From Escherichia phage NHEP1: a DNA stretch of 64,000 nucleotides. The notes beneath the pieces were generated by a model that worked only from the letters and a program-made list of their open reading frames with translations, made no database searches and was not told the origin of the DNA. Positions 1-64,000 of this stretch are shown here, in pieces (positions within the stretch are counted from its first letter, which is position 1; the number at the start of each line of letters is the position of its first letter). The position numbers and the translations under genes were made by a program. The stretch is taken from the sequence record PQ511146.1. One strand, 5' to 3'.

Positions 1-1467
1 CAACAATCACGTGGCGGTTCTGCAACAGTATCATTCCTTGCACTGGACCCGCAGATTGATGAGCTAATCCGTTTGAGAAACCCTATGACTGTTGCTTCAA
101 AAAGAATCAACACCATGGACTACTCTATAGGTATTAATAGGTCGTTTATCAACCGTGTGGCTAAGAATTTAGATTGGATGCTTGTTTCTTATAAGCACGC
201 GCCTCAACTGCATGAGGGTATCTTCACCATGTCTATGGAGGAGTTTGATGCAGAGGTTGATCGTATCGCTAAAGATGACAGTATTCCTAAAACATGGATC
301 CGAGCTAGAGATCTTGCTGTTGAGCTGATCACGCAGCGTACCGAGGTTGGAAGGCTGTACGTATACTGGACAGATGAGATGAATAGACATACACCTTTTA
401 AAGATGTAATCTATTCAAGTAACCTGTGTGCAGAAATAGCCCTCCCGACAAAAGGCTATTCAGATATGCGTAATATCTTCAAGTACGATGTTGATGATGG
501 CGAAGTTGCATTGTGCTTCCTGTCATCTCTTGTAGCTGGAAGGGTTACCCCAGAGGAGTATGAGGATGTTGCATACTACACGGTGCTTATGATTGACAAT
601 GTTATGGAAATCATGACATATCCGTATGAAAATATGGAGAGCACTGTTAAAAAACGCAGATCCATTGGGGTTGGCCTTACTAATGTTGCACATTTTATTG
701 CCAGCCACAAGGTTACTTACGGATCTCCTGAAAGTAAACAGCTTGTTCACGATCTTGCAGAGCTCCACAGCTACAGCTTGCATAAGGCAAGTTTACGATT
801 GGCAAAAGAGCGTGGTGTCTGTGAGTGGATGCATAAAACAAAATACCCGGAGGGTTGGTTACCAATCGACACCTATAACAAAGAGGTCGATAGTGTGGTG
901 AAAGATCCTTCTCTTAAGCAGGATTGGGAAGGGTTACGTAAAGAAATCATTGAAAATGGTGGGCTACGTAATAGCGTTCTTGAAGCATATATGCCTAATG
1001 AAAGCTCTTCGCTGGCAACAAACACCACTAACGGGGTTTATCCTGTCCGTGAGCACATTATCTTTAAAAAGTCGCCACAAGGTCAGGTGCTGTTTATCGT
1101 TCCTGAATATGATGAACTGAAAGAGTATTATACCTCGGCTTGGGACGTTGATACTAACGACATGATTGATATGTATGCTGTGATTCAAAAATTCACAGGG
1201 CAGGCAATCAGTGCTGACCTATATATTGATTACACCAAGTTGAAAGATGGTAAAATTTCAATGAAGGAGCAGCTGGGGTATCTTATCCGTGCTACTAAAT
1301 TCGGGATGAAGACATGGTATTACTTAAACTCTCGGGTTGGTGCTGGTGACTCTTTGACAGAGGAGCTTCACGCGAAGAAACAGGCTGAAGATGAAACCAG
1401 AAAGAACTATCCTTTGATTGCAGATAGTTCAGTTGAAGGTCCATATTGCGAAAGTTGTGCACTGTAA
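1..1467 (+). CDS. nrdA: Ribonucleotide reductase class I large subunit, 3' portion (gene begins upstream of window)
   Basis: Frame open from nt 1; active-site-like NLCAEI motif; C-terminal Cys pair CESCAL; followed by nrdB. Confidence 0.9.
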   Translation, partial: QQSRGGSATVSFLALDPQIDELIRLRNPMTVASKRINTMDYSIGINRSFINRVAKNLDWMLVSYKHAPQLHEGIFTMSMEEFDAEVDRIAKDDSIPKTWIRARDLAVELITQRTEVGRLYVYWTDEMNRHTPFKDVIYSSNLCAEIALPTKGYSDMRNIFKYDVDDGEVALCFLSSLVAGRVTPEEYEDVAYYTVLMIDNVMEIMTYPYENMESTVKKRRSIGVGLTNVAHFIASHKVTYGSPESKQLVHDLAELHSYSLHKASLRLAKERGVCEWMHKTKYPEGWLPIDTYNKEVDSVVKDPSLKQDWEGLRKEIIENGGLRNSVLEAYMPNESSSLATNTTNGVYPVREHIIFKKSPQGQVLFIVPEYDELKEYYTSAWDVDTNDMIDMYAVIQKFTGQAISADLYIDYTKLKDGKISMKEQLGYLIRATKFGMKTWYYLNSRVGAGDSLTEELHAKKQAEDETRKNYPLIADSSVEGPYCESCAL

Positions 1468-1475
1468 TTTAAAAA

Positions 1476-1495
1476 GGGGCTTCGGCCCCATTTTA
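1476..1495 (+). terminator. Stem-loop GGGGC-TTCG-GCCCC plus T-run between nrdA and nrdB (terminator or attenuator)
   Basis: Inverted repeat followed by ATTTT seen directly. Confidence 0.5.
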
Positions 1496-1506
1496 GAGGT
1501 AGAATA

Positions 1507-2595
1507 ATGGCTGTATTTAATACTGAGAACACTGCTCATAAAACTGGTGATTATCCGCTGTTTTTAGGACAGCAGATGGGGATGTACGACTCTATTAACA
1601 AAAAGTACCCACAGCTGTTTGAACTATACAAAAAACAAAAAGAACAAGATTGGGCAGAGGACGAAGTAGATTTGTCACAGTCTATTTCGGATTTCGTAAC
1701 ATGCTCAAAGTCAACTTACGATGTGATGGTGCAGACACTTATGTGGCAATGGGAGGCAGACAGTGTTGCAGCAAGATCTATCATTTGTCTGTTTTCACCA
1801 TTTATCACCAATAGTGAACTTTTCACCTTGTTGATGAAGCAGTCTGAGATTGAGGTTCTTCATGCACTAACTTACTCAGAGATTGTTAGACAATGCCTTC
1901 CTAATGCTCGTGAGATTATAGAAGAGATTCAGGAAAACCAGAACGTGCTGAGCAGATCTGGAGTTATTGTCAAATACATGCAAGAGCTTGAGGTTATTGG
2001 TGCAAAATACCGACTGGATCCTTCCAGTGTTGAAGAAGATGTTGTACGGAAATGTATCCTTAGAGCACTTTTTGCACTTTTAGCTCTAGAAAGTATTGAG
2101 TTTATTGCAAGTTTTGCATGTACGTTCGCAGTAGCTGAGCAAGGTATTTTTGTTCAAGTTGCACAACTCGTTCAAAAAATTATGCTTGATGAAATGCTGC
2201 ATTCGAAAGGCGATTTTGCTATCATCGATATCCTGCTTGATGATCCTGCATGGGAGCAAAGCTTTCTTGAGATTAAGGGTGAGTTAAAAGAAATTCTTGA
2301 CGAAGTGCGAATCAAGGAGTACGGTTGGAGTGACTATATTTTCAGCGAAGGAAGAGCAATTATAGGTCTTAACTCACCATTACTTAAAGAATGGGTTGAC
2401 TATAACTGCTCACCGATTTATGATTACTACAACATCGACAAAGACTTTGTGCCGCCAACAAAGGACCCGTTACCGTTTATGCAGGTGTGGATGAAACCTT
2501 CACTGCAACAGACGGCTAACCAGGAAATGTCTAACACCGACTACCGCGTCAACACAACTGTTAATGACGCTGAAGAAGAAATTTGGGAGTTTTAA
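1507..2595 (+). CDS. nrdB: Ribonucleotide reductase class I small subunit
   Basis: 362 aa, immediately downstream of nrdA, size and position typical of R2; no intron-like interruption seen. Confidence 0.8.
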   Translation: MAVFNTENTAHKTGDYPLFLGQQMGMYDSINKKYPQLFELYKKQKEQDWAEDEVDLSQSISDFVTCSKSTYDVMVQTLMWQWEADSVAARSIICLFSPFITNSELFTLLMKQSEIEVLHALTYSEIVRQCLPNAREIIEEIQENQNVLSRSGVIVKYMQELEVIGAKYRLDPSSVEEDVVRKCILRALFALLALESIEFIASFACTFAVAEQGIFVQVAQLVQKIMLDEMLHSKGDFAIIDILLDDPAWEQSFLEIKGELKEILDEVRIKEYGWSDYIFSEGRAIIGLNSPLLKEWVDYNCSPIYDYYNIDKDFVPPTKDPLPFMQVWMKPSLQQTANQEMSNTDYRVNTTVNDAEEEIWEF

Positions 2596-2598
2596 TAT

Positions 2599-2877
2599 AT
2601 GAGCTGTGAAAAATCTTTTTTCATTATCATCTACGGTAAGGATAACTGCCCACATTGTGTAAGAGCAAAAGAATTTGCAGCAAGCAAAGGTATACCTTTC
2701 GTATACAAGACGCTTGGTGAAGGATACACAAAAGAAGAGCTTATTGAGAAGTGTAGTCCATTTGTTCCCAGAACGTTGCCTCAGATCTTCTTGGAAAGCA
2801 ACCTTGATAGTGTCCACATCGGTGGTGCTGACGATTTCATCTCTTTTGTTAAGAATGGTTTTGGAGAGAAAAAGTGA
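2599..2877 (+). CDS. Glutaredoxin/NrdH-like thiol-disulfide oxidoreductase
   Basis: 92 aa with CPHC redox motif near N-terminus; sits between nrdB and nrdD. Confidence 0.7.
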   Translation: MSCEKSFFIIIYGKDNCPHCVRAKEFAASKGIPFVYKTLGEGYTKEELIEKCSPFVPRTLPQIFLESNLDSVHIGGADDFISFVKNGFGEKK

Positions 2878-4997
2878 AAATTGTAAAACGGGACGGTAGA
2901 GAAGAGGTCTATAACGGAGTTAAGGTAATCAAGGCGGCAGAGTCCGCCTTACTTGAGTCTGGGCATACTGAAGAAGAAGCTTACCGGATCGCTTGTACGG
3001 TTAATGAAGTTGTTGCCAACAATCTACCAACCGACCAGTGCACGATCTCTGTAAAAAATATCCATATCCTTGTTGAAGATGCTCTTATGGATATGGGTTT
3101 AAAATGTGCAGCCAGAGAATATATCCAGTATAGACAGACAAGAGATAATAACAGAGAGGCAGGTGGAAAACTGCTTGCAGATATTAGTGGCTTCTTGGAT
3201 CGAACTTGTGATGAATTTACAAAAGAAAACGCAAATAAGCCCACTAATCATGTACATACTCATCGTGACCTGCTTGCAGGTATCCTTAGCAAACACCTTG
3301 CATCAACACAGATACTGCCAGATCGTGTCTCCGAAGAGCACAACAAGGGATTCATCCATGTGCATGATCTTGACTATCTGATCAGTCCGTTAACAAACTG
3401 CTGTTTGGTGAATTATCCGGATATGCTGGAAAACGGATTCAACATTGGCAACGCCCATGTCAGTAAGCCGAAGTCAATAGGGGTTGCAACAACAATCCTC
3501 AGCCAAATCTCTAGTGCAGTAGCTAGTGCTCAATATGGTGGTCAGACCATGAGCCATATTGATCATTACCTGGCGCAGTATGCTGAAGCAACCTATGAGA
3601 AGAATCTTAAATTTTGTCAGGAACATTGGTTGCCGGATGCTGAGACTGTTGCAATGCAAATGACGGATAAAGACGTGTTTGATAGTATGCAAACTTTGCT
3701 ATACCAAATCAATACGTTAACTTCTGTCAACGGGCAAACCCCATTCATCACATTAAGTTTAGGACTGGATACCTCAATCTTTGGTAGAATGATTACCAAA
3801 AACTACCTGAAAGTCCACAAAATGGGTCTTGGTGAAGAACGTATCACACCTGTGTTCCCTAAGGTGCTGTTCTTCCTGGAGGAGGGTATCAACATGAACC
3901 CTGGGGATCCTAACTATGATTTGAAACGATTAGCTCTGGAATGCTCTGCAGAGCGGATTTATCCTGACTTCGTATCTGTACCACTAAATAGAAAAGTGAC
4001 AGGTTCAACAGAAGGTAATGTCACAAGCATGGGTTGCCGGAGTTTTCTTAGCAAATACAATGACTTGGAAACAGGAGAGGAGAAATACCTTGGCAGATTT
4101 AACTTAGGTGTTGTTAGCCTTAACCTACCAATGATTGCGGCAAAAGCTAAAACGGAAGGTGTTGATTTCTTTGCAGTTCTTGACGAGTACTTGGATCTGG
4201 CATACGAGGCTCACCTTGTAAGGGTTAACCGTCTAAAAGGAACAAAGGCAGGGCAGAACCCCATCATGTGGTGTGAAGGAGCCCTTGCTCGCCTGGATCC
4301 TGAAGAGAGCATTGATAAACTCTTCTATGACGGGTATGCTTCCATAAGTATTGGGTATATTGGTGTGTATGAAACCTGCCAGATTTTAGGCAGAGAGGGA
4401 GACAAGTCCTTAGCTCTTGGGATCCTTCAACACATGAAAGACGCTTGTGATCGGTACAAAAAAGAAAGTGGTCTGGCATTCAGCTTGTACGGCACTCCTT
4501 CAGAGAGCTTGTGCTATAAGGCTGCAACATGTCTAGATCGTGAATACCCTGAAGTGTTGAAGCACGAGCACGAATACCTTACCAACAGTTTCCACCAACC
4601 CGTGTGGATCAATAGCTCACCTTTTGACAAGTGGAAGTATGAGGAAGGTTTTGCTATGATCTCTTCTGGCGGCAACATTGGATACATAGAAACACCTAAC
4701 CTGAAAAACAACCTGGATGCTTTGGAATCCCTTGTCGATTTCGGGTATAAACACATTATGTATTTTGGTATTAACCAACCTGTGGATAAATGTCTTAAGT
4801 GCGGATTCTCTGGTGAGTTCAGTGCAACAGCTAAAGGCTTTGTATGCCCAGAGTGCGGAAACCATGAAGAGGGAACGATCAGTGTGATTAGACGTGTATC
4901 TGGGTATCTGTCCAGTCCAAACTCCCGCCCTTACAATAAGGGTAAGCAGGCTGAGGTTATAGAACGGGTTAAGCACTACGGAAGTTGTGGTTGCTGA
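2874..4997 (+). CDS. nrdD: Anaerobic ribonucleoside-triphosphate reductase (class III)
   Basis: 707 aa; C-terminal zinc ribbon CLKCGF...CPECG and glycyl-radical motif RVSGY. Confidence 0.9.
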   Translation: MKIVKRDGREEVYNGVKVIKAAESALLESGHTEEEAYRIACTVNEVVANNLPTDQCTISVKNIHILVEDALMDMGLKCAAREYIQYRQTRDNNREAGGKLLADISGFLDRTCDEFTKENANKPTNHVHTHRDLLAGILSKHLASTQILPDRVSEEHNKGFIHVHDLDYLISPLTNCCLVNYPDMLENGFNIGNAHVSKPKSIGVATTILSQISSAVASAQYGGQTMSHIDHYLAQYAEATYEKNLKFCQEHWLPDAETVAMQMTDKDVFDSMQTLLYQINTLTSVNGQTPFITLSLGLDTSIFGRMITKNYLKVHKMGLGEERITPVFPKVLFFLEEGINMNPGDPNYDLKRLALECSAERIYPDFVSVPLNRKVTGSTEGNVTSMGCRSFLSKYNDLETGEEKYLGRFNLGVVSLNLPMIAAKAKTEGVDFFAVLDEYLDLAYEAHLVRVNRLKGTKAGQNPIMWCEGALARLDPEESIDKLFYDGYASISIGYIGVYETCQILGREGDKSLALGILQHMKDACDRYKKESGLAFSLYGTPSESLCYKAATCLDREYPEVLKHEHEYLTNSFHQPVWINSSPFDKWKYEEGFAMISSGGNIGYIETPNLKNNLDALESLVDFGYKHIMYFGINQPVDKCLKCGFSGEFSATAKGFVCPECGNHEEGTISVIRRVSGYLSSPNSRPYNKGKQAEVIERVKHYGSCGC

Positions 4998-5060
4998 TAC
5001 TTGACAAAAGTCACAAGGATGTGGCATATTGTTGTCACACAGTAAACTAGGAGGTGCAAT

Positions 5061-5177
5061 ATGTCTACAGGTATTTATAAAATTTGCAAGTGTGGTTGTC
5101 ATTGCAATCTTCGTTGGTGTAAGGCACTGGACGATTTTATTTGGCATTGTCCTAAATGCGATGCGGAGTACGTATGA
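5061..5177 (+). CDS. Small Cys-rich zinc-ribbon-like protein (38 aa), stop overlaps nrdG start
   Basis: AGGAGG 6 nt upstream of ATG; translation MSTGIYKICKCGCHCNLRWCKALDDFIWHCPKCDAEYV; ATGA overlap with nrdG; below the 60-aa track cutoff. Confidence 0.5.
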   Translation: MSTGIYKICKCGCHCNLRWCKALDDFIWHCPKCDAEYV

Positions 5178-5647
5178 ATATTGTCGGGTATACAGAGATA
5201 TCTTACACCGAGGGGCCAGGCATTAGGACAGCTTTGTGGGTATCTGGGTGCCCACACGCTTGTCCTGGTTGCTTTAATCAAGCATTTTGGTCAAAAGATA
5301 AAGGAAGAGAGTTCACCGAAGAAGATTTGCAGAAAATTTTGTCGGATTTAGACAATGAATCTGTATGCGGTATTTCTTTGCTTGGTGGAGAGCCTTTGGC
5401 TACGTATAATGAGCCCGGTATTATTAAACTTATGAGGAGAATTAAGGAAAAGTTTGGTGACAAGAAAACTATTCTTGTGTATACTGGGTTCACATTTGAG
5501 CATATCTCTAGTGATGTTCTTGAGCTGGCTGATATCATCATTGATGGCAAGTATGTAAAAGATTTACCAACAAAGAAACCATTCCGAGGCAGCGATAACC
5601 AAAGAATGTTTAAAAAGGTAGCAGGCGGTTGGGTTCAGGTTGACTAA
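5174..5647 (+). CDS. nrdG: Anaerobic RNR activating enzyme (radical SAM)
   Basis: CPHACPGC (CxxxCxxC) cluster motif; start moved to ATG 5174 (MNIVGY). Confidence 0.85.
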   Translation: MNIVGYTEISYTEGPGIRTALWVSGCPHACPGCFNQAFWSKDKGREFTEEDLQKILSDLDNESVCGISLLGGEPLATYNEPGIIKLMRRIKEKFGDKKTILVYTGFTFEHISSDVLELADIIIDGKYVKDLPTKKPFRGSDNQRMFKKVAGGWVQVD

Positions 5648-5650
5648 TCG

Positions 5651-5680
5651 TTGACAAAGCTTTGGTAAGTTGGTTATAAT
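5651..5680 (+). promoter_or_regulatory. Sigma70-like promoter TTGACA-N18-TATAAT
   Basis: Consensus hexamers seen at 5651-5656 and 5675-5680. Confidence 0.5.
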
Positions 5681-5709
5681 TATCGTAATGAAAGCAGAGG
5701 AGGTGCCAA

Positions 5710-5823
5710 ATGGCTAAAAAAGCCTTGAAGAAGGCGTACAAGAAAGAGATTGCGCTTGAGCTTAAGAAAAAACACAAGCGTGAAAAGAAATATCATGAAG
5801 ATGAAGAGGGGGTGCAACAGTGA
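5710..5823 (+). CDS. Small lysine-rich protein (37 aa)
   Basis: GAGGAGG 6 nt upstream of ATG; MAKKALKKAYKKEIALELKKKHKREKKYHEDEEGVQQ; stop overlaps GTG start of next ORF. Confidence 0.4.
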   Translation: MAKKALKKAYKKEIALELKKKHKREKKYHEDEEGVQQ

Positions 5824-6170
5824 CACAAGAGCGTATTGATTTAGCCAGTAAGTTTGTAGATCTCATTTTGCCACGGTTGGTTACTCAACATGCAGACGCT
5901 ATTTCTACTAATCTTGATGGCTTACGCCTAATGCTGAACCGAACAGATGACCCACGTATTCGGGCCGATTTAGAGGCCTCTGCCAACAAACTGGAAAAGT
6001 TCTTGCAAGTAGACACGCAAGAAGCCTTGCACAAGATTATGGTGGAAGGTTTCTCTAAAGAATTCACCGTTAAAGAGCTTAAGGAGCTGATCCGCCAAGA
6101 AGAGATGAATATCCGAGTTCAGGCTGTTGCAAGCAGCATGGAAGCGGCTATTGAAAAACTGTTGCAGTAA
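5820..6170 (+). CDS. Hypothetical protein (GTG start)
   Basis: Track ORF, 116 aa, coupled to upstream small ORF. Confidence 0.5.
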   Translation: MTQERIDLASKFVDLILPRLVTQHADAISTNLDGLRLMLNRTDDPRIRADLEASANKLEKFLQVDTQEALHKIMVEGFSKEFTVKELKELIRQEEMNIRVQAVASSMEAAIEKLLQ

Positions 6171-6208
6171 AAGTCCTTGACACATCTCAATCTGAAAGGA
6201 GTCCCAAC

Positions 6209-6997
6209 ATGGGTCGAGCTAAAGAAACAAAACGCATGCGTGATGAAGCCAGAGAGGCTCGCAAATCTGATCGCCTGCGTAAGGCTGCTGAGAAATTTGC
6301 TGACGAACGAGAGCACACAGCTCCAGCTCTCCGACCAATGAACAAAAAGCAGCAAAAGTATCTTGATTATCTAGGATCGCGTAAGATTATTATTGTAAAC
6401 GGTGTGTTTGGATCCGGTAAGACATTCATGGCATCCGCATATGCAGGTGATCTTTTGCGTAAGAACGAGATTGATAAGATCATTGTTGCACGCCCTTACG
6501 TTCAGACAGGAAAGACTTCAGGGTTTAAACCTGGAAACGCAATGCAGAAACTGTGGCCCTATCTCCGAAGCATGATGGACACGATTTGTCGTCGTGTTGG
6601 CAAAGGTGCTTTTGCCGCAATGCTGGGAGATGGTCAGAACAGTCGTATCGAGATCTGTGAAGTTGAAAGCATTCGTGGTCGTAGTTTCGATGAGCGGTGC
6701 TTTGTCCTAATTGACGAGGCACAGCAAACTAACCCTGAAGAAATGTTGTCAATTATCACAAGGATCTCTGATCAGGCCACACTTGTAATCATGGGTGATA
6801 ATAGCCAACGTGACATCCCTGGTAAGTCTGGACTTGCATGGGTAACGGATTTCTTTACTCGTCATCCAGATCCTGAGGTTGGGATGATTAGCTTTGATAG
6901 CCCAGATGATGTCGTTCGTTCCGGGTTGGGTCGTCAGATTGCACTCAATCTTATCGAGGATCGTGCAAATCATATTTGGACCCCTGTTTCCGAGTAA
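6209..6997 (+). CDS. phoH: PhoH-like ATPase
   Basis: Walker A GVFGSGKT and PhoH-like downstream motifs; RBS AAAGGAG upstream. Confidence 0.9.
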   Translation: MGRAKETKRMRDEAREARKSDRLRKAAEKFADEREHTAPALRPMNKKQQKYLDYLGSRKIIIVNGVFGSGKTFMASAYAGDLLRKNEIDKIIVARPYVQTGKTSGFKPGNAMQKLWPYLRSMMDTICRRVGKGAFAAMLGDGQNSRIEICEVESIRGRSFDERCFVLIDEAQQTNPEEMLSIITRISDQATLVIMGDNSQRDIPGKSGLAWVTDFFTRHPDPEVGMISFDSPDDVVRSGLGRQIALNLIEDRANHIWTPVSE

Positions 6998-7042
6998 TAC
7001 AGAAGGGTGGTTATTCCACCCTTAAATATCTAAAACGATTAT

Positions 7043-7070
7043 TGACAAACAGATAAGTTTTAGGTATTAT
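7043..7070 (+). promoter_or_regulatory. Sigma70-like promoter TTGACA-N16-TATTAT
   Basis: Hexamers seen upstream of 7096 ORF. Confidence 0.4.
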
Positions 7071-7095
7071 CGAACAAAACAAGGAGAATGACAGT

Positions 7096-7407
7096 ATGGC
7101 TACAATACAAGAGAGACTGAATAAGATATACTGCCTATTTGTCTATAACGGTGAGACAATTTTGGCAAACAAAGGATACAAGAATGTGTGGATTAAGGAC
7201 AGCGGTGGTAACATAATCAACTTGGCGCTACTACGTGAGCGAAGACACCGATTCTTCACTGAGTCCCGTGTTATTGAAAGCAACACATTTTACAGAACAG
7301 GGGATAAAGTAATTGTTGACAATGACACGTGGTATGTGGTAGACTGGCAATCGTTGACCTGTGATGCTTCTGACAATTGTAAGTATTCCATGGTAATTGC
7401 TAAATAA
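7096..7407 (+). CDS. Hypothetical protein
   Basis: Track ORF 103 aa with AAGGAG RBS. Confidence 0.5.
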   Translation: MATIQERLNKIYCLFVYNGETILANKGYKNVWIKDSGGNIINLALLRERRHRFFTESRVIESNTFYRTGDKVIVDNDTWYVVDWQSLTCDASDNCKYSMVIAK

Positions 7408-7468
7408 AGGCAAATGAGAATCAGGTTTAAATAGATCGCTTTTAACTTTCCAACATTAAGGACCTCAC

Positions 7469-8518
7469 ATGAATTTAACACCTCGCAGCACCATGGTACA
7501 CGGCATGAAAGAAAAACAGAACGGCTTCGAACCGATGAGTAATAAAATGTTTGGTATGCCTGGTGGTATTATGGAAACATACAGCTACCCAACGCCAGTT
7601 GTTGACCACGTGCTTTATATTGACGATCTTGAGGATTTGCAGGATCATATGTCCCGTTTGCAAACAATTCGTATGGCACAGCCGGAAGAAAGTATCCGTG
7701 TAATTGTTAACAGCCCTGGTGGTTGCGTCCACATTGCCATGGCGTATTTGCAGGCATTCCGCGAGTCTCAGGCAAGCGTTGTTGTACACGCTGAAGGGAT
7801 GTGCTGCTCAGCAGGAACAATCTTATGGCTGGGTTGCAAAGAACGAACTGTGGCTCCGGACACAGAGTTTATGTTCCACTACTATCAAGGTGGCACCTAT
7901 GGCAACGGTGTGAACATGAATACTCAGGTCAACTACTGGAAGAAACGTTTTGAACGCCTGATCGAAAAATACTACGGTGGGGTTCTGACAGAAGATGAGA
8001 TCGCATCCATCACGGCTGGTGGAGAAGTGTGGTTGGATGGAGAAGAGCTGGCAGCTCGAACTGGTGCTATCATTCTGGACGATGAAAACATTCAGCGCAT
8101 TCAGAATGGGCAGAAACCGAAAAAGCTTTTGGCAAAAAGTGATGAAGAAGGTGTGCTAGGCGAAGCAGGCCTGCCAGAGATTCACCAATGCACATCTCTG
8201 GACGAGCTGGTTCACGCTGTTGAGTCTGCAAAAGCAAATGGTATGAAAGGTGATGTTCACACTGTGTTCCTGAATCTGCAGATGGAGAGTGGTGAGACCG
8301 TTAAGATTGCACTGGGTGAGATTACCTCGGAAGATCTGCAGCGATTCTCTGTGGTAGAGCTTCAGGACATTTTGTCCCAATTGAAAACCACCCTGAACGG
8401 AGGTGAAGAAGTTCAGGTTAAAGATAAGACCCGCAAGCGTCTGGTGGACAATATTATTAAAACAGCAAAAGAGCTCAATGAAAAAATCCTGGGCGCAGGA
8501 ATTATCGAAGAAGCTTAA
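7469..8518 (+). CDS. ClpP-family serine peptidase-like protein with C-terminal extension
   Basis: VNSPGG motif, candidate Ser in MCCSAG and His in MFHYYQGG spaced as in ClpP. Confidence 0.65.
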   Translation: MNLTPRSTMVHGMKEKQNGFEPMSNKMFGMPGGIMETYSYPTPVVDHVLYIDDLEDLQDHMSRLQTIRMAQPEESIRVIVNSPGGCVHIAMAYLQAFRESQASVVVHAEGMCCSAGTILWLGCKERTVAPDTEFMFHYYQGGTYGNGVNMNTQVNYWKKRFERLIEKYYGGVLTEDEIASITAGGEVWLDGEELAARTGAIILDDENIQRIQNGQKPKKLLAKSDEEGVLGEAGLPEIHQCTSLDELVHAVESAKANGMKGDVHTVFLNLQMESGETVKIALGEITSEDLQRFSVVELQDILSQLKTTLNGGEEVQVKDKTRKRLVDNIIKTAKELNEKILGAGIIEEA

Positions 8519-8530
8519 ACATTAATCTTA

Positions 8531-8556
8531 AAGCCCTCTTCGGAGGGCTTTTATGA
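8531..8556 (+). terminator. Rho-independent terminator
   Basis: AAGCCCTC-TTCG-GAGGGCTT followed by TTTAT. Confidence 0.6.
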
Positions 8557-8569
8557 TCTGGAGATTTGC

Positions 8570-9103
8570 ATGACTTGTGCTAGAAAACCTGACGAACAAC
8601 GTAACGCCTATGATGAATATGTGACACCAGAGTGGTGTGCAGAAGGGTTGTATGACCTCATTCCGTTCCCAGAAGATTGGACCTATTTGGAGCCTTGCAG
8701 GAATAGCGCCTCAGGTGTGTTCTACTCCCGTATGCCGTTAGGATCTGCATGGGGAGAAATCCAAGAAGGTGTTGACTATCTGAATACAGAATACAACCAT
8801 GTTGACTGTATTATCACCAACCCGCCGTACAGCCTGGCTCGTGAGTTTGTGGACAAGGCGTTGAAAGATGCCGACGTAGTTATTATGCTTTTGCGTCTTA
8901 ATTTTCTGGAAAGCAAGGCCAGATTTGAATGGTGGCTTGATAATGCCCCTACCACTGTGATCACAATATCTAAGCGTCCATCATTCCAATCGAATGGCAG
9001 AACTGACGGGCAAGCATATGCATATTTTGTGTGGGACAAGAAGAACCGTTTAGACCTACCACCATTTATGTGGTTGGCACCTCCGGAGGCAGATTTGAAA
9101 TGA
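8570..9103 (+). CDS. Small phage Dam-like DNA N6-adenine methyltransferase
   Basis: NPPY catalytic motif (ITNPPYS) and N-terminal W..TPEW-type motif typical of small phage Dam proteins. Confidence 0.65.
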   Translation: MTCARKPDEQRNAYDEYVTPEWCAEGLYDLIPFPEDWTYLEPCRNSASGVFYSRMPLGSAWGEIQEGVDYLNTEYNHVDCIITNPPYSLAREFVDKALKDADVVIMLLRLNFLESKARFEWWLDNAPTTVITISKRPSFQSNGRTDGQAYAYFVWDKKNRLDLPPFMWLAPPEADLK

Positions 9104-9384
9104 AAATGAGTGCTAAGGACAAGTTGCACCAGTTAGCGCTAAAACGTCCTGTAACTCTCCCTGACGAGCTTAACTCCATTTATGATGCGATTGTAGGGGA
9201 GATACAAAATAAGGCGTTAGCAGGCTTTCTGGGATGCGGATTTTCGATAAATCTTCCATCACACCTCTCAGACTACTTCCCACACATCGTTGGGGATTTG
9301 AGGGCAGGAGGTCTGCAGGTGGATGTTGTTGGCATCTCCCCGGAGAAAAATAACACAGTTGCCTACTTGACAGTGACCTGGTAG
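9100..9384 (+). CDS. Hypothetical protein
   Basis: ATGA start/stop overlap with preceding gene; start moved to ATG 9100. Confidence 0.5.
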   Translation: MKMSAKDKLHQLALKRPVTLPDELNSIYDAIVGEIQNKALAGFLGCGFSINLPSHLSDYFPHIVGDLRAGGLQVDVVGISPEKNNTVAYLTVTW

Positions 9385-9419
9385 TAGTGTATTTTGTTTT
9401 CAACAAGAGGGGGTCATCT

Positions 9420-9659
9420 ATGTATAAGTCATTTTCAATTTACTCAAGACAGGCAAAACACTACACAGAGATTCTGATCACTCAGAAAAAATCTGTGGAA
9501 GGTGAGTGGGAATATCATCATAAAATGTTGCGTCCAGACTGGGTTTTTGATAGGCTTATTGCTATGATCCCTCTTGGAGAAGTATACCCTCTGACAGGTC
9601 ATAGGGATGCTTGGGATTTAATTGACTATATAGATTCATTTAAGGAGCCTAGATTATGA
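9420..9659 (+). CDS. Hypothetical protein
   Basis: In-frame ATG at 9420 preceded by GAGGGGG. Confidence 0.5.
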   Translation: MYKSFSIYSRQAKHYTEILITQKKSVEGEWEYHHKMLRPDWVFDRLIAMIPLGEVYPLTGHRDAWDLIDYIDSFKEPRL

Positions 9660-10054
9660 AGATTGAGATTACTGAAGAAGGTAAGAAAGTCTCTGGTAAC
9701 TATGCAACAGTTATCCGTGATGTAATGTTCGAAGTCACTAAGATTGGCACATCCAAGGTTGGTCAAACGGTGAGTGTGCAAGGTAATATCACCTCAGGAG
9801 AGAAGATATTCATCGTGATAAAAGGCCAGGATCCTGTAGAAGGGACAGTTGGACGTGGTGGATACTTGTGTATCTCTGAAGAGCCTCGCATGCTAGTTGC
9901 TGATAACTCCACAGGTAAAAAGCGAGTATGTAACACGGACGAGGTGATGATTATCTATCCAGTCAACCCGGATGATCCGGCAACATGGATTGTGGGAAAT
10001 GAAATCTTCTCTTTAGAAGAGTTATCCTTCCCAGCTCCGCGATCTGTTCAGTAA
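9656..10054 (+). CDS. Hypothetical protein
   Basis: Track ORF 132 aa, ATGA overlap with upstream gene. Confidence 0.55.
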   Translation: MKIEITEEGKKVSGNYATVIRDVMFEVTKIGTSKVGQTVSVQGNITSGEKIFIVIKGQDPVEGTVGRGGYLCISEEPRMLVADNSTGKKRVCNTDEVMIIYPVNPDDPATWIVGNEIFSLEELSFPAPRSVQ

Positions 10055-10093
10055 TAATTTATCTTACCAGGGACGGTAAAAGCAGGAGGTAGC

Positions 10094-10327
10094 ATGAAAG
10101 TTAAATTTCTTACAGATTTAGGGTACCCTTCCTTGGTTGACTGCGTTGGTAAAATTGTGGAAGCAAAACGGCTATCTGCAAACGATAATGTTGTCATGGT
10201 TAAGGGAAAAGATTTACTAGCTGCAGGTGCAGAGTCTGGCAGGATCTCTCCTGACTATACGTATTACCTGTCTTTAAGTAATCTACCAGAACGAGGCGGC
10301 AAAGGCCTTGAAGTTGTGGAGGAGTGA
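10094..10327 (+). CDS. Small acidic protein, paralog family A (MKVK...KG.DL.AAGA...VVEE)
   Basis: Shares N-terminal MKVK, KGxDLxAAGA core and acidic C-terminus with 13749, 13966, 15838, 16106 ORFs. Confidence 0.55.
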   Translation: MKVKFLTDLGYPSLVDCVGKIVEAKRLSANDNVVMVKGKDLLAAGAESGRISPDYTYYLSLSNLPERGGKGLEVVEE

Positions 10328-10869
10328 CAGGTATGCTTCTGATTAACTGGGAAGACCTCTATGGGGACAAAGACCCTGTTGCGTTTGTTGATCGTAGGTG
10401 GAGATACACTGAAGAACAACTGGCTGCAAAAAATTTAACTGCAAAACGCAGAAAGATCATCCAGTGCAAGTACAAATACGCACAGTTTGCTGCAAAAGTG
10501 TCTCCACAAATCGAGAGTTTTGTACTTAAATTGTATGACGAGTACCTCAAATTCAAATTGGATTTTGTACAGGTATACCGTGCACAGGTACGTCCAGATA
10601 CCAACATCTGTAGATGGAAGGTTGTTTGTGATGGTAAAGATTTGCCGCTCAGTTTGACAATTGAGTGGCGTTGGGGGTATCATGAGTGCGGTTTGTGTGA
10701 TATTTGGGATGTCATTGTAGATCCTGCTAAGTACCTGAACACAGAGGAGCTGGAATATATCAATAAGGTTATTCTAGATATGTTTTTCAGCTACACCCGT
10801 GAAAACTCTGAGAAAGAACGGGATAATTTTCTTGACACCCTCGGCAACCACCTGCAGTGTACAATTTAA
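10324..10869 (+). CDS. Hypothetical protein
   Basis: Track ORF 181 aa. Confidence 0.55.
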   Translation: MTGMLLINWEDLYGDKDPVAFVDRRWRYTEEQLAAKNLTAKRRKIIQCKYKYAQFAAKVSPQIESFVLKLYDEYLKFKLDFVQVYRAQVRPDTNICRWKVVCDGKDLPLSLTIEWRWGYHECGLCDIWDVIVDPAKYLNTEELEYINKVILDMFFSYTRENSEKERDNFLDTLGNHLQCTI

Positions 10870-10887
10870 CCTACAAAGGAGGAGCCA

Positions 10888-11124
10888 ATGAGTATAGATG
10901 CTGTGCTGATAGGTTACCTGGTAGTAGCTGTTATAACAGCAGTAATCTTGGCAGGTATATGCATCGTGTCTACACGAAGGGTGAAGTTTGATGATTTTAT
11001 CACCATCATCACTGCTGCGCCCTTTTGGCCTGTTGTTATCTTCATCGTAATAATGTGCCTAGTTGATTACCACAAGAATACCCGTAAGGAGAAAAAGGAG
11101 AGTAGGGATGGATACCGCACCTAA
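10888..11124 (+). CDS. Small membrane protein
   Basis: Hydrophobic N-terminal segments; RBS AAGGAGGAG. Confidence 0.5.
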   Translation: MSIDAVLIGYLVVAVITAVILAGICIVSTRRVKFDDFITIITAAPFWPVVIFIVIMCLVDYHKNTRKEKKESRDGYRT

Positions 11125-11239
11125 AACTGTTTATACTGTTCTTAAAGAGATTGCGTTCTACGCAGATCTTAGCCGGGCACCTTTATGGGAAAAGAATATG
11201 TATTTAAAATGGTGCGTGAAATTAGAGGGGGCCTTCTAA
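11108..11239 (+). CDS. Small ORF (43 aa)
   Basis: AAGGAGAG RBS 7 nt upstream; TAATG overlap with next small ORF. Confidence 0.3.
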   Translation: MDTAPKTVYTVLKEIAFYADLSRAPLWEKNMYLKWCVKLEGAF

Positions 11240-11358
11240 TGTTTCAAGCCATGTTTATTGAAATGCTCTCTGGGGTATTACTGCTGGTAGCCATTTTGGG
11301 TGGCGCGGCACTGATGTATAATTATCTTGAAAAAGGAGACAGTAATGACAAAAAATAA
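11239..11358 (+). CDS. Hydrophobic micro-protein (39 aa)
   Basis: MFQAMFIEMLSGVLLLVAILGGAALMYNYLEKGDSNDKK; overlaps next gene by 14 nt; junction sequence repeated at 18635-18659. Confidence 0.35.
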   Translation: MFQAMFIEMLSGVLLLVAILGGAALMYNYLEKGDSNDKK

Positions 11359-11530
11359 ATCCTTAGAACAGGCTGAAAACCTTCTCCACGAGCTGGTAAA
11401 GGAGTGGAAAGTTGAATACTCAGATTTTAATGCAAGAGAGGGGGAAGATTATTGGCCTACGGAGCGCTCAGAGGGAGAGTGGTATCAAGATTTCATAGAA
11501 TGGCTATATCAGACGTGCGATGAGGGGTGA
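11345..11530 (+). CDS. Hypothetical protein
   Basis: ATG 11345 with AAAGGAG RBS; track start 11327 is TTG. Confidence 0.45.
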   Translation: MTKNKSLEQAENLLHELVKEWKVEYSDFNAREGEDYWPTERSEGEWYQDFIEWLYQTCDEG

Positions 11531-11988
11531 CGATGTTTGTTAAATATGTAAAAACGTGCCTCAACAACCTTGGTAGAGAGCATTGGTACACACTGCTTGA
11601 AAAAGGAGAAATTTTAACAAAATCTGGAAAGATAACTTTGATACCTTTGGACGATAAAGACCCGTCACTACTTGTCATAGATGATTACGTTACAGGTGTG
11701 TCGTACGAGGTATCTGTGGAGAGGTTAATACGCAGATCTGGAGGTCCTTATGACCGAAGAGAGTATGTTTTCGATTCCGTTACAGAGAAGGAAGATCCGT
11801 CCCTGATGTTTAGGATGGTAATCAGGGATATGAAATCATCTATAAATAGGATCGTAAAGGACATTAAGGAGCCTTTTAGGGTAAAAGTTAAGAAGTTTTT
11901 TGATTCTAAGATCAACATACTCGCCGTTGTGCTGGGCGTAATTCAACTTCTGTTAATTTTGCACTATTTTGAACTGTTGTTTAAGTAA
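11527..11988 (+). CDS. Hypothetical protein with C-terminal hydrophobic segment
   Basis: Track ORF 153 aa. Confidence 0.5.
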   Translation: MTMFVKYVKTCLNNLGREHWYTLLEKGEILTKSGKITLIPLDDKDPSLLVIDDYVTGVSYEVSVERLIRRSGGPYDRREYVFDSVTEKEDPSLMFRMVIRDMKSSINRIVKDIKEPFRVKVKKFFDSKINILAVVLGVIQLLLILHYFELLFK

Positions 11989-12048
11989 TGTGCATTATGG
12001 CACAAAGGATGTGCCATAATTAAATAAACTAAGAAAGAGGTAGAGAGA

Positions 12049-12396
12049 ATGTCAAAGATTAAATCGATATTAATGTGGGTGTCTGTTGTAGCTTTTGTAG
12101 GATACTGGACTTGGGAAACTGAATTAAAAGATATTGGGTATACCAGCCTTGAGAGTAAGGCGTGCATTGGCATAACCGATGCATTCAGGCAGAATGCTAT
12201 GGATCACGAATGTGTCGATGCAGATATAGATGAGAAACTGTCTAAGGACAAAGATTTTTACCATGGTCATGCCTTGCTTGATAGTGGTGACACTGTAGAA
12301 TTCTGGTCGTGGTTCCGTGAAGATGGGACAATAAAGACAGCAGTAAAGATTTCCAACAAAGAGTTGATGCTGTTGCAGCAGAAGGAGGTGCAATGA
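12049..12396 (+). CDS. Hypothetical protein with N-terminal signal/TM segment
   Basis: Track ORF 115 aa; AAAGAGG RBS. Confidence 0.5.
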   Translation: MSKIKSILMWVSVVAFVGYWTWETELKDIGYTSLESKACIGITDAFRQNAMDHECVDADIDEKLSKDKDFYHGHALLDSGDTVEFWSWFREDGTIKTAVKISNKELMLLQQKEVQ

Positions 12397-12680
12397 TCTG
12401 GATATCCTACGCTGATGGCACCATGCTGTATACTGCAGGTACTAGATATGAAGTTAAGGAGGACGATAAAAAATTTATCGTAAAAACATTTGACAAGGAC
12501 GACAACCTTTTGCTAGAATTGACTTACAAGGTTGGGGATGTATCTAGCATCCAATTGGATTGCGGTCATAAAGATAACCCGCTCAAGAAACCTGGGGTAG
12601 GTAAAGCTTCAGAAGAACGCCTGTCTCGTATTGCAGAAAGCGTTTCTGCACAAAAATCTAAAAAGGGGACTAGAAAATGA
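12393..12680 (+). CDS. Hypothetical protein
   Basis: Track ORF 95 aa. Confidence 0.5.
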   Translation: MIWISYADGTMLYTAGTRYEVKEDDKKFIVKTFDKDDNLLLELTYKVGDVSSIQLDCGHKDNPLKKPGVGKASEERLSRIAESVSAQKSKKGTRK

Positions 12681-12871
12681 AAAACTTACATTTTAACACT
12701 TATTACTACAACACTTTGAATGATTTGTATTATATTGTTCGAAGTAAAAATCCTGAAACAGTCCTATTCTGCCGCGAACCTTTCAAAGGAGAGGAAGTGG
12801 AGTCTGAGATGAATGTTAGCCAGATTACCTCTTTGTTGCTCTCAGGTGCAATGGAAGAAGCAATATTCTAA
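12677..12871 (+). CDS. Hypothetical protein
   Basis: Track ORF 64 aa. Confidence 0.4.
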   Translation: MKNLHFNTYYYNTLNDLYYIVRSKNPETVLFCREPFKGEEVESEMNVSQITSLLLSGAMEEAIF

Positions 12872-12889
12872 ACCAGGCGGGAGGGTTTT

Positions 12890-13075
12890 ATGAAGCACTA
12901 TTGTCTGTCTGGTAGGATGGGGGTGGATTGTGATTGGGTTTTCTTAAAACTTGTCAGCGTTCGAGAGTCCATTCCAGAGGAAGAGCAAGAAAGTGAGCTG
13001 ATGTCATGGATCAACTATTACGGCAACACTTTCCGGTATGTCAAAATGGAAGAGCTGCCAAACGAGGATGATTGA
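12890..13075 (+). CDS. Hypothetical protein
   Basis: Track ORF 61 aa. Confidence 0.4.
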   Translation: MKHYCLSGRMGVDCDWVFLKLVSVRESIPEEEQESELMSWINYYGNTFRYVKMEELPNEDD

Positions 13076-13170
13076 TTATGGTAGCATCAATATTAACGTT
13101 TATGGGTGGCGTGGCATTCGGATTCATTCTTTGTCTGTTTATAGTTATTATGGCTATGCGAGGCTGAATT

Positions 13171-13455
13171 ATGAAACTGTTCGAGTGGTTTAAAAAGTTT
13201 AAATACCAGGCTGTTGCTGTATCGAAATGGACCGTCCGCTGGGTGGACGATGATGGAACACAAATTCCTGGTGATCAGGATACCGGATACTGGGTTATGA
13301 TGGAGAACGGATTTGGGAAAAGGAAGTTTAAATGTGCTGGCGCTCCTACTCTTTTAAATGTTAGGAATGTACCAGGGTACAGCACTATGGTTGTTTGGGA
13401 GCTATCCGGTGTTCCTCCTGCCAATGTGCAATATCTGCCAAACCCAGAAAAATAA
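13171..13455 (+). CDS. Hypothetical protein
   Basis: Track ORF 94 aa. Confidence 0.5.
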   Translation: MKLFEWFKKFKYQAVAVSKWTVRWVDDDGTQIPGDQDTGYWVMMENGFGKRKFKCAGAPTLLNVRNVPGYSTMVVWELSGVPPANVQYLPNPEK

Positions 13456-13467
13456 AAGGAGAAGATA

Positions 13468-13752
13468 ATGAGCAATGGTGTCAGCAACAGTGCTGCAGAG
13501 TTTAAAGTGATCTGTAAAGGAACTTATTGGATAGTGAAACAGAAGGTGTACCTATTCGGTTTCATACCGTTTTGGCAGAGATTTTGCTGGGGAGCTAACG
13601 AGCTTAAGAGATACGCCACCAAGGCTATGGCACTTATTGGTATAGCTGAATACATTGCTGCCAGGGACAGAGAGGGGAAAACTTGTTACTACACTGCTGA
13701 CGAGATTCGTAACAGTGTTTACGTTCCACAACCGCCTGAGGGAGACCGTTGA
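13468..13752 (+). CDS. Hypothetical protein
   Basis: Track ORF 94 aa with AAGGAG RBS. Confidence 0.5.
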   Translation: MSNGVSNSAAEFKVICKGTYWIVKQKVYLFGFIPFWQRFCWGANELKRYATKAMALIGIAEYIAARDREGKTCYYTADEIRNSVYVPQPPEGDR

Positions 13753-13976
13753 TGAAAGTTAAAGTTTTAGATTCAAGCTTCTATATTGGTCAGGAGCCCT
13801 TAGTGGGGAAAGTGTTTACCGCTATCCCTAACGAAGATTATCCTGACCTTTTAAAAATAAAAGGTGCAGATCTTATTGCCGCTGGTGCATCCCAGGAATG
13901 CTTTGACAGTCAGTGGACCTACAACTTTGCCCTAGGAGAGGATGTGGAGATAGTGGAGGACGATCATGAAGGTTAA
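13749..13976 (+). CDS. Small acidic protein, paralog family A
   Basis: MMKVKVLDSSFYIGQ...IKGADLIAAGA motif. Confidence 0.55.
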   Translation: MMKVKVLDSSFYIGQEPLVGKVFTAIPNEDYPDLLKIKGADLIAAGASQECFDSQWTYNFALGEDVEIVEDDHEG

Positions 13977-14220
13977 AATTCTTGACTCTAACGTCTACTT
14001 GGGACAATCCTTCCTGAAAGGAAAGGTCGTACCTGCTGTATACTTCGAAGGGTTGCCGTGGGACGATCCTGTGCGGCAAAATCACAGCCATGTAGGCCAC
14101 AATGTGGTGTTCATCTTGGGATCAGACCTGATCGCGGCTGGTGCCCCGGAATATTATTTCGGAGAGGACTTGTATTATGCCTTTGGGGCAGGGTCAGATG
14201 CGGATATTTTAGAGCTGTGA
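13966..14220 (+). CDS. Small acidic protein, paralog family A
   Basis: MKVKILDSNVYLGQ...GSDLIAAGA motif; tandem to 13749. Confidence 0.55.
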   Translation: MKVKILDSNVYLGQSFLKGKVVPAVYFEGLPWDDPVRQNHSHVGHNVVFILGSDLIAAGAPEYYFGEDLYYAFGAGSDADILEL

Positions 14221-14232
14221 TGGGGAACTATT

Positions 14233-14631
14233 GTGAAAAATAAACTGTTCAAAGTTACAATGAAAATTCGCGGAGCTTGGAGCGTAAAGCAAGGGCGTAT
14301 CCCCGAATTTGAGAAAGACTTCTACGTAGTCTCCACCTCGGAGGAGGCTGCATGCTGGCAGGCTGGCTATGCCTATGCAAGAACCTGGTACGAAGGATAC
14401 CAGACTGGTGGCTATGACGGAGAAATTATCAGCAAGGGTGTAGAAGAAATTAATGTGTTGACAAGTGAAAAAGTTTTTGTTATAGTGCATCCAGATTCCA
14501 GAGTGAAGCATTACTGGAATGCCAGAACAAAAACTTGGACACCGTTTGCAGATTCTGCTACACCACTTTTAAGCCAGAAAGCTCTTGACTCTGCTCCAAG
14601 CTACGGGGTTGTTGAAGAAAAGCTAAACTGA
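14233..14631 (+). CDS. Hypothetical protein, paralog family B
   Basis: C-terminal half similar to 16438..16833 (HP.S...YYW.....W TP motif). Confidence 0.55.
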   Translation: MKNKLFKVTMKIRGAWSVKQGRIPEFEKDFYVVSTSEEAACWQAGYAYARTWYEGYQTGGYDGEIISKGVEEINVLTSEKVFVIVHPDSRVKHYWNARTKTWTPFADSATPLLSQKALDSAPSYGVVEEKLN

Positions 14632-14648
14632 AACAGTGAGGTACCAAC

Positions 14649-14939
14649 ATGATGGATTTAGTTCTGGACACTGATAACACCGGAGCGTTTAAAAAGGATG
14701 GTGCAATAAGCATTGACCAATTCTTCCCTGCCAAGATTGACTCAAAATGGACCTACAAGTTTGACGGTGAGATCTTCGCAAATGATGAGAAGGTCGTGGA
14801 TGCTGTAGCCATTTTAAACGCTTTAGGGTATGACCCTGTGAACTCATTGATCAAGGATCCTGTTGAGTTTGCAGAGTATGTTCGTAAAATGGCAGATCTT
14901 GCAGTAGATATTTTAAAAACTATCGACAACAAGTTGTAA
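14649..14939 (+). CDS. Hypothetical protein
   Basis: Track ORF 96 aa. Confidence 0.5.
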   Translation: MMDLVLDTDNTGAFKKDGAISIDQFFPAKIDSKWTYKFDGEIFANDEKVVDAVAILNALGYDPVNSLIKDPVEFAEYVRKMADLAVDILKTIDNKL

Positions 14940-14945
14940 AAACTG

Positions 14946-15001
14946 TTGACACAACGCTTCAGATTTAGTATCATTGTTTTCAAAGAGGGTTGGTTCCCTC
15001 T
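14946..15001 (+). promoter_or_regulatory. Sigma70-like promoter (TTGACA-N17-TATCAT) followed by 5'UTR stem-loop AGAGGG/CCCTCT
   Basis: Hexamers at 14946-14951 and 14969-14974; hairpin 14984-15001; precedes HPF-like gene. Confidence 0.5.
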
Positions 15002-15020
15002 TCTTTAAAAGGAACACATT

Positions 15021-15338
15021 ATGCAAATTGAAATCACTGGCAACGTAGAGATCACTGAAGGTATGGTGTCTTTCATTTCCAACAAAATGTCCAAGCTGGA
15101 GCGTTTGCACCCCTCTGCCAACTATGCACGTGTGAGTGTAAAAGTTGAAAATGATCACCAGGAAGTTATGGCTTTCATTTTTGACAATTCTGGGAAAGAA
15201 GTTATCGCCAAAGCTAAAGGCAGCGATGCTTACGAGGCAACTGACCGTATGGTGGATGTTGCAGCACGCCAGTTGGCTAAATGCGGTGGAAAGAAAGGTA
15301 AGGGAAAAGGTAAAGTAAAGATTGACTTTTTAGATTGA
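15021..15338 (+). CDS. Ribosome hibernation promoting factor / RaiA (S30Ae family) homolog
   Basis: MQIEITGNVEITEG...KLERL...VKVE...ARQLAK pattern matches bacterial HPF/YfiA; Lys/Gly-rich tail. Confidence 0.8.
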   Translation: MQIEITGNVEITEGMVSFISNKMSKLERLHPSANYARVSVKVENDHQEVMAFIFDNSGKEVIAKAKGSDAYEATDRMVDVAARQLAKCGGKKGKGKGKVKIDFLD

Positions 15339-15475
15339 GGTGCTACAATGGGCATGATTAAGAAATTAGTCCCAAATGTAGAGATTGCATGCTTTGAAAT
15401 TATGTTTGCAATCGCAGTTGTAGTTAATGTGTTAGGTTACGGCTATTAATATCAAATAATTGAGGAGACCTCTAA

Positions 15476-15745
15476 ATGAAAATTAAATTATTCCAAACTG
15501 AGCTGGCAGACAAAAACTGTGGACTGGTTGAAGGCATGATCGTTGAAGCACAACCAGTTGACTACATGAAGGTGGTTCGTGATGCCCTGGGTGAAGGTTT
15601 TGATCTGATGGAGCCAGCTCTGCGAGAAGATGTCATCGAGATGGCTAAAAAGCACACACCGGAAGGTTTGGTAGTGTTTGTTGCACCAGGTAACGGGGAA
15701 GAGTTGATTGTAACTCCGGATGTGTATGAGGTTGTAGAAGAGTAA
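15476..15745 (+). CDS. Small acidic protein (C-terminal YEVVEE), paralog subfamily
   Basis: MKIKLF start and C-terminal VYEVVEE shared with 16913 ORF. Confidence 0.5.
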   Translation: MKIKLFQTELADKNCGLVEGMIVEAQPVDYMKVVRDALGEGFDLMEPALREDVIEMAKKHTPEGLVVFVAPGNGEELIVTPDVYEVVEE

Positions 15746-15837
15746 TCCTGCTTGGGTTAGCATACTTTCCTCTACAAGAAAGGTTTGTAATTATTTGTGG
15801 GAAAGGAATCCCCATCTCTTACCAGAGGTGATACTAT

Positions 15838-16101
15838 ATGATTGTTTATTTTAAAACTTCAGGTGGATACCCTGATTCTCAAAGCTTGATTGGAAAAACG
15901 TGCACAGCATACTCACCTCTTGATGAGGAGGTAAGCAATATCCTACGAGATATGTATCGGATTGATCCCCAAGAAGCTTTTGATCAAAACCTTGTATTTG
16001 TCAAGGGATCAGACATAAAGTCTTTGGGGGCATTCCCTGAAGCAGATGATGATGCTGTTTATTCGTTTATGACACCTTTTGAAGCTATGATTGTGGGGTG
16101 A
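15838..16101 (+). CDS. Small acidic protein, paralog family A-like
   Basis: VFVKGSDIKSLGA core motif. Confidence 0.5.
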   Translation: MIVYFKTSGGYPDSQSLIGKTCTAYSPLDEEVSNILRDMYRIDPQEAFDQNLVFVKGSDIKSLGAFPEADDDAVYSFMTPFEAMIVG

Positions 16102-16105
16102 GAAT

Positions 16106-16438
16106 ATGAAAGTACGCTTTATTGGTGAAACAATTCCTGTGCATCTCCGGTCTCCTGAAGACTCTGCAGATCTTGCATCTCAAAAGGCGAGAGGGTATGA
16201 TAAGAAAGTGATCTCAAGCAATGTAGAGCTTGAGGCCACCAGTCTACCTGACCCAGCTGCATTCTTCAATCATTATGGCTACTATTTTAGCAATCTGATG
16301 AATATTGGTGAGCTTGTGTTTATTAGTGGTGGAGAGATAGTTAGCAAGCTTGGTGGAGATCCGGATATCTTTCATGAAACCTGCCCTTTTGCATTTGTGG
16401 TGGGTTCAGATGTGGAAGTTATTGAGGAGGTTCGGTAA
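16106..16438 (+). CDS. Small acidic protein, paralog family A-like
   Basis: ATG 16106 (MKVRF) after GGGGTGAG; C-terminal VEVIEEVR. Confidence 0.5.
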   Translation: MKVRFIGETIPVHLRSPEDSADLASQKARGYDKKVISSNVELEATSLPDPAAFFNHYGYYFSNLMNIGELVFISGGEIVSKLGGDPDIFHETCPFAFVVGSDVEVIEEVR

Positions 16439-16833
16439 TGGTAAGTCTATACCGTGTTGAGTATAGCTCGGATACTGTATACAATGTAAGAAGCAAAGAT
16501 CGCAGTGACAGAGTGCAAGAAATGTATGTTCTTGCAGACAGTCCGTTATCTGCAGCGTTCAAGGCAGGAGCTCTTGCATCTCGTTGGAAATTTGAGGGTG
16601 GATCTTTCTATGAAGAAACCCTTGAAGATTCTGTTGTTATTTCTTCTGTAGAGGTTTCAACCGACTACGAAGGGAAAAAGTTCGTAATGCGGCACCCACA
16701 CAGCAACATTGCGTACTACTGGGATGTTCTGAACAATGAGTGGACCCCTGATCTTCAGAAGGCCACTGTTCTAACCCCATTCCTGGCAGATAAGTTTCCA
16801 CCAGAAGGTAATTTATCTGCACTGTTTCAGTAA
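16438..16833 (+). CDS. Hypothetical protein, paralog family B
   Basis: Similar to 14233..14631 over C-terminal half. Confidence 0.55.
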   Translation: MVSLYRVEYSSDTVYNVRSKDRSDRVQEMYVLADSPLSAAFKAGALASRWKFEGGSFYEETLEDSVVISSVEVSTDYEGKKFVMRHPHSNIAYYWDVLNNEWTPDLQKATVLTPFLADKFPPEGNLSALFQ

Positions 16834-16842
16834 TTTTATGCC

Positions 16843-16880
16843 ACACAGGTGTTGACAACACCAACCCTGTGTGCAATAAT
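16843..16880 (+). promoter_or_regulatory. Promoter TTGACA-N17-AATAAT embedded in a 12-bp-arm palindrome
   Basis: CACACAGGTGTTG...CAACCCTGTGTG inverted repeat overlapping the -35. Confidence 0.4.
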
Positions 16881-16912
16881 ACCTTCATCTTAACAAGATA
16901 GGAGACCGATTG

Positions 16913-17170
16913 ATGAAGATTAAATTGAAAAACCTTGAAACGGCAGAGATTCAGGAAGGTATTGATTTCCGTTCTAAAGATGGAGACATCCTGGAGGCGA
17001 ATGTCCCGACATATAAGTTGATTAAAGGTTTTGGCAACGTTCCGGAGGAGGATATTACAGACATTCTTATGATGTTGATCCTTGACGGGACTGTGTTTGT
17101 AGGTGAAGGTGAGAACGCTATTGCAATCCCGAGCCATTTTTATGAAGTAGTTGACGAAGAGGTGCTGTAA
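16913..17170 (+). CDS. Small acidic protein (C-terminal YEVVDEEVL)
   Basis: ATG 16913 after AGGAG RBS. Confidence 0.5.
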   Translation: MKIKLKNLETAEIQEGIDFRSKDGDILEANVPTYKLIKGFGNVPEEDITDILMMLILDGTVFVGEGENAIAIPSHFYEVVDEEVL

Positions 17171-17521
17171 ATGAAAGTAGAGATCACAGGTTTTGATATG
17201 AATGCGGTTCCGGAAGATATTTTAGCTAAACTCCCGGAAGGTTTTGGTAACGGTGTTGTGGTTGATGCTGTTCCTCCTACCAAAGACATCCTGCTGCAGT
17301 ATGGTGTGGCAGAGGAAGATGTTGATAAAGTTCTTACAATGATGGCAATCGACCGTGTTGTCGTTGTTAAAGGTCTTGAAGGTTTTGATAACGATCCTCT
17401 GATTATTCGTGGTGATGACTATCATGTCATCGACAACGAAGGCCAAGAGTTCTACGAACCTTCTGCTGAAGATGTTCTTAACTTACTACTGGAAGCAGGC
17501 ACCGAAGAGGAGGAAGAATAA
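17171..17521 (+). CDS. Small acidic protein with poly-Glu C-terminus
   Basis: Track ORF 116 aa ending EEEEE. Confidence 0.5.
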   Translation: MKVEITGFDMNAVPEDILAKLPEGFGNGVVVDAVPPTKDILLQYGVAEEDVDKVLTMMAIDRVVVVKGLEGFDNDPLIIRGDDYHVIDNEGQEFYEPSAEDVLNLLLEAGTEEEEE

Positions 17522-17850
17522 TGAAAATTGATCCGTTACTGAAGGCTCGTGCAGAAAAAGCATACACTATCAAGCTGACCTCTCTGGTCCCTACTTGTCA
17601 TCCGGATGTAGGTTGGCCTGAAGGCTTGGTAGAGGGGACTGTAACAGCTGCATACCTTCCTAACATCAAATACCTCATGGAGATCTTGGAGATGGATGAG
17701 GAAACGGCAGAACAGTTCCAGTTAGACATGAAGCAAAGTGGGACTCTGGTTATTCACGGGTGGTATAATACTAAAGATGCAGAAGATCCCCTGGTAACTT
17801 CTAATCTGGCATATGAGATCTTAGGGCCTTTGAACTTGGGGGAAGACTAA
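17521..17850 (+). CDS. Hypothetical protein
   Basis: Track ORF 109 aa, ATGA overlap. Confidence 0.5.
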   Translation: MKIDPLLKARAEKAYTIKLTSLVPTCHPDVGWPEGLVEGTVTAAYLPNIKYLMEILEMDEETAEQFQLDMKQSGTLVIHGWYNTKDAEDPLVTSNLAYEILGPLNLGED

Positions 17851-18137
17851 TGAAAGATTTGGTTAAGATCAAGATTAAAGACACCAATGGAGAACTCAGC
17901 CATTTTGGAATTAACGATGGTGACGAGCTGATCGCCCACCTGCCTACCAAGGAAGTTGTAAGCAAAGCGGTTGCCGGAGAAGAAGATGCAATGCAGGCTG
18001 CAGGTGTGGATGAAAGCTATGTAGCAATGTGTATGTGCCGAGATCAGGTTGTTCTGTATAAAGCGTATCGACCAAATGGAGCACCTGAGTGGCTTGTTTT
18101 CCGACCCGAAGGGTATGAAATTTTAGAGACGCTATGA
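17850..18137 (+). CDS. Hypothetical protein
   Basis: Track ORF 95 aa. Confidence 0.5.
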   Translation: MKDLVKIKIKDTNGELSHFGINDGDELIAHLPTKEVVSKAVAGEEDAMQAAGVDESYVAMCMCRDQVVLYKAYRPNGAPEWLVFRPEGYEILETL

Positions 18138-18226
18138 TAAATCTTGCCAAGGTTGCAACGGCACTGTTAATTATTTGCTGGATAGTGACCTTGGCACTAT
18201 GTCTTGTATTTCATTAAGGGGGCTAT

Positions 18227-18490
18227 ATGAACATCTTGGTGTGGGTTGTAGCAGTAGCGTTTGTTGCGTGCCTCTCTTGTTGGGTTGCTGTGAGGATTTC
18301 TATAGCCACTCTTCGGAAATTAGGGTTCTCAGAGTGGGATATTAATATCCTTTCTTTTCGCAATGAGACAATCTCAGCCGCCCTGCTGTGTAAGAAGTTT
18401 AAGTGGGAACCTTGTGAGGTCATGAACTATCTAAGAACAGGAGATATTCCTGAGAGATTTAAAAAAGTTCTTGACGGCAAAGACAAATGA
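18227..18490 (+). CDS. Small membrane protein
   Basis: Hydrophobic N-terminus ILVWVVAVAFVACLSCWVAV. Confidence 0.5.
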   Translation: MNILVWVVAVAFVACLSCWVAVRISIATLRKLGFSEWDINILSFRNETISAALLCKKFKWEPCEVMNYLRTGDIPERFKKVLDGKDK

Positions 18491-18518
18491 TAGTATAGTG
18501 ACTAACAAGAGGTGAGGA

Positions 18519-18659
18519 ATGACTGATTTTACTGAAGCTTTAATGATGGCCTTATCTGTTTTAGCGCTATCGGTGTGTTTTGGGGCGTTATTCACATCTC
18601 TGGTTAAAGTTTTACATACCATATTCTCACCCAAGGAGCACAGTAATGACGAAGATTGA
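18519..18659 (+). CDS. Hydrophobic micro-protein (46 aa)
   Basis: GAGGTGAGGA RBS; overlaps next gene by 14 nt; C-terminus HSNDED resembles 11239 ORF C-terminus SNDKK. Confidence 0.35.
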   Translation: MTDFTEALMMALSVLALSVCFGALFTSLVKVLHTIFSPKEHSNDED

Positions 18660-18897
18660 CTTAAATGCTGGCGACCATGTTGTTGTCAAATGCATCGGGG
18701 ATTATCTTGGATTCACAATCGGCAATACTTACGAGGCAGTGGTGGCGAAGGTTTATCATGATAAAGTCCTCAGCCTTGTATTTGACTGCGATGATGACGG
18801 AGATGACCGTTACGTCTGTGAGGTGCTGGCACGTGACGATAGTGAAGACCAAAAATTCCTGGTTATTGAACTGAACGGTATTTTTGTAGAACGTTAA
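18646..18897 (+). CDS. Hypothetical protein
   Basis: ATG 18646 with AAGGAG RBS; track start is upstream alternative codon. Confidence 0.5.
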   Translation: MTKIDLNAGDHVVVKCIGDYLGFTIGNTYEAVVAKVYHDKVLSLVFDCDDDGDDRYVCEVLARDDSEDQKFLVIELNGIFVER

Positions 18898-18925
18898 TTT
18901 AAAACAATATAAGGAGACTCTTACT

Positions 18926-19231
18926 ATGGCTAAATCTAAAGTTGAACTGTTCACCTCTCTGCCTTCTGACATTGCAGAGCGTGATCGCCTCCGTAAAACA
19001 ATTGAAGAGCTGGTGGAACTTCAGCTTCAGATTAAAGATCTGAAAGATGCTATCAAAGATATTATTCTTGTCGAGAAGCAGGATCACTTGTATTCTCCTA
19101 AGTTTATCAAGTCATTGGTGGCTACCGAGTTCGATATCCGCTACGAAGCTGAAAAACGTCGAGCTAAAATCGAAGAGGAGGTTGAGCACATGTCTGAAGC
19201 AGACATTCTGTTCAAACGCTCTGCAGAATAA
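18926..19231 (+). CDS. Hypothetical coiled-coil-like protein
   Basis: Track ORF 101 aa; AAGGAG RBS. Confidence 0.5.
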   Translation: MAKSKVELFTSLPSDIAERDRLRKTIEELVELQLQIKDLKDAIKDIILVEKQDHLYSPKFIKSLVATEFDIRYEAEKRRAKIEEEVEHMSEADILFKRSAE

Positions 19232-19235
19232 TGAC

Positions 19236-19262
19236 AAAGAGGGGTCTTGGCCCCTCTTTTTA
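19236..19262 (+). terminator. Rho-independent terminator
   Basis: AGAGGGGTC-TTGG-CCCCTCT followed by TTTTT. Confidence 0.6.
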
Positions 19263-19284
19263 CTATCTATGAAGGAGATCAGAG

Positions 19285-19611
19285 ATGCTAATGCCGATTA
19301 CTGTAAAAGAACTAAATGAACGTGATGCAGGAGGCCTGTGGCCTGCACGGAAAATACGCTGCGTTTATATGAAAGAGAATCTTGAACACCTTGATCAACA
19401 GATTGCGGTTGGCGATATTTTCGAAGTTCTCTATTCTAATCGCCGCAACTGGGAAACCATTCAACCTTCCGGTTTTGTTCTTGCCAGACTTGATACCGGA
19501 GAAGTGATTATCCCCGGGCTGGATATTGTCTTCGAAATTATCCAGGAGTGGGATCCTGATAAGATTAAATATGAAGAGTTATTCGGCGAAGGTATTATCA
19601 AGCCTGTGTGA
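19285..19611 (+). CDS. Hypothetical protein
   Basis: Track ORF 108 aa; GAAGGAG RBS. Confidence 0.5.
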   Translation: MLMPITVKELNERDAGGLWPARKIRCVYMKENLEHLDQQIAVGDIFEVLYSNRRNWETIQPSGFVLARLDTGEVIIPGLDIVFEIIQEWDPDKIKYEELFGEGIIKPV

Positions 19612-19619
19612 GGTGGATT

Positions 19620-19919
19620 ATGTCTACAACGACAGCTAAATACTCCTATATGCCAGCAACCTCAGCAGAAATAGACTTCAGTTTCGATGTGTTTCCATTG
19701 TTTGAGATAGTCCTGGCATACCCAACAATTCTATCTACTCCTGAATCACTTGTACCTGTTAAGTTGCAGAACGCTATGCATTCCATGCACTACAACAATA
19801 AATGCAGGCACAGATGGTGTCAGGACGAGGAAAAAGATCTGGAGAGTTTGAAAGATTTTGACAGTCACCTTTTGACACCTTTTAGTTACTCAAACCTAGA
19901 CAAGCCTTCATGGGTATAG
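19620..19919 (+). CDS. Hypothetical protein
   Basis: ATG 19620; track start 19608 is GTG. Confidence 0.5.
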   Translation: MSTTTAKYSYMPATSAEIDFSFDVFPLFEIVLAYPTILSTPESLVPVKLQNAMHSMHYNNKCRHRWCQDEEKDLESLKDFDSHLLTPFSYSNLDKPSWV

Positions 19920-19943
19920 CAAAGTATCAAATTTAAGGCACAT

Positions 19944-19970
19944 AGGACGCTCTGTGGCGTCCTTTTCTTT
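19944..19970 (+). terminator. Rho-independent terminator
   Basis: AGGACGC-TCTGT-GGCGTCCT followed by TTTTCTTT. Confidence 0.6.
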
Positions 19971-20547
19971 ATCTGGTGAACGATTCCATACCTTAAGCAG
20001 TTAATATCATTACAGAGCGTTTAAAGGCGGCTTACAAGCAACTCTCTATTTCGAGCGTAGCGAGAACGCACGTCCGTTTTGACCCAAATCACCATACGCT
20101 CGGATTTTAACCAAACCCTCGCGGTGTTTCTGTTGACACATTACCGCTCCTGAAATATGCTTATAGCATCGACACGTTCCAGCCATATGTCGATAAAGTC
20201 TTATTTTTTAAACATGTTGCCGGAATACTCACGGGTGGAACATGACCAACACACATGCATCTACAGAAACATCTGGAGGAGTGAAAGAGGAAAACTTCAA
20301 TTCTGAGGATTCTCTATCTCCGTCCCAGGTGGATCCTGAGGCTGATGACCTAACGTGGGAGGATATCATAGCCATCTGGTTCTCTATTATGCCTGAGCAC
20401 GAAGAGTTCAGAGGTGGGAGACTATAAAGCACCGAGCCCACATAAGTTTATCATGCTAAAGCATGGCCTGAAGAGGCAAACGTGCATAATTCCATCGTAT
20501 TGGAACGTGTAAACCCTGTTCACACTCTCATTTCCAGAGGAGATTCC

Positions 20548-20763
20548 ATGAAAATAGAGATATTTGGTGGGGCTGACAACACTCGTGGCCTGATTTACCT
20601 TGAATTCGATGAATCATACCTGCCAGAGGTGTTAAATATAGATGCTGTTGCGGAAGCCCTTGATGTAGACCCTAAAGATCTCTACTCCCGTGCTGAGATT
20701 GATGGTTGGGAAGAGACTCTGAACATTGATTTCAGTGAAGTAGTAGATGAACCTTTGGACTGA
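20548..20763 (+). CDS. Small acidic hypothetical protein
   Basis: ATG 20548 after GAGGAG; 71 aa. Confidence 0.4.
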   Translation: MKIEIFGGADNTRGLIYLEFDESYLPEVLNIDAVAEALDVDPKDLYSRAEIDGWEETLNIDFSEVVDEPLD

Positions 20764-23270
20764 CACACAAGTCTGCTTTGCAGGTTTAGCTGCTCAGCTA
20801 AGGTTCTGGAGGCACCTATAACATCTTCCAACTAAATTTCCTACCAACACAGTTACTTACCTACCACACATGACTGTTTGCTTGTTTAGTGAGCAGTCAT
20901 CACTTGACATTCTTGCCTATCTTGATAAAATTAAGTTCTTCTCTTTTCTTTTACCGAGTAATTCGGGTTTTCTGTTCTCTTCGGTTTGAAGGGGTATGGA
21001 GATACACCTGAGTGAACAGGGTGAACAACCGAACCTTTAGCTATGGCATTAGCATGGCGAAGCGGACGGGTGACGAAAGAGGGGCCGGAGGACACCAGTC
21101 ACTGCCATATAGTATATGGGTGATAACCTGAAGAGTCTGAATAAGTGTTTAAGTACCAGTCAGAGGAAAAGGTGAATGGTAGCCGAAGGGGGAGGGGGGT
21201 TTCTTATATCTTTAATTTGTATACTTTATATACACTTGTAAACCAATTCAATTAGAATCTGTTTACCACACAAAGGGGATGGAGACAAATATCACCTATT
21301 AAACTTGAATTATTTATAGAAAATACCACAACACCCGTTAAGTCTTTGATTTTACACACAAATCTTACAAATATCCTACCTCCACATTTAACATACTTGT
21401 AACATATTCCATATCCTACCTGCCTGATCAATTTACTCCATCACATTCCCACATTTTCCCTGTCTGTACTACCCCACCCCCGCCGGGAGTCCCGTCATAT
21501 CTGGCTTTCCAGCAAATATCACACCAACAAATATCATCACCTGAAGAGGGTTTCATCCCATAATACCTGCCTTACCTGAAGAGCGCTTCATACACCACGT
21601 AAATTTTTTAATTGACCCCTCCCCGCCGCCAGAGAGGTTGGCTTTTCCCACACAGGCCTGAAGAGTCAGCCAGAAATATCTGAACAGGCAGTTATGTCCC
21701 GATTTTGTGCTTGTCCTACAGGAGTGCTGCCAGGCGGACGGAATGGGAATACTTCTCATTCTTATAATAATTCTCAAATATCGAGGCAGTGAGGCAAATT
21801 AATAGGCCAGGCCGTTCACACAGTGGCACAACATTTGCAATCTATCTTGTGTGGATGAATGAGAATACCTATCATTGTGAGAATGGTTATCATTACGGGC
21901 AATTTAACATAATACCCATTATGCGCACCACTGGCGATACATACAGGGATTGATAACATGGGTTACTGTTTACGCATATAACAATTATATTTCTTACTAT
22001 TTGTGTGGGATATAGTTAGCAACCAATAGATTAGATATTGACCTGCAGACTTCTGACCGTCCAGACGTCTAAACGCCCACACAACAAGGATTATACATAC
22101 ACTCCTGCATGTAACCAGGGCCGCAAAAATGCTACCATACCAGTTTGTAAATTTTTCATGCAGCACTTGACAAAGAGGAGAAAAACTTGTCTGACACAAT
22201 GTGACAATTTTGTCACTTTTGACACTTTTACCTTTGACACAATATGACACAATAACGGCTGTTACTATTCCATATCTCACTGTTTACGCCTGAATAGTTT
22301 ACGCAAAAACTGTTTACACAGAGATGATAAGCCATGCCATTCGTTTGCATGAAAACAATTAACAAGATAACAATTGACAAGCTAACAGCCAACAAGCTGA
22401 CAGTTAATAAGTTAATAAGTTATGACATAATATAAAAGCAGGGCAACTATTAGAAGATCTATAGTTGCCTTGCTTGTTATGTCATGATTAACTAAATACA
22501 AGGCAACTATGATCTGAATAATAGATTGCAGACAAACTATCACGGGGGTGATTGTTACTGCTTTTATATTATGTCGCGACTCCGTCGCGCCATGCCATTC
22601 GTTTGCATAGTTGCCTTATTGTTACAGGTAAAACAATTACATTATTAATTATTTCTTATCTTTCTCTTAGTCATCTAATGATTCCAGTCAGTATAGTAAT
22701 GTACAGTAAACATTAGACGACTAAATATTTCTCTGTGTATAATAACTTATCGTGACAATTTCGAACTGTTTACGAAAAATGTTGACACCTGAGCTGATTT
22801 ATGTTATGCAGTTTACACGAATAATTATTTTATGCAGGTATTGACTATTCCGTTATTCTGTGGTTGGAATAAATACTTTGCAGACTATAGAATGGCGTGC
22901 GTACGTGAATTCTGAGATCTGGCGGCTATAGTTATACTCGATTTTTCGCGTAGAACACGCTTTCGATGCTGTGTAAGTGTATGACTTATAAAGATTTTTA
23001 GTTGTTGACAAGATATTGGAGATGTGCATCAGGTTAAAATTTGTGCAATAGCGGCATTACGTGCACTTTTGGGAGAGAAAACGGGTAAAAATGGCCCTGC
23101 TACCACACAATGAAAGATTATGCAATAGTTATTTTCCATGTATATTTGTACAGTATGTGGGATTGATGGCTAGTCAATTATTCCACTTGCCAGGTAGGGC
23201 CGTTTATGGTAGGAGAAGAGCAGACAAAAAGAAAGGGGCCTTTAAGCCCCTTGATAATTCAGTTAAGAAA
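20764..23270. repeat. ORF-poor, repeat-dense non-coding zone at the convergence of plus and minus transcription blocks
   Basis: No convincing ORF of 100 aa or more; at least five short repeat families seen (see findings). Confidence 0.6.
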
Positions 23271-23690
23271 TTATAATGATTCGTATATTTCAAAAATCCG
23301 ATTTGCCAGGTCGTTACGGTAGCGGAATTTTTCATCGCGCTTGATCATTAAATCCTTATAGCCGTACTCTTTAAGCACTTCATTAACTTTATAGCGGCAT
23401 ACCTGCATATTATCTTGAGCGTCACCAATAAACTTGTTGCTGTGGTGCATTGCTTTAATTTCTTCTTCCAGGACCAGGGCAACTACCCGGACCGGATCAA
23501 GCTGATAGGCGGTAACATCTATGCGGCATTGTAGACGGCTTTTAACGTCTGCCACCGGATATACTGCAACCTCTTCCCCGTCAACATTGACAATAATTAG
23601 TTTACCATCGATTTCGAATCCTTTCGCCGCCGGACCGTGACAAAAAGCGTTATCAAAGCTATATGCCGGATTATCAGATTTAATGTTCAT
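23271..23690 (-). CDS. Hypothetical protein
   Basis: Track ORF 139 aa; ATG with AGAGG RBS. Confidence 0.5.
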   Translation of the reverse strand: MNIKSDNPAYSFDNAFCHGPAAKGFEIDGKLIIVNVDGEEVAVYPVADVKSRLQCRIDVTAYQLDPVRVVALVLEEEIKAMHHSNKFIGDAQDNMQVCRYKVNEVLKEYGYKDLMIKRDEKFRYRNDLANRIFEIYESL

Positions 23691-23834
23691 GGTGTTTTTA
23701 CCTCTTAGTTAATTTTCTTACAACTTCCCTTCAAAAAAGAATATAGCAAAACTGCCGATCCCTGTCAACAAGGGATAGCATAATTTTTATGTGATCAAGG
23801 GGCTTTATCGCCCCTGACCATGCAACCTGTTGTA

Positions 23835-24098
23835 TTATTTGTTGCTCATCCAGTTTTCCCAAGCTGCCTGATAATCTGCCTCACTACGGCGGATCTCTTC
23901 TTGTTCTTCAAGCCGGATCTCTTCTTCCAGGTACCCCAAGATGTCAGCCTTTTTAGTCTGGCGCAACATCCAATCGTCTTTTTTGCGAGTAAAGATCTTG
24001 TACGCTTTCTCGCAAACTTCTTTTTTGCTACCTTTTTGGACTTCAAGAATTCTGTAAGCCATGTACTGAACTAGTTTGAGCTGGTCAAGACGTTTCAT
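23835..24098 (-). CDS. Hypothetical protein
   Basis: Track ORF 87 aa; promoter and hairpin upstream. Confidence 0.45.
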   Translation of the reverse strand: MKRLDQLKLVQYMAYRILEVQKGSKKEVCEKAYKIFTRKKDDWMLRQTKKADILGYLEEEIRLEEQEEIRRSEADYQAAWENWMSNK

Positions 24099-24161
24099 GA
24101 TGTTTTCCTCTTTATGGGGTTCTGGTTTGGTGGGGGCCTTTTGGCCCGTGTCATTATCTTA

Positions 24162-24434
24162 TTACTTACGGCGGCAAAATTCAAGTGTTTTTAATTGATA
24201 ATCTTCCTCAGCCTGGAGTACAACCGCCTCGATCATTTCGTTGGCATTGTTGAAGCCATACCCTTGAGCGAACTCATCCGCGCCACCTTTGTGATCATGT
24301 TCTGCGTTCATCGCTTCCACAAAATGGAATTCAAGATTATTGAGGTAGGGGCTTGATGTTCCGTCCTCTTTTTCGATGAGATCCCAGATAGCGTTAAAAC
24401 GTGATTCGACTTCTTGGTTAATCCAGCTTGACAC
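24162..24434 (-). CDS. Hypothetical protein
   Basis: Track ORF 90 aa. Confidence 0.5.
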   Translation of the reverse strand: MSSWINQEVESRFNAIWDLIEKEDGTSSPYLNNLEFHFVEAMNAEHDHKGGADEFAQGYGFNNANEMIEAVVLQAEEDYQLKTLEFCRRK

Positions 24435-24537
24435 GGCGTTTTCCTCTCTTCTGGTTGTTGTGTGGGCACTTTTGCCCCTTCAAGGTAAATGCTACCCCAC
24501 CACCCGGCAGATGTCAACGGTTTTTATAGTTTTTTAT

Positions 24538-24588
24538 ATGACAGGCACCCCCGGTGATTGTCTCCCCCCGTCGCCAGGTGCCTGCCGT
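24538..24588. repeat. Imperfect hairpin element (copy A), related in inverted orientation to 33699-33880
   Basis: ACAGGCACCCCCGGTGATTGTCTCCC is the exact reverse complement of GGGAGACAATCACCGGGGGTGCCTGT at 33854-33879. Confidence 0.6.
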
Positions 24589-24639
24589 GAAATAAGCATA
24601 ACAAAAAACAGGACAAAAACAAGCCCTGTTTTGTAAAGA

Positions 24640-24843
24640 TTAGATGATCTGCATATCCTCCACGATAATTTCTAATTTCCAAATAAGATGATCTAAGCTC
24701 CCTGATAAAAATGATTCCGATACATAACCGCCATCGGATACCGTAGCAAGGATCTCGCCATTTGCTTGCTCTTTGATTTGAACATCCAGGCGGTTAGCCT
24801 TTGCTTTATTCAGGACGGCGATCAGGCGGTTAGCTGTAGTCAT
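24640..24843 (-). CDS. Hypothetical protein
   Basis: Track ORF 67 aa. Confidence 0.45.
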   Translation of the reverse strand: MTTANRLIAVLNKAKANRLDVQIKEQANGEILATVSDGGYVSESFLSGSLDHLIWKLEIIVEDMQII

Positions 24844-24927
24844 GGTGTTTTCCTTCCAGTTGTGAGCGGCACTATTGCCGCCCTACGTGATACATCTTAC
24901 ACTATCCGGCACATCATGCAAGCTATT

Positions 24928-25119
24928 TTATACTTCCTCACCTATAAAGTCGGATCTATTCTTCTCCGTCATGCGTTTAAGTAGTTCTTGCATGTTGCTG
25001 ATAGCTTGCAATGTATCTTCTTCCAGGCTTGAATCAAGATAATCAGGATCATTCTTCACCTTGCTATGATTGTGATACCGCAACGCTGCTAATACCTTTC
25101 TAACTTGTTCTGCATTCAT
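24928..25119 (-). CDS. Hypothetical protein
   Basis: Track ORF 63 aa. Confidence 0.45.
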   Translation of the reverse strand: MNAEQVRKVLAALRYHNHSKVKNDPDYLDSSLEEDTLQAISNMQELLKRMTEKNRSDFIGEEV

Positions 25120-25131
25120 TTTTATTACTCC

Positions 25132-25344
25132 TTAAAACCAGGTGCCAACCGTTTCCAATAGGTCACTGACTACCAGAACAACACCGATTAGCACATATTT
25201 AATCAGGAAGGGGATTAGCGCCAGCGCCGCTACTATGATCCCCATTGTCATGATTATTTTTCTCATGGTTAACGGTTCACGTAAGTTTTTTTTTCCCATC
25301 TTCTGATCCTCTGTTAGCATACGATAGCGATCACGCCGCCACAA
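25132..25344 (-). CDS. Small membrane protein
   Basis: Two hydrophobic segments. Confidence 0.45.
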   Translation of the reverse strand: MWRRDRYRMLTEDQKMGKKNLREPLTMRKIIMTMGIIVAALALIPFLIKYVLIGVVLVVSDLLETVGTWF

Positions 25345-25577
25345 ATAGAAGGTAAATCAAAACGGTCTAACTTGCAAGCTATTTTTAAACGAAAGGCAAC
25401 ATAAAAGAAAATTTGCAAACAATCGATCATTGTGTTAGCTGTTGAAACGCTGCCAGCATTAAACACCACCCCGCCCACGGCGTTAAACGTTGCGTTACTC
25501 ACGAAAGCGGAAAGGCAAGCGATCACGGTGGCGATCATAATGTTGCGTTTTGTCAATCTGTAGATGATGTTTTTCAT
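25314..25577 (-). CDS. Hypothetical membrane-like protein
   Basis: Start moved to ATG (MKNIIY) downstream of the promoter and GGCGGCAGCATTGCCGCC hairpin that the longer track ORF reads through. Confidence 0.45.
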   Translation of the reverse strand: MKNIIYRLTKRNIMIATVIACLSAFVSNATFNAVGGVVFNAGSVSTANTMIDCLQIFFYVAFRLKIACKLDRFDLPSICGGVIAIVC

Positions 25578-25646
25578 TCTGTCATGTTGGCGGCAGCATT
25601 GCCGCCCTACGAAATACATTCTACCCGATTTGTAATTGTTGTCAAA

Positions 25647-25916
25647 CTAATTTTTCAAGCTCGACCAGTCAAAACACGGCGGGATCTCGTTAAAACTTGT
25701 GCCCTGTAAAGCACATAATTTTTTAGCAATAGCCGCCGTGACCTGGCGCTGTACGCGCGGATCTGCTACTGATTGGAGAAAGTAGGCGGCTTTATACGTG
25801 ATCATGCTTTCGCCTGTTTCCTTGCTAACATGATGCACTATTTTAGCCTTATCATCTTTTACCAGGGTGTAACCGGATTCGATGGCCTTGATTGCAACGT
25901 CCAATGATATTTTCAT
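25647..25916 (-). CDS. Hypothetical protein
   Basis: Track ORF 89 aa. Confidence 0.5.
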   Translation of the reverse strand: MKISLDVAIKAIESGYTLVKDDKAKIVHHVSKETGESMITYKAAYFLQSVADPRVQRQVTAAIAKKLCALQGTSFNEIPPCFDWSSLKN

Positions 25917-25963
25917 GATTTATCTCTTTATTGATGGCGGGGAATACTCCCCCGCCTTATTAA

Positions 25964-26134
25964 TTACTCTTCATCGTCGCCGTTATAGTATTCAATGCCG
26001 TTTTCATCGGTTACGGTAATATTAACGCCACCGATAGCAACACGATCACGGGCAAACGTCATGGCTTCATTTAAATCTTCAGACCAAAAAATATTGTGAC
26101 CTTTGCGCGATACGTAAAACATAGTCGGGATCAT
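25964..26134 (-). CDS. Small ORF (56 aa)
   Basis: Not in track; ATG preceded by promoter plus GC-clamp hairpin cassette; translation MIPTMFYVSRKGHNIFWSEDLNEAMTFARDRVAIGGVNITVTDENGIEYYNGDDEE. Confidence 0.4.
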   Translation of the reverse strand: MIPTMFYVSRKGHNIFWSEDLNEAMTFARDRVAIGGVNITVTDENGIEYYNGDDEE

Positions 26135-26216
26135 GATTTGTTTCTCTTTTGTTGTGAGCGGGAAACCATTTCCCGCCCTATGTGATACATCTTAAACTAA
26201 TTTAAAACGTTGTCAA
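26135..26216 (-). promoter_or_regulatory. Promoter (TTGACA-N16-TAAGAT) followed by GC-clamp 5'UTR stem-loop (PeSL-like cassette)
   Basis: Minus-strand hexamers map to plus 26211-26216 and 26189-26194; hairpin GAGCGGGAAACCATTTCCCGCCC at 26156-26178. Confidence 0.5.
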
Positions 26217-26446
26217 TTATTTTCAAAAAATTTTTCTGCCGTGATATTCTTCCCGGTAGGGTTCGCTACTTTCAAAATTTTATCATGCACTGGACGCCCA
26301 AAAGAATAAGCGCCGTACACAGTGCACCAATAATCGCCGTCAGGCTGTACTATTACCGCCGCATAGGGTACGCCTTTTTCGTTTTTGCTGACAAAATAGA
26401 TCACATTGCCATTAATAGCCTCAGCGCGTTTAATTTGTTCCATCAT
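26213..26446 (-). CDS. Hypothetical protein
   Basis: Track ORF 77 aa. Confidence 0.5.
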   Translation of the reverse strand: MMEQIKRAEAINGNVIYFVSKNEKGVPYAAVIVQPDGDYWCTVYGAYSFGRPVHDKILKVANPTGKNITAEKFFENN

Positions 26447-26509
26447 GATGATTCACCTATCTTTATTTTTTCATAGTTTCAGGAGGGGCCTTTTTCGGCC
26501 CCGCCAGGC

Positions 26510-26794
26510 TTATTTATTGATGGCGTGCAGCGGGAAAGGTACGCCAGGTTGATAGATAACTTTTACAACCTCATCAGGGCAAAAGAAGTTACAAAATTCA
26601 CCCCGATAAGCTTCATCTTCTTTTAATTCTTCATCAACATACTCAAAAAAGTAGTCGATGCTTGGATAATCCTGGCCGGGATTATAGTCAACCATTGTCA
26701 GGACCAGTTCAAGATCGTTGCGTAGGATATGCATACCTGCTTTTAAGTATTTTGCTTCCATTTCTACTACATCGCCAACGGTAACAATAGCCAT
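26510..26794 (-). CDS. Hypothetical protein
   Basis: Track ORF 94 aa. Confidence 0.5.
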   Translation of the reverse strand: MAIVTVGDVVEMEAKYLKAGMHILRNDLELVLTMVDYNPGQDYPSIDYFFEYVDEELKEDEAYRGEFCNFFCPDEVVKVIYQPGVPFPLHAINK

Positions 26795-26998
26795 GGTTTT
26801 AACTCCTATCTATCTGGTTAATGATTGGAGGCCTCACCGCTCCCCCGACACCCTTTATTATCCATATTGTAGGACTTGATGCAAGTACTTCTTTAAAAAT
26901 TTTTAAGCGCCTTGAGGCCGCTGTAACGCCAAAATAATAAAGGCCATGCGGTTGCATAGCCATTAGATGATTATATCGCTGTAGGCCCTGCTGGGGCC

Positions 26999-27349
26999 TT
27001 ATTTTGCATTATTTCCTATATTGCCGCTACGGTACCAGCGTTTACGGTGAAAATGGTAATAATCGCCATCGGCATTAAACATCAGATGGTTTTCAATAAC
27101 CAGCTTACGAAGGTGGGCCGGATCTTGTTCCATTCTTGCCAGATTCTGGCGGCTGTTACGTAAGCGGATAAATTCCATATTCAGGCCGTTGATTGCAGCA
27201 TGGATGTCAAAGTAACCACCTTTGAGACGTTCACGCATGGCGTTAATCTCAACACAATATACAGATTTCTCACAAATCAAGGTATTAGCCAGGGCGCGGA
27301 CCTGGGCAAGGGGGTTAAGCTCATTAAGGTAATATAGTTTTACTTTCAT
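26999..27349 (-). CDS. Hypothetical protein
   Basis: Track ORF 116 aa. Confidence 0.5.
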   Translation of the reverse strand: MKVKLYYLNELNPLAQVRALANTLICEKSVYCVEINAMRERLKGGYFDIHAAINGLNMEFIRLRNSRQNLARMEQDPAHLRKLVIENHLMFNADGDYYHFHRKRWYRSGNIGNNAK

Positions 27350-27366
27350 AAAATAACCTGCTGAAA

Positions 27367-27672
27367 CTAGTTTGAGAAAACATCGTTCACAATAGCGATC
27401 ACAATGCCGTTCACCTTGTCACGGTCAACAATGCACAAATCACCATAGATCATGTGGTAGTCTGGATGATCTTTGACGGAATAGTCAATCAATGTTTTCT
27501 TATCATCCAGCTTACCAACTTCCATTCTCATAACGATATGAGAATCATCAAAGGCATTATTCCGAAAAGTCATAACCTGACCGCCAGGGCACCCAGTGAT
27601 TTCCACCTCCACGCCGTCTACGATCTGACCATCAAAGAAATAAAGATTATTAGCCTGGATAAACATGATCAT
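27367..27672 (-). CDS. Hypothetical protein
   Basis: Track ORF 101 aa. Confidence 0.5.
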   Translation of the reverse strand: MIMFIQANNLYFFDGQIVDGVEVEITGCPGGQVMTFRNNAFDDSHIVMRMEVGKLDDKKTLIDYSVKDHPDYHMIYGDLCIVDRDKVNGIVIAIVNDVFSN

Positions 27673-27716
27673 TACTCCTTTTTTGCACTGATTATTTTAA
27701 CAGGGTTTAAATTTAC

Positions 27717-27756
27717 TTTATTGATGGCCCTGGAATCAAGGCCATCTAAAAATAAA
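27717..27756. repeat. Conserved 40-bp hairpin cassette TTTATTGATGGCCCTG..CAAGGCCATCTAAAAATAAA (copy 1 of 3)
   Basis: Near-identical copies at 31423-31462 and 32045-32084. Confidence 0.6.
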
Positions 27757-27758
27757 TT

Positions 27759-27959
27759 TTACAGGCCTACAATCTCTTTAATTCGTTTTACTGCTGCCTC
27801 AGCGCCTTGAGGGTAAAAATTATGGTAACCAATCACGCGAGTGATACTAATCGCCGTTTGATGATCTTCATAATCACCTTTAAAGATTTCTTGACCGTCA
27901 ATCAGCACGGCAATTTTTTCTTCTTTTTTGAAGTTAATAACGCGGATATTGTTGCTCAT
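27759..27959 (-). CDS. Hypothetical protein
   Basis: Track ORF 66 aa; promoter, GGGGAGCAATCCCC hairpin and AAAGGAG RBS upstream. Confidence 0.5.
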   Translation of the reverse strand: MSNNIRVINFKKEEKIAVLIDGQEIFKGDYEDHQTAISITRVIGYHNFYPQGAEAAVKRIKEIVGL

Positions 27960-28434
27960 TTTGTTTCTCCTTTCTAGTCTTTGTGGTGGGGATTGCTCCC
28001 CGTTGATTGTTATTATCCATATTCCGGACCGGATTGCAACACCCTAGAAGAAAAATTTTTGAAAAAGTTAAGCCCCCAGGGATTGGGGGCCGTTATCAGT
28101 TACTTACAGCGATAAAGTACATCCCTACGCCTAACAATATTTCAAGAGCGATGATCTCAAGCCATACCGTAACACGGCGCACCTTATCGGTGCGGGGCTT
28201 ATCCTTGGGTGTCATCGTCTCCCCCTTTCCTCCTGTTAGCAGTTACGTGGTTTGCAATGGTCCCCAGGAGTATTATCACCACGCACATTACAAGAAAAAT
28301 TATCTCTGTCGTTGTTCGATCCATTGTTATAAAATTCCTTAAGATCAGGCCTGAAAATAAAGCTTTCGTTATTGAATCCATCCCGCCAGGCGGCTGGCTT
28401 CAAATCTTCACTAAATGGATTAATTAACGTGGCA

Positions 28435-28836
28435 TTATTTCGGCTGGCCCACATATTTTCTATTCCTCTTAAATAAGCGATCCGCCTCAGTTAAACAAAT
28501 CTCATGGGCGTGATCTCTGGTTTTAGCTTCATCGAAAACCTGTTGTGCAAGGCTGCAACGTAGGGAGACTGGAAGATCACTATAATAGGCGTTGACAAAC
28601 GTTTGAGCGTCGTACAGGTCTGAAAATACTTTACCCTTTCTATTATTCCCCTTGTCAACAATTGCAAGGATAACCAATACAATAGTTGCAACCACCCCCA
28701 GGAAAATAGATATAATAAACCATAAAAAGGCGGATCTTCCCATCTTGCCAGCGATCCAGGCGTTAAACAAGGCAACCAATACAGCCAAAATAATAAATTC
28801 CATTCTATGTACCTCTTTTACAGTTCTGATTAACAA
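28435..28836 (-). CDS. Membrane protein (two predicted TM segments)
   Basis: Hydrophobic stretches FIILAVLVALFNAWIAG and FLWFIISIFLGVVATIVLVILAIV. Confidence 0.5.
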   Translation of the reverse strand: MLIRTVKEVHRMEFIILAVLVALFNAWIAGKMGRSAFLWFIISIFLGVVATIVLVILAIVDKGNNRKGKVFSDLYDAQTFVNAYYSDLPVSLRCSLAQQVFDEAKTRDHAHEICLTEADRLFKRNRKYVGQPK

Positions 28837-28867
28837 TAAGGCGGCAAATATGCCGCCTGTTACCTGA

Positions 28868-29248
28868 TTAAAAATTATCGCCGTAAATCTTTCCGCTTTC
28901 TACCCATACCACCACGCGAGGCATACTATCCCACACGTCTTGTTTTAGATTGAGCGCGTGCAATTCTTCGGTGGTGCTCATACCAGGCACGGGCTGATTG
29001 TATACTGCAAAACGACCACCCGCATAATCATAGGCCAGGGTTAAATCACACTGGATCATCTTTTTGATCATGGCATTAAGCATGGCGTTAGCCGCATATT
29101 GATCACGTTTTAAAGGCAACTCTTTGATTAGTTTGCGATAGTTTTCGATATGGTCGCACACTGTTTCACGCGGAAGATCTTTCATATCTTCACGGAATGT
29201 GACCAGGTTAAACATAACGGTGTCAATAGCCTTGGTAGTGTTTTTCAT
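28868..29248 (-). CDS. Hypothetical protein
   Basis: Track ORF 126 aa. Confidence 0.5.
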   Translation of the reverse strand: MKNTTKAIDTVMFNLVTFREDMKDLPRETVCDHIENYRKLIKELPLKRDQYAANAMLNAMIKKMIQCDLTLAYDYAGGRFAVYNQPVPGMSTTEELHALNLKQDVWDSMPRVVVWVESGKIYGDNF

Positions 29249-29338
29249 GATGTTATCCTCTTTGTTTTGTGTTGGGGCAAACGTCTTGCCCCCTTGAGTT
29301 TTAATATAGCAGGTTTTTAGGTTATTGCAACACTTTAT

Positions 29339-29962
29339 TTATGAAAAAGTCATCTCACCATATTCATCGACATCAAACCGCCAATCATTGGCCTCGATAA
29401 GGCCGATCAGGTTTTCTGCGGTGAACTGTTCTAGATAGGCCTCCTCCAGGTCTACGTAAACCTTGCGGGATAGCTCCCGTGCCGTCTCGGTGATCAGTTC
29501 TTCCAGGTCTTCCACTTTGTTTTCTTGTTTGGCGGTCAGATCTAGCCAAGTGGTATCAATGTACCCGTTTACAGTGTTTTCATGGCTGTAATGGCTGTAC
29601 TTGTCGCGTTCAATACTGGCGGATAGTTCGCCATCGTGCATTGTGCCGAACAAGTGACGAATTGATCTGAACTTGGTCAGGGCCTTGACTTTACGCAAGA
29701 ATTTTTCTAAGTCTACATTTTCAGCACTGATCGATGCGCCATCGCCTTGACACCAAAAGCCGGACCAATGTACTTCGGTATCTTCAAGGCCGTACTCTGG
29801 AAAGATATATTCTTTGTAGTATTCAATTACATTTTCTGCAAAAAAGTCATCCCCGCTGCGTTCTTCTCTTTCGCGTACCATTTCAATGGCTTTTTCTTTT
29901 TGTTCGTCGGTCAGCACGTCGAAAGATAAATTGTAACCTGTGGTAATGTTAACGGTGGTCAT
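29339..29962 (-). CDS. Hypothetical protein
   Basis: Track ORF 207 aa; preceded by promoter and hairpin cassette. Confidence 0.55.
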   Translation of the reverse strand: MTTVNITTGYNLSFDVLTDEQKEKAIEMVREREERSGDDFFAENVIEYYKEYIFPEYGLEDTEVHWSGFWCQGDGASISAENVDLEKFLRKVKALTKFRSIRHLFGTMHDGELSASIERDKYSHYSHENTVNGYIDTTWLDLTAKQENKVEDLEELITETARELSRKVYVDLEEAYLEQFTAENLIGLIEANDWRFDVDEYGEMTFS

Positions 29963-30048
29963 GATATTTTCTCCTGTTTTCTTTGTTAGTGGCGGGAAGT
30001 TTTCCCGCCTGCGTGTTTAATTATACTTATTGGGATTTACTTGTCAAC
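29963..30048 (-). promoter_or_regulatory. Promoter (TTGACA-N16-TATAAT) followed by 5'UTR stem-loop GGCGGGAAGTTTTCCCGCC (PeSL-like cassette)
   Basis: Minus-strand hexamers map to plus 30042-30047 and 30020-30025; hairpin at 29991-30009. Confidence 0.55.
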
Positions 30049-30297
30049 ACTATTTTTTAAATTATTGTGGCGCAAAATGTTTAAAATCTCCTCAACGTCA
30101 TCAACACGGCGGCAATTTTTAAACGCTACCAATTGCCCCATGATTTTAATCACTGGGCGGCCTTGCCAGTGCCCCTGAAGAAAGCGCGCCTTGACTTTAT
30201 CGGTGGAACTATCACGCCACCAAATAGCCTTGTTGTTGCAGTAGTAAAAATTATTCAGGATAACATCAACTTTATCAAAATTTTTTAATTTACGCAT
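30037..30297 (-). CDS. Hypothetical protein
   Basis: Track ORF 86 aa. Confidence 0.5.
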   Translation of the reverse strand: MRKLKNFDKVDVILNNFYYCNNKAIWWRDSSTDKVKARFLQGHWQGRPVIKIMGQLVAFKNCRRVDDVEEILNILRHNNLKNSVDK

Positions 30298-30516
30298 GGC
30301 GTTTACTCCTTTCTCTCTTTGATGTGGTTAGTATAGCTAACCTGTTGACGATGTCAATGATATTTTTAACGCCATAAAACGGCCCTGGGCGATGTTTTCA
30401 GGTTAAAGGGGGGCGATTGCATAGGTGGGGGCCTTTTTGGCACTTACAGGGCCAACCAGGGGCGCTATTCGTAGGATAGAAATAAAAAGCCCCGCACAAT
30501 GGCGGGGCGTTGGTTG

Positions 30517-30738
30517 TTATTTGTCTTTATGGCGGTATCGTTCTGCCTGTCGTTCACGTTCCAAAAGTAGGCAGGGCAATTTACGATCATAATGATTCCG
30601 CCAGATCTTCCCAAACCTTTTTGGCTTATTCAGTTTATTGTTACGCTGTCGGCGTTCTGGCAGCTCTTCGGAATCATGAGGGCGCTTTACAATTTTCTCG
30701 AAATTAATTTTCATATATTCCCCCCTTGCTAACTTCAA
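30517..30738 (-). CDS. Small basic hypothetical protein
   Basis: Track ORF 73 aa, Arg/Lys-rich; chosen over the overlapping plus-strand ORF for strand consistency. Confidence 0.4.
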   Translation of the reverse strand: MKLARGEYMKINFEKIVKRPHDSEELPERRQRNNKLNKPKRFGKIWRNHYDRKLPCLLLERERQAERYRHKDK

Positions 30739-31075
30739 TATTGGCCTGAATGGCCCGGATACGGCGCTTTATAACTTCCTGATCTGTGTGGTCGTATCCC
30801 CAAAAGTCCACAATTTTTGCGCCCCCAGCCTCCAGGCGGTATAGTGTTTCCTGCATTTTGTAAGCCGGGATCGGTCGCGGTGTTACTTGGTCACCTTCTT
30901 TATTTTTATACTTTATAATATAATCTTCGTTATCGTTGAATTCCCAAAATGGATATTCTGCAAGGGCGGTACTTCCTCTTTCCTTTTTATCCTGGATCTT
31001 ATTTACAATTAAAGCCGTAGCAATAGCGCCAATAATAAAACTAGCCCCGCTGATCATGTTACTTTCTCCTTTCAT
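30704..31075 (-). CDS. Hypothetical protein with N-terminal TM segment
   Basis: Track ORF 123 aa. Confidence 0.5.
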   Translation of the reverse strand: MKGESNMISGASFIIGAIATALIVNKIQDKKERGSTALAEYPFWEFNDNEDYIIKYKNKEGDQVTPRPIPAYKMQETLYRLEAGGAKIVDFWGYDHTDQEVIKRRIRAIQANIEVSKGGIYEN

Positions 31076-31131
31076 GGTGTTAATAAATTATCTTTATAGA
31101 TGGCCCTGCAACCAGGACCACCGAAAAATAA

Positions 31132-31377
31132 CTATTTCACAATGCCTACAAAACAGATCCCGCCTTCACCTATGTAAGCAATATCGGTCACTTTGTAGTC
31201 GGTTAAGATCTGTTTATTCAGATCATTAATAAAATCGGTCATTGCGTTGGTGTAGTTGTCTTCTGTATCTAAGGCATAATCCCAGGTGTAAACCTTTTTA
31301 CGTCCGAAGCCTTTTACCATGATACGGGCGCTTTTGGTGTTAGTAGGGGCATAATACTTGGTGATTAGTGCTGCCAT
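31132..31377 (-). CDS. Hypothetical protein
   Basis: Track ORF 81 aa; GAGGAG RBS. Confidence 0.5.
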   Translation of the reverse strand: MAALITKYYAPTNTKSARIMVKGFGRKKVYTWDYALDTEDNYTNAMTDFINDLNKQILTDYKVTDIAYIGEGGICFVGIVK

Positions 31378-31422
31378 GGTTTTAACTCCTCATTAGTTCA
31401 GTGTTAACAGTGTAAAGTTTAC

Positions 31423-31462
31423 TTTATTGATGGCCCTGAAGTCAAGGCCATCTAAAAATAAA
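31423..31462. repeat. Conserved 40-bp hairpin cassette (copy 2) carrying a minus-strand TTGACT -35 in its loop
   Basis: Minus strand reads TTGACT-N18-TAAACT upstream of gene 31132..31377. Confidence 0.55.
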
Positions 31463-31464
31463 TT

Positions 31465-31806
31465 TTACTCGTTTTCTTCCAGCTTTGAAAGCTCTTCTTT
31501 CACTTCTTCAAGCTCTGTCTGCAATTCTTGGTATTCTTCGTCGTCCTCAATATCCAGGCTGTCGATGTAGTCGCTAAATCCGCAGCGGTAAGCGATAGGA
31601 TCTAACTCCTTGAGGATACGCGACGGAAGAAAAGAAATGCTTCCGATCATAATTTCGCCGTAGATCTCGTCTAACCATTCATCATAGTTTTCGTCGTACT
31701 TGTCCTCGTCGATTTCAAAGTTATCGATCTTGTTCTCAAGGTCTGCGATCTGTTTTTTCAGCGCGGCGATCTGCATAGCTTTTTCTGCGGCGGTCATAGT
31801 AGTCAT
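31465..31806 (-). CDS. Acidic coiled-coil-like hypothetical protein
   Basis: Track ORF 113 aa. Confidence 0.5.
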   Translation of the reverse strand: MTTMTAAEKAMQIAALKKQIADLENKIDNFEIDEDKYDENYDEWLDEIYGEIMIGSISFLPSRILKELDPIAYRCGFSDYIDSLDIEDDEEYQELQTELEEVKEELSKLEENE

Positions 31807-32044
31807 GGTGTTTTCTCCTTTTGTGTATTCTGGGAAGTTTTCCCGTTTACGTGTTTAAGTATATCAATCTAAGTTAGCTTGTCAATTAAAAATTTAAGAA
31901 AAATTTTGCAAAACTGTTAGCGCTACTCATTAACATTTGCGCCAGGATGTAACCGACAACGCAAACGATAATAGTTACCTTTGTGTATTGGCGTGTAGTG
32001 CTCATCTTAAAGCCCCCTTTTTCGCTTAGTTGAGACTAGTTTAC

Positions 32045-32084
32045 TTTATTGATGGCCCTGGAGTCAAGGCCATCTAAAAATAAA
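32045..32084. repeat. Conserved 40-bp hairpin cassette (copy 3)
   Basis: Same sequence family as 27717 and 31423. Confidence 0.55.
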
Positions 32085-32085
32085 C

Positions 32086-32490
32086 TTAATAAGTTTTCAG
32101 TACTTTACCGTCCAACCTGTCAAGCTGGATCTCAATAGCTGCAGAAAACCTATTGTACACCACGTCGCCCATGGAATCCAACCAGTCTATGACGTTATAC
32201 ACCTGCTCTTTGTTCTTGCAGGTCCGGATCCGTTTCATGATGTAAGCCGGATCAATATTGGTACTTTCGTTGGTGTTCCCCTGTACCTGATTTGCCGTAT
32301 TAGTTACATCTTTAATGGCCTTTACCACCACCTGGAAGGGCTTTAAGGTGCCTTTTGCGTTCATCTCACGCACTTTTGCGGCGCGGTTGTTATAGGTTAC
32401 ACAACGGCGGCAAATGTTCACTAAGTGCATGTCAATAATTTTTTCATCGTTTGCCAGTTCGTTCATGATGCGGCGTACGTTCTTATTCAT
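32086..32490 (-). CDS. Hypothetical protein
   Basis: Track ORF 134 aa. Confidence 0.5.
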   Translation of the reverse strand: MNKNVRRIMNELANDEKIIDMHLVNICRRCVTYNNRAAKVREMNAKGTLKPFQVVVKAIKDVTNTANQVQGNTNESTNIDPAYIMKRIRTCKNKEQVYNVIDWLDSMGDVVYNRFSAAIEIQLDRLDGKVLKTY

Positions 32491-32566
32491 GATCTTTTTC
32501 CTTTGTGTTGGCGGGAAACATTCCCGCCTTTTGTGATTAGTTTACTTGAATTTTGCAGCGTGTCAA
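32491..32566 (-). promoter_or_regulatory. Promoter (TTGACA-N16-TAAACT) followed by stem-loop GGCGGGAAACATTCCCGCC
   Basis: Minus-strand hexamers map to plus 32561-32566 and 32539-32544; hairpin 32510-32528. Confidence 0.5.
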
Positions 32567-32572
32567 CAATTT

Positions 32573-32971
32573 TTATTCGTGGGCGCATGTTACAATGTGC
32601 TTTTTATAGCCCAGGTGGTTAGCAAGTGCCGACAAAAACTCTTCTTCATAGATCCAGCCGTTGGCAGTGATCCCCATAGCATTTAATGCGCTCTCAAGTG
32701 CTGCATTAGCTTTATCGTAACCGTGACCGCTCGCCTTCCCGCCAGTATAACCGTACTTATTGTTCTTGTTGTCGTGAATCCAAAAAACACAGTATTGAGT
32801 GTTCCCGCTGGCGGCGGCATAATACCGGATCTCAGCTACTTCGTGCAAATTATTGTCATCGTCCAGGCCCACCAGATTATAAGCCTTGTAAAATCCACGA
32901 TCACGGCGGCAGTTCTTGACATCAGAAAAAGAAAAGTCCGCATTATCAAAATTAAAGGTAGTGGTTTTCAT
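32573..32971 (-). CDS. Hypothetical protein
   Basis: Track ORF 132 aa. Confidence 0.5.
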   Translation of the reverse strand: MKTTTFNFDNADFSFSDVKNCRRDRGFYKAYNLVGLDDDNNLHEVAEIRYYAAASGNTQYCVFWIHDNKNNKYGYTGGKASGHGYDKANAALESALNAMGITANGWIYEEEFLSALANHLGYKKHIVTCAHE

Positions 32972-33035
32972 GATTTTATCCTCTTAGTGTCTTTTGTGCT
33001 TTTAGTGTATTTGGTGTCAGAATGTATGTCAATAC

Positions 33036-33233
33036 TTATTTTTTATTAAACCAGTGGTTGATCTGGCCTTTTGTCAGGGCGCAACGATTAAGCTGTTGCC
33101 GGGTGTAGCTCTGACCGCGACGGAATTTATAAAGGCCTTGCCCGTTGTTGATGGTTACGTCCACCTGGCAAATCATTTGATCGGTGACGGCCTGGCGAGT
33201 GTTGCGACGTACTTTAATTCCGTAGGCGTTCAT
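33036..33233 (-). CDS. Hypothetical protein
   Basis: Track ORF 65 aa. Confidence 0.45.
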   Translation of the reverse strand: MNAYGIKVRRNTRQAVTDQMICQVDVTINNGQGLYKFRRGQSYTRQQLNRCALTKGQINHWFNKK

Positions 33234-33633
33234 GATTTTTATCCTCTCTGTTAATTAGTGTGGTGTTGTTCACCTTGCGAGGATAAGAATAACAGAACTA
33301 TCCGAGCTGTCAACCATTAGTTAGAATTATTTTTTGGGCAGAATTCTCCAGCCGCCGCCACTGCCAGGTTAACCATCATTTTTTCGTACTCTTCTTTATG
33401 TTCCAACGCTCCCGCCATAGCCTTTTCAACCAGGGCGATAGCCTCAGCGTCATTAATCGCTACATTTTCCAGGGGGGATCCTATTACCTTTCATTTTTGT
33501 ACCTCTTCTTCAGTTGTTGCCTACCCTGCATAGGCCCACCAGGTTTGCAAGCCTTCATTCTCCCCTACCTGGTCAGTTAGGTCCTGCCAGGCTGGCCCCG
33601 CCAGGTTGCAACGGTTAGCGCATCAGGTTAGAA

Positions 33634-34510
33634 TTTTTTTTTTTTTTGAAAGTGTTGACAGCGGCCCCGCCAGGTGGCACAATATACCTATCGAAAGGAC
33701 GGCAGGCACCGGTGACGGGGGAGACAACCACCGGGGATGGGCGCTGCATAAAATGAGAACGGTTATCATTATCATTTAAAAATTTATGCAAAAAATCCTT
33801 GCTCTCTTTGTCCTGTGTGATACTATAATAACAAGCCGGGGCAACAGGGGCCGGGAGACAATCACCGGGGGTGCCTGTTATTCTGCAAACGAGAATGATT
33901 ATCATTCAAAATTCTAAATGAGAACTTCTCGCATTTCATAAATTTAATTAGCATGCTAATTACCTACCGTGACAATTCTATATAAAATAATACCTCCTTA
34001 AGTATTTCCATATACAAATTTTAAAAATCCATTTCCGAAAACGAAAAATCGCTTTCGTTCCCAAAAATTTCAGGTCGAGCGCCGGAACGATTTCCAGAAA
34101 ATCTGATTCAGAAAACGAAAAACAGATCGAGTACTGAGAAATTTATCGAGAAAAATTTTCAGAAAATTCAATCTTTGAAATGAAAAACAGATCGAGTACT
34201 GAGAGAGATGTGCCTAAACTTCCTGATAATGATGGGCTTATTGTTATAAAAGGCCAGAAGTAAGTTGGGAAAGTTCTGGTAGATGGGTGAGAGTGTGTGC
34301 GGAAAATCTGGAACGGTGATTTGAAGTACGGTGCGAATGATAGAATGAGTAGCGCAGCTTATCGTGCCTGTCTTGAAAAAATCCATTTTAGTTTTCGATC
34401 CATTTTCTGATTTTCTAAGAATTTTAAAATATCCGACTAGGTAAAATATCAAAAGGAGGAAATCTATTTTAGAAACCCTCCTTATACTTGATGTGCCAGG
34501 GATTTTCAAG
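33634..34510. repeat. Repeat-dense non-coding hub: T14 tract, split hairpin element (copy B), direct repeats, 18-bp perfect palindrome
   Basis: T-run 33634-33647; GGGAGACAAYCACCGGGG twice; TAATTAGCATGCTAATTA at 33945-33962; GAAAAACAGATCGAGTACTGAGA twice. Confidence 0.55.
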
Positions 34511-34512
34511 TA

Positions 34513-34842
34513 TCAACTATCTTTGTTTTTAGGCTTGTACATGCGTAGAGGTATAGTTTTTATAACACTCCATCTCCCCAGCCCTTCCCAGTTCCAGTTG
34601 TGGGCATGGTACCCGGTTATGCATGCACTGCTGGCGTGATCATAAGCATAAGAGAACGCTATGCGTAACAAACGAGGCCAGTCTTTCCATGGTTGTGGTC
34701 CGTAAGCTTTTCTCCAACACCGACACAAACTAAATGTCTCAAGAATAGGCAGGATAACAAATCCATACACCGCCACCAGAATGGTCAGCGCAATGATTGT
34801 CAGGAATACATACCCTGCAGTTGAAATAATGATCTCTGTCAT
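34513..34842 (-). CDS. Hypothetical protein with N-terminal TM segment
   Basis: Track ORF 109 aa. Confidence 0.45.
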   Translation of the reverse strand: MTEIIISTAGYVFLTIIALTILVAVYGFVILPILETFSLCRCWRKAYGPQPWKDWPRLLRIAFSYAYDHASSACITGYHAHNWNWEGLGRWSVIKTIPLRMYKPKNKDS

Positions 34843-35042
34843 TTGTCATCCCCTTTCTTACGGATATAGATGTGAGAGCCTGCTTGTACATAAATTTCCC
34901 GACCATCTTCTGCAAAGATGTGGAATACACGGTCACCTTCGTATTCAATACGAGATATCTTCATAACGGTCTTCCCACCCGGAATGCGGATCTCATCGCC
35001 TACAGCAATGTTCCATGCAGATTTAAGCTTAAACATCGTCAC
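34839..35042 (-). CDS. Hypothetical protein
   Basis: Track ORF 67 aa. Confidence 0.45.
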   Translation of the reverse strand: MTMFKLKSAWNIAVGDEIRIPGGKTVMKISRIEYEGDRVFHIFAEDGREIYVQAGSHIYIRKKGDDK

Positions 35043-35274
35043 CCTCCTTTGGGAACTTGAACTCTGGCATAGCCATATACGCTACAACAGGGTTGTGATC
35101 AAAGTAGAACTGACCATTAATTATCCCAGTTTTTTGCACATAGTCACCAGATCCTGCAAGAACAACCTCGCAAGCTCCGAAATCTACATTGCCATTCTCG
35201 TCAGCCATGGCTACGATATACTTTCCGAGAGGCATGTTTTTAACGCCGTCTACAAATGTCCACCCTTTGTTCAT
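35029..35274 (-). CDS. Hypothetical protein
   Basis: Track ORF 81 aa. Confidence 0.45.
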   Translation of the reverse strand: MNKGWTFVDGVKNMPLGKYIVAMADENGNVDFGACEVVLAGSGDYVQKTGIINGQFYFDHNPVVAYMAMPEFKFPKEGDDV

Positions 35275-35294
35275 ACTTTATCTCCTGCACTTTC

Positions 35295-35627
35295 TTAAGG
35301 TAACCAGTAAACAATCTCGCCTTTCAGTTCCATACCATTACCTACATAAATTTGCCAGCCATCCATCTTAGCTGCTGCAGGAGTAAAATCTTCAGAGCCT
35401 CTAACCTCTTTCCATGAGCCATAGTCTGGCTGCCAGATATAAAATCCACCTTCTTTGTCCCATGCGCAATACACCACGTTCAACCAGTTACCCATTGCAA
35501 CAATGGTGGGCCGTGGGAATAATACATCTACAGATGCGCAGCAATATCGGGTATCTTTTAAATTGCAATCCCAAAAGATGTCTGCCAGTGTGGCGGCGAT
35601 AGCTTTACGTCTTTCTAATGTTACCAT
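35295..35627 (-). CDS. Hypothetical protein
   Basis: Track ORF 110 aa. Confidence 0.5.
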   Translation of the reverse strand: MVTLERRKAIAATLADIFWDCNLKDTRYCCASVDVLFPRPTIVAMGNWLNVVYCAWDKEGGFYIWQPDYGSWKEVRGSEDFTPAAAKMDGWQIYVGNGMELKGEIVYWLP

Positions 35628-35637
35628 GGTACGATAC

Positions 35638-35829
35638 TCACTTGTTGTTAAGAAGTTCTAAAACTTTCTGTTTTACTTTATCAAGATCTGTTGATTCAAA
35701 AACTGTGCGATATCCCCAACTTTGCCCATAGGAATGACTGCAATCACCGTAACACCATTGCTCAACCTGATAGTATTCAAGGAATGGGTGCTGTCTAACT
35801 ATGATACCGTCTCGATTAAAAATTACCAT
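35638..35829 (-). CDS. Hypothetical protein
   Basis: Track ORF 63 aa. Confidence 0.45.
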   Translation of the reverse strand: MVIFNRDGIIVRQHPFLEYYQVEQWCYGDCSHSYGQSWGYRTVFESTDLDKVKQKVLELLNNK

Positions 35830-35892
35830 AATTTATCCCTCTCTGCTAGTTTATGTTTATATTATATACCGCAGTTTTCAGATGTCAACCTT

Positions 35893-36144
35893 TTACAGGT
35901 TACTCCAGTATACTCGGCATTTACACTTCGGGCAATGAGGTTCTTTTATGTAATAACCGTCAGTCTTTGGAACACTTTTTGGTGCAGTTTTAAGATTGTA
36001 CCGAGTAAAGCAACGGAAGCAGGTTACCTCTCCTACCTGTTGATCGTTTATCCACTCGCCAGAGTAAAGCTCTTTCTTGTTTCTCATAATTATCTCCCCA
36101 AGCCTCTGCAATCTTCTACCAGAATCTCCAGCCAGAAAGCACAC
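35893..36144 (-). CDS. Small Cys-rich zinc-ribbon-like protein
   Basis: CFRCF...CPKCKC motif pairs. Confidence 0.5.
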   Translation of the reverse strand: MCFLAGDSGRRLQRLGEIIMRNKKELYSGEWINDQQVGEVTCFRCFTRYNLKTAPKSVPKTDGYYIKEPHCPKCKCRVYWSNL

Positions 36145-36338
36145 GGGAACACTTTGATGATTGAATCTTCACTCGGCTCGGAAGTTCTTTTTCCGTAGGG
36201 CAGGTAGAAATACCCTCCTGCAGATTCAAACATGGCTCCTTCTGTTGTATCTATCACAGCTAGAATTAAGATTTTAGTCTCCATAGTGCTCCCCTGTCTT
36301 AATCGTTGTGGTGACTATACCACCTTAAAATATAGCTG

Positions 36339-36878
36339 TCAACACTCTTTGTACTCCACCACGATAATATCTATATCAAAAGTGGCAAGGTTAATAATGT
36401 CCTCTACATGTTCCCACTTCAAACCGCCTATGCCGCACCCGATCTTAGGGATGTAGAATGGTAAAATCGACCCCTCAAATACTTCATTGACTCGCTCAAA
36501 TCCTTTCAGTATTGAGAAATATTCAGCATTAGGCCCTGGGTAGAACTGAGTATACAGATTTATTCCGTAGACAATACCTCTCGGAGATAAGTGCTCCCAG
36601 CGGGAGAACGCGCCCAGTTTACTTAGGCAACCGTGCATAGTCATTTTATCAGCTTCCAATGCTTGAGGGAACTCACGGGCAATCTGTTTTGCTACACCCT
36701 TACCCATTGTGTGGAAGCAGTTACAACCGTGGATCAGGTGACCATCACCGCTCTTAAAAAGGGAGATTAAATCTCCCTCTACAGTATCAATAATCACGAT
36801 ATTCCAGCTCCTCTTCCACAATTTCAAAAAACTCAGTCCAGCACTGTGGCATATTGGAGTTACCGAAGTGGCTTTCAT
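36339..36878 (-). CDS. Macro-domain-like protein (putative ADP-ribose binding/processing)
   Basis: GDLI...HGCNC...MGKGVAKQI and later GCGIGG glycine-rich motif, in the order expected for macro domains. Confidence 0.5.
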   Translation of the reverse strand: MKATSVTPICHSAGLSFLKLWKRSWNIVIIDTVEGDLISLFKSGDGHLIHGCNCFHTMGKGVAKQIAREFPQALEADKMTMHGCLSKLGAFSRWEHLSPRGIVYGINLYTQFYPGPNAEYFSILKGFERVNEVFEGSILPFYIPKIGCGIGGLKWEHVEDIINLATFDIDIIVVEYKEC

Positions 36879-37212
36879 AGTAAAGGTTTTTACCGCTCGG
36901 AAGATAAAAATCTGTTACCTCATAAAATCCACAATCGTCGCACTCTCCCTCTTCAAACTTGGCCTTAACCTTAATGCCGAGGAAGGTGAAAAGTTTATGG
37001 ATATCTTCGGTCTCGAACTCCCAATTAATGTTGTTTTCCGCATCGGTGTAAAACTGGATCAGTAGGCCATCATCCATTTTTCCAAAATATTCTGTGAAGT
37101 AGCTTCCTTCCCAGAAGTCTTTGTGACAAATAATATCCATGCGCTTGCCCATAATAAAGGTGTGGGCGTTTCGTGCATCGTCACGAATCAGTTTTGGCAT
37201 TTCATAAATCAT
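36787..37212 (-). CDS. Hypothetical protein
   Basis: Track ORF 141 aa. Confidence 0.5.
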   Translation of the reverse strand: MIYEMPKLIRDDARNAHTFIMGKRMDIICHKDFWEGSYFTEYFGKMDDGLLIQFYTDAENNINWEFETEDIHKLFTFLGIKVKAKFEEGECDDCGFYEVTDFYLPSGKNLYYESHFGNSNMPQCWTEFFEIVEEELEYRDY

Positions 37213-37277
37213 CGTAGTTCTCCAGGATCAATAGGTGGTGCTACAGGAAGATCATAAAACATGGCGATCACATTCTC

Positions 37278-37475
37278 TTACGCAGGGATTGCTTCAAACA
37301 GGCCGTTATCGATACCATCCTTCAAGTAAAGATTATACTCTATGTCAGTATCTGTGTAAAGGGCAGCATCTAGCATTCTATCTGTTAGTCCATCCATTGG
37401 GTGGAGAAACCACCACCCACGCCAGTCAAAGTAACAACCTGGTGCATCTTCTCTCACACGGATTCGATAAATCAT
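37278..37475 (-). CDS. Hypothetical protein
   Basis: Track ORF 65 aa; AGGAGG RBS. Confidence 0.4.
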   Translation of the reverse strand: MIYRIRVREDAPGCYFDWRGWWFLHPMDGLTDRMLDAALYTDTDIEYNLYLKDGIDNGLFEAIPA

Positions 37476-37571
37476 GGGCAGTGGCCTCCTGTTAGTTACA
37501 CATCCCAGTTTTCTTCGTTCATTACATCCTCCAGCTCAACAAGGTTATAATTGCACACCTTACAACCCGTG

Positions 37572-37988
37572 TCAACAGAAAACTTCAACAAATTCTTCCA
37601 CAGTTTTAATGTCGTGGGAAAAAGGTTTGCGGCTATAACGGGCAATAGCACTGTCAACCACCGCCCGGTACTCCAAATCTTCAGAATATTTCATGAAGCA
37701 TTGCAACGTCTCTGGACAGATAGCCAGATAGCTCCACCACCCCTCTTCAGATTGGTAGTCAAATCCCATACTCTCTAGCCACGAAGCGTATACACCTGCA
37801 CCTTCCAGCCAGTGAGTATTTTCATCAAGGAACTTGTTCACAGTCATGTGAGCTTCTAAGCATTTATCCAACTCTTTTCCGTTAACCAGCCACGCACTGA
37901 CAGTGGCGCATCCAAGGTCCACAGATTGGGTTGATAGATTGTATTGGTCATAGTTCTCAGGTTTAACAATGATATCTTCTAATGTCAT
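37572..37988 (-). CDS. Hypothetical protein
   Basis: Track ORF 138 aa. Confidence 0.5.
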   Translation of the reverse strand: MTLEDIIVKPENYDQYNLSTQSVDLGCATVSAWLVNGKELDKCLEAHMTVNKFLDENTHWLEGAGVYASWLESMGFDYQSEEGWWSYLAICPETLQCFMKYSEDLEYRAVVDSAIARYSRKPFSHDIKTVEEFVEVFC

Positions 37989-38007
37989 TTTTCAGTCCTC
38001 TCTATAC

Positions 38008-38035
38008 AAAAATGCCCCACCCTTTCGGGCAGGGC
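38008..38035 (-). terminator. Rho-independent terminator (minus strand)
   Basis: Minus strand GCCCTGCCC-GAAA-GGGTGGGGC followed by ATTTTTGT; identical hairpin recurs at 49129-49150. Confidence 0.6.
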
Positions 38036-38050
38036 TATGTTGACTAGATG

Positions 38051-39277
38051 TTAAAAAGGTATGTCATCATCAAAGGCGTACTGTGCCGGATTCTGATCCA
38101 TCGGGTCGTCTTCCGCATCATCTACAGGAGGAGCGTCTACAGTGTTTTGCTGTGGGGCGGCTTCCTGTTTGGCAGCTTGAGGCTCTTGATGGTCAGTGAC
38201 TCCAGCACCGTTCTTGATCCAATCATACAACGGTTCAGCAAGATTAGTCAAGACATCTTTTGCCTCTGCAGTAATTGCTACTGCAAAATCATCAACTTTC
38301 GTTTTCTTGTCAATACGGCGACAAGCGTTCAATACCGCATTACCAACACTGGCACCTACTTCATCTTCAGTTCGGTTAGTGGCTTGAGCGTACTCTTTCT
38401 TAAGCTCGATGGTGACCACGTGCAGTGTTTTAGCCACATCTAAAGGACTGTCAATCTTAAACCCGCGATCCAGGATGATCTGCAATGCATTGATACTGTG
38501 CCCTGTCTCTACACCGATGGGGTCGTAAGAGGATTTACGCTTACCACCAGAACCTTGTGTACCGTTCTCTGCTTTAGGCGGGTAGGCCTTGAAGCCGCTG
38601 ATAATATTCCCGGTGTCTTTGTCAACAATAGCTGCAACACGACCACCTACCACCAGGTCTTTAAGCTGCTCATCAGAGACAACCATAGCACCTTCACCAA
38701 TCTTGTGATCATTGACAGTAACCACGTTGCCAACAATCTGAGTCACATCGCCATAGATGCGTAAAACGTCCTGATTGGCATTCTGCTGAGGTTTCTGCTT
38801 CTGGCCTTGTGATTGTGCACCTTGTTGCTGTTTTTGCTGCTGAGTCGCTGCTGGAGCCTCTCCTGCACCCAGCTTGACCATCTTAGCCAGGGAGCCTTTG
38901 TAATAGATCTTACCGTTATGCTCGTTTGCCTTCAAAGGGATATTTACGATCCATCCTGGCGTTACAGTTTCCCACTTGTCATCAATTTTAACAGAGACAG
39001 AGTCTTGATGACCCGGTTTAAGCAGCTTATCACCCATACTGATCCAAACTTCTTCACCACCTTGAAGCAGGTTATCAGAGGAATCCAGTTCAGAAATCAG
39101 TAAAGAGATGGTGTGGCTGGATTCAATTTTCTTACCTTGCCACACAGTGGTTTTAATACCTGTTGTAGGATCAGCACCTTTGATAGGCTTGATGCTGACA
39201 CGTTTAATCATGCCGTGAGCCAGTAAAACAGTTTCACGCGGATTCATCGGGTTAGCGAATTGTTGAATAACGCTCAT
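38051..39277 (-). CDS. Hypothetical protein with Gln-rich linkers and bacterial SSB-type C-terminal tail (DDDIPF)
   Basis: 408 aa; C-terminus ...AQYAFDDDIPF; N-terminal region unlike a canonical SSB OB fold by eye. Confidence 0.6.
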   Translation of the reverse strand: MSVIQQFANPMNPRETVLLAHGMIKRVSIKPIKGADPTTGIKTTVWQGKKIESSHTISLLISELDSSDNLLQGGEEVWISMGDKLLKPGHQDSVSVKIDDKWETVTPGWIVNIPLKANEHNGKIYYKGSLAKMVKLGAGEAPAATQQQKQQQGAQSQGQKQKPQQNANQDVLRIYGDVTQIVGNVVTVNDHKIGEGAMVVSDEQLKDLVVGGRVAAIVDKDTGNIISGFKAYPPKAENGTQGSGGKRKSSYDPIGVETGHSINALQIILDRGFKIDSPLDVAKTLHVVTIELKKEYAQATNRTEDEVGASVGNAVLNACRRIDKKTKVDDFAVAITAEAKDVLTNLAEPLYDWIKNGAGVTDHQEPQAAKQEAAPQQNTVDAPPVDDAEDDPMDQNPAQYAFDDDIPF

Positions 39278-39753
39278 TATTTATCTCCTTGTTCTTCGTT
39301 AGTGTTTGCCGTGTGTGCAAACCCTGCTTGAATTAATTTGTCCTGAACTTGAGCCAACAGGCCCATTGCAAAACTTGTGGTCCCAGAGAGGGCCATCAGC
39401 ATATCTCGTTGTTGAGCTACCCAACCTAAGGCATAGTCCAAACGACGATATTTTTCTTCTTCACGCAGAGCCTGGAATAATTGTTCAGCCTCTGGCTGTT
39501 GTGTAAGCTCCTGAAGTCTTCCCATGAAAGAAGAAAGCACTAGCAGAAGAGACACTTGATCTTTACTTAACCCTAAGAAAAATTCTTGAGGTTGTTCTTG
39601 CTCGTTCATCGCAACCGACGCTTGATCGTTCATTTGTTCCATTATGGAATCTCCGATTTTATTTGAACAACATAGAAGGAGACACCATTTTAGCATCTCC
39701 TTCTGCAAATTACAACAGGTATTTGTTAGCCAATTACTTCGAAAGTACCCCAA
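39277..39753 (-). CDS. Hypothetical protein
   Basis: Track ORF 158 aa. Confidence 0.5.
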   Translation of the reverse strand: MGYFRSNWLTNTCCNLQKEMLKWCLLLCCSNKIGDSIMEQMNDQASVAMNEQEQPQEFFLGLSKDQVSLLLVLSSFMGRLQELTQQPEAEQLFQALREEEKYRRLDYALGWVAQQRDMLMALSGTTSFAMGLLAQVQDKLIQAGFAHTANTNEEQGDK

Positions 39754-39971
39754 CTCCCGTTCAGCAGGCAGGTGATCGGATCACCATCATCGTCAATTAT
39801 TTCAAAGTTTTCAACATCCAGAATATGGTCATCGAACACAATGCTCTTATCGCCACCACCAGAAATAACAGCGTATTCCTTACCTTGTGTTAGGTTCTGG
39901 CAACCTTTGCCGCCGAAACCAACTTCAACACAACGTACTTTCTGTCCTGCGCGAGCAACTACTCCAGCCAT
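39726..39971 (-). CDS. Hypothetical protein
   Basis: Track ORF 81 aa. Confidence 0.45.
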   Translation of the reverse strand: MAGVVARAGQKVRCVEVGFGGKGCQNLTQGKEYAVISGGGDKSIVFDDHILDVENFEIIDDDGDPITCLLNGSWGTFEVIG

Positions 39972-39988
39972 CTTAAGGTCTCCTGATA

Positions 39989-40309
39989 TTAATCGTCAAG
40001 TTCAAAATAGATTTTAACAGCTTCATCAAAGATTGGAATCCCGATGTTGTTGATAAGCTGCCAAACTACCATATCTTTTCCTGGATCTGGGAGAATGTCA
40101 ACCTTTCTCCATGCGCTATATATCCAGTTCGGACCGCCTTCTGCACTAACTGGTAGATTTTCACCAGCTTCTTGTAAATACTTATACAGCAAAAGGTATT
40201 CTGGGTACTCTAGAACACTGTCCTCTGTAGTATATAGCAGTTCACGGTATACTTTCAAGAATCCTGTTGGGTTGATGTTTTCAGTCTTCATTTGCTGCTT
40301 CTCCTGCAT
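39989..40309 (-). CDS. Hypothetical protein
   Basis: Track ORF 106 aa. Confidence 0.5.
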   Translation of the reverse strand: MQEKQQMKTENINPTGFLKVYRELLYTTEDSVLEYPEYLLLYKYLQEAGENLPVSAEGGPNWIYSAWRKVDILPDPGKDMVVWQLINNIGIPIFDEAVKIYFELDD

Positions 40310-40685
40310 TCATCAGATCTGCCATAGCGTCACCAACGAAGAGGACAACCACGTCGTTGACAGCGTCAGCATCATCTTTATTGATGTTGCTGAATTTGGG
40401 GCACACTGCAATGACCATATAGACCCCGTTGCCCAACTGAACAGTGCGTGTAGTGCACATTAGTGTGGTGCTTGTGCCTTCTTTAAAGGCAAATCCTTGC
40501 AGACGTTCTTCCAGAGAGTCACCTGTGGATTTCAACAAGGCAAGATCGCCCAATGCGTAGGTAGTGTCCTCATAGGTCAGTCCAGAGGTCAATGTTGCCT
40601 TTCCATCAGAAACTATAATAACCCCATCGGCACCGTCAAGCTCAGAGGCTTCAAAGATATTAATATCCCAAATGTTTTTCATCAC
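40281..40685 (-). CDS. Hypothetical protein
   Basis: Track ORF 134 aa. Confidence 0.5.
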   Translation of the reverse strand: MMKNIWDINIFEASELDGADGVIIVSDGKATLTSGLTYEDTTYALGDLALLKSTGDSLEERLQGFAFKEGTSTTLMCTTRTVQLGNGVYMVIAVCPKFSNINKDDADAVNDVVVLFVGDAMADLMNAGEAANED

Positions 40686-41002
40686 GCTTCCTCGTCATCT
40701 AATGGGTTGAAGATTTCACCGAAGTATTCTAAGACTTCCAGCTCACGGGTGGTGCAGAAAACACAGTCCCCGTTGTCATCTTCGATAACGGCCTCTTTAC
40801 CAAGAACATCAACTTCAAATTCGTCGTTTAACAGAACGGAACCTGTGTAAACTTTATCTGCCGTGCAGTCCCGAAAAGCAGAGTCCTTCTCCAAGTAGTC
40901 TGGCTTAACCTTGGCTTTAATTCGTTGATATTGTTTGGTCATTGCTGTGGTCCCCTTTCGTTTTGATAGGGCCATTATATTAGGCCCTATCGCTATTGTC
41001 AA
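40682..41002 (-). CDS. Hypothetical protein (paralog of 41006..41260)
   Basis: Shared AF(R/K)DCT and DD(N/E)GD.V(F/W)CT motifs. Confidence 0.5.
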   Translation of the reverse strand: MTIAIGPNIMALSKRKGTTAMTKQYQRIKAKVKPDYLEKDSAFRDCTADKVYTGSVLLNDEFEVDVLGKEAVIEDDNGDCVFCTTRELEVLEYFGEIFNPLDDEEA

Positions 41003-41005
41003 GTA

Positions 41006-41260
41006 TTAATGCTCAGGTTTTACAAAAACTACTTCGTTAACAGTGCACCAGACAGAATCCCCTTCATCATCTTTAAAGGTAAGACACTGGGCCGAGTTTT
41101 CCAACTCATCAAGTTCTTCTTGTGATAAATAGGTCCCTTCTTCCAGAAGGGCTTTTACCAGAGGGTTCTCACAAAACTCTGCTTCATAAATTGCACCGAG
41201 TGTGCAATCTTTAAAAGCTCGGTCATTTGCAACGCATTCTGGCTTCAAAGTAATTTTCAT
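41006..41260 (-). CDS. Hypothetical protein (paralog of 40682..41002)
   Basis: Shared motifs with the upstream neighbour. Confidence 0.5.
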   Translation of the reverse strand: MKITLKPECVANDRAFKDCTLGAIYEAEFCENPLVKALLEEGTYLSQEELDELENSAQCLTFKDDEGDSVWCTVNEVVFVKPEH

Positions 41261-41335
41261 CTTGGCGGTCTCCTTAATTATTTAAAATCAACGCTCTGTC
41301 TGTGTGGGGTATCTTACATCTACCCCAACTTGTTG

Positions 41336-41734
41336 TCAACGACTATTTTCAATCATCCACCAAGGATCGAGATAAGTTTGTTGACTTTTTGCCCACTGGC
41401 AAACTTCATTGTACATCTGGATCTCTTTGTCCGTCAGTTCACGAATAGGCTCATCTATACCCTCATTTTTGTGGTAATCCCAGTCGGCATCGATTTCCCA
41501 CAACCATGACTTACGATCTTCACGTTTACGCACACAGAAGTCCCCAGGACGGCCTGCCAGTGCATTTAGGAACTCGTTCTCCGCTCGCTCCTGGAGAATA
41601 CTAAGGAGCAAAACGTTGGAGCATGACCGTAAAATATGCTTCAGCTCACAATCATCGATCTCAACTTCAATACGTTGCTTGACTGTGTGGGTACCTTTTA
41701 CTAACATTCTACCTCCTCTAGACGAACTCTGCAA
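41336..41734 (-). CDS. Hypothetical protein
   Basis: Track ORF 132 aa; consensus promoter upstream. Confidence 0.5.
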   Translation of the reverse strand: MQSSSRGGRMLVKGTHTVKQRIEVEIDDCELKHILRSCSNVLLLSILQERAENEFLNALAGRPGDFCVRKREDRKSWLWEIDADWDYHKNEGIDEPIRELTDKEIQMYNEVCQWAKSQQTYLDPWWMIENSR

Positions 41735-41912
41735 GGGTTGTGTTGTTCACTGCACCGCAGTAGATGGAGTATCCCAACCCGTTAGGGTGTAGAAACCACG
41801 GCACACCTTGATCATCCTTCACGTATACATCTCCATTTTCCGTAAAGGGCCAATACTCTTCTCCAAGGGTAAAATACCTACTCATACCTTCAGCCAGATA
41901 CTTTACTTTCAT
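41718..41912 (-). CDS. Small protein, DDxGxxW(F/Y)L paralog family
   Basis: KDDQGVPWFLHPNGLGYSIY motif shared with the next two ORFs. Confidence 0.45.
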   Translation of the reverse strand: MKVKYLAEGMSRYFTLGEEYWPFTENGDVYVKDDQGVPWFLHPNGLGYSIYCGAVNNTTLAEFV

Positions 41913-42136
41913 AGATCCTCTTCAACAGCTACAAACTTGGCAAGTAGGGTGGTTCCATAGATATGATACTCACCGTTTGCCAGATGGGAGATAAACCAGG
42001 CAACACCGTCCTCGTCTTCGATCATATTGTTTCTGCGATCCTCGTCGTAATAAACCTTGTAGACCTTACCTTCTTCAAAGAATGATAGGTCTGTCATCTT
42101 CTCTTCTACAAATGTCGCTTTAACCAAAGTTGTCAT
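41909..42136 (-). CDS. Small protein, DDxGxxW(F/Y)L paralog family
   Basis: DEDGVAWFISHLANGEYHIY. Confidence 0.45.
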   Translation of the reverse strand: MTTLVKATFVEEKMTDLSFFEEGKVYKVYYDEDRRNNMIEDEDGVAWFISHLANGEYHIYGTTLLAKFVAVEEDL

Positions 42137-42507
42137 TGATCTGCCTCCTTCTTGTTGAGCCGGAACACTGCAATAATAGCATTTCCAAGATGCAGTGTCA
42201 AATCATTTCCCAGATACCATAACATTCCACGGTCATCTTTAATGAAAGGGTAACAATCCGGTGCCTTCCAGACATTATACACTTTGCCGACCTGAAAGAA
42301 ATCAGGCCCTGTTGGAATTTTAGTACCGGGCCATACTTGGGACACCTGAACGCATTCTACCTGCATAATGACAGGGATAGTCATGGAGGTAAATGTTTTT
42401 GTTGGTTCTACTACCATAAAAGTCTCCTCTCTGTCTAACAACACTTCCGTGTGTTGATAGTTTACATTAGTGACAATCACCCCAGTTACGACCGCACAAG
42501 TATTCAC
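42133..42507 (-). CDS. Small protein, DDxGxxW(F/Y)L paralog family
   Basis: KDDRGMLWYLGNDLTLHLG. Confidence 0.5.
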   Translation of the reverse strand: MNTCAVVTGVIVTNVNYQHTEVLLDREETFMVVEPTKTFTSMTIPVIMQVECVQVSQVWPGTKIPTGPDFFQVGKVYNVWKAPDCYPFIKDDRGMLWYLGNDLTLHLGNAIIAVFRLNKKEADQ

Positions 42508-45500
42508 CTGTGATCTGGAACGGAACGCCCATCATTTTAGAAGCCTGCCAGAAGCAATGCACCACCATTTCGCCCACAGGGCTCCAGATAAGCTCAAGCT
42601 TTCCGTCATCATTCAAGATAGGATCGTATACCGTATTTCCATCCTTGTCAACCACTTCGTTTCCGTCCTCATCTTTGCGTGCCTTTTTGTACTTATGACC
42701 GTCGAACACATGAAGTTTAGCCTCTTGTTGGGCTTTAAATGTTTCCAGCTCTTCAATTGTGTCGAAGGTGTATACGGTTTTATACTTAGGTGTGTCAGGC
42801 ACTTGAAGCTGATATTCGTCATGGTAATAGATAATACGACGAACACCCTCATCATACCATCCACGCTTCACCATCTGGTGGTGCATGAGGATTCCGACCA
42901 AGTCGCACAACGATGCACCGCCATTTTGCTGATATGCATTAAGCAAAGAGTGTTTAGAGCGGGTCCAAATGGCATGCCCGTCAAAAGAGTAGATAAATTT
43001 CTTACCTGTTGCTTCCCAGAATTTCTCCAGATCCTCTTTACGCCCCTTAAGGCCCGGGTTGGCATCCCAGAGAGCATCAATTACTCTCTGTCCAAGTTCT
43101 GGAGAGATATCTAGCATATCTGCAACTTTATCTTTTTGTGCCCCGTACATAACCCCATATGTGACAGGCTTACCATCGTTACGGGAAATCTCCTTGCCTG
43201 CTACAGAAGAGTAAGCTTTGGCGTTATTACAGTTACCGCACACTGCCACTTTACCATTCCTTCTCACAATGATTGCTCCAGAAGGGACGGTAACGCAATA
43301 AACCAAAGAACCGCTCACCTCGACAGACTCTTTAGATAGTGTCAGCAACCCTGCTCTCTGTTTGCTACCAATCGTGATTCTGTGCTGTACGGAACGACCT
43401 TTTTTGTGAATCGCCACCGTATTATTCCGTAAACCACACTGAGTAGCCAGCGCAGACACAACCTCTACAGATTTCTTCCTGCACCCGGCCTGAGAGTAGT
43501 AGGCAACTTTTCCACCTTCGGAAGATACCCACCCGTCCCAGTTAGATAAAGAAGCTATAAACAGGTTTTTAGATTCTTTATCAAGGTCCATCAGGTTGTA
43601 GGTGAAATCCTTATTGCTGTCCAAAAACTCAAATACCCAGGACGGAACGTGGAATTGGAACCTTCTCGCCAGTAAGCCCCCTTTTGTGGTTTTCCCGCTC
43701 TGCTCTACATAACTAAGGCTTAGAGCAGAAAAAGTATCTAAAAGCGTTGCAACTTTTCTGCCCTTCCCGACCTGAATCCTGCACACGATGCTGCCGTCCT
43801 TATTTGTATGCAAGTGCCCATCATCGTGAATAGCAATAAGCAAATTAACCTGGGCAGGAGATAAGGTTGTATTCCCATAAAACTCTGCCGCATGGATAAA
43901 CCTTCTTCCTGAATTAGACCCTTTACCTGCTTTCAGGTCTTTTGCCAAATCTTCAAACAATTTATTGCTTCTGTGATCCACGGTCAGCATCCTGTGTTGA
44001 TCTGTAACCATAAAATCCACACTGCTGTTGTGGAAATGATACATATCCCCACAATAACTACGCTTAACGTAATTTAATGGAGTAACAAGGTTCATCGACG
44101 AGGTGTTGTGATCGTACTGGAACACCTGTGTTCCCGGATCAAGATCTTCAAACCTCACCCACCCTTTCTCCGTGAGAATTTGTGTATCTCCTGAATAACA
44201 GTGTGCATCGCCGTTACTTACAACATCATAATACAGACCGTTGTCAAACTCAAAGGCACCCCAGGCCCCGATGAGCTGCTCTAAGTTGGACCCGTCAATA
44301 CCGATCTCAAAGTATCCTGGAGGAACACCCCACAGACTACGCATCTCTTTACCCATAACCACTTTAGGAGATGGTTTAGGCATGTTTGCACAAATACTAT
44401 GTTTCTGTCTGGAAGTGTTTGTTAATCCAGAACTTTTAGCAGGAAGCTTGTGGTCAATCTTCAAACGTGGATGATTAAGAAGACCAGTATCAACCTTATC
44501 TTCCTTGATTGGATCAAGGACCGATCTGCGGTTTCGCAATGATAACCACAAAACGATATCTTTAGCCATCTCTCCGTTCAATTTTTCAAGATTCGGGCAC
44601 AGGTGTCCAAACGTATCTTTCAGTTGCGGAGAAGTAATAAGCGCTCTGGCTTTTCTACGTATCTTCCCAAACACTTCCTTTTTAATCCTTTCTGAGTTAG
44701 GGAAGCTTCGGAACTTATGCACAGTTGTCTGGAACTTGGCATCAGTTTTGTTCCAGAAGTTGATAATTAGATCACAATACTCTGACTCCAAAAGCTCGTC
44801 CATATATGCATATACTCGTGCATCAACATCTGCATCAGGTAAAGCTTTCTTCTTGCTGTCTTTAGTTACATCTTTAGTTCTCCACATTGTTGGGAGCCAA
44901 CCAGCACTGATCAGGTATCGCTTGATGTCGTCCTGATTGCTGATTTTCATAGGTATCTTGCAGTCAGGCATTCGCTTCTGCTGTAGGTCACTTATCGCCT
45001 GATCCATCAGCTCTTTAGGTAAAGGGTGTGGTGTAGAAGTTCCTTTGATATACCCCCTCAAGAAATCAGCCATCTTATCGGGGTCTTTACAGCCCATCTC
45101 TTCACACCATTTTATCCCCATCTTACTTACATCCCCTGTGGAGGTAAATGCTCGCTTAGGAGGAGCTTTGAACTCTAAAGCACTCATGTCCACAGGGTAG
45201 CCAAGCTTGTCTTTTAACCATTTCCAACCATTATTGGAGATTGTCCCATCTTGGTTAAACGGCTTTTCAGGGAACTTAGGCCGCTGAGACATTGATAACT
45301 CTTTTAAAGGAAGTTGTGGTTCAACACGATCAGCGATCTCTTTCATCCACGCATCGCAACGGTCACGTAAAGCAATAGCCCCATCTATGTCGAAATACAC
45401 CCCCTGTCGAGCCTGCAGCTCCATCAGGAAGTGCTGTAACATGCCTCGGCGTAATGCGTTCTTCCAGGTGATCTTCTTGAAGCCTTTCGGCTTCTCTTTG

Positions 45501-46213
45501 GCAGGATCGTACATAAAGTTCTGCATGTCAGATTTGCCGTAGAATACACCTTTTGATTCCGCTACCAACTCCTTCCAGAGCAACTCCTGGATGATAACGT
45601 CCTCGAACACACGATCCACATACTTCCACAGTGGAAGCTCACGCCAGTCATCGATTTGAACTTTCTGGTTACCAAGGGCATAGCCCCATGCCATAAGGCC
45701 ATGAGGCCCAACAGGCTGCATTTTCTTGGTAACTGGATTGAATACTGCGTCCGGACAACCTTTTGGCAAAGGGCGGTCAGGCCACAAGATTCGGCTCATC
45801 GCTAACGTATCAAACAGATTAACCGGGTGGTCGTTGATAGTCCCCATGCATTTAGGATCACGGAACATATCAAAATGAATACCGGATAATCTTTCCATCA
45901 GCATAAAGTCGTAACTGTAGCAGTTATGACAGTTCAAAGCCGTAGGTGACCAGTCTGAATTGCCTGTAAGCCAACCTTCCAACTCTGAAAAATCTGCTAT
46001 GCGAGCCTCAAAATCTGTATAAAGGGTCTTCTTTGCCAGAATGAAGTTCTTAGCTTTCTCCACATCCTCTTCAGAGTAGTGTGTGCGGTCATTTAGAGGA
46101 AGGAACAGCATAAAACGGTTCTTATTCAGCTCTTTAAACAAACCGCAGTGATAATAAAGATCTGGGTCTTCCAGCAGGCCAGAGGCCTCAAAATCGAACG
46201 ACCACATGCTCAT
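42467..46213 (-). CDS. DNA polymerase, family A (T7 gp5-like), intein-containing
   Basis: N-terminal exonuclease motif FDFEASGL and YHCG; motif A-like GIDGSNLEQ...FDNG; motif B-like NAK...YGVMYGA; motif C-like YYHDEYQ; AAGGAG RBS. Confidence 0.85.
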   Translation of the reverse strand: MSMWSFDFEASGLLEDPDLYYHCGLFKELNKNRFMLFLPLNDRTHYSEEDVEKAKNFILAKKTLYTDFEARIADFSELEGWLTGNSDWSPTALNCHNCYSYDFMLMERLSGIHFDMFRDPKCMGTINDHPVNLFDTLAMSRILWPDRPLPKGCPDAVFNPVTKKMQPVGPHGLMAWGYALGNQKVQIDDWRELPLWKYVDRVFEDVIIQELLWKELVAESKGVFYGKSDMQNFMYDPAKEKPKGFKKITWKNALRRGMLQHFLMELQARQGVYFDIDGAIALRDRCDAWMKEIADRVEPQLPLKELSMSQRPKFPEKPFNQDGTISNNGWKWLKDKLGYPVDMSALEFKAPPKRAFTSTGDVSKMGIKWCEEMGCKDPDKMADFLRGYIKGTSTPHPLPKELMDQAISDLQQKRMPDCKIPMKISNQDDIKRYLISAGWLPTMWRTKDVTKDSKKKALPDADVDARVYAYMDELLESEYCDLIINFWNKTDAKFQTTVHKFRSFPNSERIKKEVFGKIRRKARALITSPQLKDTFGHLCPNLEKLNGEMAKDIVLWLSLRNRRSVLDPIKEDKVDTGLLNHPRLKIDHKLPAKSSGLTNTSRQKHSICANMPKPSPKVVMGKEMRSLWGVPPGYFEIGIDGSNLEQLIGAWGAFEFDNGLYYDVVSNGDAHCYSGDTQILTEKGWVRFEDLDPGTQVFQYDHNTSSMNLVTPLNYVKRSYCGDMYHFHNSSVDFMVTDQHRMLTVDHRSNKLFEDLAKDLKAGKGSNSGRRFIHAAEFYGNTTLSPAQVNLLIAIHDDGHLHTNKDGSIVCRIQVGKGRKVATLLDTFSALSLSYVEQSGKTTKGGLLARRFQFHVPSWVFEFLDSNKDFTYNLMDLDKESKNLFIASLSNWDGWVSSEGGKVAYYSQAGCRKKSVEVVSALATQCGLRNNTVAIHKKGRSVQHRITIGSKQRAGLLTLSKESVEVSGSLVYCVTVPSGAIIVRRNGKVAVCGNCNNAKAYSSVAGKEISRNDGKPVTYGVMYGAQKDKVADMLDISPELGQRVIDALWDANPGLKGRKEDLEKFWEATGKKFIYSFDGHAIWTRSKHSLLNAYQQNGGASLCDLVGILMHHQMVKRGWYDEGVRRIIYYHDEYQLQVPDTPKYKTVYTFDTIEELETFKAQQEAKLHVFDGHKYKKARKDEDGNEVVDKDGNTVYDPILNDDGKLELIWSPVGEMVVHCFWQASKMMGVPFQITGEYLCGRNWGDCH
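43232..44200 (-). mobile_element. Intein (about 323 aa) with LAGLIDADG-like endonuclease motifs inside the polymerase gene
   Basis: Begins CYSGDTQIL right after GDAH; T..H block; LIAIHDDGHL and FIASLSNWDGW motifs; ends ...VAVCGN before +1 Cys; extein boundaries by alignment-by-eye. Confidence 0.75.
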
Positions 46214-46219
46214 ATACAG

Positions 46220-46260
46220 TTCTCCTTAAAGGGGAGGCGGTTGTACTACCCCTCCCACTC
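46220..46260 (-). terminator. Stem-loop between primase-helicase and polymerase (terminator or attenuator)
   Basis: Minus strand GGGAGGGGTAGTACAACCGCCTCCCC followed by TTTAAGGAG. Confidence 0.4.
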
Positions 46261-46271
46261 TTGGTTAAACA

Positions 46272-48350
46272 TTAAAAAGGTGTTTCGTCGTCTTCAAAAC
46301 CAGGAACGTGGTTAGAGGACGGATCATCATACTGAAGGTCTTCCTGTGTGTCAACAGGGTTAACAGCAGGGGTTATAACCTTATCAGCCACAACCTTGCC
46401 CACAGGTGTTTCTACAACTGCATGCTCCTGATCCTCAAACATAGCCTGAGGTCTCCAAACAACCTCCCCACCTTCCCCGTCTGTAAACATCTGCATTTCT
46501 TTGTCCCAGTACCAGTTGCTGGCATCATAGAACTTGCCTGTGTGGGGATCCATAACTAGAGTGTCCGCAATACCTAAGGTTTTTGCTGGGCGGTTTTTAA
46601 GACCTACCAGTCGGACACGTCCACGGGAACGATCCACCATCTCCTCTGCCTCTACCCCGACAACCACCCAGCTAAGTTGCTCCAATCCGGCACTACCGCG
46701 AAGGTTCTCTTTTCGTACAGGGTACCAGAAAGGTAACGGATTTCCATCCTTATCCTTCGGAGGTACAATCTCTGTGCGCTTCAGGTGAGCAATCACCAAG
46801 ATAAACACATTAAACTGCTTACAGAACGCGGCTAGTTGAGTCATAGCCATGTCAAGCTCTTTACGCTCATCCTTAACATTAAGCCCTGAAATCACCATAG
46901 ACAGGTGATCCAGCACAATGTAACGGCAGTGATACAGGCACACCATTTGTTTAAGCTTAGTGATCAGCTCATCTACAGGGATGGAGCCGAAATGCTTGAA
47001 CACTTTGATTTTTCCGGCCTTGGCCCAAGATTGATGAATCTCAGCGTGCTCCTGATCGGTCAGGAACTGACTGGGGTCTTCAACAAACTCTTTAACATCA
47101 AACCCCAGCTGGTTAGCGTACAGAGAGTTGATTGCTTCCTCAGGATCCTCTTCAAGGTGAATCAGGCACAGGCGATCATCCTCTTCATAATCATCAGCTT
47201 TAGGGCATGTTGGATCCATCAAGTATCTTGCAATGCAATGTTCCAGCTTCTTGGCTACAGTTGTTTTACCACCGCCAGACGGGCCTGTCAGCATCATCAA
47301 GGTGCCTTTGTGGAGTCCTTTCAGCATCTTCTGCAGTTTAGGGAACTCTGCACTGATATCTACGCCATTGGAAGTCTTCTTACGAAGAGATTCAATGGAG
47401 AAGTCTTCTAAATCAGATACAGCATCAGGCACATATTTGACTGGGTGACGGAACATGTTGACAATATCTTCCAGCTTTTTAGCCTTCAGCATGTCACGAA
47501 TATCTTTTACACCATCAGGGTCGTTTACCTCACCCGGGTATTCCACGTGGTAAACGTTATCAGCCATCAAAAATGCTGCGATATTATGTGTGGCTTCAAC
47601 ACCTTTAATAACGTGTTTTTGCTTCTCTACCTCGTTAGCTGCATCGTTGTCCATTGCAAGGACCACTGTTCCGTAGCTACGGATAAATTTCTCATTGTTC
47701 GCAAAAGTGTCTACGGCGTTTGCACACCCACAGTTAATTCCAACAAAAGGCAGGCATGGTTTTCCTGCCAGATCCCCGCCGTTGATAACTGCATCAATCC
47801 CATCCTGGACTTCTTTAGCCCACTGCTTCACCTTCGCTGGGGCTTTAGCATTGGTGAGAATTCCTTTTACTTGTATCTGATATGCAGCCTGCCACGCTGC
47901 AATAACATCTCCTTCTCCCTCACAAACGTTAATCTGCTTACGGTTGTTGGAGGATGCACACAGCTTTTGACCAAACATCTGGGAGTTGGCCTTTACTATG
48001 CCAACAACCGAGAAATGGCCCCTTTGCTCTTTAGGGATTGTCCAGTCACGCTTTTTAAAGCCAGATAGATTACCGTAGCGGTCATAATACGGAAAGTAGG
48101 TGGCAGTAACAGTTACACCATCCTCTTGGGATAGCGATGATCGTACACCAAAATATTGTGCAGCCATCAGTCCAATATTTTGTTGTGGAACAGGGACAAT
48201 TTTAGTGTTTTCTAAAACAGTCTCCACAGTTTCAACTTCTTTTTCATCACGATAGTCTCGTTTCACACTCCCCCCACTTTTATACTTAGTTGCTTTCGGG
48301 TTTGGCTCACCGAAACGGTTGTATGCAGATGCCATGAATTTACTGCCCAT
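46272..48350 (-). CDS. DNA primase-helicase (TOPRIM plus DnaB-family helicase, T7 gp4-like)
   Basis: TOPRIM-like VCEGEGD and LAMDNDAAN; Walker A GPSGGGKT; Walker B-like FILVIAHL; AAGGAG RBS. Confidence 0.8.
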   Translation of the reverse strand: MGSKFMASAYNRFGEPNPKATKYKSGGSVKRDYRDEKEVETVETVLENTKIVPVPQQNIGLMAAQYFGVRSSLSQEDGVTVTATYFPYYDRYGNLSGFKKRDWTIPKEQRGHFSVVGIVKANSQMFGQKLCASSNNRKQINVCEGEGDVIAAWQAAYQIQVKGILTNAKAPAKVKQWAKEVQDGIDAVINGGDLAGKPCLPFVGINCGCANAVDTFANNEKFIRSYGTVVLAMDNDAANEVEKQKHVIKGVEATHNIAAFLMADNVYHVEYPGEVNDPDGVKDIRDMLKAKKLEDIVNMFRHPVKYVPDAVSDLEDFSIESLRKKTSNGVDISAEFPKLQKMLKGLHKGTLMMLTGPSGGGKTTVAKKLEHCIARYLMDPTCPKADDYEEDDRLCLIHLEEDPEEAINSLYANQLGFDVKEFVEDPSQFLTDQEHAEIHQSWAKAGKIKVFKHFGSIPVDELITKLKQMVCLYHCRYIVLDHLSMVISGLNVKDERKELDMAMTQLAAFCKQFNVFILVIAHLKRTEIVPPKDKDGNPLPFWYPVRKENLRGSAGLEQLSWVVVGVEAEEMVDRSRGRVRLVGLKNRPAKTLGIADTLVMDPHTGKFYDASNWYWDKEMQMFTDGEGGEVVWRPQAMFEDQEHAVVETPVGKVVADKVITPAVNPVDTQEDLQYDDPSSNHVPGFEDDETPF

Positions 48351-49134
48351 TAATTCTTCTCCTTACTGCAGGCTCGTTTGCTAAGAATACAGCTCTTGCC
48401 CAGCCACGTGGTGTAAGGCTTCGAATCATCTTCGTCCTTGCACTCTTTCCACCTAGCTTAGCGTGTTGCATGGAATAACCACTAACCGCATCAACTATTT
48501 GCGGGACAGGTTTTGTGGCGGGGATTATAAATCCATTGCCTATCCAACCGCAAGTTATTTTTGGGTAGGCATCACGTGGAGCTATAAATTCAGGAAACCA
48601 TGGGTTTACATCATCCTCTGGTAAATACCCACCATAATCCGAAGGATGAAAACGGTAATCAGGTTTTCGCCACAGTGTTGACATAACTCCTACAGGGTTC
48701 TCTACATGCCACGGGCAATCGTAAATCTCTCCCAACTCTTCTGCAACCCGAGCATCTTTCACAGCATTAATTTGGATCAGAGGATCCTTAGCCAGCTTTT
48801 TCTTAAAGTGTGCAGCTCCGGATACTGCTAAATGCGTGCACGGAGGAAATGCAAGAATAAAGTCTGGAGCCGGATACATGCAAAAAGTTTCTTGAGGGAA
48901 CCATGGATCAATCCAATAATCCACATAGTGAATGTTAGGATGATCGGTTATCACCTCTACATAACTACCGTGGTCAGCACCTTCTGCATTAAAGCACAGG
49001 CACAGGTACCCAGCTTTTGCCCAGTCAATAACTGCACCACCGGACCCGTCAAATAGACTCCACACGACACCTTTGTGGTAGTGTTCTTTGTAGATAAATT
49101 TCAATTTGCTGTCTCCTAATGCAAAAAGCCCCAC
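48340..49134 (-). CDS. Putative C5-cytosine DNA methyltransferase-like protein (start codon uncertain)
   Basis: Motifs LFDGSGGA (I-like), FPPCTHLAVSGA (PC motif), HVENPVG (ENV-like) in canonical order; track start is GTG inside a terminator hairpin, TTG at 49104 with GGAGA RBS is an alternative. Confidence 0.4.
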   Translation of the reverse strand: MGLFALGDSKLKFIYKEHYHKGVVWSLFDGSGGAVIDWAKAGYLCLCFNAEGADHGSYVEVITDHPNIHYVDYWIDPWFPQETFCMYPAPDFILAFPPCTHLAVSGAAHFKKKLAKDPLIQINAVKDARVAEELGEIYDCPWHVENPVGVMSTLWRKPDYRFHPSDYGGYLPEDDVNPWFPEFIAPRDAYPKITCGWIGNGFIIPATKPVPQIVDAVSGYSMQHAKLGGKSARTKMIRSLTPRGWARAVFLANEPAVRRRINGQ

Positions 49135-49150
49135 CCTTTCGGGCAGGGCA
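49129..49150 (-). terminator. Terminator hairpin identical to the one at 38012-38033
   Basis: GCCCCACCCTTTCGGGCAGGGC on plus strand. Confidence 0.45.
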
Positions 49151-49155
49151 TAGTG

Positions 49156-49638
49156 TTAAACCCGGATACCTATTGTATACTCGGTGGATACCAATGTCAA
49201 ATCTAAATTTAAAATTTCTTGCATCTCATAGTATGCGTCCAGGGTGAGATACATTTCACCATCCTTTTCTACATACTTGTCAAGGTGTTTTAGGCACTTT
49301 GGATAGCTATCAAGGGCAGCCTTTAGGCACTCAAACTCCGTGCTGTTGATGAATCCTTCCATCTTGGCTACCCGTTCCGGAGTAACGATAGCACTGTAGT
49401 GAGATTTAGCTTCCTGAATGCAATGGGTCCAAGCATCAACTTTCTCTTCGAAAAGTCCGAAGAACTTCTTCTTGGTGAGCTTCAGATTCTTTAAGTGCTT
49501 AAGAACTCGGTTGCCGATTACAGACACATCACGAAACTTAAGGATCACTTTGTCAATATCCTCGCGGCCTATTTTCACAAAGCAGGCCTCACACATTTCA
49601 GGAGAGGCATAGCCTACTTTCCACATAAAATCTGACAT
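49156..49638 (-). CDS. Hypothetical protein
   Basis: Track ORF 160 aa. Confidence 0.5.
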   Translation of the reverse strand: MSDFMWKVGYASPEMCEACFVKIGREDIDKVILKFRDVSVIGNRVLKHLKNLKLTKKKFFGLFEEKVDAWTHCIQEAKSHYSAIVTPERVAKMEGFINSTEFECLKAALDSYPKCLKHLDKYVEKDGEMYLTLDAYYEMQEILNLDLTLVSTEYTIGIRV

Positions 49639-49650
49639 AGCACTCCCTCC

Positions 49651-50049
49651 TTATTCCTGAAAAGCAACGATATCGTATGAGCTTGCAGACGAGCCGGGGG
49701 AAGAGTGACTCCAGTCTAGATCATCAGAGAAGTCAGCATACTGTGCACCACTCCGCAGTTTATATTTTACCCACTTACCTGGTGCAGGGTTTTCACCACC
49801 CTCCCATACTTCCCAACCTTCTGGCAAGCCGTTATCTTGGGAGTAACCATCAACTTCACTAGTGATCTCTGGGTTTGGCACCAAGATCCATGCAGGCTCT
49901 TCCTTCTTAGCAAGTGTCCACACAATGTATGTGTCTGAGCAGGAGCATGTCAGTAAAGTATACCCACTGTTCAGAACTTCTGCAAGCTCTTTTTCAGCAT
50001 CTTCTAATTTGGTTAGGTGGTATTGGATAATCTTCACATCTGTAATCAT
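49651..50049 (-). CDS. Hypothetical protein
   Basis: Track ORF 132 aa. Confidence 0.5.
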   Translation of the reverse strand: MITDVKIIQYHLTKLEDAEKELAEVLNSGYTLLTCSCSDTYIVWTLAKKEEPAWILVPNPEITSEVDGYSQDNGLPEGWEVWEGGENPAPGKWVKYKLRSGAQYADFSDDLDWSHSSPGSSASSYDIVAFQE

Positions 50050-50351
50050 TAGAAGCCTCCTACTTCTTCAGCAAATGCTGCCGCTGTCGTCGCTGCATCC
50101 AGATAGGACTCTAGTTCACGTGCTGCACGTTTGTAAATCGAGTGGCGCAGATCGTTTGGTAACTGGTGAAAATCCACCTCTTCTCCGTTGTGGTAAACAT
50201 GCACATCAGTAATCTGTCTAAATCCATAATAATCAACATCAGAATCACGGCACTCCAGATCTGGCAACTGGACAACTGCCTGAGCCTCTACAGTGAGCAT
50301 ATCGTCAAGTTCGAAATCGATTTCAAAAGTGTATGGTTTATAACGCTTCAT
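50049..50351 (-). CDS. Hypothetical protein
   Basis: Track ORF 100 aa. Confidence 0.5.
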   Translation of the reverse strand: MKRYKPYTFEIDFELDDMLTVEAQAVVQLPDLECRDSDVDYYGFRQITDVHVYHNGEEVDFHQLPNDLRHSIYKRAARELESYLDAATTAAAFAEEVGGF

Positions 50352-50410
50352 TATTCGGTGTTCTCCTTATCTTGTGTGAAGAGTAGACCTCTCCTTCGAT
50401 ATTTTAAATA

Positions 50411-51754
50411 TTACTCTAAATCTTCTTCTGAGTCAAGCTTATCTTTCACAGCTAAATTAGGGGCAAGTTTGTAATAGCGAAAGCCCCCACCGCCTTGCCA
50501 GTTTACAGATTTAGAAATACCACTTTGATCTTCACCATCGATCACTTTTTGCAAGCGTGGAATAATATGGGTATGACAATGATCTCCTAGCTCAACCGAG
50601 ATCCAACGTCTTTTCATCTTGTGAGCTACAGCAGCAGTAGTTCCAGAACCACCAAATGAATCCAATACTAAATCTCCTTCTCGCGTACACATTTCTAAAA
50701 TCCGCTTCAAAAGCGCTTCAGGTTTTTTTCCATTTTTGAAACTAACGCCCCCTTCATTTGCTATTCCATTCCAACTAATGTCAGTCCAAACATCAGTTAT
50801 TAGTTCAGCAGGCTGCATCTCACCGTCAATTTCCAAAAGCCTGTTGGAATAAAAGACCATTTGCCTACCATTTGCGATATAAAAGCCTTCGACATCCTCA
50901 TTTGGATGTACATAAACCTTATCCCTATCTTTCTTTGACTTCTCGATAGTTTCTTTTCTCTTTATTTTGGCACCACCGCCAATTGCAACGGATTGAAATA
51001 CACGTTCTGCATTATCAATTGCAAATTGTGCTAATTCATCATCAAATGTATCAGGCAGTTTTTTCTTGGCTTCTTTTGTATCTTTATAGCCATTGGCCTT
51101 TGCAAACGCATCGGCAATACCGCACCACGTCCAACTTTTATAATGGTCATCTGGGTTTAATAGATATTTGTTATATCCCGTATCATACTCTTTAGGTATA
51201 TAGATTTTGTTAAGTGGTTTCTTGGTACGATCTTTTGCATATACAAGCAAAAAGTTTGCTGTGGAGAAAACTGTAGTTCCTGTTGCCTTAAAGCCTGAAG
51301 GGCAATTTGTAGTCATCGATATGGTATTTAACTGATTTGCACGACCAAAAATCTCGTCCATCAAGACTTTTAAATAAGCCATTTCGCAGTCATCTAAGTG
51401 AACGAATATCACTCCATCATCGCTTAGCAGATTACGAATTATTTCTAATCTGTCCCGCATTAAGCCCAGCCAAAGGGAGTGCTCCAGGCTATCATCGTAG
51501 TGCTCAAAATCCCTTCCGGTATTGAATGGCGGGTCTATGTAAACACACTTCACTTTGCCTGCATACTCTTGCTCTAGTGCCTTCAATGCCAGTAAGTTAT
51601 CTCCAAAAATCAGTTTATTATCAAAAATATCGTTTTCGGTCACCTTTTTACTGGCGTGATAAGACTTGCTCGAATCTTCTAACAAAATGTGAGGCTCTAG
51701 CTTTTTGCGCTCGTTCTTACCTATCCAGGTAAGTTCTAATTTGGTTTTACTCAT
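50411..51754 (-). CDS. DNA methyltransferase, beta-class N6-adenine/N4-cytosine type
   Basis: Catalytic DPPF motif (YIDPPFN) preceding SAM-binding FGGSGTT motif. Confidence 0.8.
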   Translation of the reverse strand: MSKTKLELTWIGKNERKKLEPHILLEDSSKSYHASKKVTENDIFDNKLIFGDNLLALKALEQEYAGKVKCVYIDPPFNTGRDFEHYDDSLEHSLWLGLMRDRLEIIRNLLSDDGVIFVHLDDCEMAYLKVLMDEIFGRANQLNTISMTTNCPSGFKATGTTVFSTANFLLVYAKDRTKKPLNKIYIPKEYDTGYNKYLLNPDDHYKSWTWCGIADAFAKANGYKDTKEAKKKLPDTFDDELAQFAIDNAERVFQSVAIGGGAKIKRKETIEKSKKDRDKVYVHPNEDVEGFYIANGRQMVFYSNRLLEIDGEMQPAELITDVWTDISWNGIANEGGVSFKNGKKPEALLKRILEMCTREGDLVLDSFGGSGTTAAVAHKMKRRWISVELGDHCHTHIIPRLQKVIDGEDQSGISKSVNWQGGGGFRYYKLAPNLAVKDKLDSEEDLE

Positions 51755-51815
51755 CGTTTGGTGCTCTCCTTAGTTTTTGTGGGGAGGAGTGCCTCCCCTT
51801 TATACTCACATCTTA

Positions 51816-52157
51816 CTACTCAAGGTCTTCAGAGTCAAGCTCAAAAAGAATCAAACTGTGCATGCCTGCAGAGAGATCAACACACCCTGCAACAATAAGG
51901 GTTTGATAGTAAGGTTCAGCACCCTCAATATCTTCGTTAAAATCCACAACAAGGTAGTCACCTTTGTTAAAGGTGTATTTGTCCGATGTAAACGCAAAAC
52001 CTGCCCAGTCCCCTACTGCAGGATCTTTATCAGTCACCTTTGTTAGCAGTAGATCTTTTTCACGAGATCTTTTAGTAAAATCGTGAATCACAACATCCTT
52101 CTCTTCAGGAGTCGGATTGCCACACACGTAGTTAACGATATTTCTCCACAAACTCAT
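51816..52157 (-). CDS. Hypothetical protein
   Basis: Track ORF 113 aa. Confidence 0.5.
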   Translation of the reverse strand: MSLWRNIVNYVCGNPTPEEKDVVIHDFTKRSREKDLLLTKVTDKDPAVGDWAGFAFTSDKYTFNKGDYLVVDFNEDIEGAEPYYQTLIVAGCVDLSAGMHSLILFELDSEDLE

Positions 52158-53524
52158 ACGTCCCCCTTTTCTGCTCTAGTTTCAAAATCTTTCCTGACTT
52201 TCTCGTCTAAGCCAGGGAAAGTTGTATTATAAAACTCTACGACTCTCGGGTCAACAATAATATCCACCTCTCTTAATGGACGCAACAAGTTTATTCCTTG
52301 TATCGTCTTAACCCGACTCAAGGCAACATACGTCATTCCGGGAGAGAAAGCTCCGTTCTTTCCGAGGTCTAGGTTGTAACAATCTAACGTAAGTCCTTGA
52401 CTTTTATGCGATGTTACTGCGTACCCAGATTTCAAAGGAAGTTGCTCATAAGACCCGATCACAACCCTCTCTATGAACTTCTCCATCTTCCTTTCGGCAA
52501 TATTGTACCTCTGGGAAGGTTTGTACTCGTTATTCTCCCACAATCTCGGCTCAATTTCAACCTGTGTCCCGTCTTCCAGCTCAACCACCACAGACTTGGT
52601 CTTGAATTTTACCACTGTGGCGCGTGTCCCGTTGACATAGTACGGAACTTTATGTGTCGGGTCAACATCGTTTGAGGTTATCATAACCTTCATCCCTATC
52701 TTCAGCCTCATTTCCTGCTCCACAGGCAGTGTGGAGGGGAACTTACCTTTCATTTTACCAATGTAGGTCTTCTCTGGGGCCTTGATGGCATCATAGAAAC
52801 GTCTGTTCACCTCCTCTGCTTGCTTATTGGTGGCACAGATGGTCAAGGCATCTGTTGGGACACCACCATGATAGCAACGAGTGTTAAGCTCTGCTACAAC
52901 CTCTTTTATGCGACGACCTTCACGAACACAGTTCAACATTGTGGCGAAGCGAACAGATTCCTGACGGAACTGGTCTACTAATGCTATATTGTGAAGATTA
53001 AGATCCTCCCAAGATTTTGTATAGCAACACAGGTCTGTGTGGTAGAAGTTGAAGTAGGCTTCTTTCTCCATAGAAGAGACAACTGGGGGTGCTTGGTAGA
53101 AATCTCCAAACAATAGCACCTGAATGCCTCCGAAAGGTTTGTCATTTTTCCGAAGAAAGCGGAGTTTTCTATCCATCTCTATGAACTTGTCAGCACGGAT
53201 CATAGAGATTTCATCGATAATTAGGATGGTAAATGCCTTGCTTTTCAGAGGCTTTGCTGTTTTTGCCCTTATTGCTGTCCAGTCTGACTCCATGCTCACA
53301 CCTGCGGCAAGATCGAAAGTTCGGTGCGCTGTTGCTCCATTAACGTTTAAAGCGGCTACCCCTGTCGGGGCAACCGTTATGCAAGAGTCTCCATACATGG
53401 ACTGGATCATGTTGATAAGATATGTCTTCCCGGTTCCACCGGGTCCACTTACGAAGACATTCTCACCACTCATGATTGCAACAAGGGCAGCATCTGTGCC
53501 TACATCGTACTGCCCTTTTTCCAT
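52154..53524 (-). CDS. SF1 DNA helicase, Dda/RecD-like
   Basis: Walker A GPGGTGKT; IIDEISM Walker B-like; HKSQGLT motif. Confidence 0.85.
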   Translation of the reverse strand: MEKGQYDVGTDAALVAIMSGENVFVSGPGGTGKTYLINMIQSMYGDSCITVAPTGVAALNVNGATAHRTFDLAAGVSMESDWTAIRAKTAKPLKSKAFTILIIDEISMIRADKFIEMDRKLRFLRKNDKPFGGIQVLLFGDFYQAPPVVSSMEKEAYFNFYHTDLCCYTKSWEDLNLHNIALVDQFRQESVRFATMLNCVREGRRIKEVVAELNTRCYHGGVPTDALTICATNKQAEEVNRRFYDAIKAPEKTYIGKMKGKFPSTLPVEQEMRLKIGMKVMITSNDVDPTHKVPYYVNGTRATVVKFKTKSVVVELEDGTQVEIEPRLWENNEYKPSQRYNIAERKMEKFIERVVIGSYEQLPLKSGYAVTSHKSQGLTLDCYNLDLGKNGAFSPGMTYVALSRVKTIQGINLLRPLREVDIIVDPRVVEFYNTTFPGLDEKVRKDFETRAEKGDV

Positions 53525-54765
53525 TACGCCTCCTCGTAGATAATGTCGATAGTATTACCGTCGCGGTCAACCACGTACTCAATTGGGTCGCCATCTTTGC
53601 GTGATTCTGGAGCTACTACGATTTCGTAGCGGCATGCACGGCACTTGGCGCTGTTGTGTTGGTAAGGTACACTAACTACATCAGCAGGGTCAACCATGAC
53701 CGTCATCACAGTTCCGTAGCTCTTTGCATACTCTTTGCTGGCACAGTGCAGGCCATAAGAGCATGCAGCTTCCGGATCATCCTCTACAAAGTTACGGGGC
53801 ATGGATACAAAAGCTCCCTGGTATTGTGGGACTTTACCACTGTGCCAATCCACCCACTTGTCGCCGTTAAACTGAACCCCTTTGTAGCAAATGATTCGAC
53901 CATCTTCTGCAATCTGAATGTCGTTTGCCTGCATAAAATCGTAGAGCATGTTTACAGATTTTGCAGAAGGATTGCGTAGCAGGCGAACGAGGAATTTCAC
54001 ATAGCGGTCATCCAGTGTTCCGTCTGCATAATCTTTCTCAATTTTCTTTGCAATGGTGGATCGCATCTCTACACCGTAGTAGTAGAGCTTACCATCTTTC
54101 ATGATCAGGTTGTCTGCAAGTGTGGTGAACTCATTCTTGCGTTCCAGCCAGACAAGGATTTCACCAATTGCCTCGTCATATTCCTGAACAGAGATATGGT
54201 CGAAGACTTTCTGGTAAACTTCCTCACTTTCACTGCGGCGAATTTCAAAAATACCTTCGTTGCAGGTGATCTGGAGGAGTTCCCCGCAAATAACCACCAA
54301 AGGCTCGATGCTTCGGGTCTGTTGCTGAGACACACTGCTCACCACCTCCAGCACCGGGTCTTTTACTTCTACTAAAGGTTCTTCTGACTTGATTGCTACC
54401 CCAGTGAACCCTACACCGTGAACAACACACAGTGGATATACCACACCCCAACGTTTAACGGAACCTTCTCCTGAATCTAAGATCATGGCGTACTTACCGT
54501 TATCTTCCAGCCCATATCGAAATAAACGGGCCTCTTCACGGGTTTCAAAATCCTCACGGGTGTAGCAGACGCTGTCACGGTCAGGATCGAACAACTCTGG
54601 GGCACCTACTGCCAGTGTCCAGGTTGTGTTACCTTTCTCAATAGCGCATGTGAAACCCTTCTTCTCAAGCTCTGCACGGCGGTCACGTGCTTCTTTACGA
54701 GTTTTGAAATGTTCGTAGATGAAAATCATCTTGGTCTCCTTATTTGATGTTATTCTTTGTATCAA
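53524..54765 (-). CDS. rIIB: rIIB-like protein
   Basis: Motifs LYDFMQANDIQIAEDG and ACSYGLHCASKEY...VVSVPYQHNSAKCRACRYEIV resemble T4 rIIB; adjacent to rIIA. Confidence 0.8.
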   Translation of the reverse strand: MIQRITSNKETKMIFIYEHFKTRKEARDRRAELEKKGFTCAIEKGNTTWTLAVGAPELFDPDRDSVCYTREDFETREEARLFRYGLEDNGKYAMILDSGEGSVKRWGVVYPLCVVHGVGFTGVAIKSEEPLVEVKDPVLEVVSSVSQQQTRSIEPLVVICGELLQITCNEGIFEIRRSESEEVYQKVFDHISVQEYDEAIGEILVWLERKNEFTTLADNLIMKDGKLYYYGVEMRSTIAKKIEKDYADGTLDDRYVKFLVRLLRNPSAKSVNMLYDFMQANDIQIAEDGRIICYKGVQFNGDKWVDWHSGKVPQYQGAFVSMPRNFVEDDPEAACSYGLHCASKEYAKSYGTVMTVMVDPADVVSVPYQHNSAKCRACRYEIVVAPESRKDGDPIEYVVDRDGNTIDIIYEEA

Positions 54766-56722
54766 TCAGTTCACGGTATTCAATCATAGCAGGAGTGTCC
54801 CAATATTTCAAGCCTACATGCTTCAAAAGTGGATATTTCTTTTCCAATCTTGCAATATAGGCCTTCCCGCACTTAACCCGGTTGGCGATTAAGATTTTGG
54901 CACGATGATTTAGCTCACCGTACTTCCACGTGGTGCTACCTTCCCACTTGTGGAAATGTGGCCGATAACTTCCAAAATCCTGCATGGGGATAATTTTACC
55001 TAACTGTCTGTACAGGCTGTCATATGAAGTTTCATTTGCTGCGCGAGTTAGTAAGAATTTCCAAGCATCCTCTTTCAACAAATGTTCCACATTCTTCTCT
55101 GTAACATATTGGCAATCAGGATCAGTCCAAAGCAGACGAGATTCCGACACCAGGTACAGATCTTCCCCTTCAGGAATCTGGAGTGCCGCACGCACACGGT
55201 CATAATCTTGCTGGTAGATGTTGCTCATCTGCCCTAGCCAACAACTTCCGCGTTGGATATCCCCCTCATACGGTATGCAGTGCTTAATCTTCCTGAACTC
55301 TGCCTTAGTAATACGCTCACGCCGGAAGTAACCATCCTTCTCAAGTTTTTTAACCCAATAGCCTGGTTCGTAACGGGTTTTGGTTTCACCTTTCTTCGTA
55401 GGTCGGCGTGGAAGCTCCGATAACAATTTGACCGTATCTGCAAAAAACGGATGGTGTGCCGCCTCTTTAAACTCTTTCACCAGATCCGTGTTACGGCAAT
55501 AGAAAACGTTGCGTCCGGTAATCTCGCTTAAGTAGTTACACTTATTCCGGTTATATTTGCCGTCTCCGTCGTTAAATACTAAATAAACTCCCCGTAAGAA
55601 TTCTACCTTTCCGTAGCAGGCGTAACCTATGCGGCCTTTATTTAAGCCGCCAGCGAAGATCTCGCAGTCCCCCAAATTTCCTAGCCCTGTTTCTTCCCAG
55701 CGGTCATACATAAAATTCTTACCGAAGATGTGCCCGAACACTCCACTGTTCTTCATCATCTCGCGTGCTTCTGAGGATGTTTTTGCTGTCTCCAGTTCTG
55801 CAACAACTTCTGCTCCACGAAGGCGAATGCCTTCTTTGACAAAAGCTTCCAAACGCTCTTGGAATCCACCATCGTCGTGACCTTCTATGGTCCATTCACG
55901 CCCTGGGTTAATATTGCAATCTCCGATAGGGATCTCTACACAAATTGCAGGATAATCTATTAGTGTCTCCAGGAACTTAGAACGGTAAGGTTGGTGACCC
56001 ATTACCACACGACTCTCGTCAGAGCTGGTATAACCCTTCAGGATGGTCATCTTCCAACCATCTTTTTCATAATAATACTGCGCCTCTACTTTGTCTCCCT
56101 CCAGCATCTTGCTCGTCATCGGGTCGGTGACAGTGAACGGAAATTTTGCATAGCGCAGGCATGATGCAATAGCGGTGCGATATTTCAGAACATGCTCTTT
56201 CTTAACATGAAACTGAACTTTTACCCCGTTGTGCTCTTCAGTCTTCCGCTCACGGATCTTGGTGACATTTGGGATACCCTGGTCCAAGAACAATAGGTAT
56301 GTGCTTTCCACACCGTTGTGCACACTGATTACATCGAAAGTGTCCACCATACTGAACGGGGCCTTTGAACCAACACCTTTATTGCCTACCAGAGCGTTGC
56401 TGTTGCGCTTGGTTGACTCTCCGAGGTTCATGAAGGTGTTGCGGACCATCTCTTCTGACATGCCTAATCCAACGTCCTGCACAAAGAAGTATGGTTCAAG
56501 GTCTGTAGGAGAGTGAATGATGATCGGAACATCACCCCGTCCAGACTCAACATGGGAGTCCACAGCATTGAAGATCGGTTCACGGCAGCTTGCCAGCACC
56601 TTATCTTCATAAATCCCTTTGATGATTAGCCCAAAAGTCTCTTTGTTCAGAGAAATTGATCCCCTGGTTACCTCCATATTCCCAGTTAGCACCGCTTTAG
56701 TTTCACTGCTGTTTACAATCAT
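54740..56722 (-). CDS. rIIA: rIIA-like protein (GHKL ATPase-like N-terminus)
   Basis: LEPYFFVQDVGLGMSEEM and VGNKGVGSKA motifs resemble T4 rIIA N-terminal domain. Confidence 0.85.
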   Translation of the reverse strand: MIVNSSETKAVLTGNMEVTRGSISLNKETFGLIIKGIYEDKVLASCREPIFNAVDSHVESGRGDVPIIIHSPTDLEPYFFVQDVGLGMSEEMVRNTFMNLGESTKRNSNALVGNKGVGSKAPFSMVDTFDVISVHNGVESTYLLFLDQGIPNVTKIRERKTEEHNGVKVQFHVKKEHVLKYRTAIASCLRYAKFPFTVTDPMTSKMLEGDKVEAQYYYEKDGWKMTILKGYTSSDESRVVMGHQPYRSKFLETLIDYPAICVEIPIGDCNINPGREWTIEGHDDGGFQERLEAFVKEGIRLRGAEVVAELETAKTSSEAREMMKNSGVFGHIFGKNFMYDRWEETGLGNLGDCEIFAGGLNKGRIGYACYGKVEFLRGVYLVFNDGDGKYNRNKCNYLSEITGRNVFYCRNTDLVKEFKEAAHHPFFADTVKLLSELPRRPTKKGETKTRYEPGYWVKKLEKDGYFRRERITKAEFRKIKHCIPYEGDIQRGSCWLGQMSNIYQQDYDRVRAALQIPEGEDLYLVSESRLLWTDPDCQYVTEKNVEHLLKEDAWKFLLTRAANETSYDSLYRQLGKIIPMQDFGSYRPHFHKWEGSTTWKYGELNHRAKILIANRVKCGKAYIARLEKKYPLLKHVGLKYWDTPAMIEYRELIDTKNNIK

Positions 56723-57219
56723 TTATTGCGCTCCTTGTAGTAGATATGACTCCCGAATTGAGCTGTCCTCTGCATCTTTTTTGCCCATTTCGGTCGTACT
56801 TTTGTTGTATGGTAGTGTGTTGCTCCGCCTGTTATATCCATAGCCATGTATGCAACATGGTTGTTATTATAGACCTTTAGAAGCATCTTTGCAAGACTTT
56901 TAGCGTGATCCCATGAATCTTTTTCTGTCACCTTAAAAGTTTTGCCGTGGTTTGTCCACGAAAACTGGTTAGGTTGGTAGACAATCTTTCTTATAGTGTC
57001 TGGGTATTTGGGGTGAGATTTCCTGTTTAGTGTGGCAAACCCAGATGCCAGCATACCCATCGTGCCATCCCCTCTAGCCTCCCTGTAGATATTGCATGCC
57101 AGAATGTTTTCCTTAGTATCCGACGGCTTGCAGGTGTGATATACTTTTTGTTTTGGTGCTGCAACAACAGGCAGCGATAAAAATGCGCTCAAAATAATAG
57201 CAAAGATCTTAGTTTTCAC
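56719..57219 (-). CDS. Secreted cell-wall hydrolase, SleB/CwlJ (Hydrolase_2) family
   Basis: N-terminal signal-peptide-like segment; NIYREARGDG...ATLNR...IVYQPNQFSW motif. Confidence 0.75.
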   Translation of the reverse strand: MKTKIFAIILSAFLSLPVVAAPKQKVYHTCKPSDTKENILACNIYREARGDGTMGMLASGFATLNRKSHPKYPDTIRKIVYQPNQFSWTNHGKTFKVTEKDSWDHAKSLAKMLLKVYNNNHVAYMAMDITGGATHYHTTKVRPKWAKKMQRTAQFGSHIYYKERNK

Positions 57220-57224
57220 AATAG

Positions 57225-57250
57225 CTCCAAATAGAAAATCCCCGCCGAAG
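57225..57250 (-). terminator. Terminator hairpin (minus strand)
   Basis: Minus strand CCCCGCTTCGGCGGGG followed by ATTTTCTATTT. Confidence 0.5.
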
Positions 57251-57268
57251 CGGGGTGTGTCTTAGAAA

Positions 57269-57649
57269 TTAATCGTAGTGTGCCAAAATCTCTCCATCGT
57301 TGCAAGTCCCCTCTACGAAGTTGTGAAGATTCATGCATTCATCTTGATAGAAGAATTTACCGCTTTTCAGCCGTAGACCAAACAACTCCGCATCTCCACG
57401 ATGGCAAGCCTCTACAAGTTCATAGATTTCATACGGTAACTCTCCATCGTCATGGAAGAACCCCGCTTTATCGTTGACATAGATGAAGAAATAGTCACTG
57501 CTGTCGCAAGCGTCCAGTATTTTAAACCAGATTTCATCCACATCTTTTTCTCGGATATCGATCACACAAGTGGAGCTGCATTCGTACTCCTTCTCCGGCT
57601 CCTCGGTCAATACCACCAAGTAGTTTCCCCGCTTACCTACTTTAGCCAT
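57269..57649 (-). CDS. Hypothetical Cys-containing acidic protein
   Basis: Track ORF 126 aa. Confidence 0.5.
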   Translation of the reverse strand: MAKVGKRGNYLVVLTEEPEKEYECSSTCVIDIREKDVDEIWFKILDACDSSDYFFIYVNDKAGFFHDDGELPYEIYELVEACHRGDAELFGLRLKSGKFFYQDECMNLHNFVEGTCNDGEILAHYD

Positions 57650-57658
57650 ACAACCTCC

Positions 57659-58843
57659 TCAAGCTTTAGCTAAAATGGCGCTAAACTCTTCACCAAACTC
57701 TTTTACAATCTTCATCAGGTTTGGGTATGCTTTGATCAGCTGAGCGACGATCTTGTCCCTGCCTTTACCAATAAGTAAGGCATTTCCTAAGGCGTTAGGT
57801 TTCATCATCGCCATAAAGACTGAGAATACAAAGTCTCGGTTCTCATCCTTGAAATTTTCCCAAAGGAAATCAAGGAAGTTTGCCACACAGCTGACAAGAT
57901 CTTCGTCGGAGATACTTGCATTTTCCATCATATTACGAATAGCGATACAACCTTCTGACCCCAGAATCCACAAGATGTCTGGCTGCTTAGGACCTACATA
58001 TTCTTTGCAGCCTCCTGCCATAATCCGACCGATTTCTGGCAAGTTTCGTTTCTTGGTGTGGTAGGTCCAAATTTCTACCGCTGCAGTGTGACCAATTGCA
58101 CCTTGTAGAAGGACACGGGCCATAGCGTCAGAAATAATACCGCTGTCAAAATCGTGCAGGATGTCAGATGCAGCAACCCAAGATCGCGGTGTGGCAAAAG
58201 ATGGACAATTAATCTCAGCCATGGCCTCATAATTATCAATGGCTGATGGGACTCTTTTCAGATATCCAATTACAGAGGAGTGCACCCCATTAAGGAATGC
58301 ATAGTCCTCAATAAACACCTCTGCACTGCTTGTAACTTCTACAATGATAAAGCGGTTAGCTAGAGGAGCTTCGAGCGCCGAAAGAACAGCACCGTCTGTA
58401 GCACGGTTACCTGCAGCTACAAAAACAGAGCCCTTAGGAAATGCATAGGTGCCGCACTTGTGGTCGAGCATAATTTGCATTGCAACCTTCTGCAGGTAGT
58501 TATCTGCATGAGTAAGCTCGTCTAGAAAGATAATTCCGCTCCAGTCCGGATCTGCAGGCCAAAATTCTGGAATTGCAAACACTGTACGTGTAGTCCCATC
58601 CGACTCTACAGGGATAGGTAGCCCAGATAAGTCAGCAGGGTCTTTATCTGACAGTCGCACGTCAACAAGGTTGTCATCTCGCTCACCGAACATATTATCA
58701 GCGATCTGCTTCATCACCTGACTTTTACCCACACCCATTGGTCCCAAAATTAGGACAGATCGGCTATGACGTTGGGCAAACTGAATAATGGCTGGCAACT
58801 CACGGACAGTGATTTGACCACTTTCGAATACGTTTCTTGACAT
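57659..58843 (-). CDS. MoxR-like AAA+ ATPase
   Basis: Walker A GPMGVGKS; Walker B IIFLDELTHA; about 390 aa. Confidence 0.8.
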   Translation of the reverse strand: MSRNVFESGQITVRELPAIIQFAQRHSRSVLILGPMGVGKSQVMKQIADNMFGERDDNLVDVRLSDKDPADLSGLPIPVESDGTTRTVFAIPEFWPADPDWSGIIFLDELTHADNYLQKVAMQIMLDHKCGTYAFPKGSVFVAAGNRATDGAVLSALEAPLANRFIIVEVTSSAEVFIEDYAFLNGVHSSVIGYLKRVPSAIDNYEAMAEINCPSFATPRSWVAASDILHDFDSGIISDAMARVLLQGAIGHTAAVEIWTYHTKKRNLPEIGRIMAGGCKEYVGPKQPDILWILGSEGCIAIRNMMENASISDEDLVSCVANFLDFLWENFKDENRDFVFSVFMAMMKPNALGNALLIGKGRDKIVAQLIKAYPNLMKIVKEFGEEFSAILAKA

Positions 58844-59145
58844 TAGTAAAAGTCCTCTACTTGTGTGTAAGTGTTTTCAAAGTTTTCCAAAACAGATGTC
58901 ACATCGGATCTGTCAATATCGTACACAACTTCCCAGTTGTATGCAACCCTTTCTGCTGTTGCTTCTTCGGGACTTAACCGCCTACTGGGGTGAAAGAATG
59001 TTGGAGTGCACTTTCTTAGCTGTTTCCCGATTTTCCCATAACAATACCTGTGGATAATTTTGTCAAAATTTAACTCTTTTTCTGCACAAAGTTCATGTTT
59101 CTGGTATAGCATGTTTATTACTCTTTTAAGTGGCCTCCTTGCCAC
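58843..59145 (-). CDS. Hypothetical protein
   Basis: Track ORF 100 aa. Confidence 0.5.
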   Translation of the reverse strand: MARRPLKRVINMLYQKHELCAEKELNFDKIIHRYCYGKIGKQLRKCTPTFFHPSRRLSPEEATAERVAYNWEVVYDIDRSDVTSVLENFENTYTQVEDFY

Positions 59146-59151
59146 TACCTG

Positions 59152-59532
59152 CTAGAATGCAGTTCGAATCCAAACAAGGTTTTTATCTGCCCAATCATAA
59201 AGGCAAGTCATTGCACTGTTGAATTGCTCGCATGGTGGATAATCCTCTTCCATTCGGCGCATACCAGAACCTTGAGGGAAAAGACTCATTGCTGCAAACC
59301 ACGAATCGTAGTCATCCACAGTGTCGAAGTAGTATACAACATCCTCCAATTCAGGGTCGAATTTTAAATTATCAGGATCCAGCAGCTCAGGAAACTTGGC
59401 ACGTAACTTGCCAGCTACGATACTTGCCAGCTCGCTAACATGCTTGTTGTCCCAATCTACCAGTTTCCCGTCTTCATCGATGCGTCCTAGCCACTGTTCA
59501 TGGAGATCAACTGTTGTCTTCCACTGTGCCAT
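59152..59532 (-). CDS. Hypothetical protein
   Basis: Track ORF 126 aa. Confidence 0.5.
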   Translation of the reverse strand: MAQWKTTVDLHEQWLGRIDEDGKLVDWDNKHVSELASIVAGKLRAKFPELLDPDNLKFDPELEDVVYYFDTVDDYDSWFAAMSLFPQGSGMRRMEEDYPPCEQFNSAMTCLYDWADKNLVWIRTAF

Positions 59533-59534
59533 TA

Positions 59535-59792
59535 TCAGTCTACCTCTTCTTCCCGTTGCAGCTCAAGATACCCATAGGTCTGGATATCTTCAAGGGTGTG
59601 AAACTCCCCGTCAGCAGCCAAGGCGCGAACAACTTGGCGCAAAACTTTATGAGGGACTTCATCCAGCCCTAGATTCAGTGCAGGAAACACCTTATCTAAG
59701 TCAACAAAATAAACGAACTGTAGTTCACCAGCTTCAAAAGGTGTATCTTCAATAAACATCTTCTCGGCATTGGTCAAGATCTGCACTTTCAT
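59535..59792 (-). CDS. Hypothetical protein
   Basis: Track ORF 85 aa. Confidence 0.5.
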   Translation of the reverse strand: MKVQILTNAEKMFIEDTPFEAGELQFVYFVDLDKVFPALNLGLDEVPHKVLRQVVRALAADGEFHTLEDIQTYGYLELQREEEVD

Positions 59793-60148
59793 TATTCTAC
59801 CCCCTCTTCTTTTTCTTCAGCATTAGTTTCAGTGCTACCCCACTCTGGAGTTTCCACCTCGATAGTAAACTCACGCACTACACGGTAATTGCCCATGAAG
59901 CGCTCCACTTCTTCAAGGCTTATGGAGAGGCCATTGGCAACCAAGTCTGCAGCACCCTTCTCTACCAGGTAGTCCAGATTGGCTTCCAAGGCTTCAGGCT
60001 CAAACCCTGTCAATGCAATCATATAACCTTCCCCTTCATCAGGGAGGGCAATACAGCCCAACTGATTTTCTTTAAAAAAGCAGTGACCATCATTATTGAT
60101 TGGGTGCTCATTGCAGTAAATAGCTGCACGATAAGTAACTTTAGACAT
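59792..60148 (-). CDS. Hypothetical protein
   Basis: Track ORF 118 aa. Confidence 0.5.
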   Translation of the reverse strand: MSKVTYRAAIYCNEHPINNDGHCFFKENQLGCIALPDEGEGYMIALTGFEPEALEANLDYLVEKGAADLVANGLSISLEEVERFMGNYRVVREFTIEVETPEWGSTETNAEEKEEGVE

Positions 60149-60160
60149 TGATAGGCCTCC

Positions 60161-60439
60161 TTAGGCAACTGTCATTTTACATTCTTTGAATTTTAGCACA
60201 AGACGGTGATTGTGTCTAGTGTCTAAAAAGATTTTTTCAACCATCAGGCACACGGTGTAACCGTCCATCTTATTGACAACAAAATCTCCAGGGTAAGGGA
60301 GAATGTCACCTGGACTGGGGAAACATAGCCCACTCAAGAAGGCATCGTCGGTGGTGGATTTAATGGATTTCCACACACTGTCTGCCTGAATATTTTCACC
60401 CACATAATATACACTACCACATGCCTTCATCATAGTCAA
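60161..60439 (-). CDS. Hypothetical protein
   Basis: Track ORF 92 aa. Confidence 0.5.
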   Translation of the reverse strand: MTMMKACGSVYYVGENIQADSVWKSIKSTTDDAFLSGLCFPSPGDILPYPGDFVVNKMDGYTVCLMVEKIFLDTRHNHRLVLKFKECKMTVA

Positions 60440-61335
60440 ATCTCCGCGTAAATTAAACTGGAATCAGTATACTTCTTTAGTGGGTAAATATCCTGTCCAT
60501 AGATGCCGTCATTAAACACCTCATCTACCCAAAGGCTACACTTATATCCCATCATCTCTAAAACACCCATCTCTTCTTCGGTAAACTTATCACCGCTCTT
60601 GCAAGATGTCAATACCTCATTCTGTACTCTTGCCACCTCGAAGCGGTTATTGGCAATATCGCTATTAGCGATCAAATACTCACCCAAAGGGTGTGCGGCA
60701 TTAAAGATGCACAGTGGACGGTTGACGTAATAGTCTCCAGGTGTATAAAAATTATTGAGGTCTTTCACTAGAACATTCTTATCAGTCACTTCATTCATAA
60801 CATCATGCATATCGCACATCTTTATATGTTTGAGGATTCCATCCCCCATCACAAAATAAAAACTTGCTGAAACACTTTCGGCATAGATCTTACTAGATCC
60901 GTTGTAGTTGTATTTTACTCGGATGCTAACGGGGGTTTTTCCTGTCGCGTTAGCCATCATCCAAAGAAATGGCAGCTCATACTTCTCCTCTGAGGAAACA
61001 AAAGGTGAAGTTGCCAGAGATCGGAAACCTCCAGAGAAGTTGAAAGTTACAGAACCGCTCCGGCGGTATGATACTGCGTATTCCACTTTTATATCAACAT
61101 ATCCGTTGGAGTAAGTATGCCCTCCATTATCAAGGTATGTCCACTTATCGGACCCAGATACCAACCTCCGCTCAATTACCTTCATCACTACAGGGATTAG
61201 CGGATTAGTACAAACCGATTTTGAAGTAGCTTTATCATCCAAAGCCTCGTAAATTGCAGAAAGGATATCACCTGCTGAGAGATTGGTTGTGATATCTTGT
61301 TTCCACCTGGTGCTAAAACTGTTAAGATTTGCCAT
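60436..61335 (-). CDS. Hypothetical protein
   Basis: Track ORF 299 aa; first gene of the minus-strand block. Confidence 0.55.
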   Translation of the reverse strand: MANLNSFSTRWKQDITTNLSAGDILSAIYEALDDKATSKSVCTNPLIPVVMKVIERRLVSGSDKWTYLDNGGHTYSNGYVDIKVEYAVSYRRSGSVTFNFSGGFRSLATSPFVSSEEKYELPFLWMMANATGKTPVSIRVKYNYNGSSKIYAESVSASFYFVMGDGILKHIKMCDMHDVMNEVTDKNVLVKDLNNFYTPGDYYVNRPLCIFNAAHPLGEYLIANSDIANNRFEVARVQNEVLTSCKSGDKFTEEEMGVLEMMGYKCSLWVDEVFNDGIYGQDIYPLKKYTDSSLIYAEI

Positions 61336-61375
61336 GAGTAAGTGCTCCTATGTTAGTTTTCTTTTGAATGGGTGC

Positions 61376-61446
61376 ACTATATCGTGGATTTAGAGTAAAG
61401 TCAACACGTTTTTCAGGTTGACATCTTCTCAGGCACTTGGTAAGAT
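61376..61446. promoter_or_regulatory. Divergent sigma70-like promoter pair
   Basis: Plus: TTGACA (61418-61423)-N17-TAAGAT (61441-61446); minus: TTGACT (plus 61399-61404)-N17-TATAGT (plus 61376-61381). Confidence 0.5.
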
Positions 61447-61477
61447 TTCTCCACCCACAGAGAACAAGAGACAACTC

Positions 61478-62467
61478 ATGAATCTTGAAAAATATTATAC
61501 ACCAGAAGAGTTAGAGCGCTTGCTCAAAAAATACAGACGCAAACAGAATAACGCACGGAAACGGGATATAGAGTTCAACCTGTCATGGGAAGAATATCTC
61601 CTATTTGGTAAAAAACTTTTAGGAGAGGGAGTATGCGACTATACCCTTATACCTTTCGACATGCACACAGATGAAAACGGACTGGGAAATCCTTTCTACC
61701 CATCTCTGGAGCGGATAGATGATGAAGGTCCTTATGCGGTTGACAATTGTTGTGTGGTGGGATTGAGATGCAACTCCCTAAAGGACTGCCTGGTAGATAA
61801 AAAGACCGCAGTCTTGATTAAAGACAAAACTGATCGAAAAATTGTCCAGCAGATGATGCTCCACCTGAGCGAAGAGCGTATGGAGAAATTGAAAGGTGAT
61901 TACACTTTTGAAGATTTCATCTTGCAATATGGAACGGAAGAGGATAAACTAGCACTCTTTGACGAAGAATGGGAGGAAGATATGTCACCGATGCAGGATT
62001 TTAAAAACTTCATGGCTAATCGTGGAGCCAACAAGCACATTTCTGACATTGTAAACGAGCCTGTAGTAGAGGAGATTGGAGAGATGACGCAACAGGCTTA
62101 CGAAGAGGAAAAAGAGCCTCAAGTGGTCGAAGAAGAGCTTACAGAAGAGGTTCCTGCACTGCCTGACGATGTTGAGATTGCCAAAGCTTACACTTTCTAT
62201 TGCCAGACGTTCTACGATGCAGGTATGAAAGTTGATCTGTCATTCAGCCAGTTTAAGAGCACATACATTCGAAAATGTTGTGCTTTAACTGGTGAACGTC
62301 TCGGTGCCGGACTTAAACCCCTATTAGTTACCGACTGGAACAAAGGTTTCACCAAAGGTAACTTCATGGTAGTATCTCCAATCATGGAGAAGGCTATGAC
62401 AGACCTTATGAAGACCACTCGCATGACAATGACCGAGTTGGCTGGTATTTTCAAGCACGTTAAATAA
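61478..62467 (+). CDS. Hypothetical protein
   Basis: ATG 61478 (MNLEKYY); the longer track ORF begins at a TTG that is the promoter -35. Confidence 0.55.
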   Translation: MNLEKYYTPEELERLLKKYRRKQNNARKRDIEFNLSWEEYLLFGKKLLGEGVCDYTLIPFDMHTDENGLGNPFYPSLERIDDEGPYAVDNCCVVGLRCNSLKDCLVDKKTAVLIKDKTDRKIVQQMMLHLSEERMEKLKGDYTFEDFILQYGTEEDKLALFDEEWEEDMSPMQDFKNFMANRGANKHISDIVNEPVVEEIGEMTQQAYEEEKEPQVVEEELTEEVPALPDDVEIAKAYTFYCQTFYDAGMKVDLSFSQFKSTYIRKCCALTGERLGAGLKPLLVTDWNKGFTKGNFMVVSPIMEKAMTDLMKTTRMTMTELAGIFKHVK

Positions 62468-62500
62468 TGACAGGGGCCATTGGCCCCTTCTGGAGTTTTA

Positions 62501-63961
62501 ATGGATAGCAGAAGTTCAGAAATCATTACCGCACAAAAAGATGATGCCTTGCGAATGCTGCAGGCCGCTCGCATGTACCTTCTTGAAAAGCTGCCGTTTT
62601 ATGGCACACTGTTGTCAGGGTTGCAGTTCGTAGAAAACCACACATGGTGCTCCACTATGGCAACAGACCATAAACGCATCTACTACAGCCCTGAGTTCAT
62701 TATGGGGTTGGCAGATGAGCGTAAAACCATTCTTAAAGCATCTCTGACTGACAAGCAGTTTGAGATGGCTGAAGTTTTCTATTCCCCAAAATCTGTGAAA
62801 GAGGTGGCCTTTCTTCTGTCACATGAGGTGGGGCATATTATCTGTGATCATCTGGTCCGTGGTAAAAGCTTTGAGCCGGAACTGTTCAATATTGCTTGTG
62901 ATCACGTTATCAACACAGGTCTTGTGGTTGACTTTAGCAAGCCTCCTTGTGTTTTCTTCCCGAAGGGGAAAAGCACTGAGTTCGTAAAAGGTAAGCCTTT
63001 TGGCTTCTTAGCTAATTGCTACTGCGACATGAAGTTTCATGGATGGATTGCGGAGAACGTCTATGCAGTTCTTGATAAACAAAGAGATCAGAATGGCGGT
63101 AAAAGTAAGAACGGTAAAGGTGAGAACTCCCAAGGAGATAAACGACAAACCGATGATCACATGAGCGGGAACGGTGGCACTAGTGATGATCTTGGAAAGG
63201 CTATGGGGTATGATCAGCCGCAACCAGTAATCAGTCAATCGGATAAAGATCAGGCCATGCAGGACTCTGGTGACATGTTGGAAGCAGCAATGCAAGCTTC
63301 AGGAGGTCGTTGCCCCGAGGCGGTGCGCGAGTTTGTCAAAAACAGAGGCAAGCCTGTAATCAATTATATAGATATTATTAAGCAACGTATGTTATCTAAA
63401 AGAAAGGCTGAGTTAACCTACAGAAAACCTGGTCGCCGATCTGGGTCTTTGACCACCACAATGCGAAAAGTTGGAGCTATAAACAAGAATCAACACGTTA
63501 TTGTTCCTGGTCGTAATCCGGAAAACACTATAGATATTGTAGTGGCTTTAGACGTTTCTGGGTCGATCTCACAAAGAACTTTAAAGAAAATGTTCAATGA
63601 GATCACCGGGTTGTGCAATTTGTATAAAGAGTTTAAGGTTACGATGTTCTGTTGGTCAACCGAGGTTGGAGAGGTTAAAGTATACACTCGCGGTAACATC
63701 GATGAGATGATCAACTATGAGGTCCACTCAACATGGGGCACAACAGCCGCCTGCGTGTTCGAGTATCTTGATGCTAACATACCGAATGCAAAAGATGTCA
63801 TCGTCCTTACCGACCTCTACTTTGAGCATAACTTTGAACAAAAGGCTGTTGACAACAAGTGGAAAAAGTACGATACTTTATGGGTTCTCACCGAAGGGTA
63901 TAATAAAAATTATATCCCGAGCTTTGGGAAAACTGTGGAATTAATCGAGTACGCTAAGTAA
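62501..63961 (+). CDS. VWA-domain protein with N-terminal HExxH metallopeptidase-like motif
   Basis: HEVGHIICDH and MIDAS-like DVSGS motifs; ATG 62501 after GGGGCC/GGCCCC hairpin. Confidence 0.7.
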   Translation: MDSRSSEIITAQKDDALRMLQAARMYLLEKLPFYGTLLSGLQFVENHTWCSTMATDHKRIYYSPEFIMGLADERKTILKASLTDKQFEMAEVFYSPKSVKEVAFLLSHEVGHIICDHLVRGKSFEPELFNIACDHVINTGLVVDFSKPPCVFFPKGKSTEFVKGKPFGFLANCYCDMKFHGWIAENVYAVLDKQRDQNGGKSKNGKGENSQGDKRQTDDHMSGNGGTSDDLGKAMGYDQPQPVISQSDKDQAMQDSGDMLEAAMQASGGRCPEAVREFVKNRGKPVINYIDIIKQRMLSKRKAELTYRKPGRRSGSLTTTMRKVGAINKNQHVIVPGRNPENTIDIVVALDVSGSISQRTLKKMFNEITGLCNLYKEFKVTMFCWSTEVGEVKVYTRGNIDEMINYEVHSTWGTTAACVFEYLDANIPNAKDVIVLTDLYFEHNFEQKAVDNKWKKYDTLWVLTEGYNKNYIPSFGKTVELIEYAK

Positions 63962-63976
63962 GAGAGGATGGTATTT

Positions 63977-64000
63977 ATGGCAACAGAGGTAGTAATTAAA
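63977..64000 (+). CDS. Start of a further plus-strand gene (truncated by window end)
   Basis: AGAGAGGA RBS then ATG; only 8 codons visible. Confidence 0.3.

Follow-up and report, generated by a model that had tools for sequence, protein, structure and literature searches.

The closest described counterparts of the repeat analyzed here are the promoter-early stem-loop (PeSL) cassettes of T4-like phages (Arbiol et al. 2010, PMC2839356; Comeau et al. 2014, PMC4122927), whose stem-loops were assigned by the authors the role of terminators separating early transcription units (PMC2839356). RNase III sites, which span about two helical turns and in which internal loops limit cleavage to one strand and so leave a protective 3' hairpin (PMC1540722), offer a second comparison. 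Like the PeSLs, the cassette of the rV5-like phages is a short intergenic repeat in an ORFan-rich early region; in copies 1-3 it joins a putative sigma-70-like promoter, with an A/T-rich upstream tract, to a stable stem-loop that overlaps the promoter motif; and recombination between its copies deletes or replaces the flanked genes among closely related phages, with crossovers inside the repeat at variable points. It differs from them in belonging to Vequintavirinae and Stephanstirmvirinae, outside the T4-like phages, and in showing no sequence similarity to PeSLs; in having four copies only of one nearly invariant sequence; in placing its -35 element in the hairpin loop; and in its hairpin, a helix of about 20 bp in two tiers that covaries at the RNA level and lacks a U-tract. 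A hairpin of this kind is unlikely to be a terminator of the sort assumed for PeSLs. The neighboring units of strong promoter and leader hairpin are at least as PeSL-like as the cassette.

With the R1.1-type sites of phage T7 the cassette shares the occurrence of repeated hairpins between early genes within polycistronic units, two stacked helices that together make about two helical turns and have an asymmetric internal loop mid-way, and a 3' hairpin that would be expected on the upstream cistron; there is no sequence relationship between the two. We know of no loop promoters or recombination-junction role for the T7 RNase III sites. REP elements (BIMEs) stabilize upstream mRNA and serve as recombination sites in enterobacterial chromosomes and, like the cassette, are imperfect palindromes of about 35-40 nt located just after stop codons inside operons. 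REPs, however, are host elements with hundreds of copies and a link to RAYT transposases, whereas the cassette, with its four copies, is phage-specific and does not occur in E. coli genomes. A PeSL-like cassette has not previously been described in the rV5-like phage group.

The window (the whole 64-kb stretch of DNA analyzed) derives from an rV5-like phage (Vequintavirus), and the genes around the copies lie on its minus strand. Searching the window for the degenerate 40-mer gives three hits and no others, each with 0 mismatches: 27717-27756, 31423-31462, and 32045-32084 (no matches expected by chance, 100 shuffles). The three near-identical copies lie exactly where the preliminary description put them. 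The degenerate fourth copy it had proposed was recovered by the upper-stem pattern with 2-3 mismatches (31099-31122), as repeat family D1 (31086-31146), and by a covariance model (64.7 bits); a search of the whole window with the covariance model, filters off, returned four copies only. The 40-bp match holds, but 40 bp is not the full unit, which measures about 61 nt and carries a stem of 10 bp. Each copy starts 0-2 nt past the stop codon of the upstream minus-strand gene, and gene positions and folds agree with the earlier placement of the copies at gene boundaries with the hairpin on the minus strand. The cassette is thus an intergenic repeat of an ORFan-rich, variable early region, with four copies, all at gene boundaries. 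No Pfam families were found in the proteins neighboring the cassettes. The features are as follows (bit scores are those of covariance model R1).

32032-32092, minus strand: cassette copy 3, full 61-nt element, upper stem at 32051-32074, exact pattern match; between the homologs of rV5 ORF194 (32086-32490) and ORF193 (31886-32005); 81.7 bits sense, 42.4 antisense; fold -25.1 kcal/mol, z -5.3
32038-32067, minus strand: putative sigma-70-type promoter in copy 3, TTGACT, 18 nt, TAAACT; consensus scan 9/12
31471-32031, minus strand: module between copies 3 and 2, 622 bp including one repeat unit; contains the ORF193 homolog (31886-32005, 39 aa), a leader hairpin, and the ORF192 homolog (31465-31806, 113 aa)
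31885-31858, minus strand: promoter of this module, TTGACA-16-TATACT
31410-31470, minus strand: cassette copy 2, upper stem at 31429-31452, exact pattern match; between the homologs of ORF192 (31465-31806) and ORF191 (31132-31377); 79.1 bits; fold -25.1 kcal/mol, z -5.5
31416-31445, minus strand: putative sigma-70-type promoter in copy 2, TTGACT, 18 nt, TAAACT; consensus scan 9/12
31080-31139, minus strand: cassette copy 4, a diverged paralog, upper stem at 31099-31122; between the homologs of ORF191 and ORF190 (30704-31075); 64.7 bits sense, 31.9 antisense; fold z -3.8 on the minus strand versus -1.1 on the plus strand
27704-27764, minus strand: cassette copy 1, upper stem at 27723-27746, exact pattern match; between the homologs of ORF179 (27759-27959) and ORF178/177 (27367-27672); 82.1 bits; fold -25.2 kcal/mol, z -4.6
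27710-27739, minus strand: putative promoter in copy 1, TTGATT, 18 nt, TAAATT; read from the sequence
30508-30489, 28091-28071, and 26961-26942: canonical terminators of the transcription units that contain the cassettes

The sense strand folds at about -25 kcal/mol (z -3.8 to -5.5 over the copies) into a two-tier hairpin with a 10-bp upper stem, a 2x3 internal loop, and an A/U lower stem of 8-13 bp that begins directly after the upstream stop codon. The upper stem is GC-rich, reads GAUGGCCUUG/CAGGGCCAUC on the minus strand with one U.G pair included, and closes a 4-nt loop. The share of paired cells over 32 distinct sequences, drawn from 17 genomes or contigs, is 98.6%, compared with 35-57% when partners are slid and 86.7% on the antisense strand; the covariance model scores about 80 bits in the sense orientation versus about 43 bits in antisense. 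The upper helix is 100% paired, its 4 variable pairs changing through G.U only. In the lower helix four pairs have changed on both sides (U-A/C-G; U-A/A-U/G.U/G-C; A-U/U-A; G-C/A-U/G.U), a covariation that comprises few independent events among related sequences and paralogs and is set against a shuffle control that ignores relatedness. The outermost two lower-stem pairs contain 9 unpaired cells, including A.C combinations that favor the antisense strand. Diversity in the stems is 0.003-0.005 versus 0.04-0.10 in the flanks, 10-30 times lower. An RNA hairpin under selection is therefore the reading in which we place high confidence: purifying selection on RNA structure maintains the identity of the copies, and gene conversion between copies probably contributes. 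The best overlapping matches to Rfam families reached 25-31 bits, below the thresholds of 47-80. The lower helix, the covariation at the RNA level, and a fourth copy with the hairpin and without the promoter-like motif had gone unremarked in the preliminary description.

Copies 1-3 also carry the motif TTGAC(N)-18-TAAA(C/T)T, while copy 4 consists of the hairpin only. A -35-like TTGACT had been placed in the loop of the hairpin; the motif is there, although it spans stem and loop, occupying three pairs at the end of the stem and the three loop bases that follow, and copy 1 of this window reads TTGATT, unlike the TTGACT found at that site in most other genomes. PhagePromoter annotations in the Gotham record coincide with copies 2 and 1. 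The sequence AATAAAGTAAACT is common to the cassette and to a TTGCAA-16-TAAACT promoter of the phi92-like phage PD114, which stands at the normal distance from its leader hairpin, and the -10 part of the cassette is homologous to an ordinary promoter of a phi92-like phage. We lean toward the view that the promoter of copies 1-3 is active. For rV5-like phages, transcript, cleavage, and reporter data were all absent from the literature searched.

The three copies occupy orthologous sites in about 120 Vequintavirus records, which is at odds with the recent duplication suggested earlier, and the module between copies 3 and 2 is retained in 115 of 120. A search of relatives thus found the cassette at orthologous sites with breakpoints mapping to it. 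Phages ECP32, ECP26, phiWec189, ime, and magaca, together with an IMG/VR contig (L040), have a single chimeric cassette, with its left flank from copy 3 and its right flank from copy 2, and lack the 622 bp; in neighbor-joining trees of the flanks (about 900 nt per flank, 15-16 genomes) the deleted phages fall into 3 groups, each beside a non-deleted relative. The deletions represent at least 3 lineages, although one allele could in principle have been spread by recombination instead. ORF193 and ORF192 are dispensable. Rare variants (loops ACGC and ACAC; G at alignment column 44) recur in different paralogs of different genomes. The Justusliebigvirus KKE7M, a phi92-like phage, contains promoter, leader, ORF192, and cassette (97% identity). 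One junction falls in the promoter spacer and the other in AATAAAGTAAA of the cassette, such that the cassette forms the right junction of the transferred module; this junction is unique among 50,697 records. A module of promoter, ORF192, and cassette has been acquired by this phi92-like phage. The cassette is, with high confidence, a recombination substrate, as had been proposed, given the chimeric cassettes and the KKE7M junction.

Taken together, we favor, with some reserve, a composite regulatory and recombination cassette of the rV5-like early region, akin to the PeSLs. Minus-strand read-through transcripts fold at the cassette into the conserved two-tier hairpin. In copies 1-3, judging by sequence and homology, the DNA may encode a sigma-70-type internal promoter (T-rich tract, TTGAC(N), 18-nt spacer, TAAA(C/T)T), and this putative promoter would re-initiate transcription of the downstream ORFan. 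Comparative genomics shows the intervening module to be deleted by homologous recombination or replication slippage between copies, since these are near-identical direct repeats; it likewise shows the cassette acting as a junction for promoter-gene-cassette exchange between phages, across subfamilies too. Inside operons, the RNA hairpin may be a processing or stability element, through RNase III-type processing or mRNA stabilization. Its most likely form would be an RNase III-type site of the T7 R1.1 kind, in which cleavage of a single strand would leave the upstream cistron with a 3' hairpin protecting it; 10 bp, a 2x3 internal loop, and 8-13 bp, with both helices conserved, match the geometry of an RNase III substrate. 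RNase III specifically, proposed from geometry, is a tentative candidate for the processing enzyme.

Given the GC-rich stable hairpin directly 3' of a stop codon, and given that PeSL stem-loops lowered read-through in reporters (PMC2839356), an intrinsic terminator or attenuator separating early transcription units deserves consideration. On the 3' side, however, the sense strand continues with AAUAAAGUAAAC and the antisense strand with UAAAAAUAAA, so that neither strand has a U-tract after the hairpin; our terminator scan called neighboring terminators and made no call at the cassettes, and the tools of the EdH4 and Alma annotators likewise flagged the neighbors and left the cassette unflagged. 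The cassettes lie inside promoter-to-terminator units that end in the phage's own canonical hairpin and U-tract terminators, and the conserved lower helix is unnecessary for termination. Because the U-tract is absent and the copies sit inside operons with canonical terminators at their ends, we consider the cassette to be no terminator, and we regard this explanation as improbable; the preliminary description's view of it as something other than an ordinary terminator is borne out. Still less credible is a recently duplicated or selfish mobile repeat (MITE-, REP-, or CRISPR-repeat-like) without function for the phage. The cassette is indeed a short imperfect palindrome, extragenic and present in near-identical copies, but it is fixed at orthologous positions across about 120 genomes, with only four copies in 64 kb, and the stems are under strong purifying selection; no copies were found in 5,426 E. 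coli genomes, and no arrays in 185,579 bacterial species genomes, which gave only 30 isolated single chance matches in unrelated bacteria. Fixed orthologous positions, low copy number, absence from the host, and purifying selection largely refute this origin.

Two further explanations keep only one half of the cassette. If the element were purely RNA, an intercistronic processing or stability signal (an RNase III site or a barrier to 3'-exonucleases), then the -35 and -10 would be incidental, the downstream genes would be expressed by upstream read-through only, and recombination would be a by-product of copy identity. This is a possibility we take seriously while thinking it doubtful. Copy 4 speaks for it, its hairpin being retained via G.U pairs and compensatory changes, with covariation among orthologs, while it has no -35 motif and a freely varying loop; so does copy 3 of the most divergent genome (contig L112), where the putative spacing is 20 nt and the hairpin intact. 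On paper the motif is weak, with an 18-nt spacer versus 16-17 in neighboring promoters, a -10 matching at 4/6, and no TG; over 12 kb, 40 sites of this kind emerge from the consensus scan, where chance predicts 26.8, and the promoter table of the rV5 authors does not contain the cassette promoter. Yet copies 1-3 keep TTGAC almost unchanged, in contrast to the hypervariable two loop bases that follow it, and the T-rich tract upstream of the motif resembles that of neighboring strong promoters; the -10 context of copy 3, AAGTAAACT, is common to the neighboring predicted promoter at 32566-32539 and to a PD114 promoter, both bona fide in appearance. In KKE7M, moreover, the -10 of the resident promoter has given way to that of the cassette, correctly spaced from a leader hairpin. 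The converse, a promoter whose -35 is overlapped by the palindromic operator of a dimeric phage or host regulator, with the RNA irrelevant, would account for the 7-10 bp inverted repeat centered on the -35 and for arm sequences conserved far past the needs of pairing. It is contradicted by the upper stem and the inner six lower pairs, where all asymmetries are transitions that yield G.U in the sense RNA but C.A in the opposite strand, and by the difference in pairing between the strands; copy 4 conserves pairing without a -35, the A/U lower helix covaries outside any plausible operator, no regulator is known, and the neighboring genes have no Pfam domains. We therefore judge such an operator to be unlikely.

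rV5-like and phi92-like phages are widely used candidates for therapy and biocontrol, and their early regions are full of ORFans. A defined, conserved cassette at module boundaries explains gene loss and exchange there, even between subfamilies; its positions predict where engineered insertions and deletions would be tolerated, and the PeSL concept reaches past the T4-like phages. The stem-loop half of the cassette is under clear RNA-level selection and cannot be a classical terminator, which makes the function of such stem-loops directly testable. More speculatively, and with odds we rate as low, the composite cassette may be a dedicated processing signal, cut by host RNase III or a phage factor, fused to an internal promoter and forming part of an ORFan-trading cassette system. 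If so, a single 61-nt unit would close the upstream message and open the downstream one; cassettes together with promoter and leader-hairpin units would constitute an integrase-free gene-cassette system, and through it rV5-like and phi92-like phages, large virulent coliphages that belong to different subfamilies, would routinely trade early ORFans.

The preliminary description had placed three copies of a 40-nt pattern in this region, and all three were recovered with no mismatches at 27717-27756, 31423-31462 and 32045-32084; the pattern has no further occurrence in the window, where chance would yield none. The degenerate variant noted near 31091-31129 corresponds to a diverged fourth copy at ∼31080-31139, and a covariance model of the cassette family, run over the whole window with filters off, retrieved four copies only. 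As elements of ∼61 nt, they are:

27704-27764, minus strand, copy 1
31410-31470, minus strand, copy 2
32032-32092, minus strand, copy 3
31080-31139, minus strand, diverged copy 4

The region, in which every gene lies on the minus strand, shows 92 to 95% identity to 123 GenBank records for Vequintavirus (rV5-like) phages. Searching related genomes with a 71-nt query located the cassette in 120 records, every one rV5-like and nearly always with exactly three places. The gene boundaries are the same in the 17 genomes or contigs inspected, namely after the homologs of rV5 ORF194, ORF192, ORF191 and ORF179, with the diverged copy following the ORF191 homolog. Because these positions are orthologous across the genus, the proposed recent duplication is rejected. 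Homologs of the ORF191 product found beyond the genus by tblastn occur in unrelated phages without synteny, so the comparison of boundaries stops at the genus. Individual copies carry stem-damaging indels, either real decay or assembly errors: a 5-nt loss in the 3' arm of copy 3 of phage Gotham (L004:7009-7064), and 1-nt insertions in copy 4 of phage Alma (L003:5086-5148) and in a metagenome contig (L118:3758-3819). Separately, 17 to 22 GenBank MG0656xx "Campylobacter phage" records share 93 to 96% identity with rV5-like or phi92-like phages of E. coli, and their C. jejuni host label looks doubtful.

An IMG/VR scan with a 15-base pattern returned 67 loci, nearly all chance single matches, with two Vequintavirus contigs only; the cassette was confined to Vequintavirus-sized contigs in the metagenome scan, none of them more divergent. 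No copy was detected in the E. coli genomes scanned, and the bacterial species genomes gave isolated chance matches and no arrays; on these grounds a REP-like host repeat and a CRISPR-repeat mimic were both dropped. A pseudo-repeat akin to ToxI of phage phiTE (PMC3475682) was also rejected, as the cassette copies are non-tandem and their sequence is unrelated to it. An Rfam scan of 26000-34000 gave sub-threshold noise only, assigning the cassette to no family, and none of eight neighboring proteins had a Pfam match above threshold. An ORF-free cluster of direct repeats (34024-34204; repeat families D4 and D7, units with CTCAGTACTCGATCTGTTTTTC) could correspond to the box marked "non-coding" on the genome map of rV5.

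As the preliminary description had it, each copy folds on the minus (sense) strand, here as a two-tier hairpin. The lower helix is A/U, 8 to 13 bp (UUUAUUUU / AAAGUAAA), and starts 0 to 2 nt past the stop codon of the upstream gene; an asymmetric internal loop (UA / AAU) separates it from an upper helix of 10 bp (GAUGGCCUUG / CAGGGCCAUC, one U.G), which is capped by a tetraloop. The fold energy is ∼-25 kcal/mol (z -3.8 to -5.5), and diverged copy 4 adopts the two-tier fold on the sense strand only (z -3.8 versus -1.1). As background to this spacing, work on REP elements and stop codons reportedly raised the idea that ribosomes stall where a hairpin follows the stop codon by no more than ∼12 nt.

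The hairpin is conserved on the sense strand. In an alignment of 32 distinct cassette sequences (638 paired-column cells), standard pairs fill 98.6% of cells, versus 35 to 57% when partners are slid by 1 to 3 columns; the antisense reading pairs 86.7% of cells, and covariance model scores are ∼80 bits sense versus ∼43 antisense. The upper helix is 100% paired, its four variable pairs changing via G.U only, and four pairs of the lower helix are altered on both sides, including a series A-U, G.U, G-C and, among copy 4 orthologs, U-A to C-G, counts that come from related sequences with few independent substitutions. The most divergent contig replaces the otherwise constant U.G of the lower helix with U-A, and the two outermost lower-stem pairs are unpaired in some sequences. 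Nucleotide diversity is 0.003 to 0.005 in the stems, 0.04 to 0.10 over 200 nt either side and 0.18 to 0.29 in the loop. The value for the loop (32061-32064, 31439-31442 and 27733-27736) is several times that of flanking DNA, with the last two loop positions hypervariable between genomes beside almost invariant stems; a mutational hotspot, crossover scars or selection could account for this.

The cassette is not an intrinsic terminator, since its hairpin lacks a trailing U-tract on both strands; a terminator scan did not call it and did call neighboring terminators. It also lies inside operons. One transcription unit comprises a promoter, ORF194, copy 3 and ORF193; another a promoter, ORF192, copy 2, ORF191, copy 4, ORF190, ORF189 and a terminator at 30508-30489; and a third a promoter, ORF179, copy 1, two genes and a terminator at 26961-26942. 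The preliminary description had judged the conservation higher than a terminator needs; here the terminator role is rejected on the missing U-tract and operon-internal position. Elsewhere in the window, a 27-nt repeat (AAAAAGCCCCACCCTTTCGGGCAGGGC, 96% identical, at 38009-38035 and 49123-49149) forms a GC hairpin; its two copies are probably paired terminators.

A -35 element in the loop had been ascribed to every copy. Copies 1 to 3 do carry TTGAC(N), 18 nt and TAAA(C/T)T with a T-rich tract ahead; in copy 4 the -35 is absent and the loop varies freely. Across 24 distinct sequences of copies 1 to 3, TTGAC is altered once, and the two positions after it show four bases and two bases, respectively. 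Against a promoter stand the long spacer (18 nt), a -10 that matches at 4/6 positions, the missing -35 of copy 4 and the spacing of 20 nt in one diverged copy 3. Neighboring strong early units run A/T tract, TTGACA or TTGCAA, 16 nt, -10, ∼10 nt, GC leader hairpin and SD, and one of them has the cassette's AAGTAAACT -10 context; in the phi92-like phage PD114, AATAAAGTAAACT forms the spacer end and -10 of an ordinary promoter of that layout. Sequence and homology point to an internal promoter, probably a property of the three copies 1 to 3. The hairpin is the feature common to all copies, because it is kept both in copy 4, which lacks the -35, and in one diverged copy 3 whose motif spacing is stretched to 20 nt.

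The window also holds a second family, of more numerous early cassettes, with sites on the minus strand at 32566-32491, 31885-31807, 30047-29963, 29330-29249 and 28039-27960 and further sites at 24861-24905, 25585-25629 and 26156-26200. Their layout is an A/T tract, a TTGACA/TTGCAA-16-TATAAT-like promoter, ∼10 nt, a GC-rich leader hairpin, ACACAAAG/ACUAACAAAGA and SD.

In five GenBank phages (ECP32, ECP26, phiWec189, ime and magaca) and in one IMG/VR contig, a single chimeric cassette stands in place of copies 3 and 2, with the left flank of copy 3 and the right flank of copy 2. They lack 622 bp comprising ORF193, a promoter with leader hairpin, ORF192 and one repeat unit, a module kept in the other 115 of the 120 records. 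In neighbor-joining trees of ∼900 nt on each side of the deletion, the deleted phages form three groups, each adjoining a non-deleted relative: magaca and ime are 0 to 0.2% from EdH4, ECP32 and ECP26 are 0.8% from the window, and phiWec189 adjoins rV5. The loop variant retained differs from group to group, which implies crossovers at different points inside the repeat, as expected of homologous recombination or slippage and not of a site-specific event. Certain rare variants recur from genome to genome but in another paralog each time, a pattern that suggests gene conversion among the copies.

A further exchange crosses subfamilies, in Escherichia phage KKE7M (PQ356295), a Justusliebigvirus (phi92-like, Stephanstirmvirinae):

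L119 (KKE7M) 2501-2976, module of Vequintavirus origin, from alignment with L120 (PD114)

This segment (promoter, leader hairpin, ORF192 and an intact cassette scoring 81.5 bits; 97% identity to the window) stands in place of an unrelated small gene of the relative PD114. Its left junction is in the -35/spacer of a resident promoter and its right junction within AATAAAGTAAA of the cassette, beyond which resident sequence resumes with a leader hairpin and gene; the junction occurs once among 50,697 phage records. One unit of the second cassette family is the source of the left junction. The cassette is thus a recombination substrate, as had been supposed: it is present in relatives, and breakpoints fall within it. 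The ORF192 homolog (31465-31806, 113 aa), which five phages have lost and KKE7M has acquired, has an acidic product annotated as coiled-coil in one record, with no Pfam family above threshold; natural variation shows that it is dispensable.

For the transcript, the geometry of two stacked stems, ∼two turns, with a central asymmetric internal loop would suit an RNase III-type site, and single-cut RNase III sites share this architecture and leave a protective 3' hairpin behind (PMC1540722). By this analogy, RNase III-type processing is a tentative proposal; a plain stability or pause element is just as conjectural, and other RNA roles appear less likely still. Neither a promoter nor a simple exonuclease block would on its own readily account for the compensatory changes that maintain the lower A/U helix.

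Among inspected records with regulatory annotation, none marks the cassette as terminator or repeat, and the Gotham record alone has automatic PhagePromoter calls on copies (two of them). The table of the rV5 paper (33 promoters, 20 terminators) does not include it, and within the searchable literature we found neither a description of the cassette, which appears new, nor a transcriptome of an rV5-like phage. The closest parallel is the promoter-early stem-loop (PeSL) cassette of T4-like phages (PMC2839356, PMC4122927), from a different lineage and unrelated in sequence. The second family resembles PeSLs literally, promoter then stem-loop. PeSL stem-loops are assumed to be terminators, a role contradicted here; in structure, position and recombination the cassette matches PeSLs, its promoter being putative, and by analogy it probably works like them in the Vequintavirus early region.

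Follow-up and report, generated by a model that had tools for sequence, protein, structure and literature searches.

A conserved non-coding hub of tandem promoters, Fur-type operators and iterons in rV5-like phages: a candidate Fur-gated, origin-like control region

A gene-free region shared across the Vequintavirinae

The window, a stretch of 64 kb of phage DNA, belongs to a Vequintavirus, an rV5/FV3-like myophage. Between a minus-strand ORF starting at 33493 and the minus-strand gene at 34513–34842 lies a region without genes (33494–34512), in the following called the hub. It had been described before as almost 0.9 kb without a convincing gene; the lack of genes holds, but the size is really about 1.0 kb. 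The proteins encoded next to it have no known domain. Along the plus strand, a GC-rich imperfect hairpin follows each of two tandem promoters; next come 19-bp palindromes, succeeded by the 300 bp of highest A+T content in the window and by three iterons. The same layout occurs at the same genomic place in Vequintavirus, Certrevirus, Seunavirus, Mydovirus and Henunavirus, hence in at least five genera of the Vequintavirinae, although only about 70 nt of the hub can still be aligned across genera. We checked whether the region might be poorly conserved in relatives, which had been named as an argument against its importance, and found the hub kept throughout the subfamily. Homologs were also sought in plasmids and Escherichia coli genomes, with no match except a single Vequintavirus genome that had been deposited as a plasmid.

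Several GenBank records place ordinary small protein genes in this gap, but the ORF calls disagree between records and some records have none. A 96-aa ORF on the minus strand (33615–33905) has an uninterrupted frame in 12 of 14 relatives and matches the PHROG family phrog_14993 (E = 4e-63). That family consists of copied annotations of near-identical DNA, which makes the match circular as evidence. Among the 14 relatives, this ORF has 11/14/15 variable sites at the first, second and third codon positions, and the second hub ORF (34168–34509, minus strand) has 54/46/57, so that neither shows the third-position excess of substitutions that we looked for; the flanking gene 34513–34842, used as coding control, has 22/14/57. 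The 96-aa ORF carries a 1-nt frameshift in rV5_ev147, and in AlexBoehm it is cut to 27 aa by a 134-bp deletion that fuses the two hairpin units described below. Its C-terminus shifts with the length of a T run. The start codon is part of a Fur-type box and has no ribosome-binding site upstream, and the other genera possess no counterpart. Because codon periodicity is missing and the frameshift and the deletion are tolerated in relatives, we consider the hub to be non-coding. Together with the conservation in the whole subfamily, this bears out the earlier designation as a non-coding hub, and protein genes at this place appear extremely improbable. The hypothetical proteins that numerous GenBank records place here are probably spurious, and so is the PHROG family derived from them.

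Two tandem promoters directed against the flanking genes

The plus strand of the hub starts with GC-rich repeats of the GGCCCCGCCAGGT type (33533–33610), recognized as repeat family D2 and by pattern search; this type of motif also forms the spacer of the first promoter, and deletions among the repeats occur in several relatives. A run of 14 T residues follows (33634–33647), exactly where the original prediction had placed it. It lies at the position expected for an UP element of the first promoter, about −56 to −43, and is hypervariable: most relatives have AAAAATTTTTT (AAAAATTTTTTGAAAAG is common), others T12 to T15 or longer. Contrary to the previous view of this tract, we regard it as a variable part of the UP element of P1. 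Early promoters with UP elements have been described for the subfamily (PMC7344957).

The first promoter, P1 (33655–33683, plus strand), consists of TTGACA, a 17-nt spacer and the extended −10 element TGgCACAAT with its TG at 33675–76, matching the consensus at 10 of 12 positions. The TTGACA-N17-CACAAT element had been noticed at these very coordinates. P1 is unchanged in 14 Vequintaviruses, and the other genera have a TTGACR promoter in the same position. The second promoter, P2 (33799–33829, plus strand), had been missed. It consists of TTGCTC, a 16-nt spacer and TGaTACTAT, with TATAAT at a 19-nt spacer as an alternative −10 element, and is directly preceded by an A/T-rich stretch (33779–33797). 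P2 is kept within Vequintavirus, and TTGCAA-N17-TATATT takes the same position in other genera. Both promoters, with their A/T-rich upstream tracts, are retained in every genus examined and face against the flanking genes. Judging from the −35 elements, the spacers of 16–17 nt, the extended −10 elements and the UP elements, P1 and P2 are predicted sigma-70 promoters that would be expected to fire. For the plus-strand transcript suggested earlier, the sequence thus offers two conserved promoters instead of one. A nut/boxA-like antiterminator at P2 was considered and rejected: TGCTCTCTTT is boxA-like in this genome only, the relatives have TGCTTTCTTT, and nothing similar exists in other genera.

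Hairpin units and the possibility of a non-coding RNA

Behind each promoter lies a GC-rich imperfect hairpin on the plus strand. Unit A (33702–33747), found by pattern search, carries GGGAGACAACCACCGGGG at 33719–33736 and folds with −20.1 kcal/mol (z = −1.9). Unit B (33835–33886) has the core GGGAGACAATCACCGGGGGTGCCTGTTATTC and was recognized by distant search, pattern search and folding; it is the sole part of the hub that blastn still detects in other genera. A third copy of the element (24528–24590, minus strand; −24.6 kcal/mol, z = −3.6) has no box and is located between a terminator and a promoter TTGACA-N17-TAGCAT. All three contain the repeat GGGAGACAAYCACCGGGG (at 33719, 33853 and, on the minus strand, 24549), which had escaped notice.

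These elements could belong to a non-coding RNA locus, in which P1 and P2 yield either abundant short structured RNAs, corresponding to the hairpins, or one long transcript that extends in antisense direction towards the genes upstream, with an action in trans or in cis on messages of host or phage. The strong promoters are conserved without a plus-strand ORF downstream, no stretch of the hub is better conserved between genera than the first ~50 nt of the predicted P2 transcript, and the other genera have a second highly conserved sequence of ~90 nt after P1. The outer stem of unit B has a 5′ arm that varies by genus (AUAGCGGG, AACAGG, AUGGCG, GGCAGGCACC) yet in each case is able to pair with the conserved 3′ arm; the pairs are preserved through changes from G-C to A-U and many G-U pairs, the latter working on the plus strand only.

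The covariation check across relatives, which had been proposed with the original prediction, gave a divided picture: the outer stem is kept through the changes in its 5′ arm, but RNAalifold leaves only five consensus pairs with a covariation term near zero. The CCGG/CCGG pairing of the inner stem is nearly invariant and therefore uninformative for covariation. The z-scores of hairpin folding are modest, from −0.2 to −2.7, with ordinary values of −1.0, −1.9 and −0.2, and no intrinsic terminator or U tract follows either hub hairpin. Rfam gave no match for the whole window at gathering score and only chance-level matches at E values up to 10 for the hub and five loci of other genera; the search for tRNA and tmRNA genes found none. 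The copy at 24.5 kb and its Mydovirus counterpart lie behind a terminator without a promoter of their own, and the operators and iterons would be unaccounted for. Of the proposed antisense or non-coding RNA locus, the conserved plus-strand promoters thus stand, but the case for a discrete RNA has become weaker, and we regard this explanation as unlikely. Another candidate suggested by the repeats, a counterpart of the pseudo-ToxI antitoxin mimic of phiTE with its 36-nt ToxI-like repeats, was rejected: the mimic is located at 106.7 kb and the phiTE homolog of the hub at 39.6 kb, 67 kb away.

Palindromic boxes with the sequence specificity of Fur

Downstream of unit A lies a first palindromic operator, A (33752–33776; AATGAGAACGGTTATCATT), recognized by pattern searches and overlapped by a weaker second site (33758–33776). 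It has 2 mismatches to the consensus and a matrix score of 28.1. Unit B is followed by operator B1 (33888–33906; AACGAGAATGATTATCATT), with one mismatch to AATGAKAATNATTMTCATT and a score of 28.5, which is invariant in relatives save for one substitution at 33890 (HMD-6). Exactly 29 bp after B1, the box census located the degenerate operator B2 (33917–33935; score 16.6). Three further operators of this type (21742, 21858, 21876; region 21742–21894), which the pattern searches and the scan with the matrix brought up, lie in the other hub of the window, likewise non-coding, at 20.8–23.3 kb. Matches to AATGAKAATNATTMTCATT number six in the window against 0.22 expected, all of them within the two hubs. 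The motif GAGAAYGRTTATCATT, previously reported in duplicated units, occurs three times in 64 kb (33755–33770, 33891–33906 and 21879–21894; shuffles give 0.27). Both units in the present hub and the copy in the other one are real, but their coordinates had been given 1–2 nt and 12 nt off, respectively. Beyond the window, phage 4MG has the perfect box TGATAATgATTATCA, the perfect box palindrome is present in more than 120 viral contigs, and every genus with more than one 19-bp box has a tandem spacing of 29 bp.

The consensus AATGAKAATNATTMTCATT is like the boxes of the Fur regulon, which are 19-bp palindromes with a 7-1-7 arrangement (TGATAAT-N-ATTATCA). For a test of specificity, we built a matrix from phage boxes only and scanned 50 kb of E. 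coli K-12. The four best hits, scoring 15.0–16.0, were in the promoter regions of fepA-fes, fepB-entC (two) and fepD-entS, compared with 9.4 for the fifth-best match and 1.2 for the 99.9th percentile. These promoters are Fur-regulated, and the matrix thus singled out the three bidirectional ent/fep promoters. Moreover, the left half-site TGAGAAT is identical to that of the aerobactin iucA operator. By sequence specificity, the GAGAAYGRTTATCATT motif is a Fur-type operator, an identity not seen in the original prediction, and Fur would be expected to bind the phage sites.

The phage boxes differ from the Fur regulon in belonging to a virulent phage without an adjoining iron-related gene, in the tandem spacing of exactly 29 bp and in their position. 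Usual Fur operators overlap the −35 and −10 elements, whereas those of the hub lie ~55–100 nt downstream of the predicted starts of P1 and P2, clear of both elements. A Fur-repressed minus-strand promoter overlapping B1 (TTGAAT-N18-CAGAAT) looked favorable in the window by its geometry but was discarded: its −11A is lost in Mydovirus and phiTE (CTGAAT/CGGAAT in other genera), and the T5-type copy has no −35 element at all. We also rejected RNA hairpins as an explanation of the boxes. Mixed half-sites such as TGAGAAT..ATTATCA are frequent and would cause a G-A mismatch in the middle of the stem, so that recognition as DNA fits better.

The most A+T-rich DNA of the window and three phased iterons

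The segment from B1 onward (33888–34187) has 70% A+T and is the most A+T-rich 300 bp of the 64-kb window; the hub also contains the second least stable 100 bp. Within this segment lies the 18-bp palindrome TAATTAGCATGCTAATTA (33945–33962), which occurs once in the window (0.03 expected). It had been pointed out as perfect, which applies to some genomes only: in most relatives it is imperfect without compensating change, hence not conserved as a palindrome. It resembles TTAGCCTGCTAAT of the T5-type repeat region.

Iteron 1 (34024–34070; repeat family D3), degenerate and not noticed before, forms on the minus strand a 17-bp hairpin followed by U5, detected in the terminator scan (−14.9 kcal/mol, z = −3.0). 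Iteron 2 (34098–34140; AAAATCTGATTCAGAAAACGAAAAACAGATCGAGTACTGAG) and, 65 bp after it, iteron 3 (34163–34204) were defined from the repeats and a census in ten genomes. The two copies of GAAAAACAGATCGAGTACTGAGA of the original prediction are present here, although one base away from the positions given (34117–34139 and 34182–34204), and turned out to be the ends of longer 55-nt repeats with a third unit. In the census, nine of the ten genomes had three iterons each, spaced 63–67 and 74–78 bp. Each is ~36 bp long and has two sub-sites 23 bp apart. The iteron sequence varies by genus (GATCGAGTAC, CGATCGAGACC, CTCAAGTC), whereas the Fur box is constant.

Beyond the iterons, a fast-evolving spacer with indels of 1 and 2 nt (34205–34375) has a column identity of 0.76–0.86, compared with 0.95–1.0 in its flanks. 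In the conservation profile it is followed by a near-invariant A/T-rich block (34376–34451) containing AAAATATCC (34426–34434) and AAAATATCA (34443–34451), at the position of which other genera have AAATATC repeated two to five times. The hub closes with a minus-strand hairpin, AAGGAGG...CCCTCCTT (34454–34483; −19.7 kcal/mol, z = −2.4). Since UUUGAUAUUUU follows it on this strand, it is likely the terminator of the gene 34513–34842.

The repeats raise the question of packaging or recombination, with the hub as a pac site whose GATC repeats are read by the terminase, as in phage P1, or as a recombination hot spot whose repeated promoter-hairpin cassettes serve mainly to shuffle the genome. The genome of phiTE, a member of the subfamily, is terminally redundant and circularly permuted, which points to headful packaging, and the hubs of other genera have 6–10 GATC sites compared with ~4 expected. 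The Vequintavirus hub contains only three such sites and is not enriched; it lies in the early region, distant from structural and terminase genes, and the genome records of relatives do not preferentially begin there. Concerning recombination, the hub is, by description, like the PeSL cassettes of T4-type phages, modules for shuffling in which an early promoter precedes a stem-loop and which exist in several copies. The natural AlexBoehm deletion runs exactly between two repeat copies, and deletions have occurred among the GC-rich repeats of several relatives. However, recombination is a side effect to be expected of any repeats, and the hub element, unlike PeSL, has only three copies in 64 kb and is linked to operators and iterons at a fixed locus with conserved synteny. 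We consider a primary role in packaging or recombination very unlikely.

Similarity to repeat region 3 of T5-like phages

The closest look-alike of the hub is repeat region 3 of T5, a candidate injection stop signal that is not considered an origin (Davison, bioRxiv 10.1101/866236). According to this work, the T5 region is conserved and non-coding, with palindromes PalD-J of unexplained role; Fur is not mentioned. Both regions are ~1 kb long, non-coding, and conserved within their families above the level of the neighboring ORFs. Both have a GC hairpin that passes directly into ATTCT and a box of the Fur type, together with more boxes at 29 bp, a TTAGCNTGCTAAT motif and a lineage-specific array of direct repeats. 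In the left terminal repeat of Tequintavirus chee24 (9.1–9.7 kb), the GC hairpin and ATTCT with its Fur box are accompanied by 5–7 further boxes spaced 29 or 35 bp, the TTAGCCTGCTAAT inverted repeat, a LexA box, paired DnaA boxes and 8–9 short direct repeats. Local alignment of the hairpin-plus-box module between hub and T5-type region scored 39, compared with 16 ± 2 for shuffled sequences; a weak similarity persists in the same order in the flanks without the box (p about 0.002–0.03), and blastn from the T5-type region reaches the hub of CR3.

The similarity suggests that the hub could serve host factors as a docking site or decoy, in which arrays of Fur operators and lineage-specific repeats bind or titrate regulators. 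It would anchor or organize the DNA on entry, or relieve the Fur regulon of repression with the rising number of phage genomes, and would not initiate replication. The wide occurrence of the perfect box palindrome among viral contigs agrees with a decoy. However, the Vequintavirus hub has neither DnaA nor LexA boxes, and its two or three boxes are few for titration. It is internal to a block of early genes, and the circular permutation of the phiTE genome argues against a fixed end of entry. In T5 the paired DnaA boxes lie within the IRD'/IRC' inverted repeats, next to a LexA box, the direct repeats are 8–9 short ones instead of three long ones, and the region is part of the terminal repeat. 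The two strong promoters of the rV5 hub are a further difference from T5 and, like the three phased iterons, are left unexplained by docking or titration. We therefore judge this alternative doubtful.

A related and equally speculative idea, which we think would rather fail than hold, is that the rV5-like myophages and the T5-like siphophages, virulent phages of enterobacteria from families unrelated to each other, have one class of non-coding hub in common. In it, phased operator arrays for global regulators of the host would be connected with repeats specific to the phage. The regulator would be Fur in both, with LexA and DnaA in addition in T5, and PalD-J would be Fur boxes.

A candidate promoter-driven, Fur-gated origin

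Our preferred, though still tentative, explanation is that all Vequintavirinae have inherited the hub as a non-coding control region acting in cis, and that it functions as a promoter-driven, Fur-gated, origin-like region; we put its chances somewhat below even. At the sequence level it is supported by the non-coding status, the conserved promoters, the specificity of the Fur boxes, the low duplex stability and, for the iterons, their number, their phasing and a sequence particular to each lineage. Early in infection, host sigma-70 RNA polymerase would fire P1 and P2 against the flow of early genes. Each transcript would start with a GC-rich hairpin and then reach one or two operators of Fur specificity. 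Past these, transcription would enter the most easily melted DNA (33888–34187) and the three phased iterons (34024–34204), the direction in which both promoters point. It might open the duplex there, or leave an RNA primer, for a T7-like primase-helicase and the polymerase of the phage, with the iterons bound by a co-evolving phage-encoded protein. Fur-Fe at the operators would gate the amount of transcription passing through, and we propose that the start of replication, which we place here by inference, would in this way be coupled to the iron state of the host.

The arrangement has parallels in known origins. The primary origin of T7 consists of the tandem promoters 1.1A and 1.1B followed by an A+T-rich stretch; T4 oriF and oriG combine a promoter with an unwinding element, and T4 oriE has iterons. 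In analogy, the two strong tandem promoters of the hub may be seen as leading into DNA of the highest A+T content and lowest stability, behind which direct repeats follow. The hub promoters differ in being of the host sigma-70 type and opposed to the neighboring genes, and in the Fur-type operators between promoters and A+T-rich zone. The likeness to T7 extends to the T7-gp4-like primase-helicase reported for rV5; in the rV5 paper, skew analysis for an origin failed and the present stretch was marked as an unexplained "non-coding" box.

With the iteron origins (lambda ori, P1 oriR, RSF1010 oriV), the hub shares at least three regularly spaced direct repeats beside an A+T-rich stretch, and the sequence of these repeats depends on the lineage, as though each set had been fitted to a binding protein of its own. 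It differs in its long repeats, ~36 bp and 63–78 bp apart, and in the outcome of the search for an initiator gene and DnaA boxes, which found no DnaA boxes in the hub and no initiator gene adjoining it, but TTATACACA at P2 in Certrevirus and Mydovirus. The 279-aa neighbor of the hub in other genera (CR3 gp127 type) was rejected as initiator, having no homolog in the window. The replication origin of the original prediction hence gains tandem promoters that lead into the most A+T-rich 300 bp and three iterons, but has no DnaA box or adjoining initiator gene. GC skew at the hub merely tracks gene orientation. The other hub at 20.8–23.3 kb is equally A+T-rich, also has Fur boxes and would be an equally good origin candidate. 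Our literature search returned no transcriptome, Fur-binding or replication-origin data for any member of the Vequintavirinae.

Phages like rV5 are candidates for therapy with a broad host range, and the present analysis names concrete promoters, operators and iterons that bear on their replication origin and early regulation. If the hub class is indeed shared with T5-like phages, a strictly lytic phage would read the iron status of the host, or rewire its iron regulon through titration of Fur, to time DNA entry or replication, and the same boxes would offer a new reading of the long-puzzling injection-stop region of T5. If Fur binds the hub, a virulent phage would tie its early program to the availability of iron, a dominant variable in the gut.

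Genomic setting and coding status of the gap

The segment 33300–34900 has matches in 121 phage records, the best of them in the Vequintavirus group of ECP2303, YN3, FV3 and rV5 (93–94% identity). It contains the hub, a gene-free gap at 33494–34512 within a long minus-strand block of small ORFs of the early-region type. Across the entire window, searches for tRNAs and for Rfam families (gathering score) were negative. Among the related records, an E. coli "plasmid" of 137.6 kb (CP057073.1) and 16 "Campylobacter phage" records (MG0656xx) are Vequintavirus genomes with about 88–90% identity to the window, and are probably mislabelled or contaminants.

The gap is largely filled by two minus-strand ORFs of 96 aa (33615–33905) and 113 aa (34168–34509), and its GenBank annotation is inconsistent, with one ORF, both, different ORFs, or none. 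We aligned the window with 13 other Vequintaviruses and counted variable columns per codon position, yielding 11/14/15 for the 96-aa ORF and 54/46/57 for the 113-aa ORF, compared with 22/14/57 for the neighbouring gene at 34513–34842. In rV5_ev147, a 1-nt frameshift lies midway in the 96-aa ORF, and in AlexBoehm a 134-bp deletion, reaching exactly from the first to the second GGGAGACAA repeat, cuts it to 27 aa. The AlexBoehm deletion also shows that the phage can do without one of its two promoter-hairpin-box units. A Pfam search with the gap ORFs gave no match, and the PHROG match of the 96-aa ORF is mere copied annotation. Together, the codon-position counts, the frameshift, the deletion and the empty Pfam search firmly show 33494–34512 to be non-coding, as originally predicted for 33634–34510; small protein genes were rejected on these grounds and are hardly credible here. 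Just outside the gap, a G7 run (33471–33477) interrupts the minus-strand ORF starting at 33493, a homologue of FV3_00181 (58 aa). This run also occurs in HMD-6, other Vequintaviruses having shorter G runs and an intact frame, and it reflects a genuine frameshift or else a sequencing error in the homopolymer.

Conservation of the hub within and beyond Vequintavirus

Within Vequintavirus, the blocks 33640–33960, 34000–34205 and 34375–34480 are nearly invariant, and the spacer at 34205–34375 evolves fast, with 1- and 2-nt indels. Every feature named in the original prediction is present in the sequence. It had missed a second promoter (33799–33829), the 18-nt repeat GGGAGACAAYCACCGGGG (33719, 33853 and, on the minus strand, 24549) and a third iteron, the degenerate unit of the 55-nt repeat family at 34024–34070. 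The perfect 18-bp palindrome at 33945–33962, occurring once in the window, is real, but it is imperfect in most relatives (TAGTTAGCATGC... or ...GCACGC...) without a compensating change, and its perfection here means little.

In a sensitive search, only about 70 nt (33838–33930) were recovered in other genera of the Vequintavirinae, including Certrevirus (CR3, phiTE, F5M2A), Seunavirus (4MG, GE_vB_MG), Mydovirus (KpS8, Mydo, AV124), Henunavirus (Hena1) and ABPH49. In each genus, the match lies in identical orientation in a gene-free gap of 0.85–1.0 kb inside a minus-strand block. Scans of IMG/VR and metagenomes added 19 related loci and two chance matches. Read side by side, all genera share one plus-strand order of nine parts: an A/T tract followed by promoter P1 (TTGACR, a 17-nt spacer and a −10 element), a conserved transcribed segment, a further A/T tract followed by promoter P2 (TTGCAA-N17-TATATT; in Vequintavirus TTGCTC-N16-TGaTACTAT), an imperfect GC-rich hairpin, one to four 19-bp palindromes ("boxes"), three long direct repeats (iterons), a variable stretch, two to five AAATATC repeats and the end of the upstream gene. 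Conservation across the subfamily is thereby firmly established at the sequence level, and the poor conservation in relatives that would have spoken against the original prediction was not observed. In Vequintavirus, the segment after P1 is replaced by a second hairpin-plus-box unit, which explains the duplication noticed originally.

In the other genera, P1 is followed by a nearly invariant sequence of ~90 nt, GACGCCACCCCACGGCGAAAAGGCGGGGCTAAC...GGAAGGTGGATCGCCGGTAG (positions 2325–2420 in L005, one of the loci fetched from other phages and numbered internally; also in L003, L004, L006 and L058). Because it is predicted to fold into a multi-stem or pseudoknot structure without an Rfam match, it may be an undescribed phage RNA. 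Seunavirus and Mydovirus carry an extra plus-strand promoter and a gene for a 63-aa DUF7170 protein before P1 (L004 2067–2258, L006 2066–2257), of which tblastn found no homologue in the window.

Two predicted promoters directed against the flanking genes

P1 (TTGACA-N17-CACAAT, 33655–33683) lies where it had been placed, matches 10 of 12 consensus positions and has a TG extension, as does P2. Both are oriented against the flanking genes and are firmly supported as conserved, strong predicted promoters. The T14 tract, confirmed at 33634–33647, spans about −56 to −43 relative to P1, which is UP-element territory. It is hypervariable, reading AAAAATTTTTTGAAAAG in most genomes and T12 to T15 or longer elsewhere, and the form common in relatives agrees with the published UP consensus.

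Early promoters of the subfamily consist of an UP element, a −35 and a −10 element according to the CB7 paper (PMC7344957). P1 and P2 are missing from the 33 promoters listed in the rV5 paper because only gene-upstream regions were searched there; of the promoters it does list, P195A corresponds to the window promoter at 33313 and P168 to the one at about 24510. The rV5 map shows an unexplained "non-coding" box, and the skew analysis in that paper failed to locate an origin. In Certrevirus and Mydovirus, the −10/+1 region of P2 overlaps TTATACACA, an oriC-R2-type DnaA box (L005 2476, L003 2476, L006 2465) that Vequintavirus lacks. Six GC-rich motifs containing CCWGG ([GA]CCAGG[TC]) lie in 330 bp upstream of or inside P1 (33354–33680), and deletions among these differ between relatives.

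Palindromes of 19 bp with the sequence specificity of Fur operators

A census of the boxes gave the consensus AATGAKAATNATTMTCATT. At ≤3 mismatches, the window has six sites versus 0.22 expected, all confined to the hub (33752, 33758, 33888) and to the other non-coding region at 20.8–23.3 kb (21742, 21858, 21876). Most genera examined have two or three boxes in tandem, with a step of exactly 29 bp from one to the next; in the window, 33888 is followed 29 bp later by a weaker site at 33917. The motif GAGAAYGRTTATCATT, originally described as duplicated in the hub with a distant third copy, does occur three times (33755–33770, 33891–33906, 21879–21894; 0.27 expected), although the original coordinates deviate by 1–2 nt for the two hub copies and by 12 nt for the third.

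Phage 4MG has a perfect 7-1-7 Fur motif, TGATAATgATTATCA. For an independent test, a weight matrix derived solely from 20 phage boxes was applied to a 50-kb stretch of E. coli K-12 that surrounds the enterobactin cluster. The top four matches scored 15.0–16.0, the fifth 9.4 and the 99.9th percentile 1.2. These four fall into the intergenic regions fepA-fes, fepD-entS and fepB-entC (two matches), which are the three textbook bidirectional promoters under Fur control within the scanned 50 kb. The half-site TGAGAAT is identical to that of the aerobactin operator, whose sequence we verified in plasmids directly upstream of iucA. We also considered the boxes as RNA stems, but mixed half-sites such as TGAGAAT..ATTATCA are common and would place a G-A mismatch in the middle of the stem, which makes recognition at the DNA level the better reading. 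They are constant across genera whose remaining non-coding DNA has diverged beyond recognition, which fits a conserved host protein. The motif comparisons thus firmly identify the palindromes as Fur-type operators, with Fur specificity at the sequence level for those of the hub.

In the 20.8–23.3 kb region, two of the three boxes (21742–21894) are adjacent and overlap a possible minus-strand promoter, TTGCCC-N17-CACAAT, in a classic repression geometry. In an unrelated viral contig (IMG/VR 3300042896_000600; L112 1810–1888), three perfect AATGAGAATCATTCTCATT boxes follow one another at intervals of exactly 30 bp ahead of a promoter-like site, and phased Fur-box arrays may thus be widespread in phages.

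A likely RNA hairpin

The 3′ arm of the hairpin, CACCGGGGGTGCCYGYYATTC, is highly conserved, and each version of the 5′ arm pairs with it (AUAGCGGG in Certrevirus and Mydovirus, AACAGG in the window, AUGGCG in others, GGCAGGCACC in a copy at 24.5 kb). G-C to A-U exchanges occur in the stem between CR3 and both the window and Hena1, and at position 3 in locus L025; there are also many G-U pairs, which can form on the plus strand only. In the covariation check, outer-stem pairing was kept between genera, but RNAalifold retained five pairs with a covariation term of almost zero. Folding z-scores are ordinary (−1.0 and −1.9 for the units after P2 and P1 in the window, −0.2 for KpS8, −2.7 for CR3). 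No U tract follows the hairpin, and the conserved ATTC behind it is readable as an additional degenerate Fur half-site. The third copy, on the minus strand at 24528–24590, folds best (z = −3.6) and lies between a terminator (AACAGGGC..GTCCTGTTTTTT) and the P168 promoter TTGACA-N17-TAGCAT. In Mydovirus, the counterpart of this copy has a Fur box and is similarly placed after a terminator and before the next promoter, so the element is not always promoter-driven. A plus-strand RNA hairpin is likely, not proven. That the hub is a non-coding RNA locus would account for promoters and hairpin, but leaves the remaining features unexplained and lacks a terminator; we consider it rather unlikely.

Phased iterons in A+T-rich DNA

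Three direct repeats are present in nine of ten genomes examined, GE_vB_MG having two with the motif used, at spacings of 63–67 and 74–78 bp. Each comprises two sub-sites 23 bp apart, joined by an A-tract: [AATACGATC]-N14-[CGATCGAGAMCC]. The Vequintavirus version reads AAATCYGATTC...CAGATCGAGTAC and that of Hena1 AAATCCA...CTCAAGTC. The sequence is thus lineage-specific, with constant number, spacing and orientation, as would be expected if the repeats were bound by a phage protein that co-evolves with them. The predicted 23-mer pair was recovered at 34117–34139 and 34182–34204, both within 55-nt repeats; the degenerate first iteron of Vequintavirus forms a minus-strand 17-bp hairpin followed by U5 (z = −3.0). 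The hub contains the A+T-richest 300 bp of the 64 kb (33888–34187, 70%) and the 100-bp stretch with the second-lowest stability, only three GATC sites and no DnaA box. We regard the iteron triplet, phased and specific to each lineage within DNA of very high A+T content, as firmly supported. At 34454–34483 lies a hairpin followed on the minus strand by a U-rich tract; it is a probable terminator of the upstream gene that would keep minus-strand transcription from running into the hub.

Resemblance to T5 and a possible replication origin

The perfect box palindrome occurs in >120 IMG/VR contigs, six of which are T5-like genomes. In Tequintavirus chee24, it lies in the left terminal repeat at 9.1–9.7 kb. 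From one end to the other, this stretch has a GC hairpin with AATTCTCA and a box immediately behind it, then an inverted repeat (TTAGCCTGCTAA...TTAGCAGGCTAA), a LexA box of near-perfect sequence (TACTGTATATTTATACAGTA; L045 3100–3950, record 9.1–9.9 kb), the known paired DnaA boxes, five to seven further boxes at 29 or 35 bp spacing and eight or nine TGTGCRAATCCGACA repeats. This matches Davison's "repeat region 3", a candidate injection stop signal, described as a conserved non-coding stretch packed with palindromes that lack an explanation, PalD-J (bioRxiv 10.1101/866236); Fur and LexA sites are not mentioned in that paper. The T5-type hairpin-plus-box module aligns to the window with a score of 39 versus 16 ± 2 for shuffles, and its flanks without the box show weak similarity in the same order (p about 0.002–0.03). 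We regard the modules as genuinely similar, which falls short of proving common descent. A T5-like docking or decoy region for host factors would explain the boxes well, but promoters and iterons poorly, and is a doubtful reading. A packaging or recombination site is very unlikely.

There is prior work on phage origins, on Fur boxes and on the T5 repeat region. In the literature we found no account of how the hub is built, nor of virulent phages with arrays of Fur-type operators or of a similarity between rV5 and T5. In the arrangement proposed here, the tandem promoters would direct transcription past gating operators into a readily unwound zone that contains iterons, as expected of a transcription-activated replication origin, for which the T7 primary origin and T4 oriE/F/G are models. 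The rV5 paper reports a T7-like primase-helicase in the phage. We tentatively suggest that the hub may be such an origin. The 20.8–23.3 kb region shares Fur boxes and A+T-richness with the hub and is an equally good candidate. These findings lead to direct experiments on the hub.

Follow-up and report, generated by a model that had tools for sequence, protein, structure and literature searches.

A stand-alone macrodomain protein of 152 amino acids (aa) is encoded on the minus strand of a 64,000-nt stretch of the Escherichia phage NHEP1 genome (PQ511146.1; hereafter the window), and its sequence places it in the same phage clade as T4 Tk.4, the anti-DarT factor AdfM. By analogy with AdfM, the protein probably, although by no means certainly, removes thymidine-ADP-ribose from DNA and would thereby act as an AdfM/Tk.4-type counter-defence against DarTG2; the DNA-borne substrate, early expression and the counter-defence role are what we infer from this relationship. 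The picture is largely known in its parts, the domain call being already public for near-identical proteins and the function already published for the T4 homologue. The ECP32 protein, 99.3% identical, is annotated as 'macro domain protein' in GenBank, other relatives are annotated as phosphatase, Poa1p-like or O-acetyl-ADP-ribose deacetylase, and homologues of the family occur in 2,802 of 50,697 phage records.

Gene start, fold and macrodomain class

The original prediction had placed the gene at 36339-36878, a minus-strand open reading frame (ORF) that encodes 179 aa when counted from its ATG in the ORF list. The ORF is real, but this start lies about 81 nt too far upstream, and the gene most likely occupies 36339..36797 (minus strand; 152 codons plus stop) with a GTG start at 36797-36795. 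We prefer this start because the annotated coding sequence in the near-identical phages ECP32 and FFH2 is 459 nt, database homologues are 150-155 aa long, the alignment with T4 Tk.4 begins at residue 1 of the short (152-aa) form and the 27-codon N-terminal extension of the 179-aa ORF has no counterpart in any homologue compared; ATG 36878 was rejected as the start on these grounds. The in-frame extension (36798..36878, minus strand) lies inside the upstream gene (36787..37212), which is overlapped by the first 27 codons of the longer ORF, and is probably not translated within the macrodomain protein. On inspection of the sequence, a Shine-Dalgarno-like GAGGAG (36808..36813, minus strand) stands 10 nt upstream of the GTG, and the GTG start overlaps the stop codon (TGA) of the upstream gene by 11 nt.

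The call of a macro domain, made earlier from the letters alone, is borne out by profile searches and by structure prediction. Pfam Macro (PF01661) matched at 31.3 bits (E=2.1e-7; profile positions 1-118 of 118), above its gathering cut-off of 22, and PHROG 335 ('phosphatase') matched at E=5.9e-61. An AlphaFold2 model computed with 92 homologues as input is confident (mean pLDDT 97, pTM 0.91) and has the predicted three-layer alpha/beta/alpha fold of a macrodomain, which is the outcome that the original prediction had named as its structural check. In Foldseek searches of the PDB with this model, human TARG1 (OARD1) ranked first (E=2e-10, TM 0.78/0.85) and was among the top structural matches at TM 0.76-0.85; the DarG macrodomains of Thermus aquaticus and Mycobacterium tuberculosis (Mtb) came next, followed by Poa1p, BT1257 and SCO6735, all at probability 1.00. 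TM scores ranged over 0.75-0.85 for TARG1 and DarG, and over 0.6-0.85 when Poa1p and viral macrodomains were counted too.

A similar order of classes was obtained when the family profile was compared with the PDB. The best match was Streptomyces coelicolor SCO6735 (PDB 5E3B; 5e-18), followed by Mtb DarG (1e-17), BT1257 (2e-17), TARG1 (5e-17), T. aquaticus DarG (3e-15) and Poa1p (1e-14), whereas the coronavirus nsp3 macrodomains (Mac1) reached only 2e-3. The TARG1, DarG and SCO6735 neighbours found by both approaches, with nsp3 far weaker, therefore assign the 152-aa protein to the ALC1-like (TARG1/DarG/SCO6735/Poa1p) class, and an nsp3-type viral macrodomain was rejected on the weak profile match.

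Within this class, we also considered DarG itself. Mtb DarG is the best single-sequence PDB match of the window protein, and the DarG models of NCBIfam (NF048014) and PADLOC were the sole matches in those libraries; the NF048014 score, however, was 43.4 bits against a cut-off of 250, with profile positions 3-143 of 338 matched. DarG, unlike the window protein, carries a C-terminal DarT-binding domain and has an adjacent darT gene. No darT toxin gene was found beside the macrodomain gene, whose neighbours are small phage proteins that all fall in unknown-function PHROGs, with no Pfam match. The score far below cut-off, the missing C-terminal domain and the missing darT together rule out DarG proper.

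Active site and relationship to known macrodomains

The four motifs on which the macro-domain call had been founded (GDL, HGCNC, MGKGVAKQI and GCGIGG) are all present, and in the order originally described. G8-D9-L10 (36768..36776) lies in the first strand, with G8 kept in 76 of 80 related viral loci and position 9 being D or N in every one of them; the strand H23-G-C-N26-C27 (36717..36731) contains the conserved macrodomain asparagine, N26. M31-G-K-G-V-A-K-Q-I39 (36681..36707) corresponds to phosphate-binding loop 1, N80-L-Y-T-Q84 (36546..36560) bears Q84 where DarG and TARG1 have their catalytic Lys, and P117-K-I-G-C-G-I-G-G125 (36423..36449) is the glycine-rich phosphate-binding loop 2 (all on the minus strand). 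Across the 92 homologues, N26, G34, A36, N80, Q84, P117 and G120 are invariant, and H23, G24, C27, M31, G32, Y82, T83, G88, I119, G122 and G125 are conserved in at least 90%; K33 is not conserved in the family, and position 124 is variable (A instead of G124 in 55/80 viral loci).

The residue alignment that the original prediction had called for finds the ADP-ribose-binding and catalytic positions in register, with Gln rather than Lys as the catalytic residue. The ADP-ribose-binding elements (N26, G32-x-G34 and G120-x-G122-x-G124-G125) are present, N26 aligning with N27 of SCO6735 and N23 of PhiKZ AdfM, and loop 2 aligning with PRIGCGLAGG of SCO6735 and BT1257. Q84, which corresponds to DarG K80, aligns with the catalytic lysine of Mtb DarG (FPTK), K84 of TARG1 (ITKK), Gln85 of SCO6735 and the Gln of BT1257 (NMIGQH); the Lys84/Asp125 dyad of TARG1 is thus matched by Q84 and a glycine in the window protein. 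As read from these alignments, the active site is of the Gln (SCO6735) type, without the catalytic Lys of DarG and TARG1. A close relative, the 70% identical macrodomain of contig L011, has Lys at position 84, the only such case among the 80 loci, so this position appears to tolerate either Gln or Lys.

SCO6735 shows what such a site can do. This protein cleaves thymidine-linked ADP-ribose from DNA without the lysine of DarG and TARG1, protects Streptomyces from DarT and is inactivated by the substitutions Q85A, Q85E and N27S; the proposed mechanism is water-mediated, with the Gln holding the distal ribose in place, and both SCO6735 and TARG1 also de-ADP-ribosylate proteins (PMC9411070). A bacterial chromosomal protein with about 23% identity to the window protein in the Foldseek structural alignment, SCO6735 shares with it the site arrangement of H-x-C-N, GKG and Gln in place of the catalytic Lys, and its loop 2 (RIGCGLAGG) is the counterpart of the glycine loop of the window protein. 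Just as the window gene stands alone, SCO6735 is a DarT antidote encoded outside any DarTG operon (PMC9411070). The two differ in the loop that follows the Gln, which has 13 residues in SCO6735 and 8 in the window protein, and SCO6735 K89, a DNA-contacting residue within this loop, has no equivalent in the window protein.

A second experimentally supported DarT antagonist, PhiKZ gp104 (AdfM), clears DNA of DarT2 marks in vitro and relieves the toxicity of DarT2, and its N23 mutant is reported to lose activity (PMC13309987). Like the window protein (26% identity, E=5e-6), gp104 is a free phage macrodomain with a macro fold of the ALC1-like class and the conserved Asn, but in gp104 and the DarG2 macrodomains (PDB 5M31 and 5M3I) the catalytic Lys is retained (FPTK, compared with YTQ in the window protein), and gp104 groups with DarG and not with the Tk.4 clade.

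The relative characterized by genetics, T4 Tk.4, aligns with the window protein over its full length (41% identity, E=7e-43, 126 bits). HIDEN-SEQ found a conditional requirement on DarTG2 for one T4 gene only, tk.4, and a clean knockout is sensitive to DarTG2, for which the gene was named adfM (anti-DarT factor macrodomain); it is non-essential on K-12, and the support for its anti-DarTG2 role is genetic only and comes from a preprint (10.1101/2025.11.20.689424). Both proteins are stand-alone macrodomains of about 152-155 aa that have HGCNCFHTMG, NLYTQ and an 8-residue post-Gln loop of the form FxPGPNxE in common (FYPGPNAE in the window protein, FQPGPNFE in Tk.4), and both are products of small genes of lytic E. 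coli myoviruses without NARP1. They differ in that T4 belongs to the Straboviridae and the window phage to the Vequintavirinae, in that the window gene, unlike T4 tk.4, has no vs, tk or regB nearby, and in that the knockout phenotype on DarTG2 is that of T4 tk.4, whereas the role of the window protein is read from homology.

In a neighbour-joining tree, the Vequintavirus proteins and the L011 protein form the sister group of the T-even Tk.4 clade; the NARP1-associated protein of Vibrio phage Ceto branches outside this grouping, the phage family as a whole has SCO6735 and BT1257 as its sister group, and PhiKZ gp104 falls with DarG. Among 80 related viral loci, the nearest relatives outside the vequintaviruses (70% and 38-47% identity) are encoded in T4-like genomes at the tk.4 locus, which has vs.1/regB on one side and tk on the other. 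The 70% identical case is encoded at positions 5001-5453 of L011, a T4-like IMG/VR contig of 164.7 kb, and the other T-even Tk.4 proteins are far more distant from the Vequintavirus protein at 38-47%; the identity of the L011 protein suggests that the macrodomain has been exchanged between T4-like and Vequintavirus phages.

The remaining characterized phage relative is the Adpp protein of Vibrio phage Gary (36% identity, E=2e-23, 77 bits), an ADPR-1''-phosphate phosphatase that is needed to overcome the RES-domain defence aRES and lets the NARP1 pathway do so (preprint 10.64898/2026.01.28.702374). Adpp, the only biochemically characterized phage member of the Gln-type family, belongs with the window protein to that family, and both keep H-x-C-N-C, the Gln and IGCGxxGG; thus, H23, N26 and Q84, which both carry, cannot tell the substrate. 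The Ceto Adpp-type protein is 87.9% identical to Gary Adpp and has Gln for G24, Gly for T83 and Arg for T30 of the window protein, as well as a post-Gln loop of 15 residues, 7 more than the 8 of the window protein. Yeast Poa1p has an IHxCNC motif like that of the window protein (Foldseek E about 6e-9), and its H23, N26 and S30 align with H23, N26 and T30; the mutant structures deposited for Poa1p include H23A and S30A. At the Gln position Poa1p appears, in a low-confidence alignment, to have Ser. We caution against reading a substrate from the rank of the closest solved structures, an approach that was dropped since the order shifts with the query: Mtb DarG is closest for the window protein, BT1257 and Poa1p for T4 Tk.4, and TARG1 for Adpp.

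Genomic setting in the Vequintavirus genome

The window phage belongs to the vequintaviruses, the rV5-like myoviruses of E. coli with genomes of about 136 kb. When the 4.5 kb at 35000-39500 were used as a query, 151 phage records matched, 111 of which covered at least 80%, and ECP32 was 97.7% identical in DNA over the same interval. Downstream of the genes for DNA polymerase and helicase, many small genes follow one another on the minus strand, the macrodomain gene among them. The gene just upstream (36787..37212, minus strand; 141 aa, PHROG 8157), to which the macrodomain gene is translationally coupled, was considered as a functional partner and rejected: it has no Pfam match, and it adjoins the macrodomain gene in the close relatives L007 and L008 but not in L009 or L010. 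Because the adjacency is kept in close relatives only, this gene is probably not a functional partner.

A sigma-70-like promoter (TTGACA-17-AATTAT with an upstream TG, 10/12 consensus match; 37547..37575, minus strand) precedes three consecutive genes, the last of which is the macrodomain gene. Sigma-70-like matches are enriched on the coding (minus) strand, numbering 31 compared with 18.6 +/- 4.3 in shuffles, and, as matches to a consensus, they are consistent with transcription of the block by host RNA polymerase. Strong sigma-70 consensus promoters are spread through the small-gene block at 33000-42500 on the minus strand, two perfect 12/12 sites (TTGACA-N16/17-TATAAT) occur at 41002-40974 and 35888-35861 on the same strand, and a strong terminator-like hairpin (38035-38014) directly follows a 408-aa gene. 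No structured RNA in the window matched Rfam at gathering thresholds.

Several other features of the window are reported here as observations in their own right. The DNA polymerase ORF (42467-46213, minus strand) encodes 1248 aa, whereas that of ECP32 encodes 925 aa; the two proteins agree at 97-99.7% over residues 1-671 and 996-1248 of the longer one, and residues 672-994 (43229-44200, minus strand) form an in-frame insertion that starts with CYSGDTQILTEKG, ends with VAVCGN and is followed by Cys, and that looks like an intein. In FFH2, the polymerase is split by an HNH endonuclease gene at a site different from that of the window insertion. The region at about 20800-23200, between the plus-strand and minus-strand gene blocks, is gene-poor, with a core rich in AT (GC 0.35-0.37 at 22000-23000), and contains two perfect repeats, one inverted and 18 nt long (22424-22441 and 22558-22575), the other direct and 20 nt long (22331 and 22589); it may be an origin or control region. 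In Bas54, an intergenic region of about 2 kb between divergent genes tolerates no transposon insertions (HIDEN-SEQ, 10.1101/2025.11.20.689424), and this region may correspond to the gene-poor region of the window.

Genes of NAD+ and ADP-ribose metabolism recur elsewhere in related genomes. In FFH2 (locus L005, 18010-19498), a Sir2-like gene is followed by a nucleotide pyrophosphohydrolase gene beside a cluster encoding an RNA ligase, an ATPase and a phosphoesterase, and in Vibrio phages the same kind of cluster lies a few genes upstream of NARP1-AP; since the cluster flanks the Sir2 pair in one case and NARP1-AP in the other, such genes seem to be swapped in and out there. The Ceto (L003, 3135-6149) and Gary (L087, 1629-4659) loci have the three-gene arrangement Adps, Adpp, Namat, in which Adps resembles a ribose-phosphate pyrophosphokinase and Namat a nicotinamide phosphoribosyltransferase. 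A pyrophosphokinase gene adjoins the macrodomain gene in all of about 50 listed Vibrio phage records (at least 62% identity), except 166E36-1 and 5P1b.

Candidate substrates and consequences for the phages

The original suggestion that the protein opposes DarT-type marking agrees with T4 Tk.4 being reported as AdfM and is supported by it, and the accompanying suggestion that it might hydrolyse an ADP-ribose-derived molecule agrees with the phosphatase activity of its relative Adpp. Of these two, we prefer the AdfM-type reading, which we consider probable, over the Adpp-type reading, which we consider unlikely, because of the tree, the tk.4 loci, the shared 8-residue loop and the absence of NARP1. 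Under the preferred reading, the macrodomain gene would most likely be expressed from host-type promoters, and its product would serve as an orphan antitoxin-like enzyme in the infected cell. Where a DarTG2-type defence attaches ADP-ribose to thymidines of single-stranded phage DNA, the macrodomain would grip the modification with N26 and its two glycine loops and cleave the bond between ribose and thymine by hydrolysis, allowing replication to continue. Catalysis would be of the SCO6735 type, with Q84 positioning the distal ribose for water-mediated attack, in contrast to the lysine-based mechanism of DarG and TARG1. The missing counterpart of SCO6735 K89 and the lack of conservation of K33 weigh against this reading, as does the phosphatase activity of Adpp.

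An alternative interpretation is that the protein is an ADPR-1''-phosphate phosphatase resembling Adpp and Poa1p, which would turn the product of a RES-domain NAD+ phosphorylase (aRES) back into ADPR. The homologous Adpp dephosphorylates ADPR-1P and is needed against aRES, the Poa1p-like H23, N26 and T30 fit such an activity and the public annotations of relatives as 'phosphatase' or 'Poa1p-like' point the same way, but we consider this unlikely because Adpp works within the Adps-Adpp-Namat operon, where its gene lies between Adps and Namat, and its product is useful only if NARP1 rebuilds NAD+, whereas the window phage lineage has neither partner. With the Ceto Adps and Namat as tblastn queries, neither the window nor the complete genome of FFH2 gave a match at E<=1, the FFH2 annotations contain no NARP1-type product names, and Adps stood beside the macrodomain gene in 0 of 80 related viral loci; since Adps and Namat are missing from the window and from the whole of FFH2, a NARP1-AP role for the window gene was rejected. 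The window protein is, moreover, nearer in bit score to T4 Tk.4 than to Adpp, and it lacks the extra post-Gln loop residues of the Ceto protein.

Another target for ADP-ribose removal, such as MARylated protein or RNA made by host toxin ADP-ribosyltransferases, or O-acetyl-ADP-ribose made by a sirtuin, for example the phage's own Sir2-like enzyme, is likewise improbable. The activity of TARG1 and SCO6735, top structural and profile matches, on ADP-ribosylated proteins, the deposition of TARG1 as O-acetyl-ADP-ribose deacetylase 1, the similar annotation of some relatives and the Sir2-like protein and nucleotide pyrophosphohydrolase encoded by the related FFH2 would all accord with it. However, about 50 kb separate the macrodomain gene from the Sir2 gene, which belongs to a different transcription block, and this argues against an operon link between Sir2 and the macrodomain; no ADP-ribosyltransferase was seen next to the macrodomain gene, and the sole reported phenotype of a clade member is DarTG2 sensitivity. 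Binder-only macrodomains exist in the superfamily and phage counter-defences of the sponge type exist, but a protein that binds ADP-ribose without catalysis, as a reader or to soak up ADP-ribose-derived signals like a sponge, is very improbable here, given that N26 and Q84 do not vary across the 92 homologues, that catalysis by SCO6735 and PhiKZ AdfM depends on the equivalent residues, and that the relative Adpp is an active enzyme.

Returning to the AdfM-type reading, two preprints from 2025-26 assign one Gln-type family two jobs, anti-DarTG2 activity (AdfM) and a phosphatase activity that counters aRES (Adpp), and these are so far not separable from sequence alone; the window protein offers a clean test case because it has no NARP1 partner. 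A broader and decidedly tentative proposal is that the T-even/Vequintavirus Tk.4 clade represents a Gln-type lineage (SCO6735/Adpp-like) that phages acquired separately from the AdfM of chimalliviruses, which is of the Lys type and derived from DarG, and that it combines two activities, those of a thymidine-ADPr-DNA glycohydrolase and of an ADPR-1''-P phosphatase, or else acts on an undescribed defence modification. If bifunctional, a single 152-aa enzyme would blunt two unrelated defences, DarTG2 and RES-type NAD+ phosphorylases.

Among the Vequintavirinae, Bas60-62 are reported to carry the NADAR protein AdfN against DarTG1. Our literature search on Vequintavirinae and DarTG2 found no report of sensitivity or resistance, and we could assign no entry of the HIDEN-SEQ supplements to the macrodomain gene of Bas54. 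The gene described here would extend the orphan antitoxin-like enzyme strategy of phages to the Vequintavirinae, which have a broad host range and find use in phage therapy and biocontrol, and, if it counters DarTG2, it would help to predict which E. coli strains these phages infect.
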